Assembly: GCF_036588685.1 (NCBI RefSeq)
Contig: NC_086378.1
Coordinates: 83,018,001 to 83,082,000, forward strand
Length of the DNA: 64,000 nucleotides
Direction: 5' to 3'
DNA from: Mytilus trossulus
Lineage: Eukaryota
Below the pieces are notes generated by a model, which was not told the origin of the DNA, ran no database searches, and saw nothing but the letters and a program-made list of their open reading frames with translations. Shown here piece by piece: positions 1 through 64,000 of this stretch. The translations under genes and the position numbers were made by a program. Each line of letters opens with the position of its first letter. The first letter of the stretch is position 1.

Positions 1-304
1 TAATACATGGTATAAGTTTCTATCAAAACTAAATAACAAACTGTTCCCATCGATTGATTTTTGTTGAAGTCTTATGGAGATGTTGAGCACACAATTGGTA
101 TTTGACAATGATGTAATACATCCTTTTCAAAACGCTTTTTGGCCAACGTTAAAGTTCATACATGAAATTATCTTTGTATTTAGCAATTGTGTGTTGTATC
201 AATAAAAACATAAAAACATACGATTTATATTATATGCACTAGTAAATGCCTTCATTTGAATTTTAGGCGACTGTCATAAAAGTTAGAGGTATAGCTAGCT
301 ATAA

Positions 305-622
305 ATAAACTCTTCACAGATACCAAGACTAAATTTTGTATATACGCCAGACGCGTGTTTTGTCTACAAAAGACTCACTAGTGACGCTCGAATCCAAAAA
401 AGTTAAAAAGGCCAAATAGCGTACGAAGTTGAAGAGCATTAAGGTCCAAAATTCCTAAAAGTGTTTCCAAATTCATCTAAGGTAATCTATGCCTGAGGCA
501 GAAAAGCCTTTGTATTTCGAAAATTCAAAATTTTGTTAACAGTTAATTTATAAATATAACCATATCAATGATAATTCATGTCAGCACACAAAAATGCTGA
601 CTACTGGGCTGGTGATACCCTC
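305..622 (-). mobile_element. Retrozyme-like repeat monomer (family HH-A) with a degenerate hammerhead ribozyme at 344-390
   Basis: The minus strand reads gagcgtcaCTAGTGAgtcttttgtagacAAAAcacgcgTCtggcg, a mutated form of the intact motif at 58916-58961. The body is shared with the copies at 3495-3757, 44505-44830 and 63841-64000. It interrupts a family-C dispersed repeat (gctagctataaa | ggttcaa...cctgtaccaagtcagg). Confidence 0.7.
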
Positions 623-3494
623 GGTTCAATTCATCATTTTCTACATAAGAAAAATGCCTGTACCAAGTCAGGTATATGACAGTTGTTGTCCATTCCTTTG
701 AAATGTCTGTGCTATTAATTTTGTAATTAGATGAGGCATTTCTTTGTTGGATAAATTAAATTGTGATATCAAATTTAAAATACTCATAGCTGGAATTGTG
801 TGGATTTATGATATTAGACCATAATAAGAGTCATGCAAACGAATTTCAATCAAATATAAATATACTTTTGATAATAAAATACGCTTTGTTGAAAAATATG
901 TTAACAATATTTACATAATGTATTTTGACATTACTAGATATTTTATTCGCATAAATCCATGCAAGTACAAATGTTACAGAGAAGTTAGAAAATAATACAC
1001 ATAATGACAAAATTAAAAATGTATTAAAAATGCATAAAATTTCGAATGTTTTACTAATGTGATTTATCTCAGTGTTTTTACTTTCATGAACAACACAAGA
1101 GGTGCCACAGGTATCCACATGGGGCTTCTGAGTGGAGTTCATCCCAATTTGTAGTTAGGTTGCATCTTCATTCGTCTGTTTTAAGTGTACGGTTTTGTTG
1201 TCGTTTTGCTTTTTGTACATGATGGTTGATTTGTCTTCTTCAATTGCATCGCTGGGGTTGGAAGTATTTAAATATAGCCAAGATTTTGCTGAAAAACCAG
1301 AGAATTTGATATAGAGACTTTTGTTACAATATTTTAAACATAGATTACGCACGTGTTTTTAAATAATGTGCTGGCGTTTGTTGTTTACATAAAGTCCTTA
1401 ACAGTCTTTACATTCTCACTTTCTAAACTTGTTCAATGCTATCGTTGCTAGAACTGCACGTAATAATCGTATGTATATCGAGCACTTATTTGATAAATAT
1501 GTGAGTACAAGAGGAAAAGCTACGGATTTTCTCTAAAATTGCCACATGTTTAGCATAGAAAAGAAGGATATTTAATCTTTAAGCAAATAAATTAACATCG
1601 ACATAATTTTATAAATTCCTGTCTTTCAAAGGTTTGGGTTCGAGCGTGCATAATGCAGTTAACGCCATGAATATGAAATTCATAAATAATGTTTTTTATT
1701 AAAATTATGTCCTACACTTGTATTATAAATTATATAATATGAACTTGCGGGCTTTGCTCATTGTTGAAGGCCGTACAATGATCTATAGCTGGTAATTTCT
1801 ATGTCATTTGGACTTTTGTGAATAAATGTGTCATTGACAATCATACCACATGTTCCTTTCTATATTAAAATATTCGGTTTGCAGTGATGATTTAGAAAAC
1901 AAATCTTTGGAAGACAGAAAAATAAATTGATGTACCATTTGCGTGTTAAGAATTGTGTTTGTTGAGTCAGTGCCGCTTGAAGCTAAGTACTTGAAATCCA
2001 AATGTTAAACATCGTGCCGAGTTAAATCAAAGATAAACCATAAAAAATCTAGAATTAATTAGGAACATCTGTGCATCGGGAGGATTGTCTTATAATTCTG
2101 GATTATCGCTCTCAAGTCAGGAGAAAGATTTACTTAATCAATATGATGCTAGTGATATCATAGCAGAATAGCGTTAAACCTGCAATAACACAAACTGTAA
2201 GATAAACAAAATAAAGGTATACAATCTGCCAAAGATTGAAAACTTTGTAACAATAATGTATCAAACATTTTTCAGTGATACTTATTCTAAAAAAAATTAT
2301 AAAACCTAAGGAGGAAATTAAAAGTTGTAATATAAATGTACTTAACATCCTCTGATATATGAGTCGTATTATTAAAAAAATGCAAACGGAAGTTTTTGTT
2401 ATCTTTTTAAAGTTTATTAAAAAATATAAATATATAATGCATAGAAAACATTAAAATGATTTGGTTTTTGTGTATGGGTGTGAGGGGAGAGGGTAACACT
2501 TATTCAAGTGATTTGGATTGAATTTATGTTTATTGAATCGATCATAAAACGAATGCACACAATAATAACTAAAAAGTAAAATCACAAAAAAAACGAACTC
2601 CGAGGAAAATTTTAAAAGAAAGGCCCTTATCAGATGGCAAAATAAAAAAATCAGACACATCAAACGAATAGATAACCTGCCATGGTACAGATATGTTCTT
2701 ATTTAGAAAATGATGGATTAAACCGGGTTTAGTAGCTATATAATTTTTGTTTGTTTGTCCATATATAACCTAACACACGATAATATAAAAATAACGCTTA
2801 ATAAATTGTACGCATCAAAATTGCTTCCTTGGATTTACCTTCATCAGAAACGCTCAAATGCGAATATATCAAAGCTTAGGATGAATTTCAACCAAAAAAA
2901 GAGAAAGATTTAACTTAAAATAATGACACAATCTAACAGGGAATAAACGTTATTGGCCAGCCTCGTTAAGCAAGCAATTCCAATTAACAAAACCACTTGC
3001 GAAAATGAAATGAAGAAACAACTGCAACTTCGTACTTTTCTGATTTGGTTACTAGATTGTGTACCAGTATTTTAAAAAAACAAACTTTGTAGCAGGTAAT
3101 CTATGTAATGACATATACATGTTTGAAATTAGCTGTTTCAACTTATCAGCCTGGCAAAAATATAACTACAATTTCTAGTTGCTCATCAAATTGTTTTACA
3201 TGATTACGTCCATAACTAGCCGACTTTGTCCGGTTAGTTTTGTCAAAATAGCTGAAACAAAATGTATCTTTAGGAGCTCTTTTTTTCAATGAGTCAAAAA
3301 GGTACTAGAAATTTAAATAACAAAGATCGACAACTTACCTTTCAGTCACAAACAACATGAATTTCATGTCTGTCAGGTTGACAAAAATTTGTCTTTTAAA
3401 AACGATCTTTACAATACAAATAAGTGTGGCAACTGAAGTTTGAGTTTTAATCCATAAAATATCACATATTTACAAATTAATATTTTTTTATTAA

Positions 3495-3757
3495 TAGTTC
3501 CAGGATTATAATTTAGGACGCCAGACGCGCGTTTCATCTACATAAGACTCATCAGTGACGCTAATATCAATAAATTTATAAAGCAAAACAAGTTAAAAGT
3601 TGAAGAGCATTGAGGATACAAAATTTCAAAAAGTTGTGCTAAATACGGCTAAGGTAATCTATGCCTGGGATAGGAAAATCCTTATTTTTTCGAAAAAATC
3701 AAAGTTTTGTAAACAGGAAATTTATAAAAATGATCACATTATTAATATTCATGTCAA
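3495..3757 (-). mobile_element. Retrozyme-like repeat (HH-A) with a near-intact type I hammerhead at 3518-3562
   Basis: The minus strand reads agcgtca CTGATGA gtct-tatgt-agat GAAA cgcgcg TC tggcg. The core is intact and the stem II closing pair is G-U. The copy ends at the left edge of the tandem duplication. Confidence 0.75.
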
Positions 3758-4244
3758 CGGTGCTTATTTAATTATTTTTTTGTCAATTTTTATACAACGC
3801 TAAAAGTAAGTCATAGGTTGCTTAGTGTTTTGAGAAAAATATTAGCATTCAAATGAACCATGTTAAAGTTATAGTTCTAGAAATTGAAAATACTCGTCTG
3901 GGTCGTCTCCATGTTTCGATCCTAGAACACATAGCTTATTATGCGGTATGGGTTTTGTTTTTTGTTCAAGGCCATTTGTAACCTATAGCTGTTAATATAA
4001 TGTAATTTCTAATTGGCAATCATACTATATATTTTCGTTTTATATATTTCGTTTCCTGCATGGACATTTAAATTGATTTTCAGATTTAATTATACTGGAG
4101 AAGTATGCAATGTACATGCATGTAGCAAGGGTTTTTTTTATAATTTTTAATCAGCTGTTACATGTGGTTTATCTCCGGATCTTCAAGATAAATCTCGACA
4201 GATGTAAACTTCCGGAGAAATTAGAAAATGGATATTGTTGTTAA

Positions 4245-4832
4245 GGTTCATCATAACCTTTTGGCTAAAATGGCCATATTTACACCCAAATTTTACTCTG
4301 AGCACAGACTAACCTGTACACATGGAACAGTTTTGAGGGATGGCAGGAACTAGATATATAAATTTTAAATGCATTTAATGTTTCAGATAATTATAATCTT
4401 TTCTAGATTTGCCTATCCATTTTTTTTCGTTCCTGCAGAAGGTGCCAAAATTAACTAAGTAGTGAAAACGATTGAGAAGCTCCCCTCATATAATCAATGT
4501 TGTGAGTAGTATTGATTTAAATGGACAATAGATGGACAATAGACACCTGTAGACAATAGGTGATTTAACAGGTTTAAACTGTGTAACTGAGTGGACCGTA
4601 TCAAATGAAACTCGGGTGTTTGTTTATTTTGCTATCTTCTGCAGACTGGAAAAAAATGCACATCAAAATGCAGGTAAGTTTTTAATTTTCTGAAACGTAG
4701 ACTTCATATAACTTTTATATATCTAGTTCCTGCCATGCCTTAAAACTTTCCTGGATGTACCAGTTTGTCTGTACTCATAGTAATTTTTGAGGCGTAAACA
4801 CGGCCATATTTTTCAATTCCTTATGATGAACC
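4245..4832. mobile_element. Non-autonomous DNA transposon (MITE), Kolobok-like, with TTAA TSD
   Basis: TTAA|GGTTCATCATAA...TTATGATGAACC|TTAA, with long imperfect internal inverted repeats (ggcaggaactagatatataaa / tttatatatctagttcctgcc). The empty site ttgttgTTAAggctg is present at 8451-8465 in the duplicate copy. A TTAA TSD with 5'-RR termini fits Kolobok rather than piggyBac. Confidence 0.85.
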
Positions 4833-6777
4833 TTAAGGCTGAAGTTTTCTGCGTTTAGTATTACCAACCATTCTTTTTTCTTCTGTTCATTGATTTTAGT
4901 GGTATCCTTACTATTTTTGTCCCACATATCTTATTTAATATCTTATATATCTTATTTAATACATTTACTTCGTAATTTCAGAGACTCGGGCATAATATCC
5001 AGAATCTGGAATCAGTTTTACCTGCTATTTTCCACATCTGTTGATTTTCTCTGAACGTATTTCCTACGAAAGCGACTTTAAAGCGTAAATGCCACGAACC
5101 GTTTATATATCTATGGCAAAACCATTGACACAATTCTTTAAATACATACATGTAAACTGAGTACTGAATGATATTTAGATTGTGAATAAAAGTATTTCAA
5201 ACAAATATGATTATATTCCAACTTCGTTACATAGGTAATCCATAATTCAGCAATATCTGTAATAATAGATGGTTAATGAAAAGAATGGAAACTCACGTTG
5301 TACGAATATTAATTCACTTTTTGACGGTTCGTCGTTTTCGGGTGTTTTTTGTCGTGATTTCTGCATATCTTTCGTTTCTGTTGTACGTCACTATAATGGA
5401 TAGTGCTACTTCAATTTTACCATAATATGTGTGTTTCCCTAGAATGAGTGACAATTATTTCAATGAAATGCAAGGTATTGTTTTGTAAATCAAATTAAGC
5501 TATGAATTTGATATACAAGATTGTGAAAACGGAAGACAAATTTTAAATTTCTAATAACAGTTATTGACCGATTTTATAATTTTATCTTAAAAAAAGATTT
5601 TGTTAAATAGTATTCCTCGCTTTACAGTTTGTTAAGCAGCGTGATTTTACCAGGGTAAACGGATACATGTCTGAAGAACAACATTAACCAATATTTCTGT
5701 AGGGATAAGCATCATGAAACATTATCCAAAATATGGAAGATTTGCACAATGTGAAAAAAAAATCATCGAGGAGCAGATGGCATATCTTTTTTAATTTCTA
5801 TTTCTGCAATTTATAACTATTATGAACTATAACAGTAAATATCAATGCCTAATGTGTGGGTATATATTTTTTTTATAATCAAATGTTGTTTACATAAAGG
5901 AACGCTTTTAAAAACAACTAAAATCACATGAAACTCGTACACATTGTAGAAAGTAACGATTTATTCATAAAAAATATATTCATATCTTTTGTTGAACTGA
6001 CGCTAAGAAAAAAACTTATCAAAAATATAGAACTTAAGTTACTTAATTAGTTATACTAAATTATGAAGCTATAACACATTCAATACATATCATGTGTATG
6101 AACAGTGTATCAAACCATCAAACTAACGTTTGTTCATGTTGTTACTGAAAGTAAGTTCTTTGTCAATTATGATTTCCCCTATATTTCCAGTTCGCTTACA
6201 ATTTTCCTCAACTAATTTTATCTCGTAATGCGTTTGGTTATCGTTCCGATCAAAACATTTTGCATTATCTGCAAATGATGTATTTGAATCGATCTGTAGT
6301 TGACTTATGCATGTGATTCTCGTTTTTGTTCCTTCTGATTAATTTTTGTCTCAAACTTTGATAATGGCAAAACAAAAATACTGATATTGAGAATATATAG
6401 AGATATAAAAAGTGCATAATGTTGGTATGGTCATTAGTAGGATTATATTGTTTGATTTTGTCTAAAAACTTTCGATTTTCTACCATTGGAAAAGATTACT
6501 TATAAAGTGGTTGGTAACACCTTTTGGAAATGTGGATTTTCAATGCTGTCTAATTTCGTTCTACATTTTGAGGTCCCTGGTGAGTCGTTTTAAGACGAAA
6601 TTTGTTATTCTAATGGACATCATCTTTATAATTTTATCGTTTTCTATTTCAATAAAGTGTTCAGTTTTCGAAAGGACTTTTTATAAAAACGCATTATCAA
6701 GAACAGTTCCGACTCCAATGCAATTTAGAAATAGGATATCCATAAAAACTGACAAAATTCAACAACACAACGAAATA

Positions 6778-6995
6778 CTGTAAAGCAACTTATTTTGGCG
6801 AGCGATTTATATTCACGACTTCGGCTAGTCAAAAAATAACGCGAATATAAATCGTCGCGAATATGTCAATCTTTGATCTTTCCTTAATAAACTTCATCAA
6901 GTAAATCAGATAATCGTGAAATTGAATAGCCGAGAAGTGGTCAAGAAAGGGTAAAACGGGAAATAAAGTATCTGCAAAAATAAGTTGGTTTACAG
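6778..6995. mobile_element. Tc1/mariner-type MITE with TA TSD
   Basis: TA|CTGTAAAgCAACTTATTTT...AAAATAAGTTGgTTTACAG|TA. Confidence 0.8.
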
Positions 6996-9900
6996 TAATG
7001 TGGGGGAGGACTGCCATAGTCCTGAATTAATAAATACATTAACCGATGAAAACTGTTGATTAAACTTTGTTTAAAGCTAGCTCAACCTCCCATTTTCATG
7101 TCAGTTGTTTACTAGTATGACAGATGTTTATAGTTTCGTTATATTGAAAAATTAAACTAGCAACCCGAACAGAAACTTTGAACGTAAAATCATAAAAAAA
7201 ATCTTTTACTAAAGTCAAAATTCAAAACATTGAAACTCATATATATATATGTAAATGATAAATGGAATCTACCACTGCATCGATTGTCTTGCGATTTTAC
7301 AAGTTGTTTCTTTTCTTTAAAACGCGATGATTGCCAATGGTTTAAATGCAACTGTCGAATATGGAATACAGTCGTATTTTTAGCTATTATACTGTGCTGT
7401 GAAATCGTTAAGATTACAGAATGTGTCTCCCTAATGCATGTTTTCTTTTCTTTTCAAGATATTGCTACTGGTTTTTTTTCTTTTCAGATATATCGGTTTT
7501 TCAATGTGTAAATTGGGTTAATACTTTGGCCTTAAGCATTACCAAAGAGACATTACTAGTCGAAATGTGCATCTACTACAGTATAATTGGTTCCGTTATA
7601 TGTTTTCAATAACAATTATTGAATAATAATTACATTAGATGTGTGTTTCATTGTAATTCTTTATTTTGATTGGCTTACTGCACATCACGTGTTATTCCGT
7701 AAGCAATTGCATCACTCAATAAAACTTTTCATTCATGATAACACGTGGTCCCACAATAAAGTGCACAGGTGAATAAACTATAAAATTTATAAAACTCGTG
7801 TTTTCATGATCATAGCTAAAAAATGTAATTATAAGTATTGAATGCTTCTTTTTGTAACTTTATAGTGTTGTAAAAGCGTTGACCGTGTGCACATTTTTAG
7901 CATGAAGCGCTTCCGCGCTTCATACAAAATGTACTTCGGTCAACGCTTTTACACCCCAATAAATTCAAATCAACGGTGCTTATTTAATTATTTTTTTGTC
8001 AATTTTTATACAACGTTATAAGTAAGTCATAGGTTGCTTAGTGTTTTGAGAAAAATATAAGCATTCAAATGAACCATGTTAAAGTTATAGTTCTAGAAAT
8101 TGAAAATACTCGTCTGGGTCGTCTCCATGTTTCGATCCTAGAACACATAGCTTATTATGCGGTATGGGTTTTGTTTTTTGTTCAAGGCCATTTGTAACCT
8201 ATAGCTGTTAATATAATGTAATTTCTAATTGGCAATCATACTATATATTTTCGTTTTATATATTTCGTTTCCTGCATGGACATTTAAATTGATTTTCAGA
8301 TTTAATTATACTGGAGAAGTATGCAATGTACATGCATGCAGCAAGGTTTTTTTTTATAATTTTTAATCAGCTGTTACATGTGGTTTATCTCCGGATCTTC
8401 AAGATAAATCTCGACAGATGTAAATTTCCGGAGAAATTAGAAAATGGGTATTGTTGTTAAGGCTGATGTTTTCTGGGTTTGTTATTACCAACCATTCTTT
8501 TTTCTTCTGTTCATTGATTTTAGTGGTATCCTTACTATTTTTGTCCCACATATGTATATCTAATTTAATACATTTAATTCGTTATTTTCAGAGACTCGGG
8601 CATAATATCCAGAATCTGGAATCAGTTTTACCTGCTATTTTCCACATCTGTTGATTTTCGAAATGCGACTTTAAAGCGTAAATGCCACGAACCGTTTATA
8701 TATCTATGGCAAAATCATTGACACAATTCTTTAAATACATACATGTAAACTGAGTACTGGATGATATTTAGATTGTGAATAAAAGTATTTCAAACAAATA
8801 TGATTATATTCCAACTTCGTTACATAGGTAATCCTTAATTCAGCAATATCTGTAATAATAGATGGTTAATGAAAAGAATGGAAACTCACGTTGTACGAAT
8901 ATTAATTAACTTATTGACGGTTCGTCGTTTTCGGGTGTTTTTTTGTCGTGATTTCTGCATATCTTTCGTTTCTGTTGTACGTCAATATAATGGATAGTGC
9001 TACTTCAATTTTACCATAATATCGCATGTGTGTTTTTCCTAGAATGAGTGACAATTATTTCAATGAAATTCAAGGTATTGTTTTGTATATTAAATTATGC
9101 ATTGAATTTGATATACAAGATTGTGAAAACGGAAGAGAAATTTTAAATTTCTAATAACAGTTATTGACCGATTTTATAATTCTATCTTAAAAAAAAGATT
9201 TGGTCAAATAACATTCCTCGCTTTACAGTTTGTTAAGCAGCGTGATTTTACCAGGGTAAACGGATACATGTCTGAAGAACAACATTAACCAATATTTCTG
9301 TAGGGATAAGCATCATGAAACATTATCCAAAATATGGAAGATTTGCACAATGTGAAAAAAAAATCATCGAGGAGCAGATGGCATATCTTTTTTGATTTCT
9401 ATTTTTGCAATTTATAACTATTATGAACTATAACAGTGAATATCAATGCCTAATGTGTGGGTATATATATTTTGTTATAATCAAATGTTGTTTACATGAA
9501 GGAACGCTTTTAAAAACAACTAAAATCACATGAAACACGTACACATTGTAGAAAGTAACCATTTATTCATAAAAAATATATTAATATCTTTTGTTGCACT
9601 GACGCTAAGAATTTTTTTTATCAAAAATATAGAACTTAAGTTACTTAATTAGTTATACTAAATTATGAAGCTATAACACATTCAATACACATCATGTGTA
9701 TGAACAGTGTATCAAACCATCAAACTAACGTTTGTTCATGTTGTTACTGAAAGTAAGTTCTTTGTAAATTATGGTTTCCCCTATATTTCCAGTTCGCTTA
9801 CAATTTTCCTCAACTAATTTTATCTCTTAATGCGTTTGGTTATCGTTTCGATCAAAACATTTTGCATTATCTGCAAATGGTGTATTTGAATCGATCTGTA

Positions 9901-10378
9901 GTTGACTTATGCATGTGATTCTCGTTTTTGTTCCTTCTGATTAATTTTTGTCTCAAACTTTGATAATGGCAAAACAAAAATACTGATATTGAGAATATAT
10001 AGAGATATAAAAAGTGCATAATGTTGGTATGGTCATTAGTAGGATTTTAATGTTTGATTTTGTCTAAAAACTTTCGATTTTCTACCATTGGAAAAGATTA
10101 TTTATAAAGTGGTTGGTAACACCTTTTGGAAATGTGGATTTTCAACGCTGTCTAATTTCGTTCTACAGTTTGAGGTCCCTGGTGAGTCGTTTTAAGACGA
10201 AATTTGTTATTCTAATGGACATTATCTTTATAATTTTATCGTTTTCTATTTCAGAAAATGTTCAGTTTTCGAAAGGACTTTTTATAAAAACGCAATATTA
10301 AGAACAGTACCGTCTCCAATGCAATTTAGAAATAGGATATCCATAAATACTGACAAAATTCAACAACACAACGAAATA

Positions 10379-10597
10379 CTGTAAAGCAACTTATTTTTGG
10401 CGAGCGATTTATATTCACGACTTCGGCTAGTCAAAAAATAACGCGAATATAAATCGTCGCGAATATGTCAATCTTTGATCTTTCCTTAATAAACTTCATC
10501 AAGTAAATCAGATAATCGTGAAATTGAATAGCCGAGAAGTGGTCAAGAAAGGGTAAAACGGGAAATAAAGTATTTGCAAAAATAAGTTGGTTTACAG
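10379..10597. mobile_element. Tc1/mariner-type MITE, duplicate of 6778-6995
   Basis: Same TIRs and TA flanks, lying inside duplication copy 2. Confidence 0.8.
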
Positions 10598-11224
10598 TAA
10601 TGTGGGGGAGGACTGCCATAGTCCTGAGTTAATAAATACATTAACCGAAGAAAACTGTTGATTAAACTTTGTTTAAAGCTAGCTCAACCTCCCATTTTCA
10701 TGTCAGTTGTTTACTAGTATGACAGATGTTTATAGTTTCGTTATATTGAAAAATTAAACTAGCAACCCGAACAGAAACTTTGAACGTAAAATCATAAAAA
10801 AATTCTTTTACTAAAGTCAAAATTCAAAACATTGAAACTCATATATATATATGTAAATGATAAATGGAATCTACCACTGCATCGATTGTCTTGCGATTTT
10901 ACAAGTTGTTTCTTTTCTTTAAAACGCGATGATTGCCAATGGTTTAAATGCAACTGTCGAATATGGAATAAAGTCGTATTTTTAGCTTTTATACTGTGCT
11001 GTGAAATCGTTAAGATTACAGAATGTGTCTCCCTAATGCATGTTTTCTTTTCTTTTCAAGATATGGCTACTGTTTTTTTTCTTTTCAGATATATCGGTTT
11101 TTCAATGTGTAAATTGGGTTAATACTTTGGCCTTAAGCATTACCAAAGAGACAGTACTAGTCGAAATGTGCATCTACTACAGTATAATTGGTTCCGTTAT
11201 ATGTTTTCAATAACAATTATTGAA

Positions 11225-11592
11225 TAATAATTACATTAGATGTGTGTTTCATTGTAATTCTTTATTTTGATTGGCTTACTGCACATCACGTGTTATTCCG
11301 TACGCAATTGCATCACTCAATAAAACTTTTCATTCATGATAACACGTGGTCCCACAATAAAGTGCACAGGTGAATAAACTATAAAATTTATAAAACTCGT
11401 GTTTTCATGATCATAGCTAAAAAATGTAATTATAAGTATTGAATGCTTCTTTTTGTAACTTTATAGGGTTGTAAAAGCGTTGACCGTGTGCACATTTTTA
11501 GCATGAAGCGCTTCCGCGCTTCATACAAAATGTACTTCGGTCAACGCTTTTACACCCCAATAAATTTACAAATAGAAGAATTCAATTCTCAA
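11225..11592 (+). mobile_element. Non-autonomous element ending in a ~150-bp hairpin (11438-11586); truncated copy at ~7625-7965
   Basis: attgaatgcttctttttgtaactttatagggttgtaaaagcgttgaccg...atgaagcgc-ttcc-gcgcttcat...cggtcaacgcttttacaccccaataaatttacaaatagaagaattcaat. The 5' part contains tgattggct. Confidence 0.6.
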
Positions 11593-14500
11593 ATGAAGAC
11601 TCGTGATTACTTTCCGGTTAATATACACATGATACAATCTCCTAGTAGAAATTTACGGAAAGTCTCGGTACCAACTATGGACAATCCCTTTGATTTAATA
11701 GATGAAGATAAAATGAAAGTCTCGTCTCAAATATGAGTTTTTCTGGAACTACCGCTCCATCTTAAAAACTTCAACAACTCTGGCTACAGGCGTGTAATTA
11801 TAACTGAAACAGTTAAAATAGTCCCTGTATTATCTAATTACTACTACAATTAAATATTAATCAGTATGTTGATTTTCACTGTTATTAATATAAGTAAGAT
11901 AAGTCATACAAGTCATACAAATCTAATCTTGAATTCCATACAAATCTAATCTTGAATTCCATCCAAATTCTTTTTTAATTTTCGGGATACGTTTTAGAAA
12001 TTTAAATGTGATGTCACTTTGGGCGTTGCATTGACTATGGCTAACAGGGCTATGATTATAGTTTTGTGTGTACGTAGTACGCGTCTGGCGTATACAAATA
12101 TTTTTTAACCTGTTATCTTTTGATGGCTATAATTCGTTTGTTTCTCTGTCCTATATTTTCTCCCATTTATCTGTTTATTTATTGTAACCTTGTTGTGTAA
12201 TGTTGTCATTTTAATGTTATAATTAACACTGCCATTAAAGCGGGAGGTTTGACATGCCACAAAACCAGGTTCAACCAACCATTATTCATAAAATGCCATG
12301 TACCGAGTCCGGAAAATGGCCATTGTTACATTACAGTTCGTTTCTGTGTGTTACATTTCGGTGTCGTAGTTCTCTTACATTTGATACGTTTCCCTCAGTT
12401 TTAGTTTGTAACCCGGATTTGTTTTTTCTTGGTCCATTTATGAATTTTTAACAGCGGTATACTGCTGTTGCCTTTATTAACGATGGTCTTACGATTTAAA
12501 ATACGTTACATTATTTCACAAACACTACCGACTTTAATTAAATTTAATGATGGGACAAACATGAAAACTGTTAGGAGTGTTATATCGTATTCCTTTTTTA
12601 GCTGCACTATTTAAACCAAAAGCTGTGGCTGTCCCAGCTAGCCTCCTGTGGTATCTAGCACATATTGACCCTACTAACCAAAAATATGCGACGTATATTA
12701 TTTACCCTTCTTTCCAAAAATATTCGACGTCTATTATTTTCTGGTTTTAACTTCAAACAAGCAACAATCTCGTATGTGGCTATTGATTGTTTAAATTTTT
12801 TTATTGTGTTGTTAATGTTTACCATATACGGTCTACATAGGCAAAGGAAAAGGTGTGAACGGTCGTAAAACTGGTTTGCTATGGTCCTTTTATTATTATT
12901 AATTACTGTTTACAAAAGTATCAATTAATCGAAATACAAAGGTTTTTTTTTTTTTATCTTAGCCATAGAATACCTTAGCCAAATTTGGCACAACTTTTAT
13001 GAATTTTGGTTCCTCAATGCTCTTCAACTTTATAAGCTAAGGCTGGTACCTTTGCGAATTATTTACGATATTCTGCAAACATCATACCAAGACTTACATT
13101 GCCTTCTACAAATTCATCAATTTGGGGTATTATGAAAACTAGAAGGAACAAGAAAGGTACACAATTTATTGTTAACTGACTAAAAAAAGTCTTGTAAAAA
13201 ACATTGATCAGTCTTATAGTGGAAGATAAAGTTTATATATTATATAATCTGTGACAATGCACTTCCTTATGATCGTTGTACCTGGTCTCATCTCTTCCAA
13301 GTTCATGCAGTTTCCTTTATGTATTATGTAAAAAAAAAAAACTGATTCAACATAGGTTTTCTTACAATTCTTCAACGGTTGACTTATTGAGTGTGTATTG
13401 CTTCCATAAATCTTTCTAATAGATTACTTCAATCTGCTGTTGCGAAACTCTAGTAAAATAGCTATCACATGAGTATAATATTTCAAGAGTGGGAATTGTG
13501 ATAAAACATCACATTAAAAAGAAAATGTGTAATCGCTAATTATATGATAGTTGCATGCTGCATAAAAACAAAAAAAATGATCCTTTTAATACGCAAGTTG
13601 TTTAATAAAAGATTAACTGAAACAATTGTATGCTTCATTTATTTTTTATTCATTGTTTATAAAGCATTTACTCTGATCTGATGTTTTAGAAACCTGGTGG
13701 CATAGATATAAGATGGAACAAGTTCAAAATCAATAATTAAGTGGTTAAATTATATTTATATGAGAGAAACATTCATATTTGAATCTCAATATCAATCACA
13801 AAAAATGAAAAGAAAAAAAGCTAAGTATTTTCAACATCTCTTCCTCTGAACCTTTTGTTGTCTGAAAGGTCGTTTCTGTTTGACTGTCCCTTTGGTATCT
13901 TTCGTCCCTCTACTGCTTATTCATAAAACAGTTTCTTACCAATAGAAATGCTAACCGCAAGCATCTAAATGTCGTTCTAGGTTTTAAAATATTGTCTACT
14001 TTTTCCAAAAGACAAGTTCGAATAATACAAATCAGCGTAGTAAAATTAATGAATATACTGGTCAACATATTATGTTTTGCTTGGTTTATTGGTATTTTAA
14101 TAGGCAGTGTGTATTTAAATGAATTATTATAATATAAAGCTGCTTTTGCATCTAAACTTTATTACAGAGTGGAATAACGGGTGTATAATCGCATATAACA
14201 CAACTCACTAAAAAGGTGTTTTCATATAAAGCTGAGCGTCCTGTTCATCTAAACCTTTTTGTGTCAATATATTTTTCTACAAATTAATTCATTGCTTCTC
14301 TTTAAACTTCTTTATTTGATTTATTCTTGAACGAATCATCCTGGTTATGTCATGATTAGTAAGCAACAGTTATCAATTAATTAATCAATCATGTTTATAG
14401 GTTGGCTAGACAACAATGTAAGATATAATGTTTCTATTTGTCAAAGCTCGTATTACAAAAGAATTCCACTTCAGTCCTTTATAAGTGACACTTTATTTTA

Positions 14501-15979
14501 GTTTAAGGCATAAATCATATTAATAGGCTTTTGTTTACTCTTCTTACGTAATACATTAAGAGATGTAAAAACCAAGTTTTCCCCTACGTTAATGCAAATA
14601 TTAGCTTTGTGTTATAAAAAGACAAATGTCAATACTATTGGTTAAATATTTTTAGAATATAAAATAATTCACTTGAGTACAACTCAACTAAACGATATAA
14701 AACAAAAACACTACCCACTGACACCTACACACAATCAAATATTTACGAAGTATCATTAAGTATTAATAAGATGTTTTGCCTTGAAAAGACGTCGCCTGAA
14801 ACACACATCACCGATTTAATATTTAATAAGTTAATCATATTCTCCGATATACAAATAGTCAAACTTTATAGACAAATATTATACACATATCTTACCAAAC
14901 TTATTCTGGAGCGAGATACTATTCTTGTTCTAATCAATGATAGTGAGATTTATCACAAAATATGAAATAACAAATGAAAAACGAAAGGTGATACACATGT
15001 TGGTATACAGAAGGGTTTGTATATTCTGATCTGCAGTCTACAAAAGTTCTGTATTTAAATAACCTCAACGTTATACACAGTGAAAACATTGTTCAAGATT
15101 AAACCCAATTGGCAGTTTGTATGATGAAGGTTACTTATCCTAAAACTAAGAATCAATATGTGCAGTGTGTCAAAGAGACATTAATTCGAAGCCACCAATG
15201 GGAGTTTAACACTGACAGATTTATTCTGCAGGCTAAATGGTATAACACCATATTCATCAACATCAAGAAAATCTTTTAATTTTCTTTCCAGGTAAATTTC
15301 TATTGTTTTTTTTTTCTTAATATTTACGGGGGTGACGGAGTTATCACCTTCCGTAACCCCTCTACACTTACAGCTGACGATACCTCCTAGCAATTAGAAT
15401 GTGCTCAATATTAAAACCATATTCGTAAAATTGATTCTAAAGGATAACGATTAAATATGTTTTCTAACAAAGGCTATGACTTTTTGCCAGTACTAAAACC
15501 AACCTGAAGCAATAACTAAATATTTGACCAATGTTTTGGCGTTGATAAATCTTAAAGTATTAGAAAAGGCAGAGCTTGTTTTAATAAAGTAATTTGCTGT
15601 ACTTGATGTAATTGATGTACGTGAACTCAAAACATGTTTTTAAAGGTTATATAGATGAACTATTGAATATGTCCATTATCAAGATCTTCGACTTAGTTAA
15701 GTGTTATGACTTTGTTTATTGTTATCGTGTTTCAGTTAAAAGTTCAGTAATGACATTTAAACCCCAACTTAGTTCCCTCATGACCAATAATATCAATCTT
15801 ACATTATAATGGTATTTTTGTAGTTCCTTGCAAGTAAATTAATTACATTGTTTTGTAGCTGAAGTTCAAAAGGAAAAAGACTCTCGAATGACAATCTTAA
15901 ACATATTTGTTGAGATGGTTTGATTGTTATTTTAGCAGAAAATTGCTGTTTTTGTCTGCTTTTTTGTTATATTTGTTTT

Positions 15980-16525
15980 ACGTGACTCAGTATTTATGTA
16001 TCCCGTCATACTTGAACGACAAAATTATTTTATATCTACCTGTGATAATTTCAAACGCGCAATTTTACACCAGTACTTTTAAAAAACTTCCATCCTTTAT
16101 GGGGGGATTTTTCATAGATAGATAAAATCGTAGAATTAAAGCAAAATGAGGATATTAATTAGATATATGCTTTTTGTGCTTCTTCGTTACATTTGTTGTT
16201 TTTATAGTGATTAAGATGATAACACAATGTTGACTACTGTACCCCTATTTTTTACATTTTCACCTGTTTAGTCTGTTTTGTTCACGCATCGTTGACAATA
16301 TAATGGAATTTGATCCGACTGTCATACAGGTGAGAGGTTAAGCTAGCTATAAAACCAGGTTCAATCCACCATTTAATACATTAGAAAATGCCTGTACCAA
16401 GTCAGGAATTTGACAGTTGTTATTCATTCGTTTGATGTGTTTGAACTTTTGATTTTGCCATTTGATTTGGGACTTTCCTGATTGAATTTTCCTCGGTGTT
16501 CAGTATTTTTGTGTTTTTACTTTTT
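15980..16525 (+). repeat. Dispersed repeat family C, long copy (unclassified)
   Basis: About 550 bp are colinear with 62724-63260. Its 3' part (aaaaccaggttcaatccacc...cctgtaccaagtcagg...gattttgccatttgat...) also occurs at ~625-760, 2560-2740 (-), 12200-12480, 24140-24300 (-), 27750-27965, 32155-32410 (-) and 33040-33250. Confidence 0.75.
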
Positions 16526-16599
16526 TCATAGATACCCAAAGTGCACATAACCTGGCTACCTTATTTTTGTACTAATATAAAACAAAATTGATGCAGCTC

Positions 16600-16950
16600 T
16601 TGCTCTAAGAAAAAGGTATCTTGCAAAGTTCTTCAATATCAATTCCTTTTATATACCGTAGATGTTCTGTCCCTGAATAATGCTCATTTCAATGAGTGCT
16701 AATATATACCAGTGAGTTGCAAGTTAATGATACTACCGAAAGTAGGAATCTCGTATTGGTCTTTTTTTCGTGTCCTATACAGATGGCCGTCTTCACAGTC
16801 GAATCGACGACATACTTAAAGATTATAACTATTCAACTGTCAATTTCCCATATCTGAGCGTAACATACCGTCTTTTACGTCGTAGTGTAGTTATTTATTT
16901 CTAAAATACTTTCCCCTTGTGCATGTTCACATTATATGAACTTATACCCA
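16600..16950 (+). pseudogene. Decayed Penelope-like element reverse transcriptase fragment
   Basis: Broken frames translate, in order, to DVLSLNN, ELQVNDTTES, DGRLHSRI, DYNYSTVNFPYLS, NIPS and ACSHYM. This matches the order of the Penelope-like RT C-terminal motifs (YIDD-L, IYDKRDDFNF-IVNFP-L-SNIP, RAC). Confidence 0.6.
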
Positions 16951-17912
16951 TTTTGCTACTTCTGAGGTTCTCTTTGTTTTTTTATTTTTTTTAACCTTGA
17001 TGTGTCTGTTCTTATAGGAGTGTCTTGATATCAAAATCTGTTTAATAATTACGATTGCCTTTATTTATTTGTGTAAAACCAAAGAAATGTTTTCTTCGTT
17101 AATTCTCAAATGAAAATTGTAATTGATTTAAATGCCATTGTCTCAGGCACAAATTCACATTTCAAGATGTAGATCTGACCAAAAAGATAATAGACGGAAA
17201 CGTTTGAAGATAAGAAATGAAATTATACCAAGTGCGTAGAAAGGAAAAAATAAAAGCGCAGTTGGATAATATTGTAGATCACTAACTGCCAAGGTATTGC
17301 TTACCTAATACTATCTATATATGTGTCTTTGTTAATTTCTGTTTGTGCATACATACAATTGAAAATTTTATAATTTACTACGTATTCAATGTCGACTCTT
17401 TCTTTCGTATACAACTATCTATTGTCTTAAAGTCATATAAAACGAGAGAGTGGTGAAAAATAACGTGTCCAGTTCTTTAACCAATGCATGTATACATCAT
17501 AAACTTAGTCCTCTGTGCACGATTTTATCATTATTTTCGCAAATATATCATATAATCGTCAATTTTTTCTCTCTGTTTGTTATGATTTAACAAATATGGT
17601 TGCTCATTAAATGCCGTGTTTTGAAGCCGAGTTTTACCGATTGTCACCTTATAGTAAACAAATCACAAAAAGCATATTGAGCACGTGTTTAACATGTATA
17701 ATCAGATATTTGTTTATTTAAATGACAGATTCATGCGTATTGTGGTCACCGGATTTTTACGAGGAGGGTTACGCTCGGGTCACTATGCATACGGAAAATA
17801 TGTCGGCGAATAACTTCCTGGAAGCAAGCAATTAAAAATAAGTAAACTTCTTCTAAATGTGGACAAATTAAAGAATTTTCCTCAGAAAAAAAGTATATGT
17901 ACATAACTTCTC

Positions 17913-18298
17913 ATGGACTTCTCTTGAACTGAATTTTAATGTGCGTATTGTTATTCTTTTACATTTCTACATTGGCTAGAAGTATAGGGGGAGGGTTGAG
18001 ATCTCATAAACATGTTTAACCCCGCCGCAATTTTGCGCCTGTCCCAAGTCAGGAGCCTCTGGCCTTTGTTAGTCTTGTATGATTTTAAATTTTAGTTTCT
18101 TGTGTATAATTCGGAGTTTAGTATGACGTCCATTATCACTGTACTATTATGCATATTTAAGGGGCCAGCTGAAGGACACCTACGGGTGCGGGAATTCTCG
18201 CTACATTGAAGACCCATTGGTTGCCTTCGGCTGTTGTTTGCTCTATGTTCGGGTGGTTGTCGCTTTGACATATTCACCATTTCCTTTCTCAATTTTAT
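17913..18298 (+). repeat. Dispersed SINE-like repeat (unclassified)
   Basis: A GC-richer block that shares aaacatgtttaaccccgcc...cctgtcccaagtcaggagcct with 38200-38260 and 42175-42225. Confidence 0.55.
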
Positions 18299-19684
18299 TA
18301 TAAGTTGTATAATGAAAACTATCCATTTAGTTTTAAAAAACATATGCATATTTGTTTTTAATTTGAGGTTTGTAATGACTTGAACTGTTACCACAAGTGT
18401 CAATGGTTGCTGATCTATCAGGTAGAACATTTTATTTTGTCTTTTTTTTTGTTGCTGATAATTTAACTAGCTAAAATCATAATATGAGTAATTTTTTGTA
18501 GCTACATAAGTGTAATTCTCTTAGTTTATCAAAATATAGGAATCAGGAAGAATCATTTTTTTTTCGATTTGCGTTTCTGTTTATTGACCGAAATATAGTC
18601 GTCGAAATTGGTAGGTATTTTGTAGTATTCAATAAACTCATCATAGATATCAGGATTTAAATTTATCAACTTTAACCTGAAACAATCATACCTACATTTA
18701 TAAAAACTATTGTATTTAATTAGACTATTACCTTTACAATTTTTATTGTTTATTAAGTAGAAATTCATAATGTCAGTTATTGTCACTTAGCTACTGTTGG
18801 AATCTAAATAACACATTTTAATTGGATTTGTCTGTGGTAGATGAATAATCGTCCTGACCGATTGGTACATTAATTACAGCATACCTTTTTGAGAATAACT
18901 ATAATCAACGGGTGCTTTTTATGTCTTTATTGGCAAACAATGCAACTAATAGAAAATTTAACCTATAAAATTGATAAATTTACAGTTTTGTCTTTGTTAT
19001 GCTGTATTATTTCTTTGTATTGATAATTTTTCACACATCGGTTTATTAAGAATTCAATAAATTAACGTTGATGTAATGAACCGGGATTGTAATTATAATC
19101 ATGTATTCATGCTATTTAATTAAAGGATCTTATTTCCCATTAAAATGGGATGGTTTATATGATGCTGTTAGACGATTAAGAGGACACTTTTATTTTATCA
19201 TATTGAGTATTAATGAGGTATGATATGCATTGATCTTTTTTATTCAAAAGTGGCAATGACTCCAAGATAATTTCAGAGGAGAAATATTCAGTCCATTTCT
19301 ATATTCTACAGTTGTATGCCCACGTATAATTGTGATTTATTCAACTTTATTAACAGAACAAAACAAAGATCACACAAGAGATTGTATAATGATGAATTTA
19401 AAATTATCGTTTTTAATCTTAATGTACCTGTATACTAAATAATAATTTTAGGGTCAAAGTTATTACGAAGTTAATGGTGTCATATCCCTTAATATTACTC
19501 TGTGTTGTATTTTTTTAGGAGGTTTACCTTACAATTATGTAAACGTCGATACAAAGTGTTCCCAAATAAATATTATTTCACTAGTTGTTATTTACTATTT
19601 TTTTTTATTTGTAAGGACGGAATACATTATCAACCACGGTAATAAATGTGACTTATTCAGTATATTTCTTGATTCGATATGGTA

Positions 19685-19880
19685 CTAATAAAATTAACGG
19701 TACCAATTTTCTAGCACTAGATGCGCATTTCGACAATGCATGTCTCTTCACTGATGCTCGAGGCCAAAATATTTGAAATCCAAAGCATATATAAAAGATA
19801 AAGAGCTATAGTACAAAAAGTCCAAAAAGTATAGCCAAATCCGTGAAAGGAATCAAAGCTTTGTATGAGGGAGATACATT
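19685..19880 (-). mobile_element. Second hammerhead-bearing repeat family (HH-B) with one core substitution
   Basis: The minus strand reads gagcatca gTGAAGA gaca-tgcat-tgtc GAAA tgcgca TC tagtgc. Related copies lie at ~7527-7575, 11129-11177, 31345-31385 (+) and 39290-39340 (-). Confidence 0.65.
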
Positions 19881-21487
19881 CTAAACAACGGCTGTAAATT
19901 CTGGTAAAAAGCATCTGCTTGATGTTGCAGTTGTACTTTTTGCATTGCAATTTACCATGTAAACTTAACAGACAAAACATGGGTTTATTTACTATAAAAG
20001 TAACGAAATGATAAATGCTTTACAATGACCTTATTGTTAAATGAATAGGAGTAAAACAAAGGAACTATGTACGGAAAAGTCTGTGTAACTTTAATTTGAT
20101 ATCAGGAGTATGACGACATTGACAGGTAAACTTAGTATTGTCAACATTTAGGATGTTCGCTATTCTCTCTCAAAATATAAAGCTTTTTAAAAGACTGTTA
20201 TGAAGTGTTAGTATATAAAGAAAAAATAGAAAAAAACAAAAAACGAAAAAAATAAGGGTCTTTGTGCTTGTTTTCCAGTTAATTTTATTCTGTTCATTTC
20301 TAAAACTACTTGAAACAGGAATATTTAGTTGTCCAAGGTCGTTGGCTTATTGATGTATACCACATCGCAATTAATTACTACATATGGATGATTTAGACAA
20401 CTGAAAAGAAATCCCAATAGAACTTAAAGATACCCTTGAAGACAACTGAAAACAAAACATAAACAGAACTTTAGCTTACACGCATTGTCTTGTGGCAAAC
20501 AGACACTTCAAATAGGTCATTGCATATTTTTCCCGCCTGTTTATTTGACACCAAATACTGATTTGATACAAATTGTATAAAACAGAAACAATATATAAAA
20601 ATCGAATAAGAAACCATTATCACAATCAACATTTCGGGAAAAACCAACTCCTTTGATATTATGTTAAATGATGGTGTATAGATTAAAAAAACTTTCAAAT
20701 GAAATAACTGTTTTATAAAGCTAAAGAGGATGAATATCACAAAACCACGTATAAATTTAGTTAGCGCTGAATGTCGAGTCTCGCAATATGACGTCAAACT
20801 ATATGGTCTTTCGTTACGATTAAAGTATGTCCGATGTAAATTAGATTGTTCAATTCAAGCTATATACTGATATACCGTACATGATCATCAACGTAATAGA
20901 CTTTTTTTATCGACTACATACAGTTGTCAAGTTTGGTGGATGGATATTTAAAAAAAGCAAGAATTGGTGTTAATCGTGCATCACTGCTGGCCGATGCTTT
21001 AAATTAAATGTAGCAGAAATTATATTTAACCTGTACTAATACAAACAGAAAATGTATATTTCAAACTATTAATTTTTCGTTCAAAGTATTTATCTATCAA
21101 TTCGAGTCATCTCTTTTGGTATTGATAGAAAATAGTCAATATTATAATTTTATAAATAATACAATACTCATTAGCTCATAATATCCACATATATATATAT
21201 ATGTATATTAGAAATACAACATGATTGAACTAATTTTCATTAACACATGGTCTACATGTATTGTAGTCGTCGTGAACTTTTGTTAGTTTCAATGCTTGAC
21301 ATTTCCCTGTGTTAGGCGAGTGCTTTGTATGTACAATTACCATCGCAATAACTCTTTTGAATGATCCATAGGTGTCCTGCATGTGTCCTCAATTATCCAT
21401 TTGTAAGTCATATTTCTGAGTTGAACTACTCTGTAGAAAATATCTAATTGTATTTTCGTGTGTTTTCATTAGTTTGGTGTATTTGAG

Positions 21488-21790
21488 CTTTTGATTTTTC
21501 CATTTGATAAGGAACTTTACCTTTTGATTTTTCCATTTGATGAGGGAGTTTACCTTTTGATTCTTCCATTTGATAAGGAACTTCACCGTTTGATTTTTCC
21601 ATGTGATAAGGGACTTTATCTTTTGATTTTTCCATATCATAAGGGACTTTACCTTTTGATTTTTCCATGTGATAAGGGACTTTACCTTTTGATTTTTCCA
21701 TGTGAAAAGGCACTTTATCTTTTGATTTTTCCATGTGATAAGGGACTTTACCTTTTGATTTTTCCATTTGATAAGGGACTTTCCTTTTGA
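21488..21790. repeat. 33-bp minisatellite, ~9 copies
   Basis: The unit is cttttgatttttccatgtgataagggactttac. It explains the 11-aa periodic ORFs in three frames. Confidence 0.95.
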
Positions 21791-24700
21791 TATGTCTTTT
21801 TATTTTACGTTTTCTGTCATGAGAATGTTTATTTTGGAGGGAAAAACAGTTCATCTTACTAAATTAATCTTTCATTTGGTCACTTGTAGAGAGTTGTCTC
21901 ATTAACAATTATGCCACATTTTCTTTAGAAATATTGTCAAATAATTCAAAATATCAACTCTATGTGCTTGTCTCGATTCTGCTGATGTACCATGAACTCA
22001 CTTACTACGATTAGTTATCTACGTTGTTTTTCCATAAAAAAACATTACAACTTCGTTATAATGGCGTATATAATTCGTTCAGTATTACAAAATGATACTC
22101 AAAGGGTGCAAACACATTTATAAATTTTTATGGAAAAAATAAACAGAATATTCGAAAGAAGTCCCGAAAAAAACCGTCAACCTATATATAAACGTACTGA
22201 TGCCAGAATGACAGAAGATTAGTTTTATTGTGAGTTTATTTCAATCACAATATTCTCGCGATTTGGTTCTAGGTGAGACAGTATAGTGTTAATTAAACAA
22301 ATTCAAGGTGTGTACTTGCGGCATTAATCATGGTGTCCGCGAAATAGTTCACAATCTGCAAATAATCGTCAACAAATAACATTATTAAAGTAACATTTGT
22401 AGTCGTCATTGGTACTTTTTTAACTTGTGCTATATTTTTAATCAGAATAATTTAGGCAAAACATGTCATCGTACATAGTATGCCAGAGTGGCGTTTCATC
22501 TGCATACGATTCGTCAGTAGCCTTCGAAACAAACACATTCATTTGGTAAAATCAATTACAAAAAGTTGTAAAATAGCTCGATTATGCCTAAGGTTATAAA
22601 AGCCTTAAGAACTGATTTTATTTTAAATATTTCAGAAGAAAGATTTAAAAATAAATGATCGTATCAATAAAGTTTCATACCTGCACTGAAGCTCTAACTA
22701 ACTTGCGGGGTTTAATCATCTACTTTTACATTCTTTCTAAATAAATATTTCATATGATTTCGTTAATCAAATTCACCAATTTGTAACAGAAGAGCGTTTA
22801 TTCTTCATAAAAAGTATAAGCAGGGCGTATTTAAACATAATGAAACAGTTGAAAGATCAAAGTAAAAACCGAGTGACAAAAAAAAGAATGAAAACCCAAC
22901 TCTCCAGTTCAGGTATAACTACTTAAATGCAGAATGCAAAAGTGATTTAAGTAAAATGATAATCATAATGTAAGTATAAAATGAAAATAACACCATTAAT
23001 TGTATACATCCGAATCTTTCTGAAGTTATTTTCATCAATAATACTTTAAGCCATAGCTTTGAAAGACGGATGCATACATTTCGTTCAAACCATGCTAATG
23101 AAGAACAATACGACCTCGGGGACCTAAAAGAAACAAACTATTGTGCCCAAGGGTGGGGTTTCATTGCCAATGAGACAAATCTCAACAAAAGACTACATGT
23201 CATAGAAATTAACAATTAAATGTCACCGTACGGCCTACAATAATGAGCATAACCTATTTAGCATAGGACATTTATTGTTATGAGAGACAAATAAAGGCAA
23301 CAGTAATAAACCTCAGTTCAAAAGTCAAAAATGGTTGAAAGAAAACAAATACAGATAATACACTAAAACCGAGGGAAACACGGCAACACTAAGCTTAGAG
23401 GAAAACAAACGTTTCTATCTAGATTTATTGGTACCTTTTATTACGCATCATAAAAGAGCTGTTTCGCGTATTGAGAACTTAACACATCAGAAAAGATTAT
23501 CCCGTCTTATTGCGGTCGGTAAAGTACGATGGTAATACTGCAAATCTTTACAAAAGTAACGATTGTTGCAGATATATATATATGCGATAATGCATATTGT
23601 GAGCTTAAGGTTCACTTTGTCGTATAACCCACCGAAGGGTGTCAGGATTAACTTAATCGTAATTTTTTTGTGAAACCGACTATTCGAAAACCTTAAAATA
23701 TGCATCATCTATAACATATTTTTATTTGTGATTGTTCATGGCTTATTTTGTCCGTTTAGTTATCGATTAGCATTTAGCTACAGAGTAACATATACGCATG
23801 CATTTAGATTAAATGTTGTGCAGTTATACAACGTTCACTGTTTCATTTAAATCGCACGGTTAAACTGTGGTTTCTTGATTATGTGTAGAATAAGGATCTG
23901 GTCGTTAGGTAAAGTGTTTAATACATGCTTCAATCATTGACGTCTATTGTCAAAGATATGACCTGATATTGCTTATTGTTAATTAACAGAACTTCATTGT
24001 AAAATAATCAATTTTGTTGTTATATTTATTAATATGTGTATGGTAGATAGTTTGACAATATATACTGTAGTTCTCTTAAAAGCCAGTATTATACAGAGGT
24101 ACACATCTTATCAATAACATTATGTTAGTTTCTAGCATTTAAAAAGTAAATGCGAACTCGAAGGAAAATTATAAAAAAAACCCCGGAAAGTCCATTATCA
24201 AATGATTAAATAAAAAGTTCAAATACACCAAACGAATGAAAAAGAATTGTCGTATTTATACTTGATACAGGCAAATCCTTATTTAGAAAACGGTGAATTA
24301 AAGCCAATTTTACCTTTTTGTCTTGCTTGTTTTTCTTCACTCCTTTCGAGTCAATTAACTGTGTTATATTTATAAACTATTGTTCATTTTACTTTATTCT
24401 GGTCGTCGCATGAATATTCTTGAAGCCGCGTAATATCAAAGTTTAATAATTATTCATTAATATTAAATGGACAACTATTTTCTAGAGTATGAAATAATCG
24501 GGTAGACAACATTTCAGATTGTCATATTCAAACGACGCAGTATTGATTTTAAAATACATAATTGATGCTAGTTTCTTTTAAAATTGTATAACTTGGATGG
24601 TAATACGCTGTTTTCCCATTGACAATCACTGTATTCGTTTCCATTTTAAGAATATGGATAGAACACATATAAAGATCAAGAAGATACAACGTATTTTGTA

Positions 24701-25597
24701 TTTGTTCAGAAGGAGCATCCGTAATTCAAAATTTAATATAATATATGAGCGGTTTTATTTTGAAATGCTGAATTTTTAAATTTAATTTATAAGGTCTATT
24801 GCAAGGCAGTTTGATGAACAATATGAAATTATATGACAAAAAAAAGAAAGGTCATCTAGAGGTTAACACGCGGATTTCTAGATGGAAGAGTATCTATACA
24901 ATATTTCAAGTTATAAATTGCTGAGAGTCTCAATATACTTAAATTGTAATTAAGATATAAAGATGGAATAACATGTAATTTGGAACATGGTATCAAAAGT
25001 TATATATTAATGATATATATATGTAAATACTAAAACTAAAAATCAAATTATGATATTGAAATAGATGCCTAGATTCAGTAACCATAGATTTATCAATGAC
25101 GTCAAATTAGCCATTCATGACATCTGACATAATTGTATTGACATATCGAATGTCATTAACACATGGACATAGGATAATTATGAAGAGAATGTTTAGGTAT
25201 CGCTTCATGCTTTTAAATATGTAAGTATTATGCAATTGAACATATTTTACCGATAATTAATTTAAACATAGTAAAAATGTAAAATTTTACTTATATCAAT
25301 AACAATGATAAAAATATATTTAATGATAATGATATTACTGATTTCAATAATAAAGAGAAAGCAAATATTTAAAAATAATATTAATAATGATAATTATGAT
25401 GAAAAAGAAATTTAATTATAATATCAAAAACAATAATCATGATAATAGTAATAATAAATAATGATAAAACTTGTTATATTGATGAAAATTATATTTCATA
25501 TAATAGGTTAACTTTATAATCGTTTCAGTAATCCGAAACAAACATGCAAAATAATTTGTTTTTAATTTAGGTAAAAATCCAATAACTATATTTAGAT

Positions 25598-25656
25598 ATG
25601 GCGGAATTATTTATGAATGAGGAGGGAAGAAAGTTACAAAATAATGATTTCGACAG
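25598..25656 (+). CDS. Candidate first coding exon of the GPCR (MAELFMNEEGRKLQNNDFD)
   Basis: tttag acceptors end at 25570 and 25595, ATG is at 25598, and there is a strong CAG|GTAAGA donor at 25657. The phase-2 exit matches the phase-2 acceptor at 42538 (AG+A = Arg, then Gln-Met-Asp). Confidence 0.4.
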
Positions 25657-26374
25657 GTAAGACAAATTTACAACAATGAAATTACTTGCCGGAAACTAAT
25701 GAAAGGTGCAGTAAGCACACATTCAAAAAAGTGTGTACTGCCCTTAGATTTACAAAAATCAAGAGAATATTTTTACCATTTGTTTTAAGATTGAATATAC
25801 CCATGTCACCATCAACATGTGGATAACCAAATCTTTGGAAGTTTTATTTTTATAAGTTGTTAATTGAATAGGTAACATTTTTTTTAGAAACTAGCTTAAT
25901 GAGAACAAAATGTAGCACGCGGTGATTAGGGGCTTAAAAAACAAATTGCATGGACTTCCTAATCGAATTTCATAAATGACAAAACAAAATCGCAATTATT
26001 GTATTAATGTTCTCGAAAAAGGTAATGTTGGAACTTGATAAAAAGCGATAAACTTACTACATCTCCGATAAATTTGAACCGAACGATAATTGATAATGTT
26101 AACATTTTATCGGTTGTAACGAAAAAAAATGAATTGCTTCTATGCATGCAACCAAAAATAGTGTAATGGAAGAGATTCATTATTATTATTATTCAAGGAT
26201 ATGTTATTTGTATTATCTATTGAATTTTTAATGATTTAAATAACAATTCATGATATACCTGGTTTCTATGTAGTACAACTTATGTTAAGGTATGAACACT
26301 TAGCAAACTGGTTGTCTGAACATATTGACGACATTTGAAGCAATCATTTTCAAAAGGAGATAGTATAATTTTGT

Positions 26375-26550
26375 TTTTGGCAAAACGTTTAGGAATTTTT
26401 ATCCTAAATGCTCTTCAGCTTTGTGCTATATTTAGCCTATTTTTTTTTTTTGAATTCGAGCATGACTGAAGAATCTTGTGTAGACGAAACGCGCGTCTGG
26501 CGTTATTAATACAAAATTTTAATTCTGGTATATTTGATGAGTTTATTTAT
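26375..26550 (+). mobile_element. Retrozyme-like repeat fragment (HH-A) with hammerhead at 26458-26503
   Basis: CTGAAGA atct-tgtgt-agac GAAA cgcgcg TC tggcg. The stem II closing pair is mismatched. Confidence 0.65.
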
Positions 26551-26626
26551 AAAGCCTTTGAATCGGATCAATGTCTAAAAAGGTATTTCATGTGTCGAAT
26601 TACTTTTCTTAATTGTATCATGAATA

Positions 26627-26775
26627 TTCTCAATGATGTTACGATGATGGTTAATATAGTCCAGTTGTATCATCACTATTCTCAATGATTATATGATGAT
26701 GGTACATACAGTCAAGTTGAAAACATCATGACTATTCTCAATGATTCTATGATGATGGTTAATACAGTCAAGTTT
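26627..26775. repeat. Degenerate ~52-56-bp tandem repeat, 3 copies
   Basis: attctcaatgat...tgatggt...agtcaagtt, with small variations, occurs three times. Confidence 0.7.
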
Positions 26776-29700
26776 TTAACATTCTTGACAACTGATACCT
26801 TAAGATTATTGCATTATAAAATGTATCTTGTAAATATCTACTCGCTGCTACTATAAATCAATGATGCATTGTAGGAACATGCTTCTATCACCCAGTCTAT
26901 TCGGCGTTAATTCAAACTTTGAAATGACGTCATTGATATAATTTATAACAGCTTATCATATTCTGAATTACTAAAAAAAAACTCGTATTATACTTATCCT
27001 ATTAACGGATAAATATGTTGAGTTCAATAACAAAACCCTCCGAAATATACCTTCGAGTTTAAGATAACGTTTTTGGCAATTAACACGAACAAGCTCCTTC
27101 TTTGCTAGTTATAATCCAACATAAATGTTAAAGGCTATAACCATATGCTGAGAGAAAAGGGAGGGAGGTGTAAATCGCAAAAACCCATCTGTTTTTTATA
27201 AACTTGGTCCTTTTTAAAGTTATAGCACATGCTTAATTAAATAAACTGCATTTTAAAATAATAATTTTTTGTGCACCCTAGTTACCATCATTGCAGTAAT
27301 TGAAAAAATGAGATTAAGGTTTATCACAAGCTATGATTGCTGATATGTTTGTATTCATATGACATGTACCACCCAGTTGAACCTTATATTATGAAACGAC
27401 TGTAATATATATCAATATCTCTTTTTGCAATCACATTCAATATGCAATAAAGATTATTTTTCTGAAGAACGAAACCGTTATTGCTCTTTTTCATGCCGAA
27501 GGATAATTGGTATAACGTTTGACAGCAACGTAATTTGTTAATCGGTCGAATATCATCATATCAAATATTGTTGACATAACATTTTTCGCTTACTGATATG
27601 ATTGTATTTCTTTGTAGTGTTGTGTTTTTGTTGTGTGGTAATTTCAAACAGCAGTATACTTCTGTTGCCTTTCAAAAGTACTATAACAATTATAAAAATC
27701 GCCATAATAAAAGTGCAAACGTTCTAAATCTACTATCTCAAGAATTGTCTGCGACTGTTATTCAAGTTAGAGGCTAAGCTAGCTATATAAACCGGTTTAA
27801 ACCAGCATTTTCTACATAAGAAATATGCCTATATTAAGTTAGGAATATGACATGTGTTGTCCTTTCGTTTGATGTGTTTGAGCTCTTTCTTTTAGCCATT
27901 TGATAACGGGCTTTCCGTTTTGAATTTTCCTCAGAGTTCTGTATTTTTGTTACTTTACTTTTTTTAATATCTACGTTCATCGATCCCAAAGACAGTGTAA
28001 AGTTTAATGAGATGTGAACGAAAAATACAAGAGCTAATGTGTGATATAAGAAAATTGAATAACCTCAAATCTAACATCCCATAACTCTGGAATAAAATAA
28101 ACGGATAATAAAAAGAAATAATTGCACATTCTTTTCAACTCCTGCAACAGTTGAGTGAAGTTTACAGTGAATATATCAAAAACATTATGAAGTTCTTGTG
28201 CAACATGTAACACTTACTTAAATAGTACAGTTAATGTCTATGGAAAAAGCTGAAATGACAGCAGAAAATATTCAAAATCAAAAGAAGTTTTCTTCAATCT
28301 ATCTATATTTTTTAAGATTGATGTTTTTTTCTGAAATTGTTTAAAATTTCACAGCGGTAAACTACTTTGCTTTTGTTATGCATCTCTTATTATTATTATT
28401 TTGTATTTACATTGTATCGTAGATAAAATTTATTCGTTCTGTGTATGTTCATTTGTGTTACTTCGTCTTCTGATTGATATGTTATAATGTGTCTTTAATT
28501 GTTTTACGTTGTCTTATCGGGGCCTTTTATAGCTGACTATATGCGGTATGAGCTTTGCTCATTGTTGAAGGCCGTACGGTGACCTATAATTGTTAATGTT
28601 TGTGTCATTTTGGTCTTTTGTGGATAGTTGTCTCATTGACAATCATACCACATCTTCTTTTTTATTCTTTCTAGGTTGTGATATTACACTAGTGTTTTAG
28701 ATAAGGGTAAGGATTTATTACTATTTAAACGTTTAAACTCGCTGCAATTGTATGCTCCTGTCCTGATGTTCAGTAAGTGTCTTTGATGATATGGTTCATA
28801 AGTGTTTCTCGTTTCTTGGTTTTTATATGGATAAGACCGTTAGTTCTACCGATTCGTTCGTTTTAAATTAGTACTTTATTTTGTGGGCCCTTCATAACTT
28901 TCTGTTCGGAGGGCGACAAGGCTCCGTGTTGAAGGCCGTTTGATTTAAATACATCAGACACAGAACATTGCTATTAAATCATTCCCATATCTTTGAAATG
29001 ATTATTTGGAATTGGGATTAAAATTAACGACACAGATGCATACATAAAATCAGTACTTATCAGCTAGATTATTATATTGAATGAAAAGATACATACAATG
29101 ATAATTGGACAAGAATTTCAACATTTATTGACTTAAAAATGTCGGTACACGTGTAATAAATGAAAATGTATCATTGAAGAGGAGATTATCATTTCTGAAT
29201 TATTTTGTTGTACCTAAGCGTATATACAAACATAGATATATAAAGCAAATATAAATGTTTAAAAATTCCATGCCAATGAATTTGGTAGCAACACTAAGAA
29301 ATTATAATCCAATAAAAACTCATGTTAGTTTAATTAATCATAAATGATTTCTATGTTTTTATACCATCACCCCTTAATAGTACAAAAGAACACTTGAAAT
29401 ACTAACACTAAAACAAATTTTCGATAAGCTAAATGTTTTATAATGTGAAAAAGAAGGTTTGTAGAAAAACATTAATTAGAGAAAATGATTGCAAGCATTG
29501 TATGAAAATTATAAACATTAATCAATTTATTATACAACTTGAATGCTGACTTCCTGAATATAGAAACTAAGCTAATGAACATGATGAATCCCTTGGCATT
29601 GATATATACTTTATAAGCATAGAACAGTTACTAATGAGGGAAAAAATGAGAAACAGTGTACACTGATAGATATTTATCTATTGACAATACGTTTTTACTC

Positions 29701-30261
29701 ATCAAAGATACTAGTATAAAAGTAAGAAGATACGATATGATTCCCAAACTTGTGTTTAAATAAAGTGGGTTGAAGCAATTAAAGTCAGTCGTTTGGCACT
29801 CAACAATGAATAATTCATAGCGTAAAGTCGGTTATCAAATGCTCCGATATGCAAAGTGTAAAATCACGGTCTAATTTATGAAATATCAATTAATGAAAAA
29901 AAAATATGATAGTCAGACATGACCACCGACAACCTCTGAACTACAGGCTCCAAGAGTGTGACTGGTATAAAATGGTTGTGAGCCCTCAACATTAACCCTC
30001 TTCTTACCTAGGACAGAAGTGTCACATCATAAGAACAAACTGTAAACTTCAGTTGCAATTGAATTGCCCAAAATATTGGTTTGAGGAACGACTACAACAA
30101 CAACTTCCGTAAAACCACAAAGCACCGAAATAAGAGTAGTCGCAGTTTCAATAAGCTAATTCAAAGCCAAAACTAACTAACAAAATAAAAACATAACGTT
30201 GTTCTCAAACTTTTAATTTAGTACGCCAGGCGTGCGTTTTCTCTACACGAGACACATTAGT

Positions 30262-30985
30262 AAAAGAGGGACGAAAGATACCAGAGGGAGAGTCAAACTC
30301 TTAAATCGACAATAAACTGACAACGCCATGGCTAAAAATGAAAAAGACCATCAAACAAACATTAGTACACATAACACAACATAGTAAACTAAAGAATAAA
30401 CAACACGAACCCCACCAAAAATAAGGGATGAGCTCAGGTACTCCGGAAGGGTCAGAAAATCCTGCTCAACATGTGGCACCCGTCGTGTTCGCTTATGGAA
30501 TAAAAAAAAATCCGGTAAATAGTCTATCAGTAATCTGATGTACAGAGTCTGTAGTTGTCGTTTGTTTATGTTATCATAAACGTGTTTCTCGTTTCTCGTT
30601 TTTTATATAAGTTAGACCGTTGGTTTTCCCTTTTGAATGGTTTCACACTAGTAATTTTAGAGCCCTTTATAGCTTTTAGTTCGATGTGAGCCAAGGCTCC
30701 GTGTTAAAGGCCGTTCATTGACCTATAATGGTTTACTTTTATAAATTGTTATTTGAATGGAGAATTGTCTCATTGGAACTTACACCATATCTTCCTATAT
30801 CTAATTCGGTAGTTCACATTTATGAAAGGGAAGGGGACTGTAGTTACGACGTAAGAAACATATCCCATATCATTTGTGAAACGGTTATTCAATGACTGGT
30901 GATGGTGTCCGTACAATTAACGAAAAGATGATTTCAACTTTCACCATTTGGTACTCTTGATTTAATAGCTTCCTTGTGAGCAACA
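30262..30985 (-). mobile_element. 3' fragment of a Penelope-like retroelement, interrupted by a family-B repeat at ~30527-30803
   Basis: The minus strand encodes LLTRKLLNQEYQMVK and LKSSFR-like RT tail residues. These are followed by gggtgccacatg...cccttccggagtacctgag and end in tctggtatctttcgtccctctttt. The same tail occurs at ~13880-13910 and 36612-36745. Confidence 0.5.
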
Positions 30986-33442
30986 AGCTCGAATAAAAAA
31001 AGATACAGATAACAAGCTTGGCAGAATGGAAAAGACAGAGAGTTTAATCATCATATTTAAAAGATAGACATTTCACAGTACAAACTTCACAAAGTTAGGT
31101 GCTTCACAAGATTTGAAGTTTCAAGTTAAACGACGAGGAACTTTCAGTGAGGAGTATTAAAATATGACAAAAATATCAACATATAAAAACTTATTTGTTT
31201 TCACAATGTAGTTAATAAGAGGAATGATGTAATATTGATTGTTTGTCGTATTACTTGTAAAGTTTGATTTACATGCATTTTGAAATTTGTTTTGAATTAT
31301 AGCTCTTCATCTTTATAATAAGCTTTTACTTTTAAAAAATTAACCTCGAGCATCACTGATGAGACAGTTATTGACGAAATGCGAAAAATTAGTACAGTTA
31401 ATGTTATTTTAAAAACCTATTGAAAATTTTAAGTAAGGGAATGGCTTCCCCTGTCTTCACAAAATGTATCTGCTTTCAATCTGGACTTGTTACTGTAAAC
31501 TGATATTACATTTTTATTTATTATGTCGACCGCACTAAAAAACGGAACGAAAACTTACACGTTGATGATTTGATACAAATAAAAACGATGTCTATGTCAC
31601 AATTTAATTAAATCACTATGTCCATACAATAAAACATGGCAGTGAAAAAACACTAAACATAAACTATAGACTGAGAAACCCTAACCACATAAAACGTGAA
31701 ATTCTTCGGAAGGGTAAACCTTTCCATCTCTGTAACCTTTCCATCTCTGTTACTTAAACATAAAACACCCAGTGCAAATATAATAATTAATAATGTAGAT
31801 TGTTTAACAACGCATTGCAAATGCCGTGATGCTGATCATTTTTTGGTACAATTAACGTGTGAGATGAATACGAGAGTCGCTGTCTTTGTTCTTGTCTATA
31901 ACCAGAATGGTACCTGTATAGTAATGAACCTTGATAAACCACCCGTTTTTGAGTTTGGCTCATGTCATTCAAGCCATACGCAATCGAATTATTCAACATA
32001 ACTCAAGTTTTATCATTAAATCATTTGAAAAATGGATTCACTGACACACTTTTAAAAGTGAGATAAGACATACGTGAAAATTGTTGCCGAACTTTTGTTT
32101 GCTTTTGATTTGAAATAATTAACTGTGGATAAAATTAGACAATGATGATATAAAATAAAAGTAAATCAACAAAAATACCACACTTCGACGAAAATTCGAA
32201 ACAGAAATTTCATAATTAAATGAAAAAATCAAAAGCTTAAACATATCAAACGAATGGAGAACAACTGTCATATGACTTGGTACAGACATTTTCTTATGAA
32301 TAAATGCATAAGGAAATGGTGTATTAAAGTTTTAGTTGTATAGAAAGGTAACCCTCTCACTTGAATGACAGTCTTCTAAAATTCCGTTTTATTGACGACA
32401 ATGTGTGAACAAAATTTTTGTTGATAGTATGATTGATTGATTGTTGTTTGTTTGTACAGATAGACTATGTCGAGGCAATATTGATAGTATGTTATTGTGT
32501 GTCGATTCATCTAAGTCTTTTGTAAGCAATGTTTGATAGTCGTGAATAGAAACGTGTATATATTCACATTTTTGTACAGCTACAATTTTGGACTTTTATG
32601 ACTTGACATTTTTATTGATAGTACGTTTGGTGTGTACATCAGTTTTTTTTTATCTAATGCTAATCCCAGTTTCTGCAAACCGGAGGTCAATTGCAAATTT
32701 CACAAACCTATCACAAAATGATTTAAAGCTCACAGTTTGCTTTATTATCTGAATCCATTTATTTTTTTGCCTTTAATTATCCTTATACTCGTTATTTAGC
32801 CTTTTAGTTCTAATGGTAGATGTTGTATATACACATTTAAAGTTCAATTTCCTTTGAAGTGAAACACTTTGGCATGCAACTTATTAGAATGTTTCGTATA
32901 TTTCTATTCAAATTAACACTCCAGGTTCATTGAGACATGTAATATACTGACAATTAGTTTGGTCTAATAAAACATCCCACTACTTAAAGATTTCCTGAAT
33001 TTACTTTTAAAAGCAACATATATTCTAAAGGACAACATGGCGAAGTTTGGCTAGTCACAAAATCATGTTCAAACCATCATTTTTTTGTCTCAAAAGGTCC
33101 TGTACCAAGTCAGGAAAATGGCAGTTGTTATCTTACAGTTCGTTTCTGTGTGTTGCATTGTCGTTTGTTTAGTTTTGAACTTCAGTATTTCTGTTGTTTC
33201 ACTGTTTTCCTCGGTTTTAGTTTTTAACCAGGATTTGTTTTCTCTCAAAAGACGTATCAGTGATGCTCGAATACAACAATATAAAGTACGGAGTTAAAAG
33301 GAAATAAGGACACAAAATATATATAAACAAAGGTTTTGTCATATACAAATAAGTGAGTCTATTTCTGCAGTAAAATATTTAAGCATTTAGAAAATGTCAA
33401 AGTCTTTAATCGAGCAGTCACCCATTTTATCAAATAAACCTC

Positions 33443-33762
33443 TTTTTATGCCAAACCTACGATATAAGAGGAGCATTATGTGTTCTGGTCTGTGGGCCCG
33501 TCCTTCTGTGCGTTCGTCTGTCAGTTTCTCTGTCCGTTCGTCTGTTCGTTTGTCCCGCTTCAAGATAAAGTTTTTGGTCAAGGTAGTTTTTGATAAAGTT
33601 AAAGTCCAATCAACTTGTAACGTAGTACACATGTTCGCTATTTTCTGATCTTTCTACTTTCAATGCAAAATTATATTTTATATACCCAATTTCACGGTCC
33701 ATTGAAGATGGAAAATGATTATGCGAGTGGGATATCCGAGTACTTTGGACGCATTCTTGTTT
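33443..33762 (+). mobile_element. Helentron-associated interspersed element (DINE-1/Pearl/MgE-like MITE)
   Basis: It has a ttttatgcc start, a GTCY-type tetranucleotide microsatellite (33500-33555), a core, and a 3' stem-loop followed by cattcttgtt. Confidence 0.65.
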
Positions 33763-34093
33763 CGGGTGCATTTAGGTGAGGTTTTGGAATTTGTGTCAAA
33801 TGTCCGTCCTCCTTTTTTTCACACAATGCAATGAAAATATTTTGCCAAATAACACCAACTTATCTTTTCATACAAGACTTAATAGGGTCATTTGCCGAAA
33901 TGTAAGCAGATTTTTTATTATTTTTTCTATCTGAGACCCAAAAAATACCAATGCAAATATAAGGTAAAAGTCCGAGTCAGCTTTCTCCCGCCCTATTAAA
34001 AAAAAAACCATATATCTCGAACAGGAGCTCAATGACCTATCAATATTTTAAGCTTATTTTGTTCCTTAACAAATGCTCTATCTTCTGATTTAT

Positions 34094-35012
34094 CAGTCAG
34101 GGGCATTACTTAAACAAGTAACAATTAAAATTACCTATACAAATAATGTTGTAAACGAGGCTAATTTAAATATAACTTATATAAGTTATTTTTTTGAATA
34201 TTATTTTTATAGGTGTCCAATAATACAGATTTTACTAGCTTTAAATAATTTTCACAGTCATCTGGTTATTTTTCCCTTGATATATAAAACGCGTCAGGGT
34301 CAAAGATTGGTCTCTTGGGACTATAAAATTATCTTTTTCCTCTAAAATCTTGAAGGTAGACTGATATAAATAGATAGATACTTGTGAATTAATTAAGACC
34401 TGAAGTTATTTATAATTTGTAACCTAAATCAATTACATATGTGCCTTAGATAAGTGTAATTGCTATTTTTTTCAAAAATGTATAGAATAACTTATTCAAG
34501 TGATATTTTTGTCATTATTTTTAAAGTAACCCTTTATCTCTATACTCCTCTCATATCTGGTATATTCTTTATTTTATGATATAAAATTTTGTTTAAATCA
34601 TGAAATTACATTTAGTCTATGTTTCTATTGAAAATTAAAATAACTCTATTAAGGTGGTACCTGACACTACAGGGAGGTAACTCTGTAAAGTCAGCTTAAC
34701 GTTTTAATTACATTGTGTTGTTAAGTGAATTGTAAGCTCCTCAGTTATCAAAATAAGTGTTTGTCAAACTGCTATATAACCAGTGTAATTTTTCTGATAA
34801 AATGGTTGGTTCAAAATTTTTGAAATTTATATATTTTTGTTAAAAGGTGAAAGTACATACCTTTTAAAATATTTTTTTGAAAATTAAACGAGCCAAATAA
34901 GTTTCAGTGAAAGTGTTGGGTACCACCTTAAGTAATTTATTATTTTTAAAAACAAAAATTACTTATATAAGTAATTAAAGAAAATAACTTGTTTACGTGA
35001 CGCCCCTGACTT
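34094..35012. mobile_element. Older TIR MITE (CAGT-type ends) hosting a nested Kolobok-like MITE
   Basis: Imperfect TIRs: agtcaggggcattacttaaacaag and cttgtttacgtgacgcccctgact. Confidence 0.55.
34653..34927. mobile_element. Kolobok-like MITE with TTAA TSD
   Basis: TTAA|GGTGGTACCtgACACT...AGTGTtgGGTACCACC|TTAA. A second copy is at 48426-48718. Confidence 0.85.
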
Positions 35013-35744
35013 TATAGTATTAATTTTAAATTCTTGATTTTTTTTTTAATTTCACAAACCCTCATCAAGTACATCCTTATATCTAACTTTCCATTATATA
35101 AATATTCTATTATACAAATTATAAACCGAGACTTATAAATCAATACTAAAACAGTATACAACAATTAACACAGTAATTCAATTTGTTATGAGTATCGGAA
35201 AATATAATCTACATGTACGTTTTTCGTGAGATTCAAGTTAAATTAGGATTTTAAATCCTTATGAATTGAAAGCATGCCCGTTTTTTTGCATTCACTACTG
35301 TTTTAATTAAGATATTATTTGAGCGTTTGTGTACGCATCCCTGCTCACTGGTGCTCATATGTTGCATATAATTTTATAAATATAATAATATTTATGAAAT
35401 TTCACTTGATCTAGTAGTGTTTACAAATGAAATTGAATATTTTTGACAGAATAATCACTTTGTTTCATTATAATTGTGCTTTCCTACCACTGTGTTTCAG
35501 GTGAATGTTTATAACAGAAATATCGTTTTGTTAACTTTATTCATGATTTTCGAAATTTTCCGAGACTTTGATTGAAAAACGCAGTATTACGTGATAAGTG
35601 TTCATAAATAATCAGTTTATTCTTAGACATTGTGTATTAATAAACTATTTCAAGGTTTATTGATACAACGTATATTATCACCCTGTATCAAATACAATAT
35701 GCACAATGTGTATACATTCATGGACCTTCCCAAAGCATGCATTA

Positions 35745-36300
35745 TACATAATTCTAATACAATTTGGATGTAACAATGTTTTTCATTGGCTAAAAGTTGC
35801 CGTCAAATCCACAGTTGACCAGGCGTAACTAAGGAGGGACCCGCCATTTTGAATTGATGAATCAACAAATGTTCGATTACTACTATATAATCGAAAATAA
35901 AACAACACCTACCTCGAATTCGCTGATTTAATGTACTTTTATCCGAATTTGAAGCGTACAAGTAACGTAATAACCTCCGGTTTGTGAGTTTTCATTGCAT
36001 GACGTCACGTTTAGCCATGACGTCTATGCGCCAAAATCATTCATGAAGTTTCGCGGATTTTTTTTTATTTGACAAATTTAGACATTTGTTCAAGTTTTAT
36101 CGTATTTTTTTTTGTAATGCATTAGAATCGGAATAACAGTACTGTAGTTGAAGAGTTGCCACCGTCAATTTTTTTTTGACGGTCGCAAATCTCCGTTTTA
36201 CTGTCTCCGCTACGCGTCGCCAGTAAAACAACATCTGCGACCGTCAAATCTACAATTGACGGTGGCAACTCTTCAACTACAGTACTGTTATTCCTTAATA
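35745..36300 (+). mobile_element. Non-autonomous element ending in a 165-bp near-perfect hairpin (36130-36294)
   Basis: ggaataacagtactgtagttgaagagttgccaccgtcaatt ... aattgacggtggcaactcttcaactacagtactgttattcc. The 5' part contains cattggct. Confidence 0.6.
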
Positions 36301-38144
36301 AGCATCCACATTTTCGTAAACAATTGTAACCTATTCTTTATTTCTTTACTTACCGATCTAAAAATGGAACTATTTAATGGCATGCGGTAGCCTTTCCATA
36401 GCTATAGAAACCTGGCTGTATAAATTATCGAAAGTTTTGGAGAGAATCTTGTATCCGAAGGTATCAAAATGGTACATAGAAGCTACCACAATTCATAAAT
36501 ATATAGTGGTCAACCCCTCAGGGTATTTACGCAAAAATATATATTATGTAGATCTAGAGTGACAGGGGAGTGAGATTTAAACATACGTTACATTTAATTT
36601 TCACACCAATTTTGATGGGGTTCCTGCTGCTAAGTTTAGTTTGTTTGTGTTCTATTGTTTGTCTCTGCTTAATTTTAGCCAAGGTGTTGTAAGTTTTTTT
36701 TCGACTTATGAGTTTAAATGTCCCTCTTGTATCTTTCGTCTCTTTTATAATTGTGATATTTTGGTACTTTCTATATTATATAGTTCAAACTCCCTATAGT
36801 AAGTTAATTTAGGAACGCTTTCCTTCTATTCATATTTCCCTTTTAGGTATTTGGAATATGTATTATCAGAAAAACGTCGAGTACTGAAAATACATTGAGT
36901 ATTCGTTTTGGCTTATGATTTAAATAATTAAAATAGTGTTGTCCTTTGCTAGCATACAAAAAAATAGATTCATGATGAAATTTTTCGACGAACTTATCTA
37001 ATCTCTCTATTAGTGTATCTTGCTATGCGGTATGGGTTATACTTATTGCCAAAAGGCCATACGTTGACCTATAGATACTTATTGTCAAAAGGCCATACGT
37101 TGACCTATAGATACTTATTTCTACGTCATTTTGTCTCTGATGTTTAGTTGTCGAATTGGCAATTATACCAGATTGTCTTATTTCAATAAAGTTGATATTT
37201 ATTAATAAATGTTACGTGTTAATTATATGTTGGCGTCTTCTGACCACTCCTTATGAATGAAATTGCAATTATTTCTTAAAAGTACTTGTTTATTGTAAAA
37301 TCTGAGGCGAGACATGTCACGATAGAATCAGCTTCATGAATTTTTTTAAATGATGTTTTAAGTCAGGAAAATGCAGAATTTAAGGTAATCCAACTATAGT
37401 TTGTCTCTCTTTTTTTTATGTTGTTCGATATTTGTATAGTTTTACCTTGTCCGTTTCTTTTTAAGAGGACTTTTTCAAAAACGTTGTTTCAATTGGGTAT
37501 TTCAATTGTTGTTCATACTCAAAAGTTTTAATCTTTTCGATATTTGATGGATTCATTACAATAAGAACATCTAATATTTGTTAATGATTAAGATCTAGAG
37601 TATATTATAAAAAAAGGTGTTTTTCACCTTTAATATTAAAGTTATAACATTATTTTTATTTCATATTTTTTTTATATAATTTTAGGATTGTGTACGACAC
37701 AAATAAAGCAATGAATTCCTCATTGTGCATGTCATTTCATCTTATACTTTTTTTACTCACGACATGACACATCAGTGACAATGAGATCAAAACATTATGA
37801 ATTCCAATTGTTATATGAATGATTTTTACAATAAAACACAACACAAAGGAGAACAATTTCAATGATATGAATTCGTTGGTTGTGAAAATAAAAGCCTTTG
37901 TTGTGTTGTTTTGTGAATATATAACATGTTTAGATTGATTAACAGTGCCAAATGGTTATCTTAATGCAAAATCGTATGAAAATATTTGATTTTCTTTTTA
38001 AATCGATAATTCGATGACGTAGATTTAAAATCATGCATATTAATGATTTAACTTAGTATCTTGAAATGATATCGCAGATACTCTCTATCGGTATGTATTT
38101 ACGAATTATGTATTGTTATGGAATCAAAATTGGGTATGTAATTC

Positions 38145-38508
38145 TTATGTTGTACTGTTATACCACTGTCCCAGGTTAGGGGGGAGGGGTGGGATCCCGC
38201 TAACATGTTTAACCCCGCCACATTATTTATGTATGTGCCTGTCCGAAGTCAGGAGCCTGTTATTCAGTGGTTGTCGTTTGTTTATGTGTTACATATTTGT
38301 TTTTCTTTTTTACATAAATAAGGCCGTTAGTTTTCTCGTTTGAATTGTTTTACATTGTCCTATCGGGGCCTTTTATAGCTGACTATATGCGGTATGGGCT
38401 TTGCTCATTGTTGAAGGCCGTACGGTGACCTATAATTGTTAATGTCTGTGTCATTTTTGTCTTTTGTAGATAGTTGTCTCATTGGCAATCATACCACATC
38501 TTTTTTTT
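38145..38508 (+). repeat. Dispersed repeat family B (unclassified, SINE-like)
   Basis: Core: ggggccttttatagctgactatatgcggtatgggctttgctcattgttgaaggccgtacggtgacctata...tctcattggcaatcataccacatc. Copies lie at ~1750-1860, 28515-28665, 37025-37180, 42060-42485, 45970-46330 (-) and 50985-51140 (-), among others. Confidence 0.8.
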
Positions 38509-41500
38509 GCACGTACTGTTTATTTTAAGATATATCATTTGCGTTAACATTTTATTTTTTAATTCTGATTTCCTCTGCGAAAGTATTTATATATTGATAT
38601 TTATTAACCGATGACCTAATATACATTATCAATAGTCCGATTATCATAATTCAATTTGTCTGAAACAGGTCATAGATACAGGTATATTATAGGAAAAAAA
38701 CCCAGGTATTATAATATATGATTTGAACTTCCGGTTTATTTGGTTGGTGTAGGTATCAGCGCTATTACGAGAAATGTTTTAATTTCAAAACTGTTGATGT
38801 TAGTTTAACTCTTGTTAACATAAGTTCTTTTTGTATACAACTATTACTCGTAGAACGGGTGAATATCCAGAGCAATAATTATTTCTTAAAATGCGTATTC
38901 CGAAAATAAAACAAATGTTTGTGTTCGCAATTTAAGATGTACCGCATCTAAGACACTAAATCGTGTAATGGCACCAAACTAACAGTATCAAACCGATACA
39001 TATTTCCGAGACCCAAATAAGACTTAATGAATATAGTACAGGATAATCATAAAACAACTATTTAATAACACCACATTTATCATCACATTATAAAGAAGAA
39101 TTATAATGTGGCTTCTAAATAAATCAATGAAACATAAAAAAGTAAAATCAACCTTATTTCCTCTGTTTTATTTAAACACTTATGGTGAATAAGTTAGCTA
39201 TAGTTGTCTCATTGTTAATAATACGATATCTCTTAATTCTTTGTATTCTTATTTGACAAATTGAAAAAAAATGAACGGTACTGATTTTCTTGCACCAGAT
39301 GCGCTTTTCTTCAATACATGTCTCTTCAGTGATGCTCGTGTCCAAAATATTTGAAATCCAAAGATTATAAAAAAGATGAAACTACGAGGTAGGATAAGGT
39401 ACCCTTTCGGAAACACGCCATTACGATCCATGCTTTAAGTACAGCTGCTCAACCTCAGTATCATGTTTTATTGTCCACCTTCTGTAAAAACTGTGTTGTC
39501 AGTTTGTGTGATGCTTTATTGTTTGTTGACTATTTTAAAGATCCTTTCATCATGTTTCGCTGTTGGAATTCTCAACATGTTTGTTATTCACTTTTAAACA
39601 ACTGTTCATGATGATTATTTTCTAGACTTTATCTGGTTTTGACTGGTATTGCTATTTTAATTTGTGAAGAAACCATGATATTGTTTTGAGCATACTGATA
39701 CGATTGTTAATTGATTATTTTTCAGTTCTTCATTATATCTATGTTGGCTCTGTTTTTACATATTTCACACATGTTTTGCGAATTAATTATTGTTGATGCT
39801 CATATTTGATATAACCAGTATGAATTTATCAGATAACAATACGAATAATAAATCACAGGGCAAAAAATATATGCAAATGGAGGTTAATTTAGTTCGGTCA
39901 TGGAATTGCAATATCGCTGGTGTGTTGTAGTAGGCTTATTAGTTTACACCACGAGATATAAGACACATGAAGACTTTGCTAATGGAAATGTCTTCCAAAA
40001 TACTTCTTTCTTGCCAGCCGCTTTCAGAGCATCATTCAAGCTCAATTGAAATTATGAATACATATAATATATTTTGCTGGTTTTTTTCCAAAACTCAATA
40101 CGTCTGAGTATTTGTCTTCAGACAACTTGTTTAATGAATTCTGACACAGGTATTCATTCAACCACATTACTGGGTGGGTTTTTCCCTGTCTTGCGAGGTT
40201 TTCTGTTACTGAGTTATTCAGTTTACTCTCATGCTACGCATAGTTAAGTTTTGTCTGTTCATACATTTTTGTAACTGAAAGTGTGATTATTTGGCTTCTT
40301 TCTATGATCTTATCATATAGTTTTGATATAATATGTAAATAATGAGTAAATTCCGTTGACCACTATAGATGCTAGAATATCAACAATACTTTAAAACATA
40401 TTGTTCTAGATGATTATGTTCATACCGTCATAGAGAATACTGGATACGAGTATATAGTGTATGCATTGAGTTTACCAAGGATTGTCACTTTTATTTGGCG
40501 ATATTTAACATCTTGCTATCACTCGTTGTAAAATGTTTTTACAAAGTCCAACTCGTGTTCGAGAATATAAAAAAAATCAAACCCTCGTGCATTGTTTAGC
40601 TCATTGTTTGTTTACAGCTGGTTACAGTCGACAAATTTACGTTATGATGTTTTGAAATAAACGATGTTACATTATTCTTTTTATTCTAAAACTGTTTCAT
40701 TTTATTATTGAACATGGTGAATAATCTATAGAAATATAAAATTATAAAATATTATCATATAATATATATTAATGTTAAAAGCAATTGAAATCAAATAAAA
40801 AGTATGAACTATTAATTATTTGAAATAAACAGCTTCAACAATATGTCGAATAATTCATTTCACTTGAGTTGTTAGTACTTTCATATCAATAAACAAATTT
40901 TGCTGAAGATTTAATTGTGTTTTAAGTTTTACTTTTCATTTAAAAATATACATTTAAATAGATATTTAATTTCAAAGATATTATTTACAAGAATTAAATC
41001 CTGGTGTTTGAAAACAAATACGAAACAGTAGATCTTGAGCTCAAAGGCAATAAACAAAATTGTTACATGAAGAAGTAATAGGTGCCAATGAGCTGTGCAC
41101 TGGGTTAATATGTAAAATCCTGACTTTTGAAAAACAAATGAAGGAAAAAAGAAGAACAAAGGTGCAAAAGAATAGATAATAAGTTATTACACAAAAAAAT
41201 GTCTTTGTCACTTCTCACTTTTTTAAATTTCGTATAACTTTTCCAAATACCTTATTTAGTTCTACCATATATATGCTCGCTAAAATGTTCATCCATAAAT
41301 AGAAATTAATAAAAGGTATTAACATTGCAATTATAAGTGTTATTGTTGAAAGTTTGTGTCAAAAAGCAGATGTGATTGGTTACAATAATTTTGAAATACA
41401 AAAACACTCTACGATGGTAAATAAAGGTTAGATTTATTTGATTGTATTCATTGTGGTAATTACCACTGCAGTGAATGTGGTAAAACTAAGGGAAAAAACA

Positions 41501-42542
41501 CAACCTTCAGATGGTTGACGTCATGTTGGCTATTTGTGAAAAATAAGTAAAGATCACTGCAACAGATTAAGTTCGAAGGTAGAGTCACTGTTATTTTGTG
41601 TATTGTCATTTATTCAATTATGTCTATTTTGCATATTGTTTTTGCAGATTTATTATGTTCATTTTTTAATTTATTTTTAATTTTTTATGATGAGGGTGTT
41701 TATATTATACCAAGCAACACTAAGAACTAGCTAAAATAGTCATACGATTGCTTCGATGTGCATGCTCATATGTGTCATAAGTCGGACTTCACTTAGTCGT
41801 TTTTTTATTCCTTAGACATGATCTTATGATCTTTTATAGCTTACATGTAGTATGCAGAATGAGTTTTGCTTACTAGAATGCTTAAGTTGACCTGTAGTGG
41901 CCTTAAACTATACCATTTTGGTTATTAGATGGACAGTTGTCTCACAGGCTGCATACTTAATTTTATTTCATATCTCATCTTATATCTATAGTGATAAAGA
42001 AACATTTATCACTCTTAATTAAAAACAGAACCAGTAATAAACTTTGTTGTGTAATCTTACGTTTTTTGATTGAGTTAAGTCTGCCAATTGATATTTTATC
42101 GTGTGTTTTTCTATGTTGGGATGTTATGCTATTGTTTCAGGAAAAGGGAGAAGGTTTCAAATTGGATCCATTAAAACGTTTAATCCCGCTGCAAATATTT
42201 GCACCTGTCCTAAGTCAGGAATCTGATGTACAGTAGTTGTCGTTTGTTTATGTAATATATATGTGATTCTCGTTTCTCGTTTTGTTTATATAGATTAGAC
42301 CGTTGGTTTTCCCGTTTGAATGGTTTTACACTAGTAATTTTGGGGCCCTTTATAGCGTGTTGTTCGGTGTGAGCCAAGTCTCCGTGTTGAAGGCCGTACT
42401 TTAACCTATAATGGTTTACTTTTTAAATTGATATTTGCATGGAGAGTTGTTTCATTGGCACTCACACCACATCTTCCTATATCTATTTGATGATTTATAT
42501 AGAAATGGAATTTAATTGTTGTTATCTTTATTTTTCAGACAA

Positions 42543-43748
42543 ATGGATTCCACTTTCTATGATGACTACAATATTTCACAGATTTTATTGGAAATGCTTA
42601 TGCAAAATCAAAACATATCAAATGAAGCTTTAATTGCGCATGCCCAGCTACTTTATAAACAGCTCACGTTTGAAAGAGACCTTTCATCTTACACAGAATT
42701 TAGACTTCACAAAGCAATGTTACTCTACGTGCCACCTATACTTTTGGTGTTAGGAGTGATCGGAAATGTTTTATCATTCTTTATTTTACGACATAAAACA
42801 ATGACAAGGCAGTCTACAACTTTATTTCTGGCAGTTCTTTCGATAGCAGATTCGTTGGTTCTATTTATAGGACTTTTTCGGAAATGGATTGGGGAAATAA
42901 CTGGCCTTGACATTCAGCATGAATCGATGTTTTTATGCAAGACAATAACAGTATTGGGATACAGCATTAGTCACTACTCTGTGTGGCTGATTGTTGCAGT
43001 AACGATAGAACGATTTATCGTCGTGTGTAGACCTCTCCAAGCTTCTAGATATTGTAAACAAAAGAGAGCACGAAAAGTGGTGCTTGTCATGATTTTCATT
43101 TTTCTAGCCATTAATGCTCATTTGTTTTGGACTGTCGAACTTACAGAACAAAGTATGAACAGAAAAACAGTTCTCAGGTGTGATGCTGGACCAAAATTTG
43201 TTGAGTTCATTGACCGAATTTGGCCATGGATCGATTTGGTTTTATATTCATTGTTCCCTTTAGTTATATTGTTATTTTTTAACACACATATAATAAGACA
43301 GGTTGTGAGAGCGACAGCAGGAAGAGATATATTACAAAACGGCCCATTAATGAAAGTAGATACGCGTAGGAATACAAAAGATGCAAATCTTAAACTGACA
43401 ATTATGTTATTAACCATATCATTCACATTTCTTGCAACAACGGTACCAATGAATGTAGTAATGATCGCTTCGGTGGTCTGGAGAAATGAAATGGATAATC
43501 CAAAGCAATTTGCCAAATTAGTACTAATACGAACAATATCGGAATTACTGATGTATCTCAATCATTCAATAAATTTCTTTTTGTATTGTGCAACAGGACA
43601 GAAGTTTAGAAACATTGTGTTAAGAATGATTTGTGGTCGATCAACATCAAATATTTCTAATTTTTCAGATCATAGTCAGCATCTATATTGTTCAAGAGCT
43701 AACAACAATTGTAATGGTCACAAGAGTGAGAATGAAACGGCATTTTGA
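42543..43748 (+). CDS. Rhodopsin-like (class A) GPCR, FMRFamide/sex-peptide-receptor-like peptide receptor family, 401 aa in this exon
   Basis: Seven hydrophobic segments; TM1 GVIGN, TM2 LSIAD, Cys at the start of TM3, ERF in place of DRY, an ECL2 Cys, TM5 Pro, TM6 TTVP, TM7 NHSINFFLY and helix 8 KFR. A tttttcag acceptor ends at 42538, just before the ATG at 42543. The TTG start at 42516 in the ORF track is probably intronic. Confidence 0.95.
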   Translation: MDSTFYDDYNISQILLEMLMQNQNISNEALIAHAQLLYKQLTFERDLSSYTEFRLHKAMLLYVPPILLVLGVIGNVLSFFILRHKTMTRQSTTLFLAVLSIADSLVLFIGLFRKWIGEITGLDIQHESMFLCKTITVLGYSISHYSVWLIVAVTIERFIVVCRPLQASRYCKQKRARKVVLVMIFIFLAINAHLFWTVELTEQSMNRKTVLRCDAGPKFVEFIDRIWPWIDLVLYSLFPLVILLFFNTHIIRQVVRATAGRDILQNGPLMKVDTRRNTKDANLKLTIMLLTISFTFLATTVPMNVVMIASVVWRNEMDNPKQFAKLVLIRTISELLMYLNHSINFFLYCATGQKFRNIVLRMICGRSTSNISNFSDHSQHLYCSRANNNCNGHKSENETAF

Positions 43749-44504
43749 CAAAAATATGTGATATTTCCGTTGTTCTGCGCAGGGTAACTTTAATATTTTT
43801 ATTAATATTTCATTCCTTGTTATTATTGTTGTTTATTAAATTATTATTTATTTTCATATTGATTTTGTTCTGTTAGTGGCCATGGTCTAACAGTGTGTGG
43901 AAGCTATCATAATTATAAATCAATGTATCGGCTGCTCATCAGATAAAATACAACACTCAAACATCAAATCATATATGAAAGCTAAACAAACAAATGGAAA
44001 AAGCAAGAATATCAAATTATGGTCAATAAGACTGAATGAACAGGACCCGTCGCTTTGTGATTATCGTCTAAAGCGTGAACAAAGGAATAATGGAATGAAT
44101 GCATTAAGATGGCGATGAAGCATAACAACTGTTTCCATTGAGCACGCTGGTAATTGTGATCAATAGCAGTATATGAATTACTTATAAAACAAGCCAAACC
44201 TCAAAATTATACTTTTGGTTACTTGCATTAAAAATATTTGAATTAAGCAATAAAAAATGGATTACTTCTGCTGTAACAGTTATCAAATAAAAATGATGAG
44301 TGTGGCCATCTACACAGAATGACCCAAAACTTAGTGGCAAGAAAGATGTAGGTGAATGATTTGAAGATGGCCATTATGCAACAGAGGTCAAAATAGGCTC
44401 ACAAATCCTGCCAACATAGACAGATAGTTAATTTAATACGGTCTGCAACACACAATCACACTACGTTAAAAGAGTTCCGATATGAAAAGTTCATAAGGTG
44501 TCAT

Positions 44505-44830
44505 TTTACTAAGACTTTTCTACATCTGCTGTATTTGGCAAAACGTTTAGAAATAATGGTTCTCAATGCTATTCGTACTTTATTTGACCTTTTTGTTTTT
44601 TTTGGATGCGAGCGTCACTGATGCATCTTAATCAGACGAAACGCGCTTCTGGCGTTATTACAAAATTTAATCCTGGTAGCTATGATGAATTTATTTACAA
44701 CCTCTAGGTCGATGCAACTTCTGGTGGAGTATTGCTTACCCGAAGGTATCACCAGTCCAGTAGTCAGCTCTTCTTTCCTGAACTGACATGTATTATCATT
44801 GATATGGTCAGCTACATACGATTACCACGT
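44505..44830 (+). mobile_element. Retrozyme-like repeat (HH-A), circularly permuted copy with a degenerate hammerhead
   Basis: gagcgtcactgatgcatcttaatcagacgaaacgcgcttctggcg lies internally and is followed by the ggtatcaccagtccagtagtcag segment, which lies upstream of the ribozyme in the 305-622 copy. Confidence 0.6.
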
Positions 44831-44985
44831 TTTTAAACATTTGGACATTAAGTCTCAGAGAAGTTAGATTGAAATATGTTACAATCTCGTGACATTGGTG
44901 AGAGTTTCATTAATCATGCAAAAATTGTCAAATATTTATGACAGTTTAATGTTGACAACTACATATGATACAAAATCAAATGTTT

Positions 44986-45504
44986 TCCGTGCATTAACTC
45001 ATAAACCGTTCAACCAAAGCTTTTAAATTTTAATAATTTGTTACTGTCAACTAAAGGAAGGTCGAGTTCAATAATGGCGATTTTGACTTTTACCGTTCAG
45101 GAGTTATGGTTCTTGAAAGATTGAAAAATGGAGTTTTCAGTCGTGTCCGTGCATTAACACTAGAACTGTTCTACCAAAGCACCCCAAATTTTAATATGTT
45201 ATTACCGATGACAAAATGGAGGTCAAGTTCAATAATGACGATTTTGACTTGTATCGTTCAGGAGTTATGGTTCTTGAAAGATTGAAAAATGGTGTTTCCA
45301 TTCACGTTGTTGCATTTACTCATGAACCGTTCAATCTAAGCTTTTCAAATTTAAATATGTTGATACTGACTACAAAATCGAGGTCAAATTTGATATTGAC
45401 GATTATCATTTTCACCATTCATCAGTAATGGTTCTTGTGATATTGCCAGGACACAAATAAATGTTAATAAATCCGGTTTGCTGTCTTTCTGACAGCCTCT
45501 TGTT
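44986..45504 (+). repeat. Three ~160-bp tandem units ending in a Helentron/HINE-type 3' stem-loop
   Basis: The unit landmark gcatt occurs at 44991, 45151 and 45312. The terminus is gctgtc-tttct-gacagc-ctcttgtt. Confidence 0.75.
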
Positions 45505-48425
45505 ACTGGGTTTATTTGGTGAATATGATTGATTCAGTTAGTTTTTACGGACCTACCTTTTTCGGATTCGCTTTGGAGTTCGGCATTTTTGTTATTCTTT
45601 GTTAGATATAATATAGTCTGACAGACAGTGACGAGAAAGATACTTCATAATAGAGCTTTAGAACATTATCACACACACATACATAAACAAAAACACCTGT
45701 GATCATAAAAAAATATATATAGCAAAACTACTTCTACGTTTTTCTATCCTGTAGATCTATAACAAAGATCATTTGTGAATAACCGTCACAAAATTTAAAA
45801 CCAGAAACAGTCTTTTAATTAATCAATTAATCAACAGACAAAATGTTGTTAAAACGGAAAATCAAACGGCAACAAAAACAAGTATACTTTTAGTTTTTAT
45901 TCTTTTTAAAAACATTTTAGTTGTTTGCTTTTGCTGTTTTAAGTTTTTGCACAAAAAGAAATACTTATAAAAAAGAACATGTGATGTGATTGTCAATGTA
46001 ACAACTCTTCTCAAGAGACCGAATGACACATAAATTGACAACTATAGGTCAACGTACGGCCTTCAACAATGACCAAATCCCACATCTCATATTCAGCTAT
46101 AAAAGGCCTCGAAATGACAAAACTTATGTAAAAAAAAATTCAAACGAGAAAACCAACGGCCTAATTTATGTACAAAAATTGAACGAAAAAATAAATATGT
46201 AACATATCATCAAACAAGAACCACTGAATTACCGGCTCCTGACTTGGAACAGGCACATTCATACATAATGTGACGGAGTTTAACATGTTATTTGACCTCT
46301 TCCTCCTTTACCTGGGACAATGACGTAACAGTAAACATAAGAACGAACTATAAAAAATAAGGCTTAACTCATCAGATGGAAATACGTCTAACAAAAACAC
46401 AGAATAGATGTGGCTGGGTACTTGTGTATCAAAACAACAAAAATACACTAAGTACAGATCTTATAGTACTCTCAGTTACTGACAGTTAGCTCAAACACAC
46501 TAACAACTAAAAACAATCATGCATCTAAGACTAAAATACCAATCAGTACACATCCAACATCCAATGAATTTAGTGTAAACACGTCTTTTAAAATAGTCAG
46601 AGAAAACATGAATGAAGTTTACTATTACTAATGAAGATAAAAATTATTCTTTGTTGGATAAAAGATAATCATCCTATAACGGATAACTGTGAGACACCAA
46701 TAAATAAGTATCAATTCATTTTTTATGAATGAACTACTGTAACACATCCCTTTAACAAATCGCACGTGGTAAATAATCACATGACCAGAATTTAAATGTA
46801 ATTGAAATTAACATAACAAAAGACTTGATGTACGGTAACTTTGAAACTGCTTAATAAATACAGGTAGCTTTTGTGAGAAATAAAGATACAAAACAAACTT
46901 TATTTAAAAAAATTATATATGGTGAGAGGTAAAGATATATAGATCGATAATGATTGCAGGTACATGTACATTTGTACAAGGACAGATAATATTTTTACTG
47001 AGGGTTGATGTTAATAATTTATAGTGGGAGTTTTTTTTCTCATTTGATTTTTCCCCGACAAATGAGACTGTAACAATTGGGGCCCCCTTAGTTGCTCCCC
47101 TGGGCAACTGAGGGTTGATGTAACAGGCGATTGTTAATAAAATATGTTTTATATTTAAAAAAAAAAAAGTATCAATTCATCAATCGTCCTTTATGAAGGC
47201 CCACGAAGAAGGTACTTCAACCGTTTGAAGCTACGAATCACCAACAGAAAGTTGATATTATGTTTTGGAACAACCGACATTTTTTACTGATTGTACTCCT
47301 TTAATTTATCTCATAGCATTGTCAAATTTATTACTATTCTTCGGATCGTTTTGTTTCTGCATATTTTCATAATAATAATACCAGTAAATTTGATGTTTTG
47401 CATGTTCATCAAATTTCACTAGTTCCGCAGCCTTTATTACCCACCTCTCCCTATATTGACCCCTGGACCTATTGCTATCGTTGCCTAGATAAGACATCTA
47501 TTAAACATCTGCATGTAACTATACGGATCGACAGGATTCATTTGACTGTTACCTAAATTTCTGAGTCTTTTACCGTTCAAAAATTATATTTTCAGATAAT
47601 ATTTAGTTTCATGTCCACAATTAATGTCACTCACAATGATAGTACAGAAAGGTGAAGTATAAGATGTCAGAAACAGAAGCACAATTACATATACAAAACC
47701 ATATGACTTTTAGATTAAAAGTGATCGAGATCATATCCTAAAATTGGATATGTTTCAACATTTATTGACTATTGTGACAATGCTATTGAAAGCTGCTAAC
47801 AGATACAGCGTCGTTTATTAACCACAGTGATACTGTACAATGGAAGGATGTTGTATACATACAAATATATACAAATGATGCATAAAACATCTATTTATAC
47901 CTTTTCCATTCAAAGATAGCCTTTAAATAAATAAGGCAGAACGTTTTCGAGTGAACCATTAGAAATTATACCCAATAAATGTATGATGACGTATCTTTGG
48001 AATATTTTGAAAATCGCTTCAATTATGTTTTATAGAAACCTTTTTCTCGCTACATTTCCAAATGAACCATTAGAATTAATACCCAGTATCAAGTAAACCT
48101 ATATAGTGGAAAATTAAGGAAGTCTCCGTGGAAATACAATTCTGTTGTTTTCAGTTTATCTTCAAAAATGCTTCAATTAAGTACCATTAAAACATTTTGT
48201 TTGTTTTTCTCCATTTGTGATTCATCTGTTATCACTTTTTTACATCGCGATGGTCGATTTTGAGGTCGTTCCGATATATAGCTAAAAATGTATCGCCTAG
48301 AATTCAATTATGTACATTAGTTTTGGGTCTATAAAAATGATAAATACGAGCACATAAACGAGTGCAAAATAACATTCCTTATCGTTTGATATAAATACAT
48401 CTCATCAATGAATACTTTTTATTAA

Positions 48426-48718
48426 GGTGGTACCTAACACTACAGGGAGATAACTCGACACTACAGGGAGATAACTCGATAAAGTCATCTAAACGTTTTA
48501 ATAACGTTGTGTTGTAAAGGGAATATTAAGCTTCTCAATTATCAAAATTGTTGTTTGTCAAATTGCTATATAACCAGTGTAATTTTTCTGACAAAACGGT
48601 TGGTTAAACATTTTTGATTTTTTTATATTTTTGTCACAGGGTCAAAGTAAATACTGGGCAAAATTTTATTTAAATCAAACGAGCCAAATCGATTTTAGTG
48701 AAAGTGTTAGATACCACC
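48426..48718. mobile_element. Kolobok-like MITE with TTAA TSD, same family as 34653-34927
   Basis: TTAA|GGTGGTACCTAACACT...AGTGTTAGATACCACC|TTAA, with an internal tandem duplication of acactacagggagataactcg. Confidence 0.85.
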
Positions 48719-51163
48719 TTAAATAACAAAATATTTTTTCAATAACAAATATTTTTGTTTACAACTTAAATTATTAATATGAAAATGTTTAAAAGTATAT
48801 ATACATAAGTAGATAAATTTTTAATATTTTTTTAAATCAATGCACACGTACCGAAAAATTGTGTTAAAGCATGCGGAATAATTTCTCAAGAACGTTTCGC
48901 GACAGTATCGACAAGGACCGGAAACTCTTTAATTGTTTTTGCGGGAAAATATGAATGCCTACTCGTATCTAATATTTTAGAAAAATGTCCTTTTTACAGA
49001 AAAGTGTCCACCATGAACCTGCATAGCATTATTATTAGAACAGTAGAATAGAATGATATACAAATGGGTGTAAATCATATATACCTGTTACTGTTATTTT
49101 GATATAATATTCAACAGCAAATCAGTGTATACTGATGTGTATCAATCACTACAATACAATCGTTATTACGGTGAAGTTTGATTTCCTGTCATTTAATCTT
49201 TATCCGAGCACGAACTTGTCTCAGAAAAAAACATATCTCTGCACATTAACTTCAGTTTCAAGTAAAGAAATATGTGAATTTTTTTTCTGAGACAAGTGCT
49301 TTTGACCATCAAAAAGAATTTGAAGTCATCAGATGTTTAGTTCTTCAGTACTTTGATTGTTATTTATAATTAAACATTGTTTTCTTCACCTTCGTGTCTA
49401 GTTGATTTATTCTGGTGGTGTTTTCTGTTAAAGATGTAAGCACCTTTTAGAACTTTTGCTAATTTTTCTAAATGAAAAAAAAAACAACGATAACGAATGT
49501 CACAAACCTGTAGATAGAGCGCATTTTGCTGTTCAGTAAATGTACTGAGCTGGCCTCAAACCTCAACTTGTGGTGATGAAATTCAATTATCCTTATACGT
49601 GCATGTCAGCCAGCAAATACCAGCTACACACATAGTTTTCTCATTGTTTAGTTTGCATATAACCCTTTTCTTGGGTGGTAGCTTTACAAATTTAAACAAT
49701 GTATAATGTTTGGATATGAGACAGTTCCGTCTACCCCTATAGTACACTTGTTTTAATGTAAATCAAGTTAGCTGTGATTGATTATGAAGATTAAGTGATC
49801 TTAGATGGAATAAAATTGTCCTCCCTCCAGACTTTAAATAATCCATTTATTATCTCTATATGACTTATTTAACAAGTGAAAGTACATATTTGTTCACAAC
49901 ACTTGTATATAGTAATCTGTTTTTTTAATCATCAGAAAATTTTACCTCAAGCAACCTGAAGGAAACGATATAAATTCTGTATTCAAAGTATTAATGTATT
50001 TTCTGCTTGACACTGTGTAAAAGTAACGATACACGAGGCAAAGCAGTTAAATCAACAACATTTCGTTAACCTGAGACAGCTGTCAGAAATTTCCCCATTT
50101 ATGTCTCGCCTACGAAGAAAGTCGTTTCGTTGCTGAAGGCAAAACATAGGGATAGCTATCAAGTGCTGGAGGCGTAAGATATTTGAATACAGCTTCATAT
50201 TTCAGAATGCATGTGCATAAGGAACATAAAGACGTATATGCACTAGTTGAACCAGCGTATTGACGTTGAGGTTCATTTTGCTCTAATTTAAATTTTCCGC
50301 ATATTGAAGTATCGACTGTCGTGGTTCTGTCATCTTTTCTTCCGAAATCAGTGTTGTCTGTATTTTTGACTTACGATCGAGATTTTATTCCTCGATTGTA
50401 TCTTCTGTGCTCCTTCTATGTCGGTGACACATACCGGTCATTTATTTGCGTAATTACCTCATTTTCATATTTCACAGAAGTAGACCTTCCCTGAACCAGC
50501 TAATCAAAGCAGGAATATAATTGTGATTATGACATATTTCATGAACATATTCTAAAGGTCATTTTCCTTTTGAACAACTAACTGCTGTAGCAATATGTAT
50601 TGCCCGAATAAAGAACTAAATATAAAACACCACTTATTATTTGTATGATACATAATTTCTATAGGTCAATTCAGAAATATAGTAAAGCCAATTCAATTAA
50701 AAAAGCAAATGTCATTTTTTATTAGAAAACATTTTTATACCACCTTAAAAGTATCCATTGATCCTTACTGAACGTTTGACAGCAGAACCTTACTGACGCA
50801 CAGAAGAGGCTGGGTAAGGATGACGGGTGTCATAAGCAGGATTGTTAGGACACTAGAATTCAAGTTTTACAATTATAAATAAATGAACTCACAGATAGTT
50901 GATTTTAAATATTGAATAATGAAATGTGCTTTAAAACGTGTAAAAAAGAAATGTTCAGTTCGTTTAATTGAATTTAAAAAAAAAAAGAAGATGTGGTATG
51001 ATTGCCAATGAGACAACTCTCTACAACAGACAAAAATGACACAGAAATTAACATTTATAGGTAACCGTACCACCTTCAACAATGAGCAAAGCCCATATCG
51101 CATAGTCAGCTATAAAAGGCCCCAAAATGACAATGTAAAAAAATTGGTTTCTTCTGTTGATAT

Positions 51164-51763
51164 TGTTACGGCCAGAAATCGCCTTTAAATTGTAGCCAAC
51201 AAAAGACACAAATCAATAGTAAAATTTAACAATATTTATTATACAAAAGTTTAAAAGAAGTTTTACACAAATATTACTGTCAACTTAACTGTCAAAATAT
51301 GAGTCCACTCTTTTATCTGTATTCGGAAATCTTTCGGAATCCAATCTGAATATTATGTTCACTACTAAGGTCACAATCTAGTATGATGTTGTTTGTAGAA
51401 TAAAAGTGTCAATCCAAGTGCTGTGAATACTAATGTCTATCACTGTCTATGTCCAAGTTTAATTATATGAGAGTTTAACTTTAGTGTCTGTATATATATA
51501 GTTGTGACGGATTATTCTAGAACACGCTAGAACGGAACATTGTGGAAAATCCTGGAAAGTTACAACGGAAGTTTCTGGAATAACGTAGAAGTTTAAATTA
51601 CGCATCTTTTATAAGGATTATTCTAGAAAGTTCTAATCATTCTGTGATTGTTCCAGTGATTCCTAAACTGCACAGTTATAAGATTATTTGGTAAACAACT
51701 ATCAGGCCATACAACACAAATTAGGCCAACATAAATAAACATAATAATTACCATATCATAACA
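51164..51763 (-). repeat. 3' LTR (600 bp)
   Basis: TGTTA...TAACA termini. No differences from 56627-57226 were found by eye. A minus-strand AATAAA lies at 51235-51240. Confidence 0.97.
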
Positions 51764-51776
51764 CCTCCCCCCTTAA
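51764..51776 (-). promoter_or_regulatory. Polypurine tract
   Basis: The minus strand reads ttAAGGGGGGAGG directly abutting the 3' LTR. Confidence 0.9.
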
Positions 51777-51847
51777 AAGAAGTTTTAGTGTAACAAAAAC
51801 TTATCATGAATAATATGAACAAAAATACATAATATATACAAAGTGAT

Positions 51848-53740
51848 TTAATAAGCTCTAGATAAAGCATCAGCTATTACATTATCTTTACCCTTAATAT
51901 GTTTTACAATTACATCATATTCCTGTAACAATAAACTCCACTTAGTCAATCTCTGATTCTTGTTTCTCATTTTATGCATGAAGGTGAGAGGATTATGATC
52001 AGTATAAACAAGAATAGGATGCACAGTTGGATTCAAATATACATCAAAATGTTGAAGTGCTGACAACATTGCAAAACACTCTTTTTCAATAGTTGAATAA
52101 TTTTTCTGATGTTTATCTAATTTCTTAGAAAAATATGATATAGGTTTTTCAACATTATCATCTGTCTCTTGATATAAAACAGCTCCTATTACTACATCGC
52201 TTGCATCAACGGCAAGTTTAAATTGTTTTTCAAAGTCTGGAGTAATCAGAACTGGACTATTAATTAAAAGTGCTTTGCTATTTTCAAAAGCTTTTTGACA
52301 ATTTTCACTCCAGATAAATTTAGAGTCTTTTCGTAAAAGATGAGTCAATGGTTGAACAACAGTAGCAAAATTTGAACAAAATTTCCTGTAAAATCCAATC
52401 ATGCCTAAATATCTCATAAGTTGTTTTCTATTTGTAGGAGGAGGAAATTTGGAAATAGCTTCCACTTTAGCCATTATAGGTTTTACTTGACCTTGGCCAA
52501 CTGTATGCCCTAAATAATCAACAGTGGCCTGACAAAATTCACTTTTACCAAGATTAACAGTCAAATTTGATTTTGACAATCTATCAAAAGTATCATACAA
52601 ATGTGTTAAATGCTGTTCCCAGCTATCACTACATACAATAAGATCATCAATATAAGCATAACAACAGTCTAAATCTTTTATAACATTATTGATCATTCTT
52701 TGAAATGTAGCTGGAGCACTTTTCATGCCAAATGGCATTACAGTATATTGAAATAAGCCATCTGGTGTAACAAAAGCTGATATTTCACGAGCTCTCTGTG
52801 TCAATGGAACTTGCCAATAACCTTTCAATAAATCAAATTTGCTCACAAATTTTGCTTGACCAATATTGTCAATACAATCGTCTATCCTTGGAATCGGATA
52901 GGAATCAGATTTTGAGACTGAATTTACTTTTCTGAAATCAGTCACGAAACGAAAAGTTTTATCTGGTTTTGGCACAAGTAGACAAGGAGAGCTCCATTCA
53001 CTGTTACTCGGCTCAATAATATCATTGTCAAGCATATATTTAATTTCTTTTCTCATAACTTCAAGTTTGAGTGGATTGAGCCTGTAAGGATGTTGCTTAA
53101 TTGGAGAAGCATCTCCTACATCAACATCATGACAAACAGCAGTGGTTTTGTTTGGCACATCAGGAAAAAGATTTTTAAAAGAAAATACCAAAGTTTTTAT
53201 TTCTTCTCTTCGATCAAAAGACAGATGTGCAAGTTTTGAATCTAAATTTGACAAAATTTCTGAATTTTTCAATCTAACTGTCTCTTCCATAGTTTTACAA
53301 CTAAAAGTTGGTTCAATTACATCTGGTTTGTCATGATTGTTCTCAAAGTTAACCATGCCTAAAGTGGCAACTGGTTTACTATCACATACATTAGTACGCT
53401 CAAAATATGGTTTTAACAAATTAATATGACACACTCTATTTTGTTTGCGCCGACCTGGAGTTTTTACAATATAATTCAAATCATTAATTTTACTCTCTAT
53501 TGTATAAGGACCACAATATTTAGCCTGTAAAGGATGTCCAGGGACTGGCAAAAATACAAGTACCTTATCACCAGGCTCAAAAACTCTGTCCCTGGCAGCT
53601 TTATCATACCATATTTTCATCTTGTTCTGTACATTTTTTAAGTTTTTCTGAGCAATTTGACAAGCAGTATACAATTTTTCTTTAAATCTAGATACATAGT
53701 CTAAAAGATTCAAGTCAGTATGTTCAGTAAGCCACTTTTC
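51848..53740 (-). CDS. pol: Pol C-terminal segment: integrase GPY/F tail, reverse transcriptase and RNase H
   Basis: KYCGPY; PIKQHPYR, DFRKVN, FDLLKGYWQVPL, MPFG and YIDD; RNase H DAS, NYSTIEKE, TDH and ADALSR. It joins the upstream ORF across a 1-nt deletion near 53741. Confidence 0.93.
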   Translation of the reverse strand, partial: EKWLTEHTDLNLLDYVSRFKEKLYTACQIAQKNLKNVQNKMKIWYDKAARDRVFEPGDKVLVFLPVPGHPLQAKYCGPYTIESKINDLNYIVKTPGRRKQNRVCHINLLKPYFERTNVCDSKPVATLGMVNFENNHDKPDVIEPTFSCKTMEETVRLKNSEILSNLDSKLAHLSFDRREEIKTLVFSFKNLFPDVPNKTTAVCHDVDVGDASPIKQHPYRLNPLKLEVMRKEIKYMLDNDIIEPSNSEWSSPCLLVPKPDKTFRFVTDFRKVNSVSKSDSYPIPRIDDCIDNIGQAKFVSKFDLLKGYWQVPLTQRAREISAFVTPDGLFQYTVMPFGMKSAPATFQRMINNVIKDLDCCYAYIDDLIVCSDSWEQHLTHLYDTFDRLSKSNLTVNLGKSEFCQATVDYLGHTVGQGQVKPIMAKVEAISKFPPPTNRKQLMRYLGMIGFYRKFCSNFATVVQPLTHLLRKDSKFIWSENCQKAFENSKALLINSPVLITPDFEKQFKLAVDASDVVIGAVLYQETDDNVEKPISYFSKKLDKHQKNYSTIEKECFAMLSALQHFDVYLNPTVHPILVYTDHNPLTFMHKMRNKNQRLTKWSLLLQEYDVIVKHIKGKDNVIADALSRAY

Positions 53741-56070
53741 TTAATCAATTTTAACGGTCCCCTTACAGTATGACCAAATACCAACTCAAAGGGACTAAAT
53801 CCAAGGGATTCTTGAACAGCCTCTCGAACCGCAAAAAGTAGAAAGTGAACTCCATCATCCCAGTCTCTGTCAAATTGAAGACAGAAAGTTCTAATCATGT
53901 TCTTCAATGTTTGATGAAAACGTTCTAAGGCACCTTGAGATTCTGGATGATAAGCACTTGATCTGTACTGAGCAATCCCTAACTGGTATACGACTTGCTG
54001 AAATAAACCTGACATGAAATTTGATCCCTGGTCGGACTGTATAGACTTAGGAAGTCCTACTAATGTGAAAAATTTGATCAAAGCTTTGACGATAGTAGGT
54101 GTCTTGATATTTCTGAGCGGAATAGCTTCAGGAAAGCGGGTAGATGTACACATGATTGTCAATAAATATGCATTTCCGGTCTTGGTCTTTGGTAAAGGTC
54201 CAACGCAGTCAATTAGAACTCTGCTGAAAGGTTCGTCAAAGGCTGGAATAGGCAGAAGTGGTGCTGGTGGTATTTTCTGGTTAGGCTTACCAACAACCTG
54301 GCATATATGACATGATTTGCAGTATTCTGCGACATCATTTCTAAGTCTGGGCCAGTAGAAATGCTGTAAGATCTTAAGGCAAGTCTTCCTTATACCTAAG
54401 TGTCCAGCCAAGGGGGTGTCATGGGCAAGACCAATAATTTCTTGCCGATAAACTTTAGGCACCATAACTTGGTATACCACTCTCCATTCCTCCTCTGGGG
54501 TAGCATCAGGAGGCCTCCACTTCCTCATTAAAATGCCGTCCTGATGGTAATAGCATTCGGCCACTTTGTCTGCTTCGTCCTGTGGTTGAGCTCTCAGGCT
54601 GAGCTGGAGAACCTCAGGGTCTTTATGTTGTTCTTCAGATAAATTCTTTCGGTCTAATGAATGGCTGTTAACGTCTAGCCATGGCATAATAACATTCTTG
54701 TTAACACTAGGTGGTTTTATAATGGCCTTTTCTGAGTTACCAGGATCTTCAATATCAGCTATAAAAGTGTCAGAAAGGTCCATGTAATCAAATTTGTCTT
54801 CTTTCAAATTATCATCTTGTTGTTTTCTAGCCATCGCCCTAGTAACAACACAAGCTGGATACAATTCAGCAGCATTTTCAGGTGATTTGACATCCACCAC
54901 CGGTTCACTGGTAACAATTGGTTCAGCAACCACTTTGTTCCTAGCTAGATCATTTCCTAGCAATAATGTAACACCCTCAACAGGGAGATTAGGACGAACA
55001 CCTGCAACAACTGGTCCAGTTACCAAATCTGACTTCAGATAAATTCGATGGAGAGGAACATCTATACAACCCAACTCTACACCTTGTAATAAAACGGAGG
55101 CACCAACAGAAGTCTTCTCGGACAAAGGCAACACACCTTCTAACAATAAAGACTGAGAAGCTCCAGTGTCCCGTAAAATCTTAATAGGCTGAAGAGTGGT
55201 ATCATCAACAATAGCAACAAACCCATCAGACATAAAGGGTTTGTATTCCTCCATATAATCACAAAAACTGGACTTAAAAGCCTGACTCGCAGGACATTCC
55301 AATGTACTGGTAATATAAGGTGTCGTACAAGCACTGGTCTTCGGCTTATTATCTCGTTCATTCTTCTTCTGGAGTCTAAAACAATCAGCCATCAGGTGAC
55401 CAATCTTCTTACAATAAGCACAAGTCAGTGACTTCTTCTCAAAAGTATCAAATTTTGGACTAGACATATTATAACTGGACTGACTCTTATTCTGTGCAAC
55501 AGGCTTACTATCAGTACGCTCATTGCTTTGATTTTTGTAATTTCCACTGGAAGTATTGACATTTTGACCCTTGAAACTTCTTTTATGTGAAAGAGTATAA
55601 TTATCTGAAATGACAGCTGCATCATGTATTGACTCAACAGTTTTGTCGTCGTCTAAATGTGTTTTTAAGTCTAAATGAACACATAGTTTGAACTCTTTTA
55701 ATAATATCAATTGTCTTAGGTTATCAAAATTGTTATCTGTTTTCTTTGACGTAAGCCATTTGTCTAATAGATCTTCTTTTTCCCGAGCAAATTCCACATA
55801 TGTTTGTGAATCAAACTTTTTATACGATCTAAATTTCTGTCTATATGCTTCTGGTACTAGCTCATAGGCTTTCAAAACTTCCTGTTTCACCGTGTCATAA
55901 TCAGAACTTTTTTCTGATGGAAGTGCAGAGTATATTTCAGCGGCCTTGCCCTCAAAAACACTTTGCAGCATCGTAGTCCAATATGGCTTTGGCCATTTCA
56001 AATTATTAGCAATTTTCTCAAACTGTGGAAAATATTTATCAACTGTTTTTTCAAAAAATTTCGGAACCAA
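53710..56070 (-). CDS. Gag C-terminus (SCAN-like capsid, CCHC knuckle), aspartic protease and integrase core
   Basis: PEAYRQKFR...LRQLIL; CAYCKKIGHLMADC; LRDTGASQS; HHCC (AHD...GHLG...CKSCHIC); DDE triad in IDCVGPLP, SDQGSNF and LERFHQ. Confidence 0.93.
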   Translation of the reverse strand: MVPKFFEKTVDKYFPQFEKIANNLKWPKPYWTTMLQSVFEGKAAEIYSALPSEKSSDYDTVKQEVLKAYELVPEAYRQKFRSYKKFDSQTYVEFAREKEDLLDKWLTSKKTDNNFDNLRQLILLKEFKLCVHLDLKTHLDDDKTVESIHDAAVISDNYTLSHKRSFKGQNVNTSSGNYKNQSNERTDSKPVAQNKSQSSYNMSSPKFDTFEKKSLTCAYCKKIGHLMADCFRLQKKNERDNKPKTSACTTPYITSTLECPASQAFKSSFCDYMEEYKPFMSDGFVAIVDDTTLQPIKILRDTGASQSLLLEGVLPLSEKTSVGASVLLQGVELGCIDVPLHRIYLKSDLVTGPVVAGVRPNLPVEGVTLLLGNDLARNKVVAEPIVTSEPVVDVKSPENAAELYPACVVTRAMARKQQDDNLKEDKFDYMDLSDTFIADIEDPGNSEKAIIKPPSVNKNVIMPWLDVNSHSLDRKNLSEEQHKDPEVLQLSLRAQPQDEADKVAECYYHQDGILMRKWRPPDATPEEEWRVVYQVMVPKVYRQEIIGLAHDTPLAGHLGIRKTCLKILQHFYWPRLRNDVAEYCKSCHICQVVGKPNQKIPPAPLLPIPAFDEPFSRVLIDCVGPLPKTKTGNAYLLTIMCTSTRFPEAIPLRNIKTPTIVKALIKFFTLVGLPKSIQSDQGSNFMSGLFQQVVYQLGIAQYRSSAYHPESQGALERFHQTLKNMIRTFCLQFDRDWDDGVHFLLFAVREAVQESLGFSPFELVFGHTVRGPLKLIKKSGLLNILT

Positions 56071-56533
56071 AAATTATGTTTTTTGCTGCATCAAAATAAT
56101 CTGATTTTGACTGGACTTTAGTGTTGCTTTCTTCTTTGACCATTTCAATTTTCAGTTTTTCCATCTCTAGCCTTTCTCTCATTTCAAGTTCTTTTAATTT
56201 AAATTCATCTTCTTTTTCTTTTTTCTCCATTTCTAACCTTTCCTTCATTTCCAATTCTGCTTGCAATTGTTTTAATTTAAATTCATGGTCTAATTCAAGC
56301 TGTTTTAATTTAAAGGCATCAACATGTTCGACCTTAAGATCAAGAGCCTCTTCACCTAAAATTTCTTCGTCAACTAATTTGTCTATAACCACATTTTTTA
56401 TAATTTGTTTTCTCATAGATACTTTAAAAACTAATTTCAGTTGTTTAGCAAGCAACACTAATTCCTCTTTCTTTAAATTATCAAAACTCTCCAGGTCTGG
56501 CGTTTTCAAAAATTTACCAGCATCAAATGCCAT
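56051..56533 (-). CDS. gag: Gag N-terminus (helical domain plus E/K-rich coiled coil), frameshifted from the rest
   Basis: ATG at 56533 lies downstream of the PBS. Removing one T from the T5 run at 56069-56073 fuses it to the next ORF (DAAKNIILVPKF). Confidence 0.85.
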   Translation of the reverse strand: MAFDAGKFLKTPDLESFDNLKKEELVLLAKQLKLVFKVSMRKQIIKNVVIDKLVDEEILGEEALDLKVEHVDAFKLKQLELDHEFKLKQLQAELEMKERLEMEKKEKEDEFKLKELEMRERLEMEKLKIEMVKEESNTKVQSKSDYFDAAKNIIFGSEIF

Positions 56534-56602
56534 TTTGTAGAATTTTGTTGGCTATTTATAATAAAAATATTAAACAAATTTTGACTAAAATATTTTTAAG
56601 AT

Positions 56603-56621
56603 ATCCCAGGACGAGCCCCCA
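56603..56621 (-). promoter_or_regulatory. Primer-binding site for tRNA-Pro
   Basis: The minus strand reads TGGGGGCTCGTCC(T)GGGAT, complementary to the tRNA-Pro 3' end (ATCCCGGACGAGCCCCCA) with one extra base. It lies 5 nt from the 5' LTR. Confidence 0.9.
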
Positions 56622-56626
56622 ATTTC

Positions 56627-57226
56627 TGTTACGGCCAGAAATCGCCTTTAAATTGTAGCCAACAAAAGACACAAATCAATAGTAAAATTTAACAATATTT
56701 ATTATACAAAAGTTTAAAAGAAGTTTTACACAAATATTACTGTCAACTTAACTGTCAAAATATGAGTCCACTCTTTTATCTGTATTCGGAAATCTTTCGG
56801 AATCCAATCTGAATATTATGTTCACTACTAAGGTCACAATCTAGTATGATGTTGTTTGTAGAATAAAAGTGTCAATCCAAGTGCTGTGAATACTAATGTC
56901 TATCACTGTCTATGTCCAAGTTTAATTATATGAGAGTTTAACTTTAGTGTCTGTATATATATAGTTGTGACGGATTATTCTAGAACACGCTAGAACGGAA
57001 CATTGTGGAAAATCCTGGAAAGTTACAACGGAAGTTTCTGGAATAACGTAGAAGTTTAAATTACGCATCTTTTATAAGGATTATTCTAGAAAGTTCTAAT
57101 CATTCTGTGATTGTTCCAGTGATTCCTAAACTGCACAGTTATAAGATTATTTGGTAAACAACTATCAGGCCATACAACACAAATTAGGCCAACATAAATA
57201 AACATAATAATTACCATATCATAACA
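56627..57226 (-). repeat. 5' LTR (600 bp)
   Basis: Adjacent to the PBS and identical to the 3' LTR. Confidence 0.97.
56954..57116 (-). promoter_or_regulatory. LTR promoter: TATA box (56954-56963) plus heat-shock element cluster (mirror copy at 51491-51653)
   Basis: Perfect GAAnnTTCnnGAA at 57031-57043 and TTCnnGAAnnTTC at 57084-57096. Also TTCnnGAA at 56978 and 10-bp-phased GAA at 56983/56993, 56998/57008/57018 and 57041/57051. Confidence 0.7.
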
Positions 57227-58915
57227 ATATATATTTCAAATTGAACCACACGTTGTTCTTTAATTATTCAATGAGATACTTCTTTTGTGACTTCAAAATT
57301 GATTGATTTTTAGGTAAACGAAATTTATAATACGCTAAAATCTTATAAAGTCACTGACATATCTGCGCCAGATTCCCGATTGACAAACATTTCAAATATG
57401 TTGTGAACATAATAACAGCGGGATATAACATGAATTTACTAATATGAATGGCTGATATGTCATCCGCTAATAAGGGACACAGGATAAAAATTGCAGACCT
57501 GATATAAGAAAATGTTAAAAGAAAGAGGCGTTCAAATAACATAAGTCGAAGAGGGGCATTATATATCATGACCAAAAGAGAAATGTAAGTCGACAAATCA
57601 CTGTCGAAATCGATAGATTGACCATAGCGTTGTCAATTCATTTTCGACCAAAGTGTTTAGATATCCTTTTGCCATTCTTTTTAGAATGACAAGCTCCTTC
57701 TTAAAGTTATAAAATGTAAAACGACTGTGGTATTCAAAGCCTTAATGTCCTATGTTTGTGATCAAATAACTTGACGGTTAATTGAACTTTAAGCTTTGAC
57801 GTTTGTCAATAACTTATCTATTAAAACCAGTTATGTCATTTGTTGCTAACAACTTGTTGCTTGTTTAGGCAAAATACATTTAATCATTCATAGATTCTGT
57901 ATAGATGATATAGAAGATATTGATGAAATTGACACTGTGATGTCAAGTTTTCATAGAACATTGTTTGTTTTGCTCTATGCAGTATTGAATACATATTGAA
58001 TGAAAACTGACACTTTATAAGAGCCTGCACTTAATTTTACATAACAAACTATACTGTTTCGTAAATTTGTGCTTTATTTGTTCAAAGAAAAACTAGTGTA
58101 GTAAATGGTCTTTACGGACAACGACATTTTGAAAATCTCGATGAAATGTTTAATAGATTTACTGGCATATCCCTACTGTGTATGTCAGACTAATCAATTA
58201 TGTGACGACAAATAAAAAGGAGGTCAATGAACGGGATATGTCTAAAATAGTCGTGACCGCGCCTTCGCAAATACGAGATACAAAAGAAATCGTGAACTAA
58301 CATAACTAAAACTGTTAACTGAATTTAAAACAAATTACCAAAGAGTCGGTTAGCAATTCGGTTCATGGGCAAAAACAAATTAAGCCACAAAGAATATCAT
58401 TATAAAATCATGATCTCTGATATTGTCAAACAGAACGAGAAAGATCTCCAAAAAAATCGGAATCAATTGCTCAAAAGTTAAGATCGCAGCAGATAATACT
58501 GCAATTTGGGTAATTGATAGGTATCCAGACGTTTTTGTTATTCACATTTGGTACGAGAAAGTCTAAAGAGGCGAGAAAATTCCCCTATTGATTTGTAAGT
58601 CATCAATAGGCAACACAAAACTAAAACTAAAGCACAATTCAAACATTGAAATTTTAAAAACCGTTTGGTCCACATGCAATATCTTGAGAGCCAGATATTA
58701 GATATGCATCTTTTGTGGATAATGCTTCTTTGGAAAAACATTGAATACTAATTTTGTTTTGTAGCACATGACAATAATTGTGTGACGCCTTTACATGTTT
58801 TCGTTGTACTCTATCTACTTTTACAATTCTGTATTGATTGTTCCTCAGCTTATGTGACCCGTCATTCAAATGCAACAACTTTATAACGTTAATTTTGTTA
58901 TAACTATTTTGATCT

Positions 58916-58961
58916 GAGCGTCACTGATGAGTCTTATGTAGACGAAACGCGCGTCTGGCGT
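58916..58961 (+). ncRNA. Minimal type I hammerhead ribozyme with an intact catalytic core
   Basis: gagcgtca CTGATGA gtct-tatgt-agac GAAA cgcgcg TC^ tggcgt. It has the CUGAnGA and GAAA boxes, a 4-bp stem II, a palindromic mini stem III and a GUC cleavage triplet. Predicted cut after 58955. Confidence 0.85.
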
Positions 58962-61624
58962 ATAAAATTATAATCCTGGTACTTTTGATAACTATTGTTG
59001 GATAACGTCACTCATTAACATGGCATCAATTGACGCTATTGAGTGTACGCGCTAGCGCAGACAACAGTTTTTAAATACGTGTTTTAACGTTATGTTCTGT
59101 CAGTTTCATTTGAATGGAGATAATAATATTGTATTCTAAGCTCCGACGGCAGCTTAAAATACAATACAGTTATCTCCTAAATACTCTGCACACACTCCCT
59201 GAACATACTTTATCTTCTCTTTAATGTCAAAATACATGCGTCATCTTCTTATTGACGATTACGAGATCTGATTATTAGGCATATTCAAATGACAAACGAA
59301 TTGAATGTTGTTGGTTTTTTTAATTCATAATAACTATTTTAAAATAAAACAGTTTTTTTTGTAGAAACTACTGTAAATATTCATTTCATCCTATTTTGTT
59401 TATATCTATAGATAATTTATTTTGATTATAATGAAAATTTAAAAGCTACGACGAGGTATTTTTTACGATCTTGACTACTAATGAGGACCTTGCACGATCG
59501 GTTTTGAAGCTAGTCAGAATTAATCACAAATGTTAATTTTCTTTGCAAATATTACAATTATCAAATAAACAAAATTTAAATTGCAAAAACGCAATAACGT
59601 TCAAACTTAAAAGACATAAATTACATTCAAATACGACAAAAAGTTACCATAAAATATCGATACGCAAGAAGTGCTCAGGTTCTAGGGCTTTTGCTGAGGA
59701 AAAGCTGTTATCGACAACTGCTTTCACAAACCGGACGTTTCAAAAGAGAAAATTCAAATATTTAAATTACGTTTTGAAGGGATCTGCGCTGAAAAAATGT
59801 ACATATCGTTTCATTCGTCAATCATATGCAAAGTGCATCAGACATTATACTTCATATAACGCAAGCATGGAACTTACTTTTGATAAAATGAACAGCAGAC
59901 AATTTGATATTTCAATGCATACTTCTAAAAAAAATAAAAATTGGTTTAGTTATTGGTATCATCTATCTAACATTTGGTTCTCGTACCTAGACCATGACAT
60001 AAAACTGGTAAATAGTGCACACAATTTTTTACAATGATATTTTATTTGTAAAAAAAATCAATCTTTTTGGCCCAATACGAACTGTTTGTATTATCATTTA
60101 TGTTTACGCCAGTCGTTTTTTTAAATGCTACTAACTGTATATAAAAAAATCAAAGATTATCTAAGAATAATCTACTTTATAAACTGTCATACAGCAGGAA
60201 GAAGCTGTCTTGTAAATAGATTTCTAGTCTGTACGTACTATTCCGGGCAGCTGTACCTTTTGATTATTCGTCGAAAACAACATGTTGTATAATTAAATAA
60301 GATATAATATGATTTCTGGTGCAAATTAATATTGATAAAATTGCACTGATACAAAAATATTTCCAACACCAAACTAATAAAAGTATCCTACGGACTAAAT
60401 GATCATATTATTAATCACAGTAGCCGTGCTAATTTGTCTCGTCTTGGTGAATGTAGAAATTATGTTCAATGTTTAATAAGCACATATTATGTCATTGTAT
60501 GTTCAAGGTTTAATAAGCACATATTAAATAAAAAAAAATCATAACGGTTTCCTATTACAAGTGAGAACACATAAAAAATAGCACACATGAAGTTATATTA
60601 CTTTTGTTTAAAAACTGAAAGACATTTAGACAATGCCCTGCTTGTTTTACAAAATGCATTTCAATTATGGTTTGGAATGACTAGAAGGGAATTCTTTTTT
60701 TCGTCCCTCACTAATTTTATTTCTACAATGTCTCTCTGTCTTCAGAAGTGAAATGAAAAAAAAACCAATGTTATTTCTACGTTGTCTCTCTCTTCAGAAG
60801 TGAAATGAGAAAAACAATGGTATGTCTACAGCAAAGTCACGACGTGTTCAATTAAATGTAAGTCATTCACCTGATTAAAGGAAACTATCTTACTAGTTAT
60901 CTTAACAAAGTCAGTTAAAATTTTAATTCATCATGTGGTCTTTGTAAAAGAATTGTTGTTTCTTTTTTCGACGCCAATTACTTGCGCTGTAAGCCTCACT
61001 TAGTCTTTTTACTGACAATTATGTGGTTTAATGTGACGTGAAACAATATAAATGATATGTCAATTATTCTTCGGTTTTTAGGCATCTACTTGAATACAAA
61101 ATAAAAGATTATCTAATGAAAAAGAGATGTTTTGAAACTATTCATCTTGAAGGCAGAGAACCGTGGAACAATTATTTACATAGATTGTCTGATTTTATAA
61201 TGTAACTACTCGGTAAATAATATGTACAATGTATTATATATATTGATGAAGAAAGGTTACAAGTCCGGTACTTTTTAAGTTCAAAAATATAATTTGAGGT
61301 GATTATTAAGAGATATTGATCAAGTAGGAATTCTTATAGAAATTAAACAGAAAAACATAAATGTAGACTAGTTAAAACATATTTGTTTATAGCGGATTGG
61401 GAAACAAGTTATATAAATCACTTTGCGGGTGCGATTGCTGTCTTGTATACGTATCGGCATTACCCTTTTCTTTTTCTTTTTTCGAAATTTACAAATGTGT
61501 CTTTAACGAGCAAGAGTTATTGCTCTCTCTTAACACGGGTCAGCCATGTATCGTCCCCTTCCGACAGACTATCATCGTTTCCTCAAAACCGTTCTCGCAA
61601 ATGGTGTCAAGGGAGTCTTCCAAA

Positions 61625-63845
61625 GCTTGTATCACAGAAAGTCATTTTGGTGAAAATATTTCTAGTGAAGATATACATATGGATGGGTACCATCAGGAAT
61701 TATATAGAAATTATCGAAACTGTTTTGGCGGGGGTGTTTTGGTTTAGGTTTCGGAAGTACTAAAAACTAAGAGACGATTCGATTCAAAATCTGAAAACGG
61801 TAAACTTATCTGTCTAGAAATTGATTTTCCTCAACTTAAAATTGTAATTTTTGCTGTTTATCGATCACCAGGTTCAAGTCATTCCTTCTGGCAAAATTGT
61901 TAACATTCAATAGAACAAGCATTAGATAATACAACTACAATTATAATTACAGGTGATTAAAATGTTGATTTATTACTGAACACAATCATGTTTCATATTG
62001 ATCTAATGAATATTTTGTGTTAACAAAATATTGTAAAAAAAGCTACCAGATTTGATCACAGACCTGGAAGAGCTATTTTATTAGATCCAATTTGAATTTC
62101 TGAAAATTGTTGTGCTACCTTTACTGAAGTTATTGATATAAATAGACAAATAAGTAACCATAATGCTACCAAAGTATATTTAAGAATTCCGAATTTCAGT
62201 GAAAACAAATTTACACGAACTATTTCATGTATTTGGTTATTTAAACATGCAATTTTACTAGATTTAATAATGATATTCAGAATTTTGATTGGCAAACGAC
62301 TTTAACTGCTTTTGAGGACGACGTTGACAGAATAGCAGTTTTTTCACAGAAAAATATATAGAAATTGCTTGAAATTCTATACCTACTAAAGCTGTCACTA
62401 TTCGATCATCAGATAAACCGTGGTTTAACTAGGAAATTCGAAAAGATATAAGACTACGTGATAGACTTCGTTAAAAAAAAAACGAAATTTGAGAACTGCA
62501 AAATACTAAAAAAAATTAAAGTTCAACGTAGCAAAGTAAATAACATGATTATTTAGACGAAAAGTCAAATAAAAAAGTTATTGGTAATTGTCGTTCCACG
62601 TCGACTCCTCTGTTATTAAATCCAAATACTAATTATTACCCGTCATACTTTGAACCACACAATTATTTTATTTATTATTATTACTTTTACTGTTATATCG
62701 GTTTTTTGTTATATCTGCTTTAAGTGACTCTGCGTCATACTTTGAACGACAAATAATTTTTATGTCTACCTGTGCGAATTTCAAACGCGCAATTTTACAC
62801 CAGGACTGAAAACCTTCCATCCTTAATACGAGTAGACTTTACATAGATAAATTAAGTCGTATAAGAAAAGCATAATGAGTATGTTAAGTTTGATGTATGC
62901 CTTATTGTGTTTCTTCGTTACATTTGTTGTTTGTATAGTATATGATAACACAATATTGACTGCTGTACCCCTATTTTTGACATTTTTACTATTTGAGTAT
63001 GTTTGTTTTGTTCATGCGTCGTTGACAATGTAATGGAATTTGATGCGACTGTCATACAAGTGAGAGGTTTAGCTAGCTGTATAACCAGGTTCAATCCTCA
63101 ATTTTCTACATTGGAAAATGCCTGTACCAAGTCAGGAATATGACAGTTGTTATTCATTCGTTTGATGTGTTTGGACTTTTGATTTTGCCTTTTGATTTTG
63201 GACTTTCCTTTTTGAGTTTTCCCCGGAGTTCAGTGTTTTTGTGTTTTTACTTTTTTCTATGTTGGTGAAAAAGAAAAAGCAGATTTGCTTAACTCATATT
63301 TTTGTAATATTTCTACATCTTCGAATGATGGAGTTAAATCTCCAGATTTTACCACTTCGTACCCAACATAGCTTAGCTATTGATGAAATAACGGAGGAAG
63401 AGATTAAAGACAATAAAAGTCATACCCAAATCTTTGGAAATTGGTAAAGCATTCGATGAAGATTGAATTAGTCATCAAATGCTGAAATATACTGCTAATA
63501 GTGTGTGTACCTTCCAAATTTTCAAATTAATGTTTTGGCTTTTTGGCTTTTTTCACAACGAGTCAAAAAGTTGATCAATCGATGGTTTCAAACTATCGTC
63601 CTATTGCATTGGTAAACTGTTTGGGTAAAGTTTTTGAAAGAATAGTTTATAAACATATCTTTAATTTCATTTTTGAACTCAAGCTATTGTATAAATTCCA
63701 GTCAGGTTTCGTTCCTGGTCATTCAACATTATACCAAATGATTGAGATTTATCACAGAATTTATTTAGCTATGGAAGATAAAGAAATTTTGTGTATGATC
63801 TTTTGTGATATATCGAAGGCTTTTGACCGACTTTGGCATAATTAG
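61625..63845 (+). pseudogene. Decayed CR1/L2-type LINE ORF2 (APE endonuclease plus RT N-terminus), interrupted at ~62580-63260 and truncated at ~63840
   Basis: APE: CITESH...GGGV, VYRSP and IITGD*N. Linker: KPWFN*EIR. RT: SNYRPIAL...KVFERIV...QSGF...HST...FCDISKAFDRLWH. Many stops and frameshifts. Confidence 0.85.
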
Positions 63846-64000
63846 TTATCAAAGGTACCAGGGTAATAATTTAGCACACCAGACGCGCGTTTCGTCTACA
63901 TAAGACTCATAAGTGACGCTCATATCAAAATATTCATAAAGCCAAACAAGTACAAAGTTGAAGAGCATTGAAGATCCAAAATTCCAAAAAGTTGTGCCAA
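63841..64000 (-). mobile_element. Retrozyme-like repeat (HH-A) running off the window end; hammerhead has a G5-to-U core mutation
   Basis: The minus strand reads gagcgtcaCTTATGAgtcttatgtagacGAAAcgcgcgTCtggtg. Confidence 0.75.

What the first reader, a model, noticed from the sequence alone, without database searches (positions are those of the whole stretch)
56954..57116. Hsp70-like heat-shock promoter in the LTR of a newly inserted Gmr1-like retrotransposon
Seen: U3 has two perfect three-unit HSEs (GAAgtTTCtgGAA at 57031; TTCtaGAAagTTC at 57084) and further GAA/TTC units at 10-bp phasing. These include the degenerate array GAAcaTTGtgGAAaaTCCtgGAA and a repeated seed, ggattattctagaa. All lie about 15-150 bp upstream of TATATATA, with an Inr-like TCA ~30 nt downstream (56931-56933) and an AATAAA further on. 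Known: inverted nGAAn arrays bind HSF1, this layout resembles hsp70 promoters, and Arabidopsis ONSEN is a heat-activated LTR element that uses HSEs. Inference: this is an HSF1-driven, heat-inducible retrotransposon in a probable bivalve. I am not aware of that being described for Gmr1-like elements. Identical LTRs indicate recent family activity.
Basis: partly seen in the sequence, partly recalled or inferred. Interest (0 to 1): 0.85.

Follow-up and report, generated by a model that had tools for sequence, protein, structure and literature searches.

The report
Heat-shock sites in a retrotransposon promoter
A young, abundant jumping gene in this animal genome has several textbook heat-shock-factor binding sites just upstream of its promoter's TATA box, so heat probably switches it on, although no heat data could be tested and the same trick is already known from a plant and a flatworm.

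Summary
Window 51164-57226 (minus strand) is a 6063-bp LTR retrotransposon with identical 600-bp LTRs. Its domain order is gag-protease-integrase-RT-RNaseH, which is the Gmr1-like order.

**HSEs in this copy.** U3 holds two perfect trimeric heat-shock elements (HSEs), at 57084-57096 and 57031-57043. It also has a degenerate five-unit array and a two-unit site 10 nt upstream of TATATATA. Two perfect trimers occur in 2 of 10,000 dinucleotide shuffles.

**Enrichment.** Perfect trimers are about 270 times denser in LTR-homologous DNA than in 183 kb of other DNA I held.

**Family.** The family has about 300 or more LTRs, and most elements have identical LTR pairs. Of 48 LTRs chosen without regard to HSEs:
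- 46 keep at least one perfect trimer.
- 36 keep at least two.
- 22 keep three, the third being the TATA-proximal site, which this copy's subfamily has weakened.

**Expression.** The family is transcribed in three RNA-seq runs. Strand, start site and heat response could not be read.

**Verdict.** It is probably an HSF-driven, stress-inducible LTR promoter (about 0.6), but induction is inferred, not shown. The novelty claim is out of date. A 2025 paper showed HSE-dependent heat induction of flatworm LTR retrotransposons, including a Gmr1/Osvaldo family. This is a new member of a known kind, and I found no bivalve report.

The parts
51164..57226 (-). Full-length LTR retrotransposon (6063 bp), Gmr1-like domain order
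   Evidence: Identical LTRs 5463 bp apart; Pfam domains; possible ATAT target duplication
56627..57226 (-). 5' LTR (600 bp, TG..CA)
51164..51763 (-). 3' LTR, 100% identical to the 5' LTR; carries the same HSEs at 51621-51633 and 51568-51580
57084..57096 (-). Distal perfect trimeric HSE (sense GAActTTCtaGAA; LTR positions 131-143)
   Evidence: perfect in 35 of 48 HSE-blind family LTRs; several variants differ only at spacer letters
57069..57076 (-). Upstream TATA-like box TATAAAAG (LTR 151-158); AATAAAAG in divergent subfamilies
57031..57043 (-). Second perfect trimeric HSE (sense TTCcaGAAacTTC; LTR 184-196); a further in-register TTC lies 10 nt upstream at LTR 174
   Evidence: perfect in 36 of 48 LTRs; first unit reads TAC in divergent subfamilies
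56998..57020 (-). Degenerate five-unit array (sense TTCcaGGAttTTCcaCAAtgTTC; LTR 207-229): three perfect TTC units at 10-nt phasing
56973..56985 (-). TATA-proximal site (sense TTCtaGAAtaATC; LTR 242-254): two perfect units here, a perfect trimer (TTCtaGAAttTTC and spacer variants) in most of the family
   Evidence: perfect in 31 of 48 LTRs, and in 4 of the 5 most divergent ones
56956..56963 (-). TATATATA box (LTR 264-271)
56931..56933 (-). Inr-like TCA, A 32 nt downstream of the first T of the TATA box; predicted, not mapped, start site
   Evidence: no read pile-up to confirm it
56698..56703 (-). AATAAA poly(A) signal candidate (LTR 524-529)
56603..56621 (-). Putative primer-binding site starting TGG, 5 nt after the 5' LTR
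   Evidence: read from sequence; the tRNA was not identified
51764..51782 (-). Polypurine tract abutting the 3' LTR (sense ...AAGGGGGGAGG)
56051..56533 (-). ORF1, 160 aa, no Pfam match (probable gag N-terminal part), in a different frame from ORF2
53710..56070 (-). ORF2, 786 aa: capsid-like (SCAN) domain, CCHC knuckle (residue 217), protease motif DTGA (301), integrase zinc and core domains (537-709)
51848..53713 (-). ORF3, 621 aa: integrase C-terminal domain, reverse transcriptase, RNase H. The frame changes between ORF2 and ORF3, inside integrase

Best explanation
The LTR of a young, high-copy Gmr1-like Ty3/Gypsy retrotransposon carries a cluster of canonical heat-shock elements 10-135 bp upstream of its TATA box. 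The most likely mechanism has four steps. Under heat or other proteotoxic stress, trimeric heat-shock factor (HSF1) binds these inverted nGAAn arrays in U3 of the 5' LTR. It recruits the transcription machinery to the TATA/Inr core. Genomic RNA synthesis starts about 30 nt after TATATATA. The element is therefore expressed when the host mounts its heat-shock response, as in ONSEN in Arabidopsis and the HSE-bearing LTR retrotransposons of Macrostomum lignano.

Shown here: the motifs, their excess over chance, their persistence across the family, the recent activity of the family, and that the family is transcribed.

Inferred: HSF binding, the start site, and heat induction.

This window's copy belongs to a minority subfamily with two perfect trimers; most of the family has three. 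Its pol frame is interrupted inside integrase.
For: **Motifs and chance**
- There are two perfect trimers, a degenerate five-unit array and a two-unit proximal site, all upstream of TATA.
- P(2 or more perfect trimers) = 2e-4 in shuffles.
- Density is about 270-fold higher than in non-LTR DNA.
- The cluster is not a by-product of a tandem duplication.

**Family**
- A 22-mer just after the TATA box has 329 genome hits at 2 or fewer mismatches, against 4 control hits.
- LTR pairs in 15 elements show 0-2 mismatches; one pair also differs by 6 nt in length. Differences between elements therefore arose in transposing lineages.

**HSE retention in 48 LTRs picked by an HSE-blind anchor**
- 22 have three perfect trimers, 14 have two, 10 have one and 2 have none.
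- Which site is perfect changes between subfamilies. The proximal site is perfect in most and weakened here; the second site is weakened in the divergent ones.
- Many variants differ only at spacer letters.
- Parsimony steps per site are 1.37 for core triplets against 2.11 for other U3 sites (Mann-Whitney p = 0.008).
- Among the 30 closest LTRs, positions 95-262 have 3% variable columns, against 10-23% elsewhere.

**Host and expression**
- The genome encodes HSF DNA-binding domains and a cluster of intronless hsp70 genes.
- The family is present in RNA-seq reads of three runs.

**Precedent**
- In M. lignano, four of six HSE-bearing LTR families, one of them Gmr1/Osvaldo, rose more than 250-fold on heat.
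- HSE mutation abolished induction of the one LTR promoter tested, from a Mag family (PMC12801592).
Against: - No heat-versus-control data could be examined.
- The three raw-read runs show similar, modest levels. Reads lie in both orientations, about 2-3:1 in favour of first mate on the minus strand. Under the commonest stranded chemistry, that majority would be antisense to the element.
- Many LTR-edge reads run into heterogeneous flanks, which points to read-through or solo-LTR transcription. No start or poly(A) pile-up was seen.
- The core-versus-spacer contrast alone is not significant (p = 0.16), and the permutation test for cores against all U3 positions gives p = 0.06.
- Much of the conservation could reflect recent common ancestry.
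- In M. lignano, two HSE-bearing families were not induced, so HSE presence does not guarantee induction.
- The anchor used to sample LTRs lies only about 20 nt from the proximal site. That may inflate the site's apparent conservation in very divergent LTRs.
Confidence: 0.6

Rival explanations
1. The HSE-like motifs are real sequence features but functionally idle in vivo. They persist because the family is young and copies share recent ancestry. The elements are kept silent (methylation, small RNAs) or are driven by other sites, so heat does not induce them.
For: - The copies sampled are mostly 90-99% identical.
- The core-versus-spacer difference is not significant.
- RNA reads lie on both strands and include read-through into flanks.
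- Two HSE-bearing families in M. lignano were not heat-induced.
Against: - Two to three perfect trimers in one 170-nt stretch is far from chance.
- They persist, with turnover, in subfamilies down to about 60-85% LTR identity.
- The differences arose in lineages that were still transposing.
- The non-induced flatworm families had a single HSE.
Confidence: 0.22
2. The sites do bind HSF, but mainly for non-heat roles. These could be developmental or germline HSF activity, or other stresses typical of the animal's habitat (hypoxia, emersion, metals). Expression would then be tissue- or stage-specific rather than a classical heat response.
For: - The family is detectably transcribed at similar levels in three RNA runs of unknown condition.
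- From general knowledge, HSF1 has developmental and germline targets, and germline expression is what a retrotransposon needs to spread.
Against: Perfect multi-trimer arrays next to a TATA box are the hallmark of classical inducible promoters. Nothing here points to a particular tissue.
Confidence: 0.1
3. The GAA/TTC-rich stretch is used by another factor family that reads overlapping words, such as ETS-type TTCC/GGAA or STAT-type TTCnnnGAA. The match to HSEs would then be incidental.
For: - Several units are embedded in TTCC/GGAA words.
- TTCCAGGAT in the degenerate array is one letter from a STAT-type palindrome.
Against: - The perfect sites have the 2-nt spacing specific to HSEs, not the 3-nt STAT spacing.
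- The variants keep the GAA/TTC triplets at 5-nt register while the TTCC context changes, for example TTCta and TTCca.
Confidence: 0.05

Closest known systems
HSE-bearing LTR retrotransposons of Macrostomum lignano (Mlig-id115 Mag, Mlig-id36/55 CsRN1, Mlig-id38 Gmr1/Osvaldo; PMC12801592)
   Same: They are animal Ty3/Gypsy elements with one to four canonical trimeric HSEs in the LTR, upstream of the start site, in tens of copies. One family lies in the Gmr1/Osvaldo clade. The host is also intertidal.
   Different: - There, heat induction (more than 250-fold) and HSE necessity were shown by experiment. Here they are only inferred.
- The host phylum differs.
- This family is larger (about 300 LTRs) and has up to three perfect trimers plus degenerate arrays. 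The flatworm Gmr1/Osvaldo family has one.
- I did not test whether that flatworm family has integrase before RT.
ONSEN (ATCOPIA78) of Arabidopsis and other Brassicaceae
   Same: It is an LTR promoter with HSEs bound by heat-shock factor, and a young family with HSE gain and loss among copies (general knowledge, and as summarised in PMC12801592).
   Different: It is a Ty1/Copia element in a plant and uses HsfA2. There is no sequence relationship, so any likeness is convergent.
Gmr1 of Gadus morhua and Gmr1-like elements (Goodwin and Poulter; described in PMC6238403 and PMC8220671)
   Same: Gypsy-type RT, RNase H and integrase domains, with integrase upstream of RT.
   Different: Clade membership by RT phylogeny was not tested here. 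I found no report of HSEs for the original Gmr1.
Inducible hsp70 promoters (for example Drosophila hsp70; general knowledge)
   Same: Several trimeric HSEs lie within about 150 bp upstream of a TATA box, and the proximal one is centred about 45-50 nt before the predicted start.
   Different: The likeness is of layout only. Homology with the host's own hsp70 promoters could not be tested.
Helitron1_CE of Caenorhabditis elegans (as cited in PMC12801592)
   Same: A transposon family that carries HSEs and spreads HSF-responsive sites through a genome.
   Different: It is a rolling-circle DNA transposon, not an LTR promoter.

Membership tests
LTR retrotransposon, Ty3/Gypsy superfamily | Direct LTRs with TG..CA ends, target-site duplication, primer-binding site and polypurine tract | tested here: met
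   - The LTRs are 600/600 identical with TG..CA ends.
- The polypurine tract abuts the 3' LTR.
- A TGG-starting site lies 5 nt after the 5' LTR.
- The 4-bp ATAT duplication is only weak evidence because the flank is AT-repeat.
LTR retrotransposon, Ty3/Gypsy superfamily | Gypsy-type pol domains (RVT_1, RT_RNaseH, Integrase_H2C2 plus rve) | tested here: met
   - Pfam E-values are 1e-35 (RVT_1), 7e-36 (RT_RNaseH), 2e-21 (Integrase_H2C2) and 6e-12 (rve).
- The protease is seen only as a DTGA motif, with no Pfam hit.
Gmr1-like clade | Integrase domain upstream of reverse transcriptase | tested here: met
   Integrase zinc and core domains lie in ORF2, residues 537-709. The integrase C-terminal domain, then RT, then RNase H lie in the downstream ORF3. 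The defining feature is as stated in PMC6238403 and PMC8220671.
Gmr1-like clade | RT/RNase H groups with Gmr1 in a phylogeny | not tested
   No reference Gmr1 sequences were fetched.
HSE-driven heat-inducible LTR retrotransposons (ONSEN-like mechanism) | Canonical nGAAnnTTCnnGAAn motif(s) in the LTR upstream of the transcription start | tested here: inconclusive
   The motifs are present and upstream of both TATA-like boxes. The start site itself was not mapped.
HSE-driven heat-inducible LTR retrotransposons (ONSEN-like mechanism) | HSEs kept across family copies | tested here: met
   46 of 48 HSE-blind LTRs keep at least one perfect trimer and 36 of 48 keep at least two. Core triplets change less than other U3 sites.
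HSE-driven heat-inducible LTR retrotransposons (ONSEN-like mechanism) | Transcript level rises on heat stress | not testable with these tools
   The runs are coded and their conditions unknown, and only one read-laying run was allowed.
HSE-driven heat-inducible LTR retrotransposons (ONSEN-like mechanism) | Heat-shock factor binds the sites, and the sites are necessary for induction | not testable with these tools
   This needs ChIP or EMSA and a reporter assay. HSF DNA-binding domains are encoded in the genome.
hsp70-type promoter | Sequence homology with a host hsp70 promoter (promoter capture) | not tested

The most novel reading that the evidence does not exclude
The family is a currently transposing, heat-triggered retrotransposon of an intertidal animal. 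Natural heat episodes would drive bursts of its expression. Its roughly 300 LTRs would have seeded HSE-TATA modules across the genome, so that some now place neighbouring host genes under heat-shock control. This would be the first such case in a mollusc and a field-relevant link between warming and genome change.
Probability: 0.2. Interest if true: 0.7.

Novelty: new member of a known kind. Interest (0 to 1): 0.45.

Why it matters
If heat induction is confirmed, this would be a third well-defined case of LTR retrotransposons adopting the heat-shock regulon, after a plant and a flatworm. That would strengthen the idea that this strategy evolves repeatedly.

The family is large and very young. 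It could therefore serve as a natural system for asking two questions:
- Do temperature episodes raise transposon activity in a wild marine animal?
- Do dispersed LTRs spread heat-responsive promoters to host genes?

As it stands, it is a well-supported prediction, not a demonstrated mechanism.

Tried and rejected
1. **Tandem-duplication origin of the HSE cluster.** Tandem Repeats Finder found nothing. Only short motif-level repeats exist. Rejected.
2. **Start site, poly(A) site and strand from RNA reads.** There was no pile-up in the LTR, and the library chemistry is unknown. The low depth in the LTR middle is explained by other subfamilies falling under the 95% likeness filter there. Inconclusive.
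3. **Core-versus-spacer substitution contrast as a selection test.** The direction is as expected (1.37 against 2.67 steps per site), but p = 0.16. It is not used as proof.
4. **Comparison with host hsp70 promoters.** I did not try another route.
5. **The look-up of encoding contigs**, to learn the record name and organism.
6. **Earlier notes of this scan.** Nothing near the place or by words.
7. **Literature on HSEs in bivalve or mollusc retrotransposons.** Five searches found no such report. This is absence from the searched library only.
8. **Protease by Pfam.** No hit even at E = 5. Only the DTGA motif was seen.

Copies were only compared.

Full report
**What is there**

Window 51164-57226 is a 6063-bp LTR retrotransposon on the minus strand.
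- Its two 600-bp LTRs (51164-51763 and 56627-57226) are identical at every position.
- They begin TG and end CA and are flanked by ATAT on both sides. That target duplication is weak evidence because the flank is AT-repeat.
- A polypurine tract abuts the 3' LTR.
- A TGG-starting candidate primer-binding site lies 5 nt after the 5' LTR.
- Three ORFs fill the interior:
  - ORF1 is a 160-aa ORF with no Pfam match.
  - ORF2 is 786 aa, with a capsid-like SCAN domain, a CCHC knuckle, a DTGA protease motif, and integrase zinc-binding and core domains.
  - ORF3 is 621 aa, with the integrase C-terminal domain, reverse transcriptase and RNase H.
- The domains are of the Ty3/Gypsy type, but integrase lies upstream of RT. 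That is the feature that defines Gmr1-like elements (PMC6238403 and PMC8220671).
- The reading frame changes between ORF1 and ORF2, and again inside integrase between ORF2 and ORF3.

**The observation**

I use sense coordinates, where LTR position i equals window 57227 minus i. U3 contains the following:

| Feature | Sense sequence | LTR position |
|---|---|---|
| Distal perfect trimer | GAActTTCtaGAA | 131-143 |
| Upstream TATA-like box | TATAAAAG | 151 |
| In-register TTC | TTC | 174 |
| Second perfect trimer | TTCcaGAAacTTC | 184-196 |
| Degenerate five-unit array | TTCcaGGAttTTCcaCAAtgTTC | 207-229 |
| Proximal two-unit site | TTCtaGAAtaATC | 242-254 |
| TATA box | TATATATA | 264-271 |
| Inr-like TCA | TCA | 294-296 |
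| Poly(A) signal candidate | AATAAA | 524 |

The excess over chance is clear.
- Perfect trimers average 0.006 per shuffled LTR. P(2 or more) is 2e-4 for the LTR and 5e-5 for the 170-nt core.
- The remaining ~58 kb of the window has two isolated trimers.
- 183 kb of non-LTR DNA in fetched loci also has two, which is 0.011 per kb against 2.93 per kb in LTR-homologous DNA.
- No tandem duplication underlies the cluster.

**The family**

The window's genome is 1.30 Gb in 541 contigs, and every match listed lay on contigs C1-C14 apart from one on C36.
- A 22-mer just after the TATA box occurs 329 times at 2 or fewer mismatches, against 4 control hits. It occurs 516 times at 3 or fewer, against 88 control hits.
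- Many hits come in pairs about 5.5 kb apart. The family therefore has about 300 LTRs and, by my rough count of pairs, on the order of a hundred full-length elements.
- In 15 elements the two LTRs show 0-2 mismatches out of about 598; one pair also differs by 6 nt in length. Different elements differ from each other by 2-10% or more.
- The family has therefore been transposing very recently from several diverged lineages. Differences between elements mostly arose in lineages that still had to transpose.

**Are the HSEs kept?**

- Among the 30 closest LTRs, positions 95-262 show 3% variable columns, against 10-23% in the other parts of the LTR.
- To avoid circularity, I sampled 48 further LTRs through the post-TATA anchor alone. 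Of these, 22 have three perfect trimers, 14 have two, 10 have one and 2 have none.
- Most of the family has a third perfect trimer at the TATA-proximal site, as TTCtaGAAttTTC with spacer variants ct, tc and TTCca. This window's subfamily has its third unit as ATC.
- The subfamily's version repeats the 14-nt word found at the distal HSE, which looks like a small sequence transfer between the two sites.
- In divergent subfamilies (60-88% LTR identity):
  - The second HSE's first unit is TAC.
  - In some, the distal HSE is split by an insertion of about 22 nt.
  - The proximal one is usually still perfect.
- The array therefore persists while individual sites turn over.
- Several variants change only spacer letters.
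- Parsimony steps per site, on a tree built from the rest of the LTR, are 1.37 for core triplets, 2.67 for spacers and 2.11 for other U3 sites.
  - Core against other U3 gives p = 0.008.
  - Core against spacer gives p = 0.16.
  - The permutation test gives p = 0.06.
- I read this as moderate, not decisive, evidence of constraint. The proximal site's closeness to the sampling anchor is a caveat.

**Expression**

One run search and one read-laying run were allowed.
- Twenty runs from 12 studies hold parts of the element.
- In three raw-read RNA runs from 2026, 644-736 reads of about 7-9 million sampled records lay on the element. Most were 95-99% alike, so they come mainly from other copies.
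- Reads lie in both orientations, about 2-3:1. I cannot assign the RNA strand without the library chemistry. Under the commonest chemistry the majority would be antisense.
- Many reads at the LTR edges continue into heterogeneous flanks, which fits read-through or solo-LTR transcription.
- No start or end pile-up was reported inside the LTR.
- The low depth in the LTR middle is largely a filter effect, because other copies are only 90-96% like this one there.
- Nothing is known about temperature in these samples, so heat induction remains untested.

**Host side**

The genome encodes HSF DNA-binding domains and a cluster of intronless hsp70 genes on C14. 'Hsp70-like' therefore remains a resemblance of layout: several trimers within about 135 bp of a TATA box, with the proximal one centred about 45-50 nt before the predicted start.

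**Comparison with what is known**

The closest precedent is the 2025 Mobile DNA paper on Macrostomum lignano (PMC12801592).
- Six of 137 LTR families had canonical HSEs.
- Four of those rose more than 250-fold at 37 °C: one Mag, two CsRN1 and one Gmr1/Osvaldo.
- Mutating the HSEs abolished induction of the one LTR promoter tested by reporter, from the Mag family.
- Two single-HSE Copia families did not respond.
- The authors predicted more such cases across the tree of life.

ONSEN in Arabidopsis is the classical case. I found no report for bivalves or other molluscs in five searches. The organism itself was not verified.

**Verdict**

- The structural interpretation is supported: a Gmr1-like element, recently inserted, with an HSE cluster upstream of TATA.
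- The functional interpretation is plausible at about 0.6 and untested.
- It is a new member of a known kind, of moderate interest.

Noticed in passing
window 53700-53745: This copy's pol frame changes inside integrase, at the ORF2/ORF3 boundary (53710-53713), even though its LTRs are identical. Most RNA reads from other family members differ in length by one letter close by (table 4). This young copy is therefore probably not autonomous. I describe this only.
   Followed up: partly
window 56040-56220: - ORF1 and ORF2 overlap in different frames at 56051-56070.
- Some reads differ in length by one letter at 56074.
- Reads and a contig carry 13-16 extra letters at a 'goes back 38' joint (56216/56198 to 56179).
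- This points to length variation in the gag region among expressed copies.
   Followed up: no
window 52799-56369: Four reads in one run join 52799 to 56369, skipping 3569 nt, with 5 nt shared at the joint and non-canonical ends. This looks like an internally deleted family member rather than splicing.
   Followed up: no
window 56972-56985 and 57078-57091: The 14-nt word shared by the distal HSE and the TATA-proximal site is specific to this copy's subfamily. Most of the family has a different, perfect trimer at the proximal site, with about five clustered differences. That suggests a short sequence transfer between the two sites.
   Followed up: partly
window 42516-43748 (+): A single-exon 410-aa ORF encodes a rhodopsin-family 7TM receptor (Pfam 7tm_1, E = 5e-25), about 7.4 kb from the element.
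   Followed up: partly
window 44986-45437: A 161-bp tandem repeat, 2.8 copies, 77% matches.
   Followed up: no
G000:C5:9442221, 9447686, 9453151 (anchor positions): Three family LTRs lie at equal spacing of about 5465 bp. This suggests two elements in tandem sharing a middle LTR.
   Followed up: no
G000:C14:43.76-43.79 Mb, 54.19-54.21 Mb and 57.93 Mb: There are several intronless full-length hsp70 genes (open frames of 600-647 aa), some in divergent pairs, plus broken copies. Their promoters were not read.
   Followed up: no
L018 (G000:C8:32627982-32628766): One family LTR is followed directly by a second copy of its first 193 nt, a partial LTR duplication.
   Followed up: no
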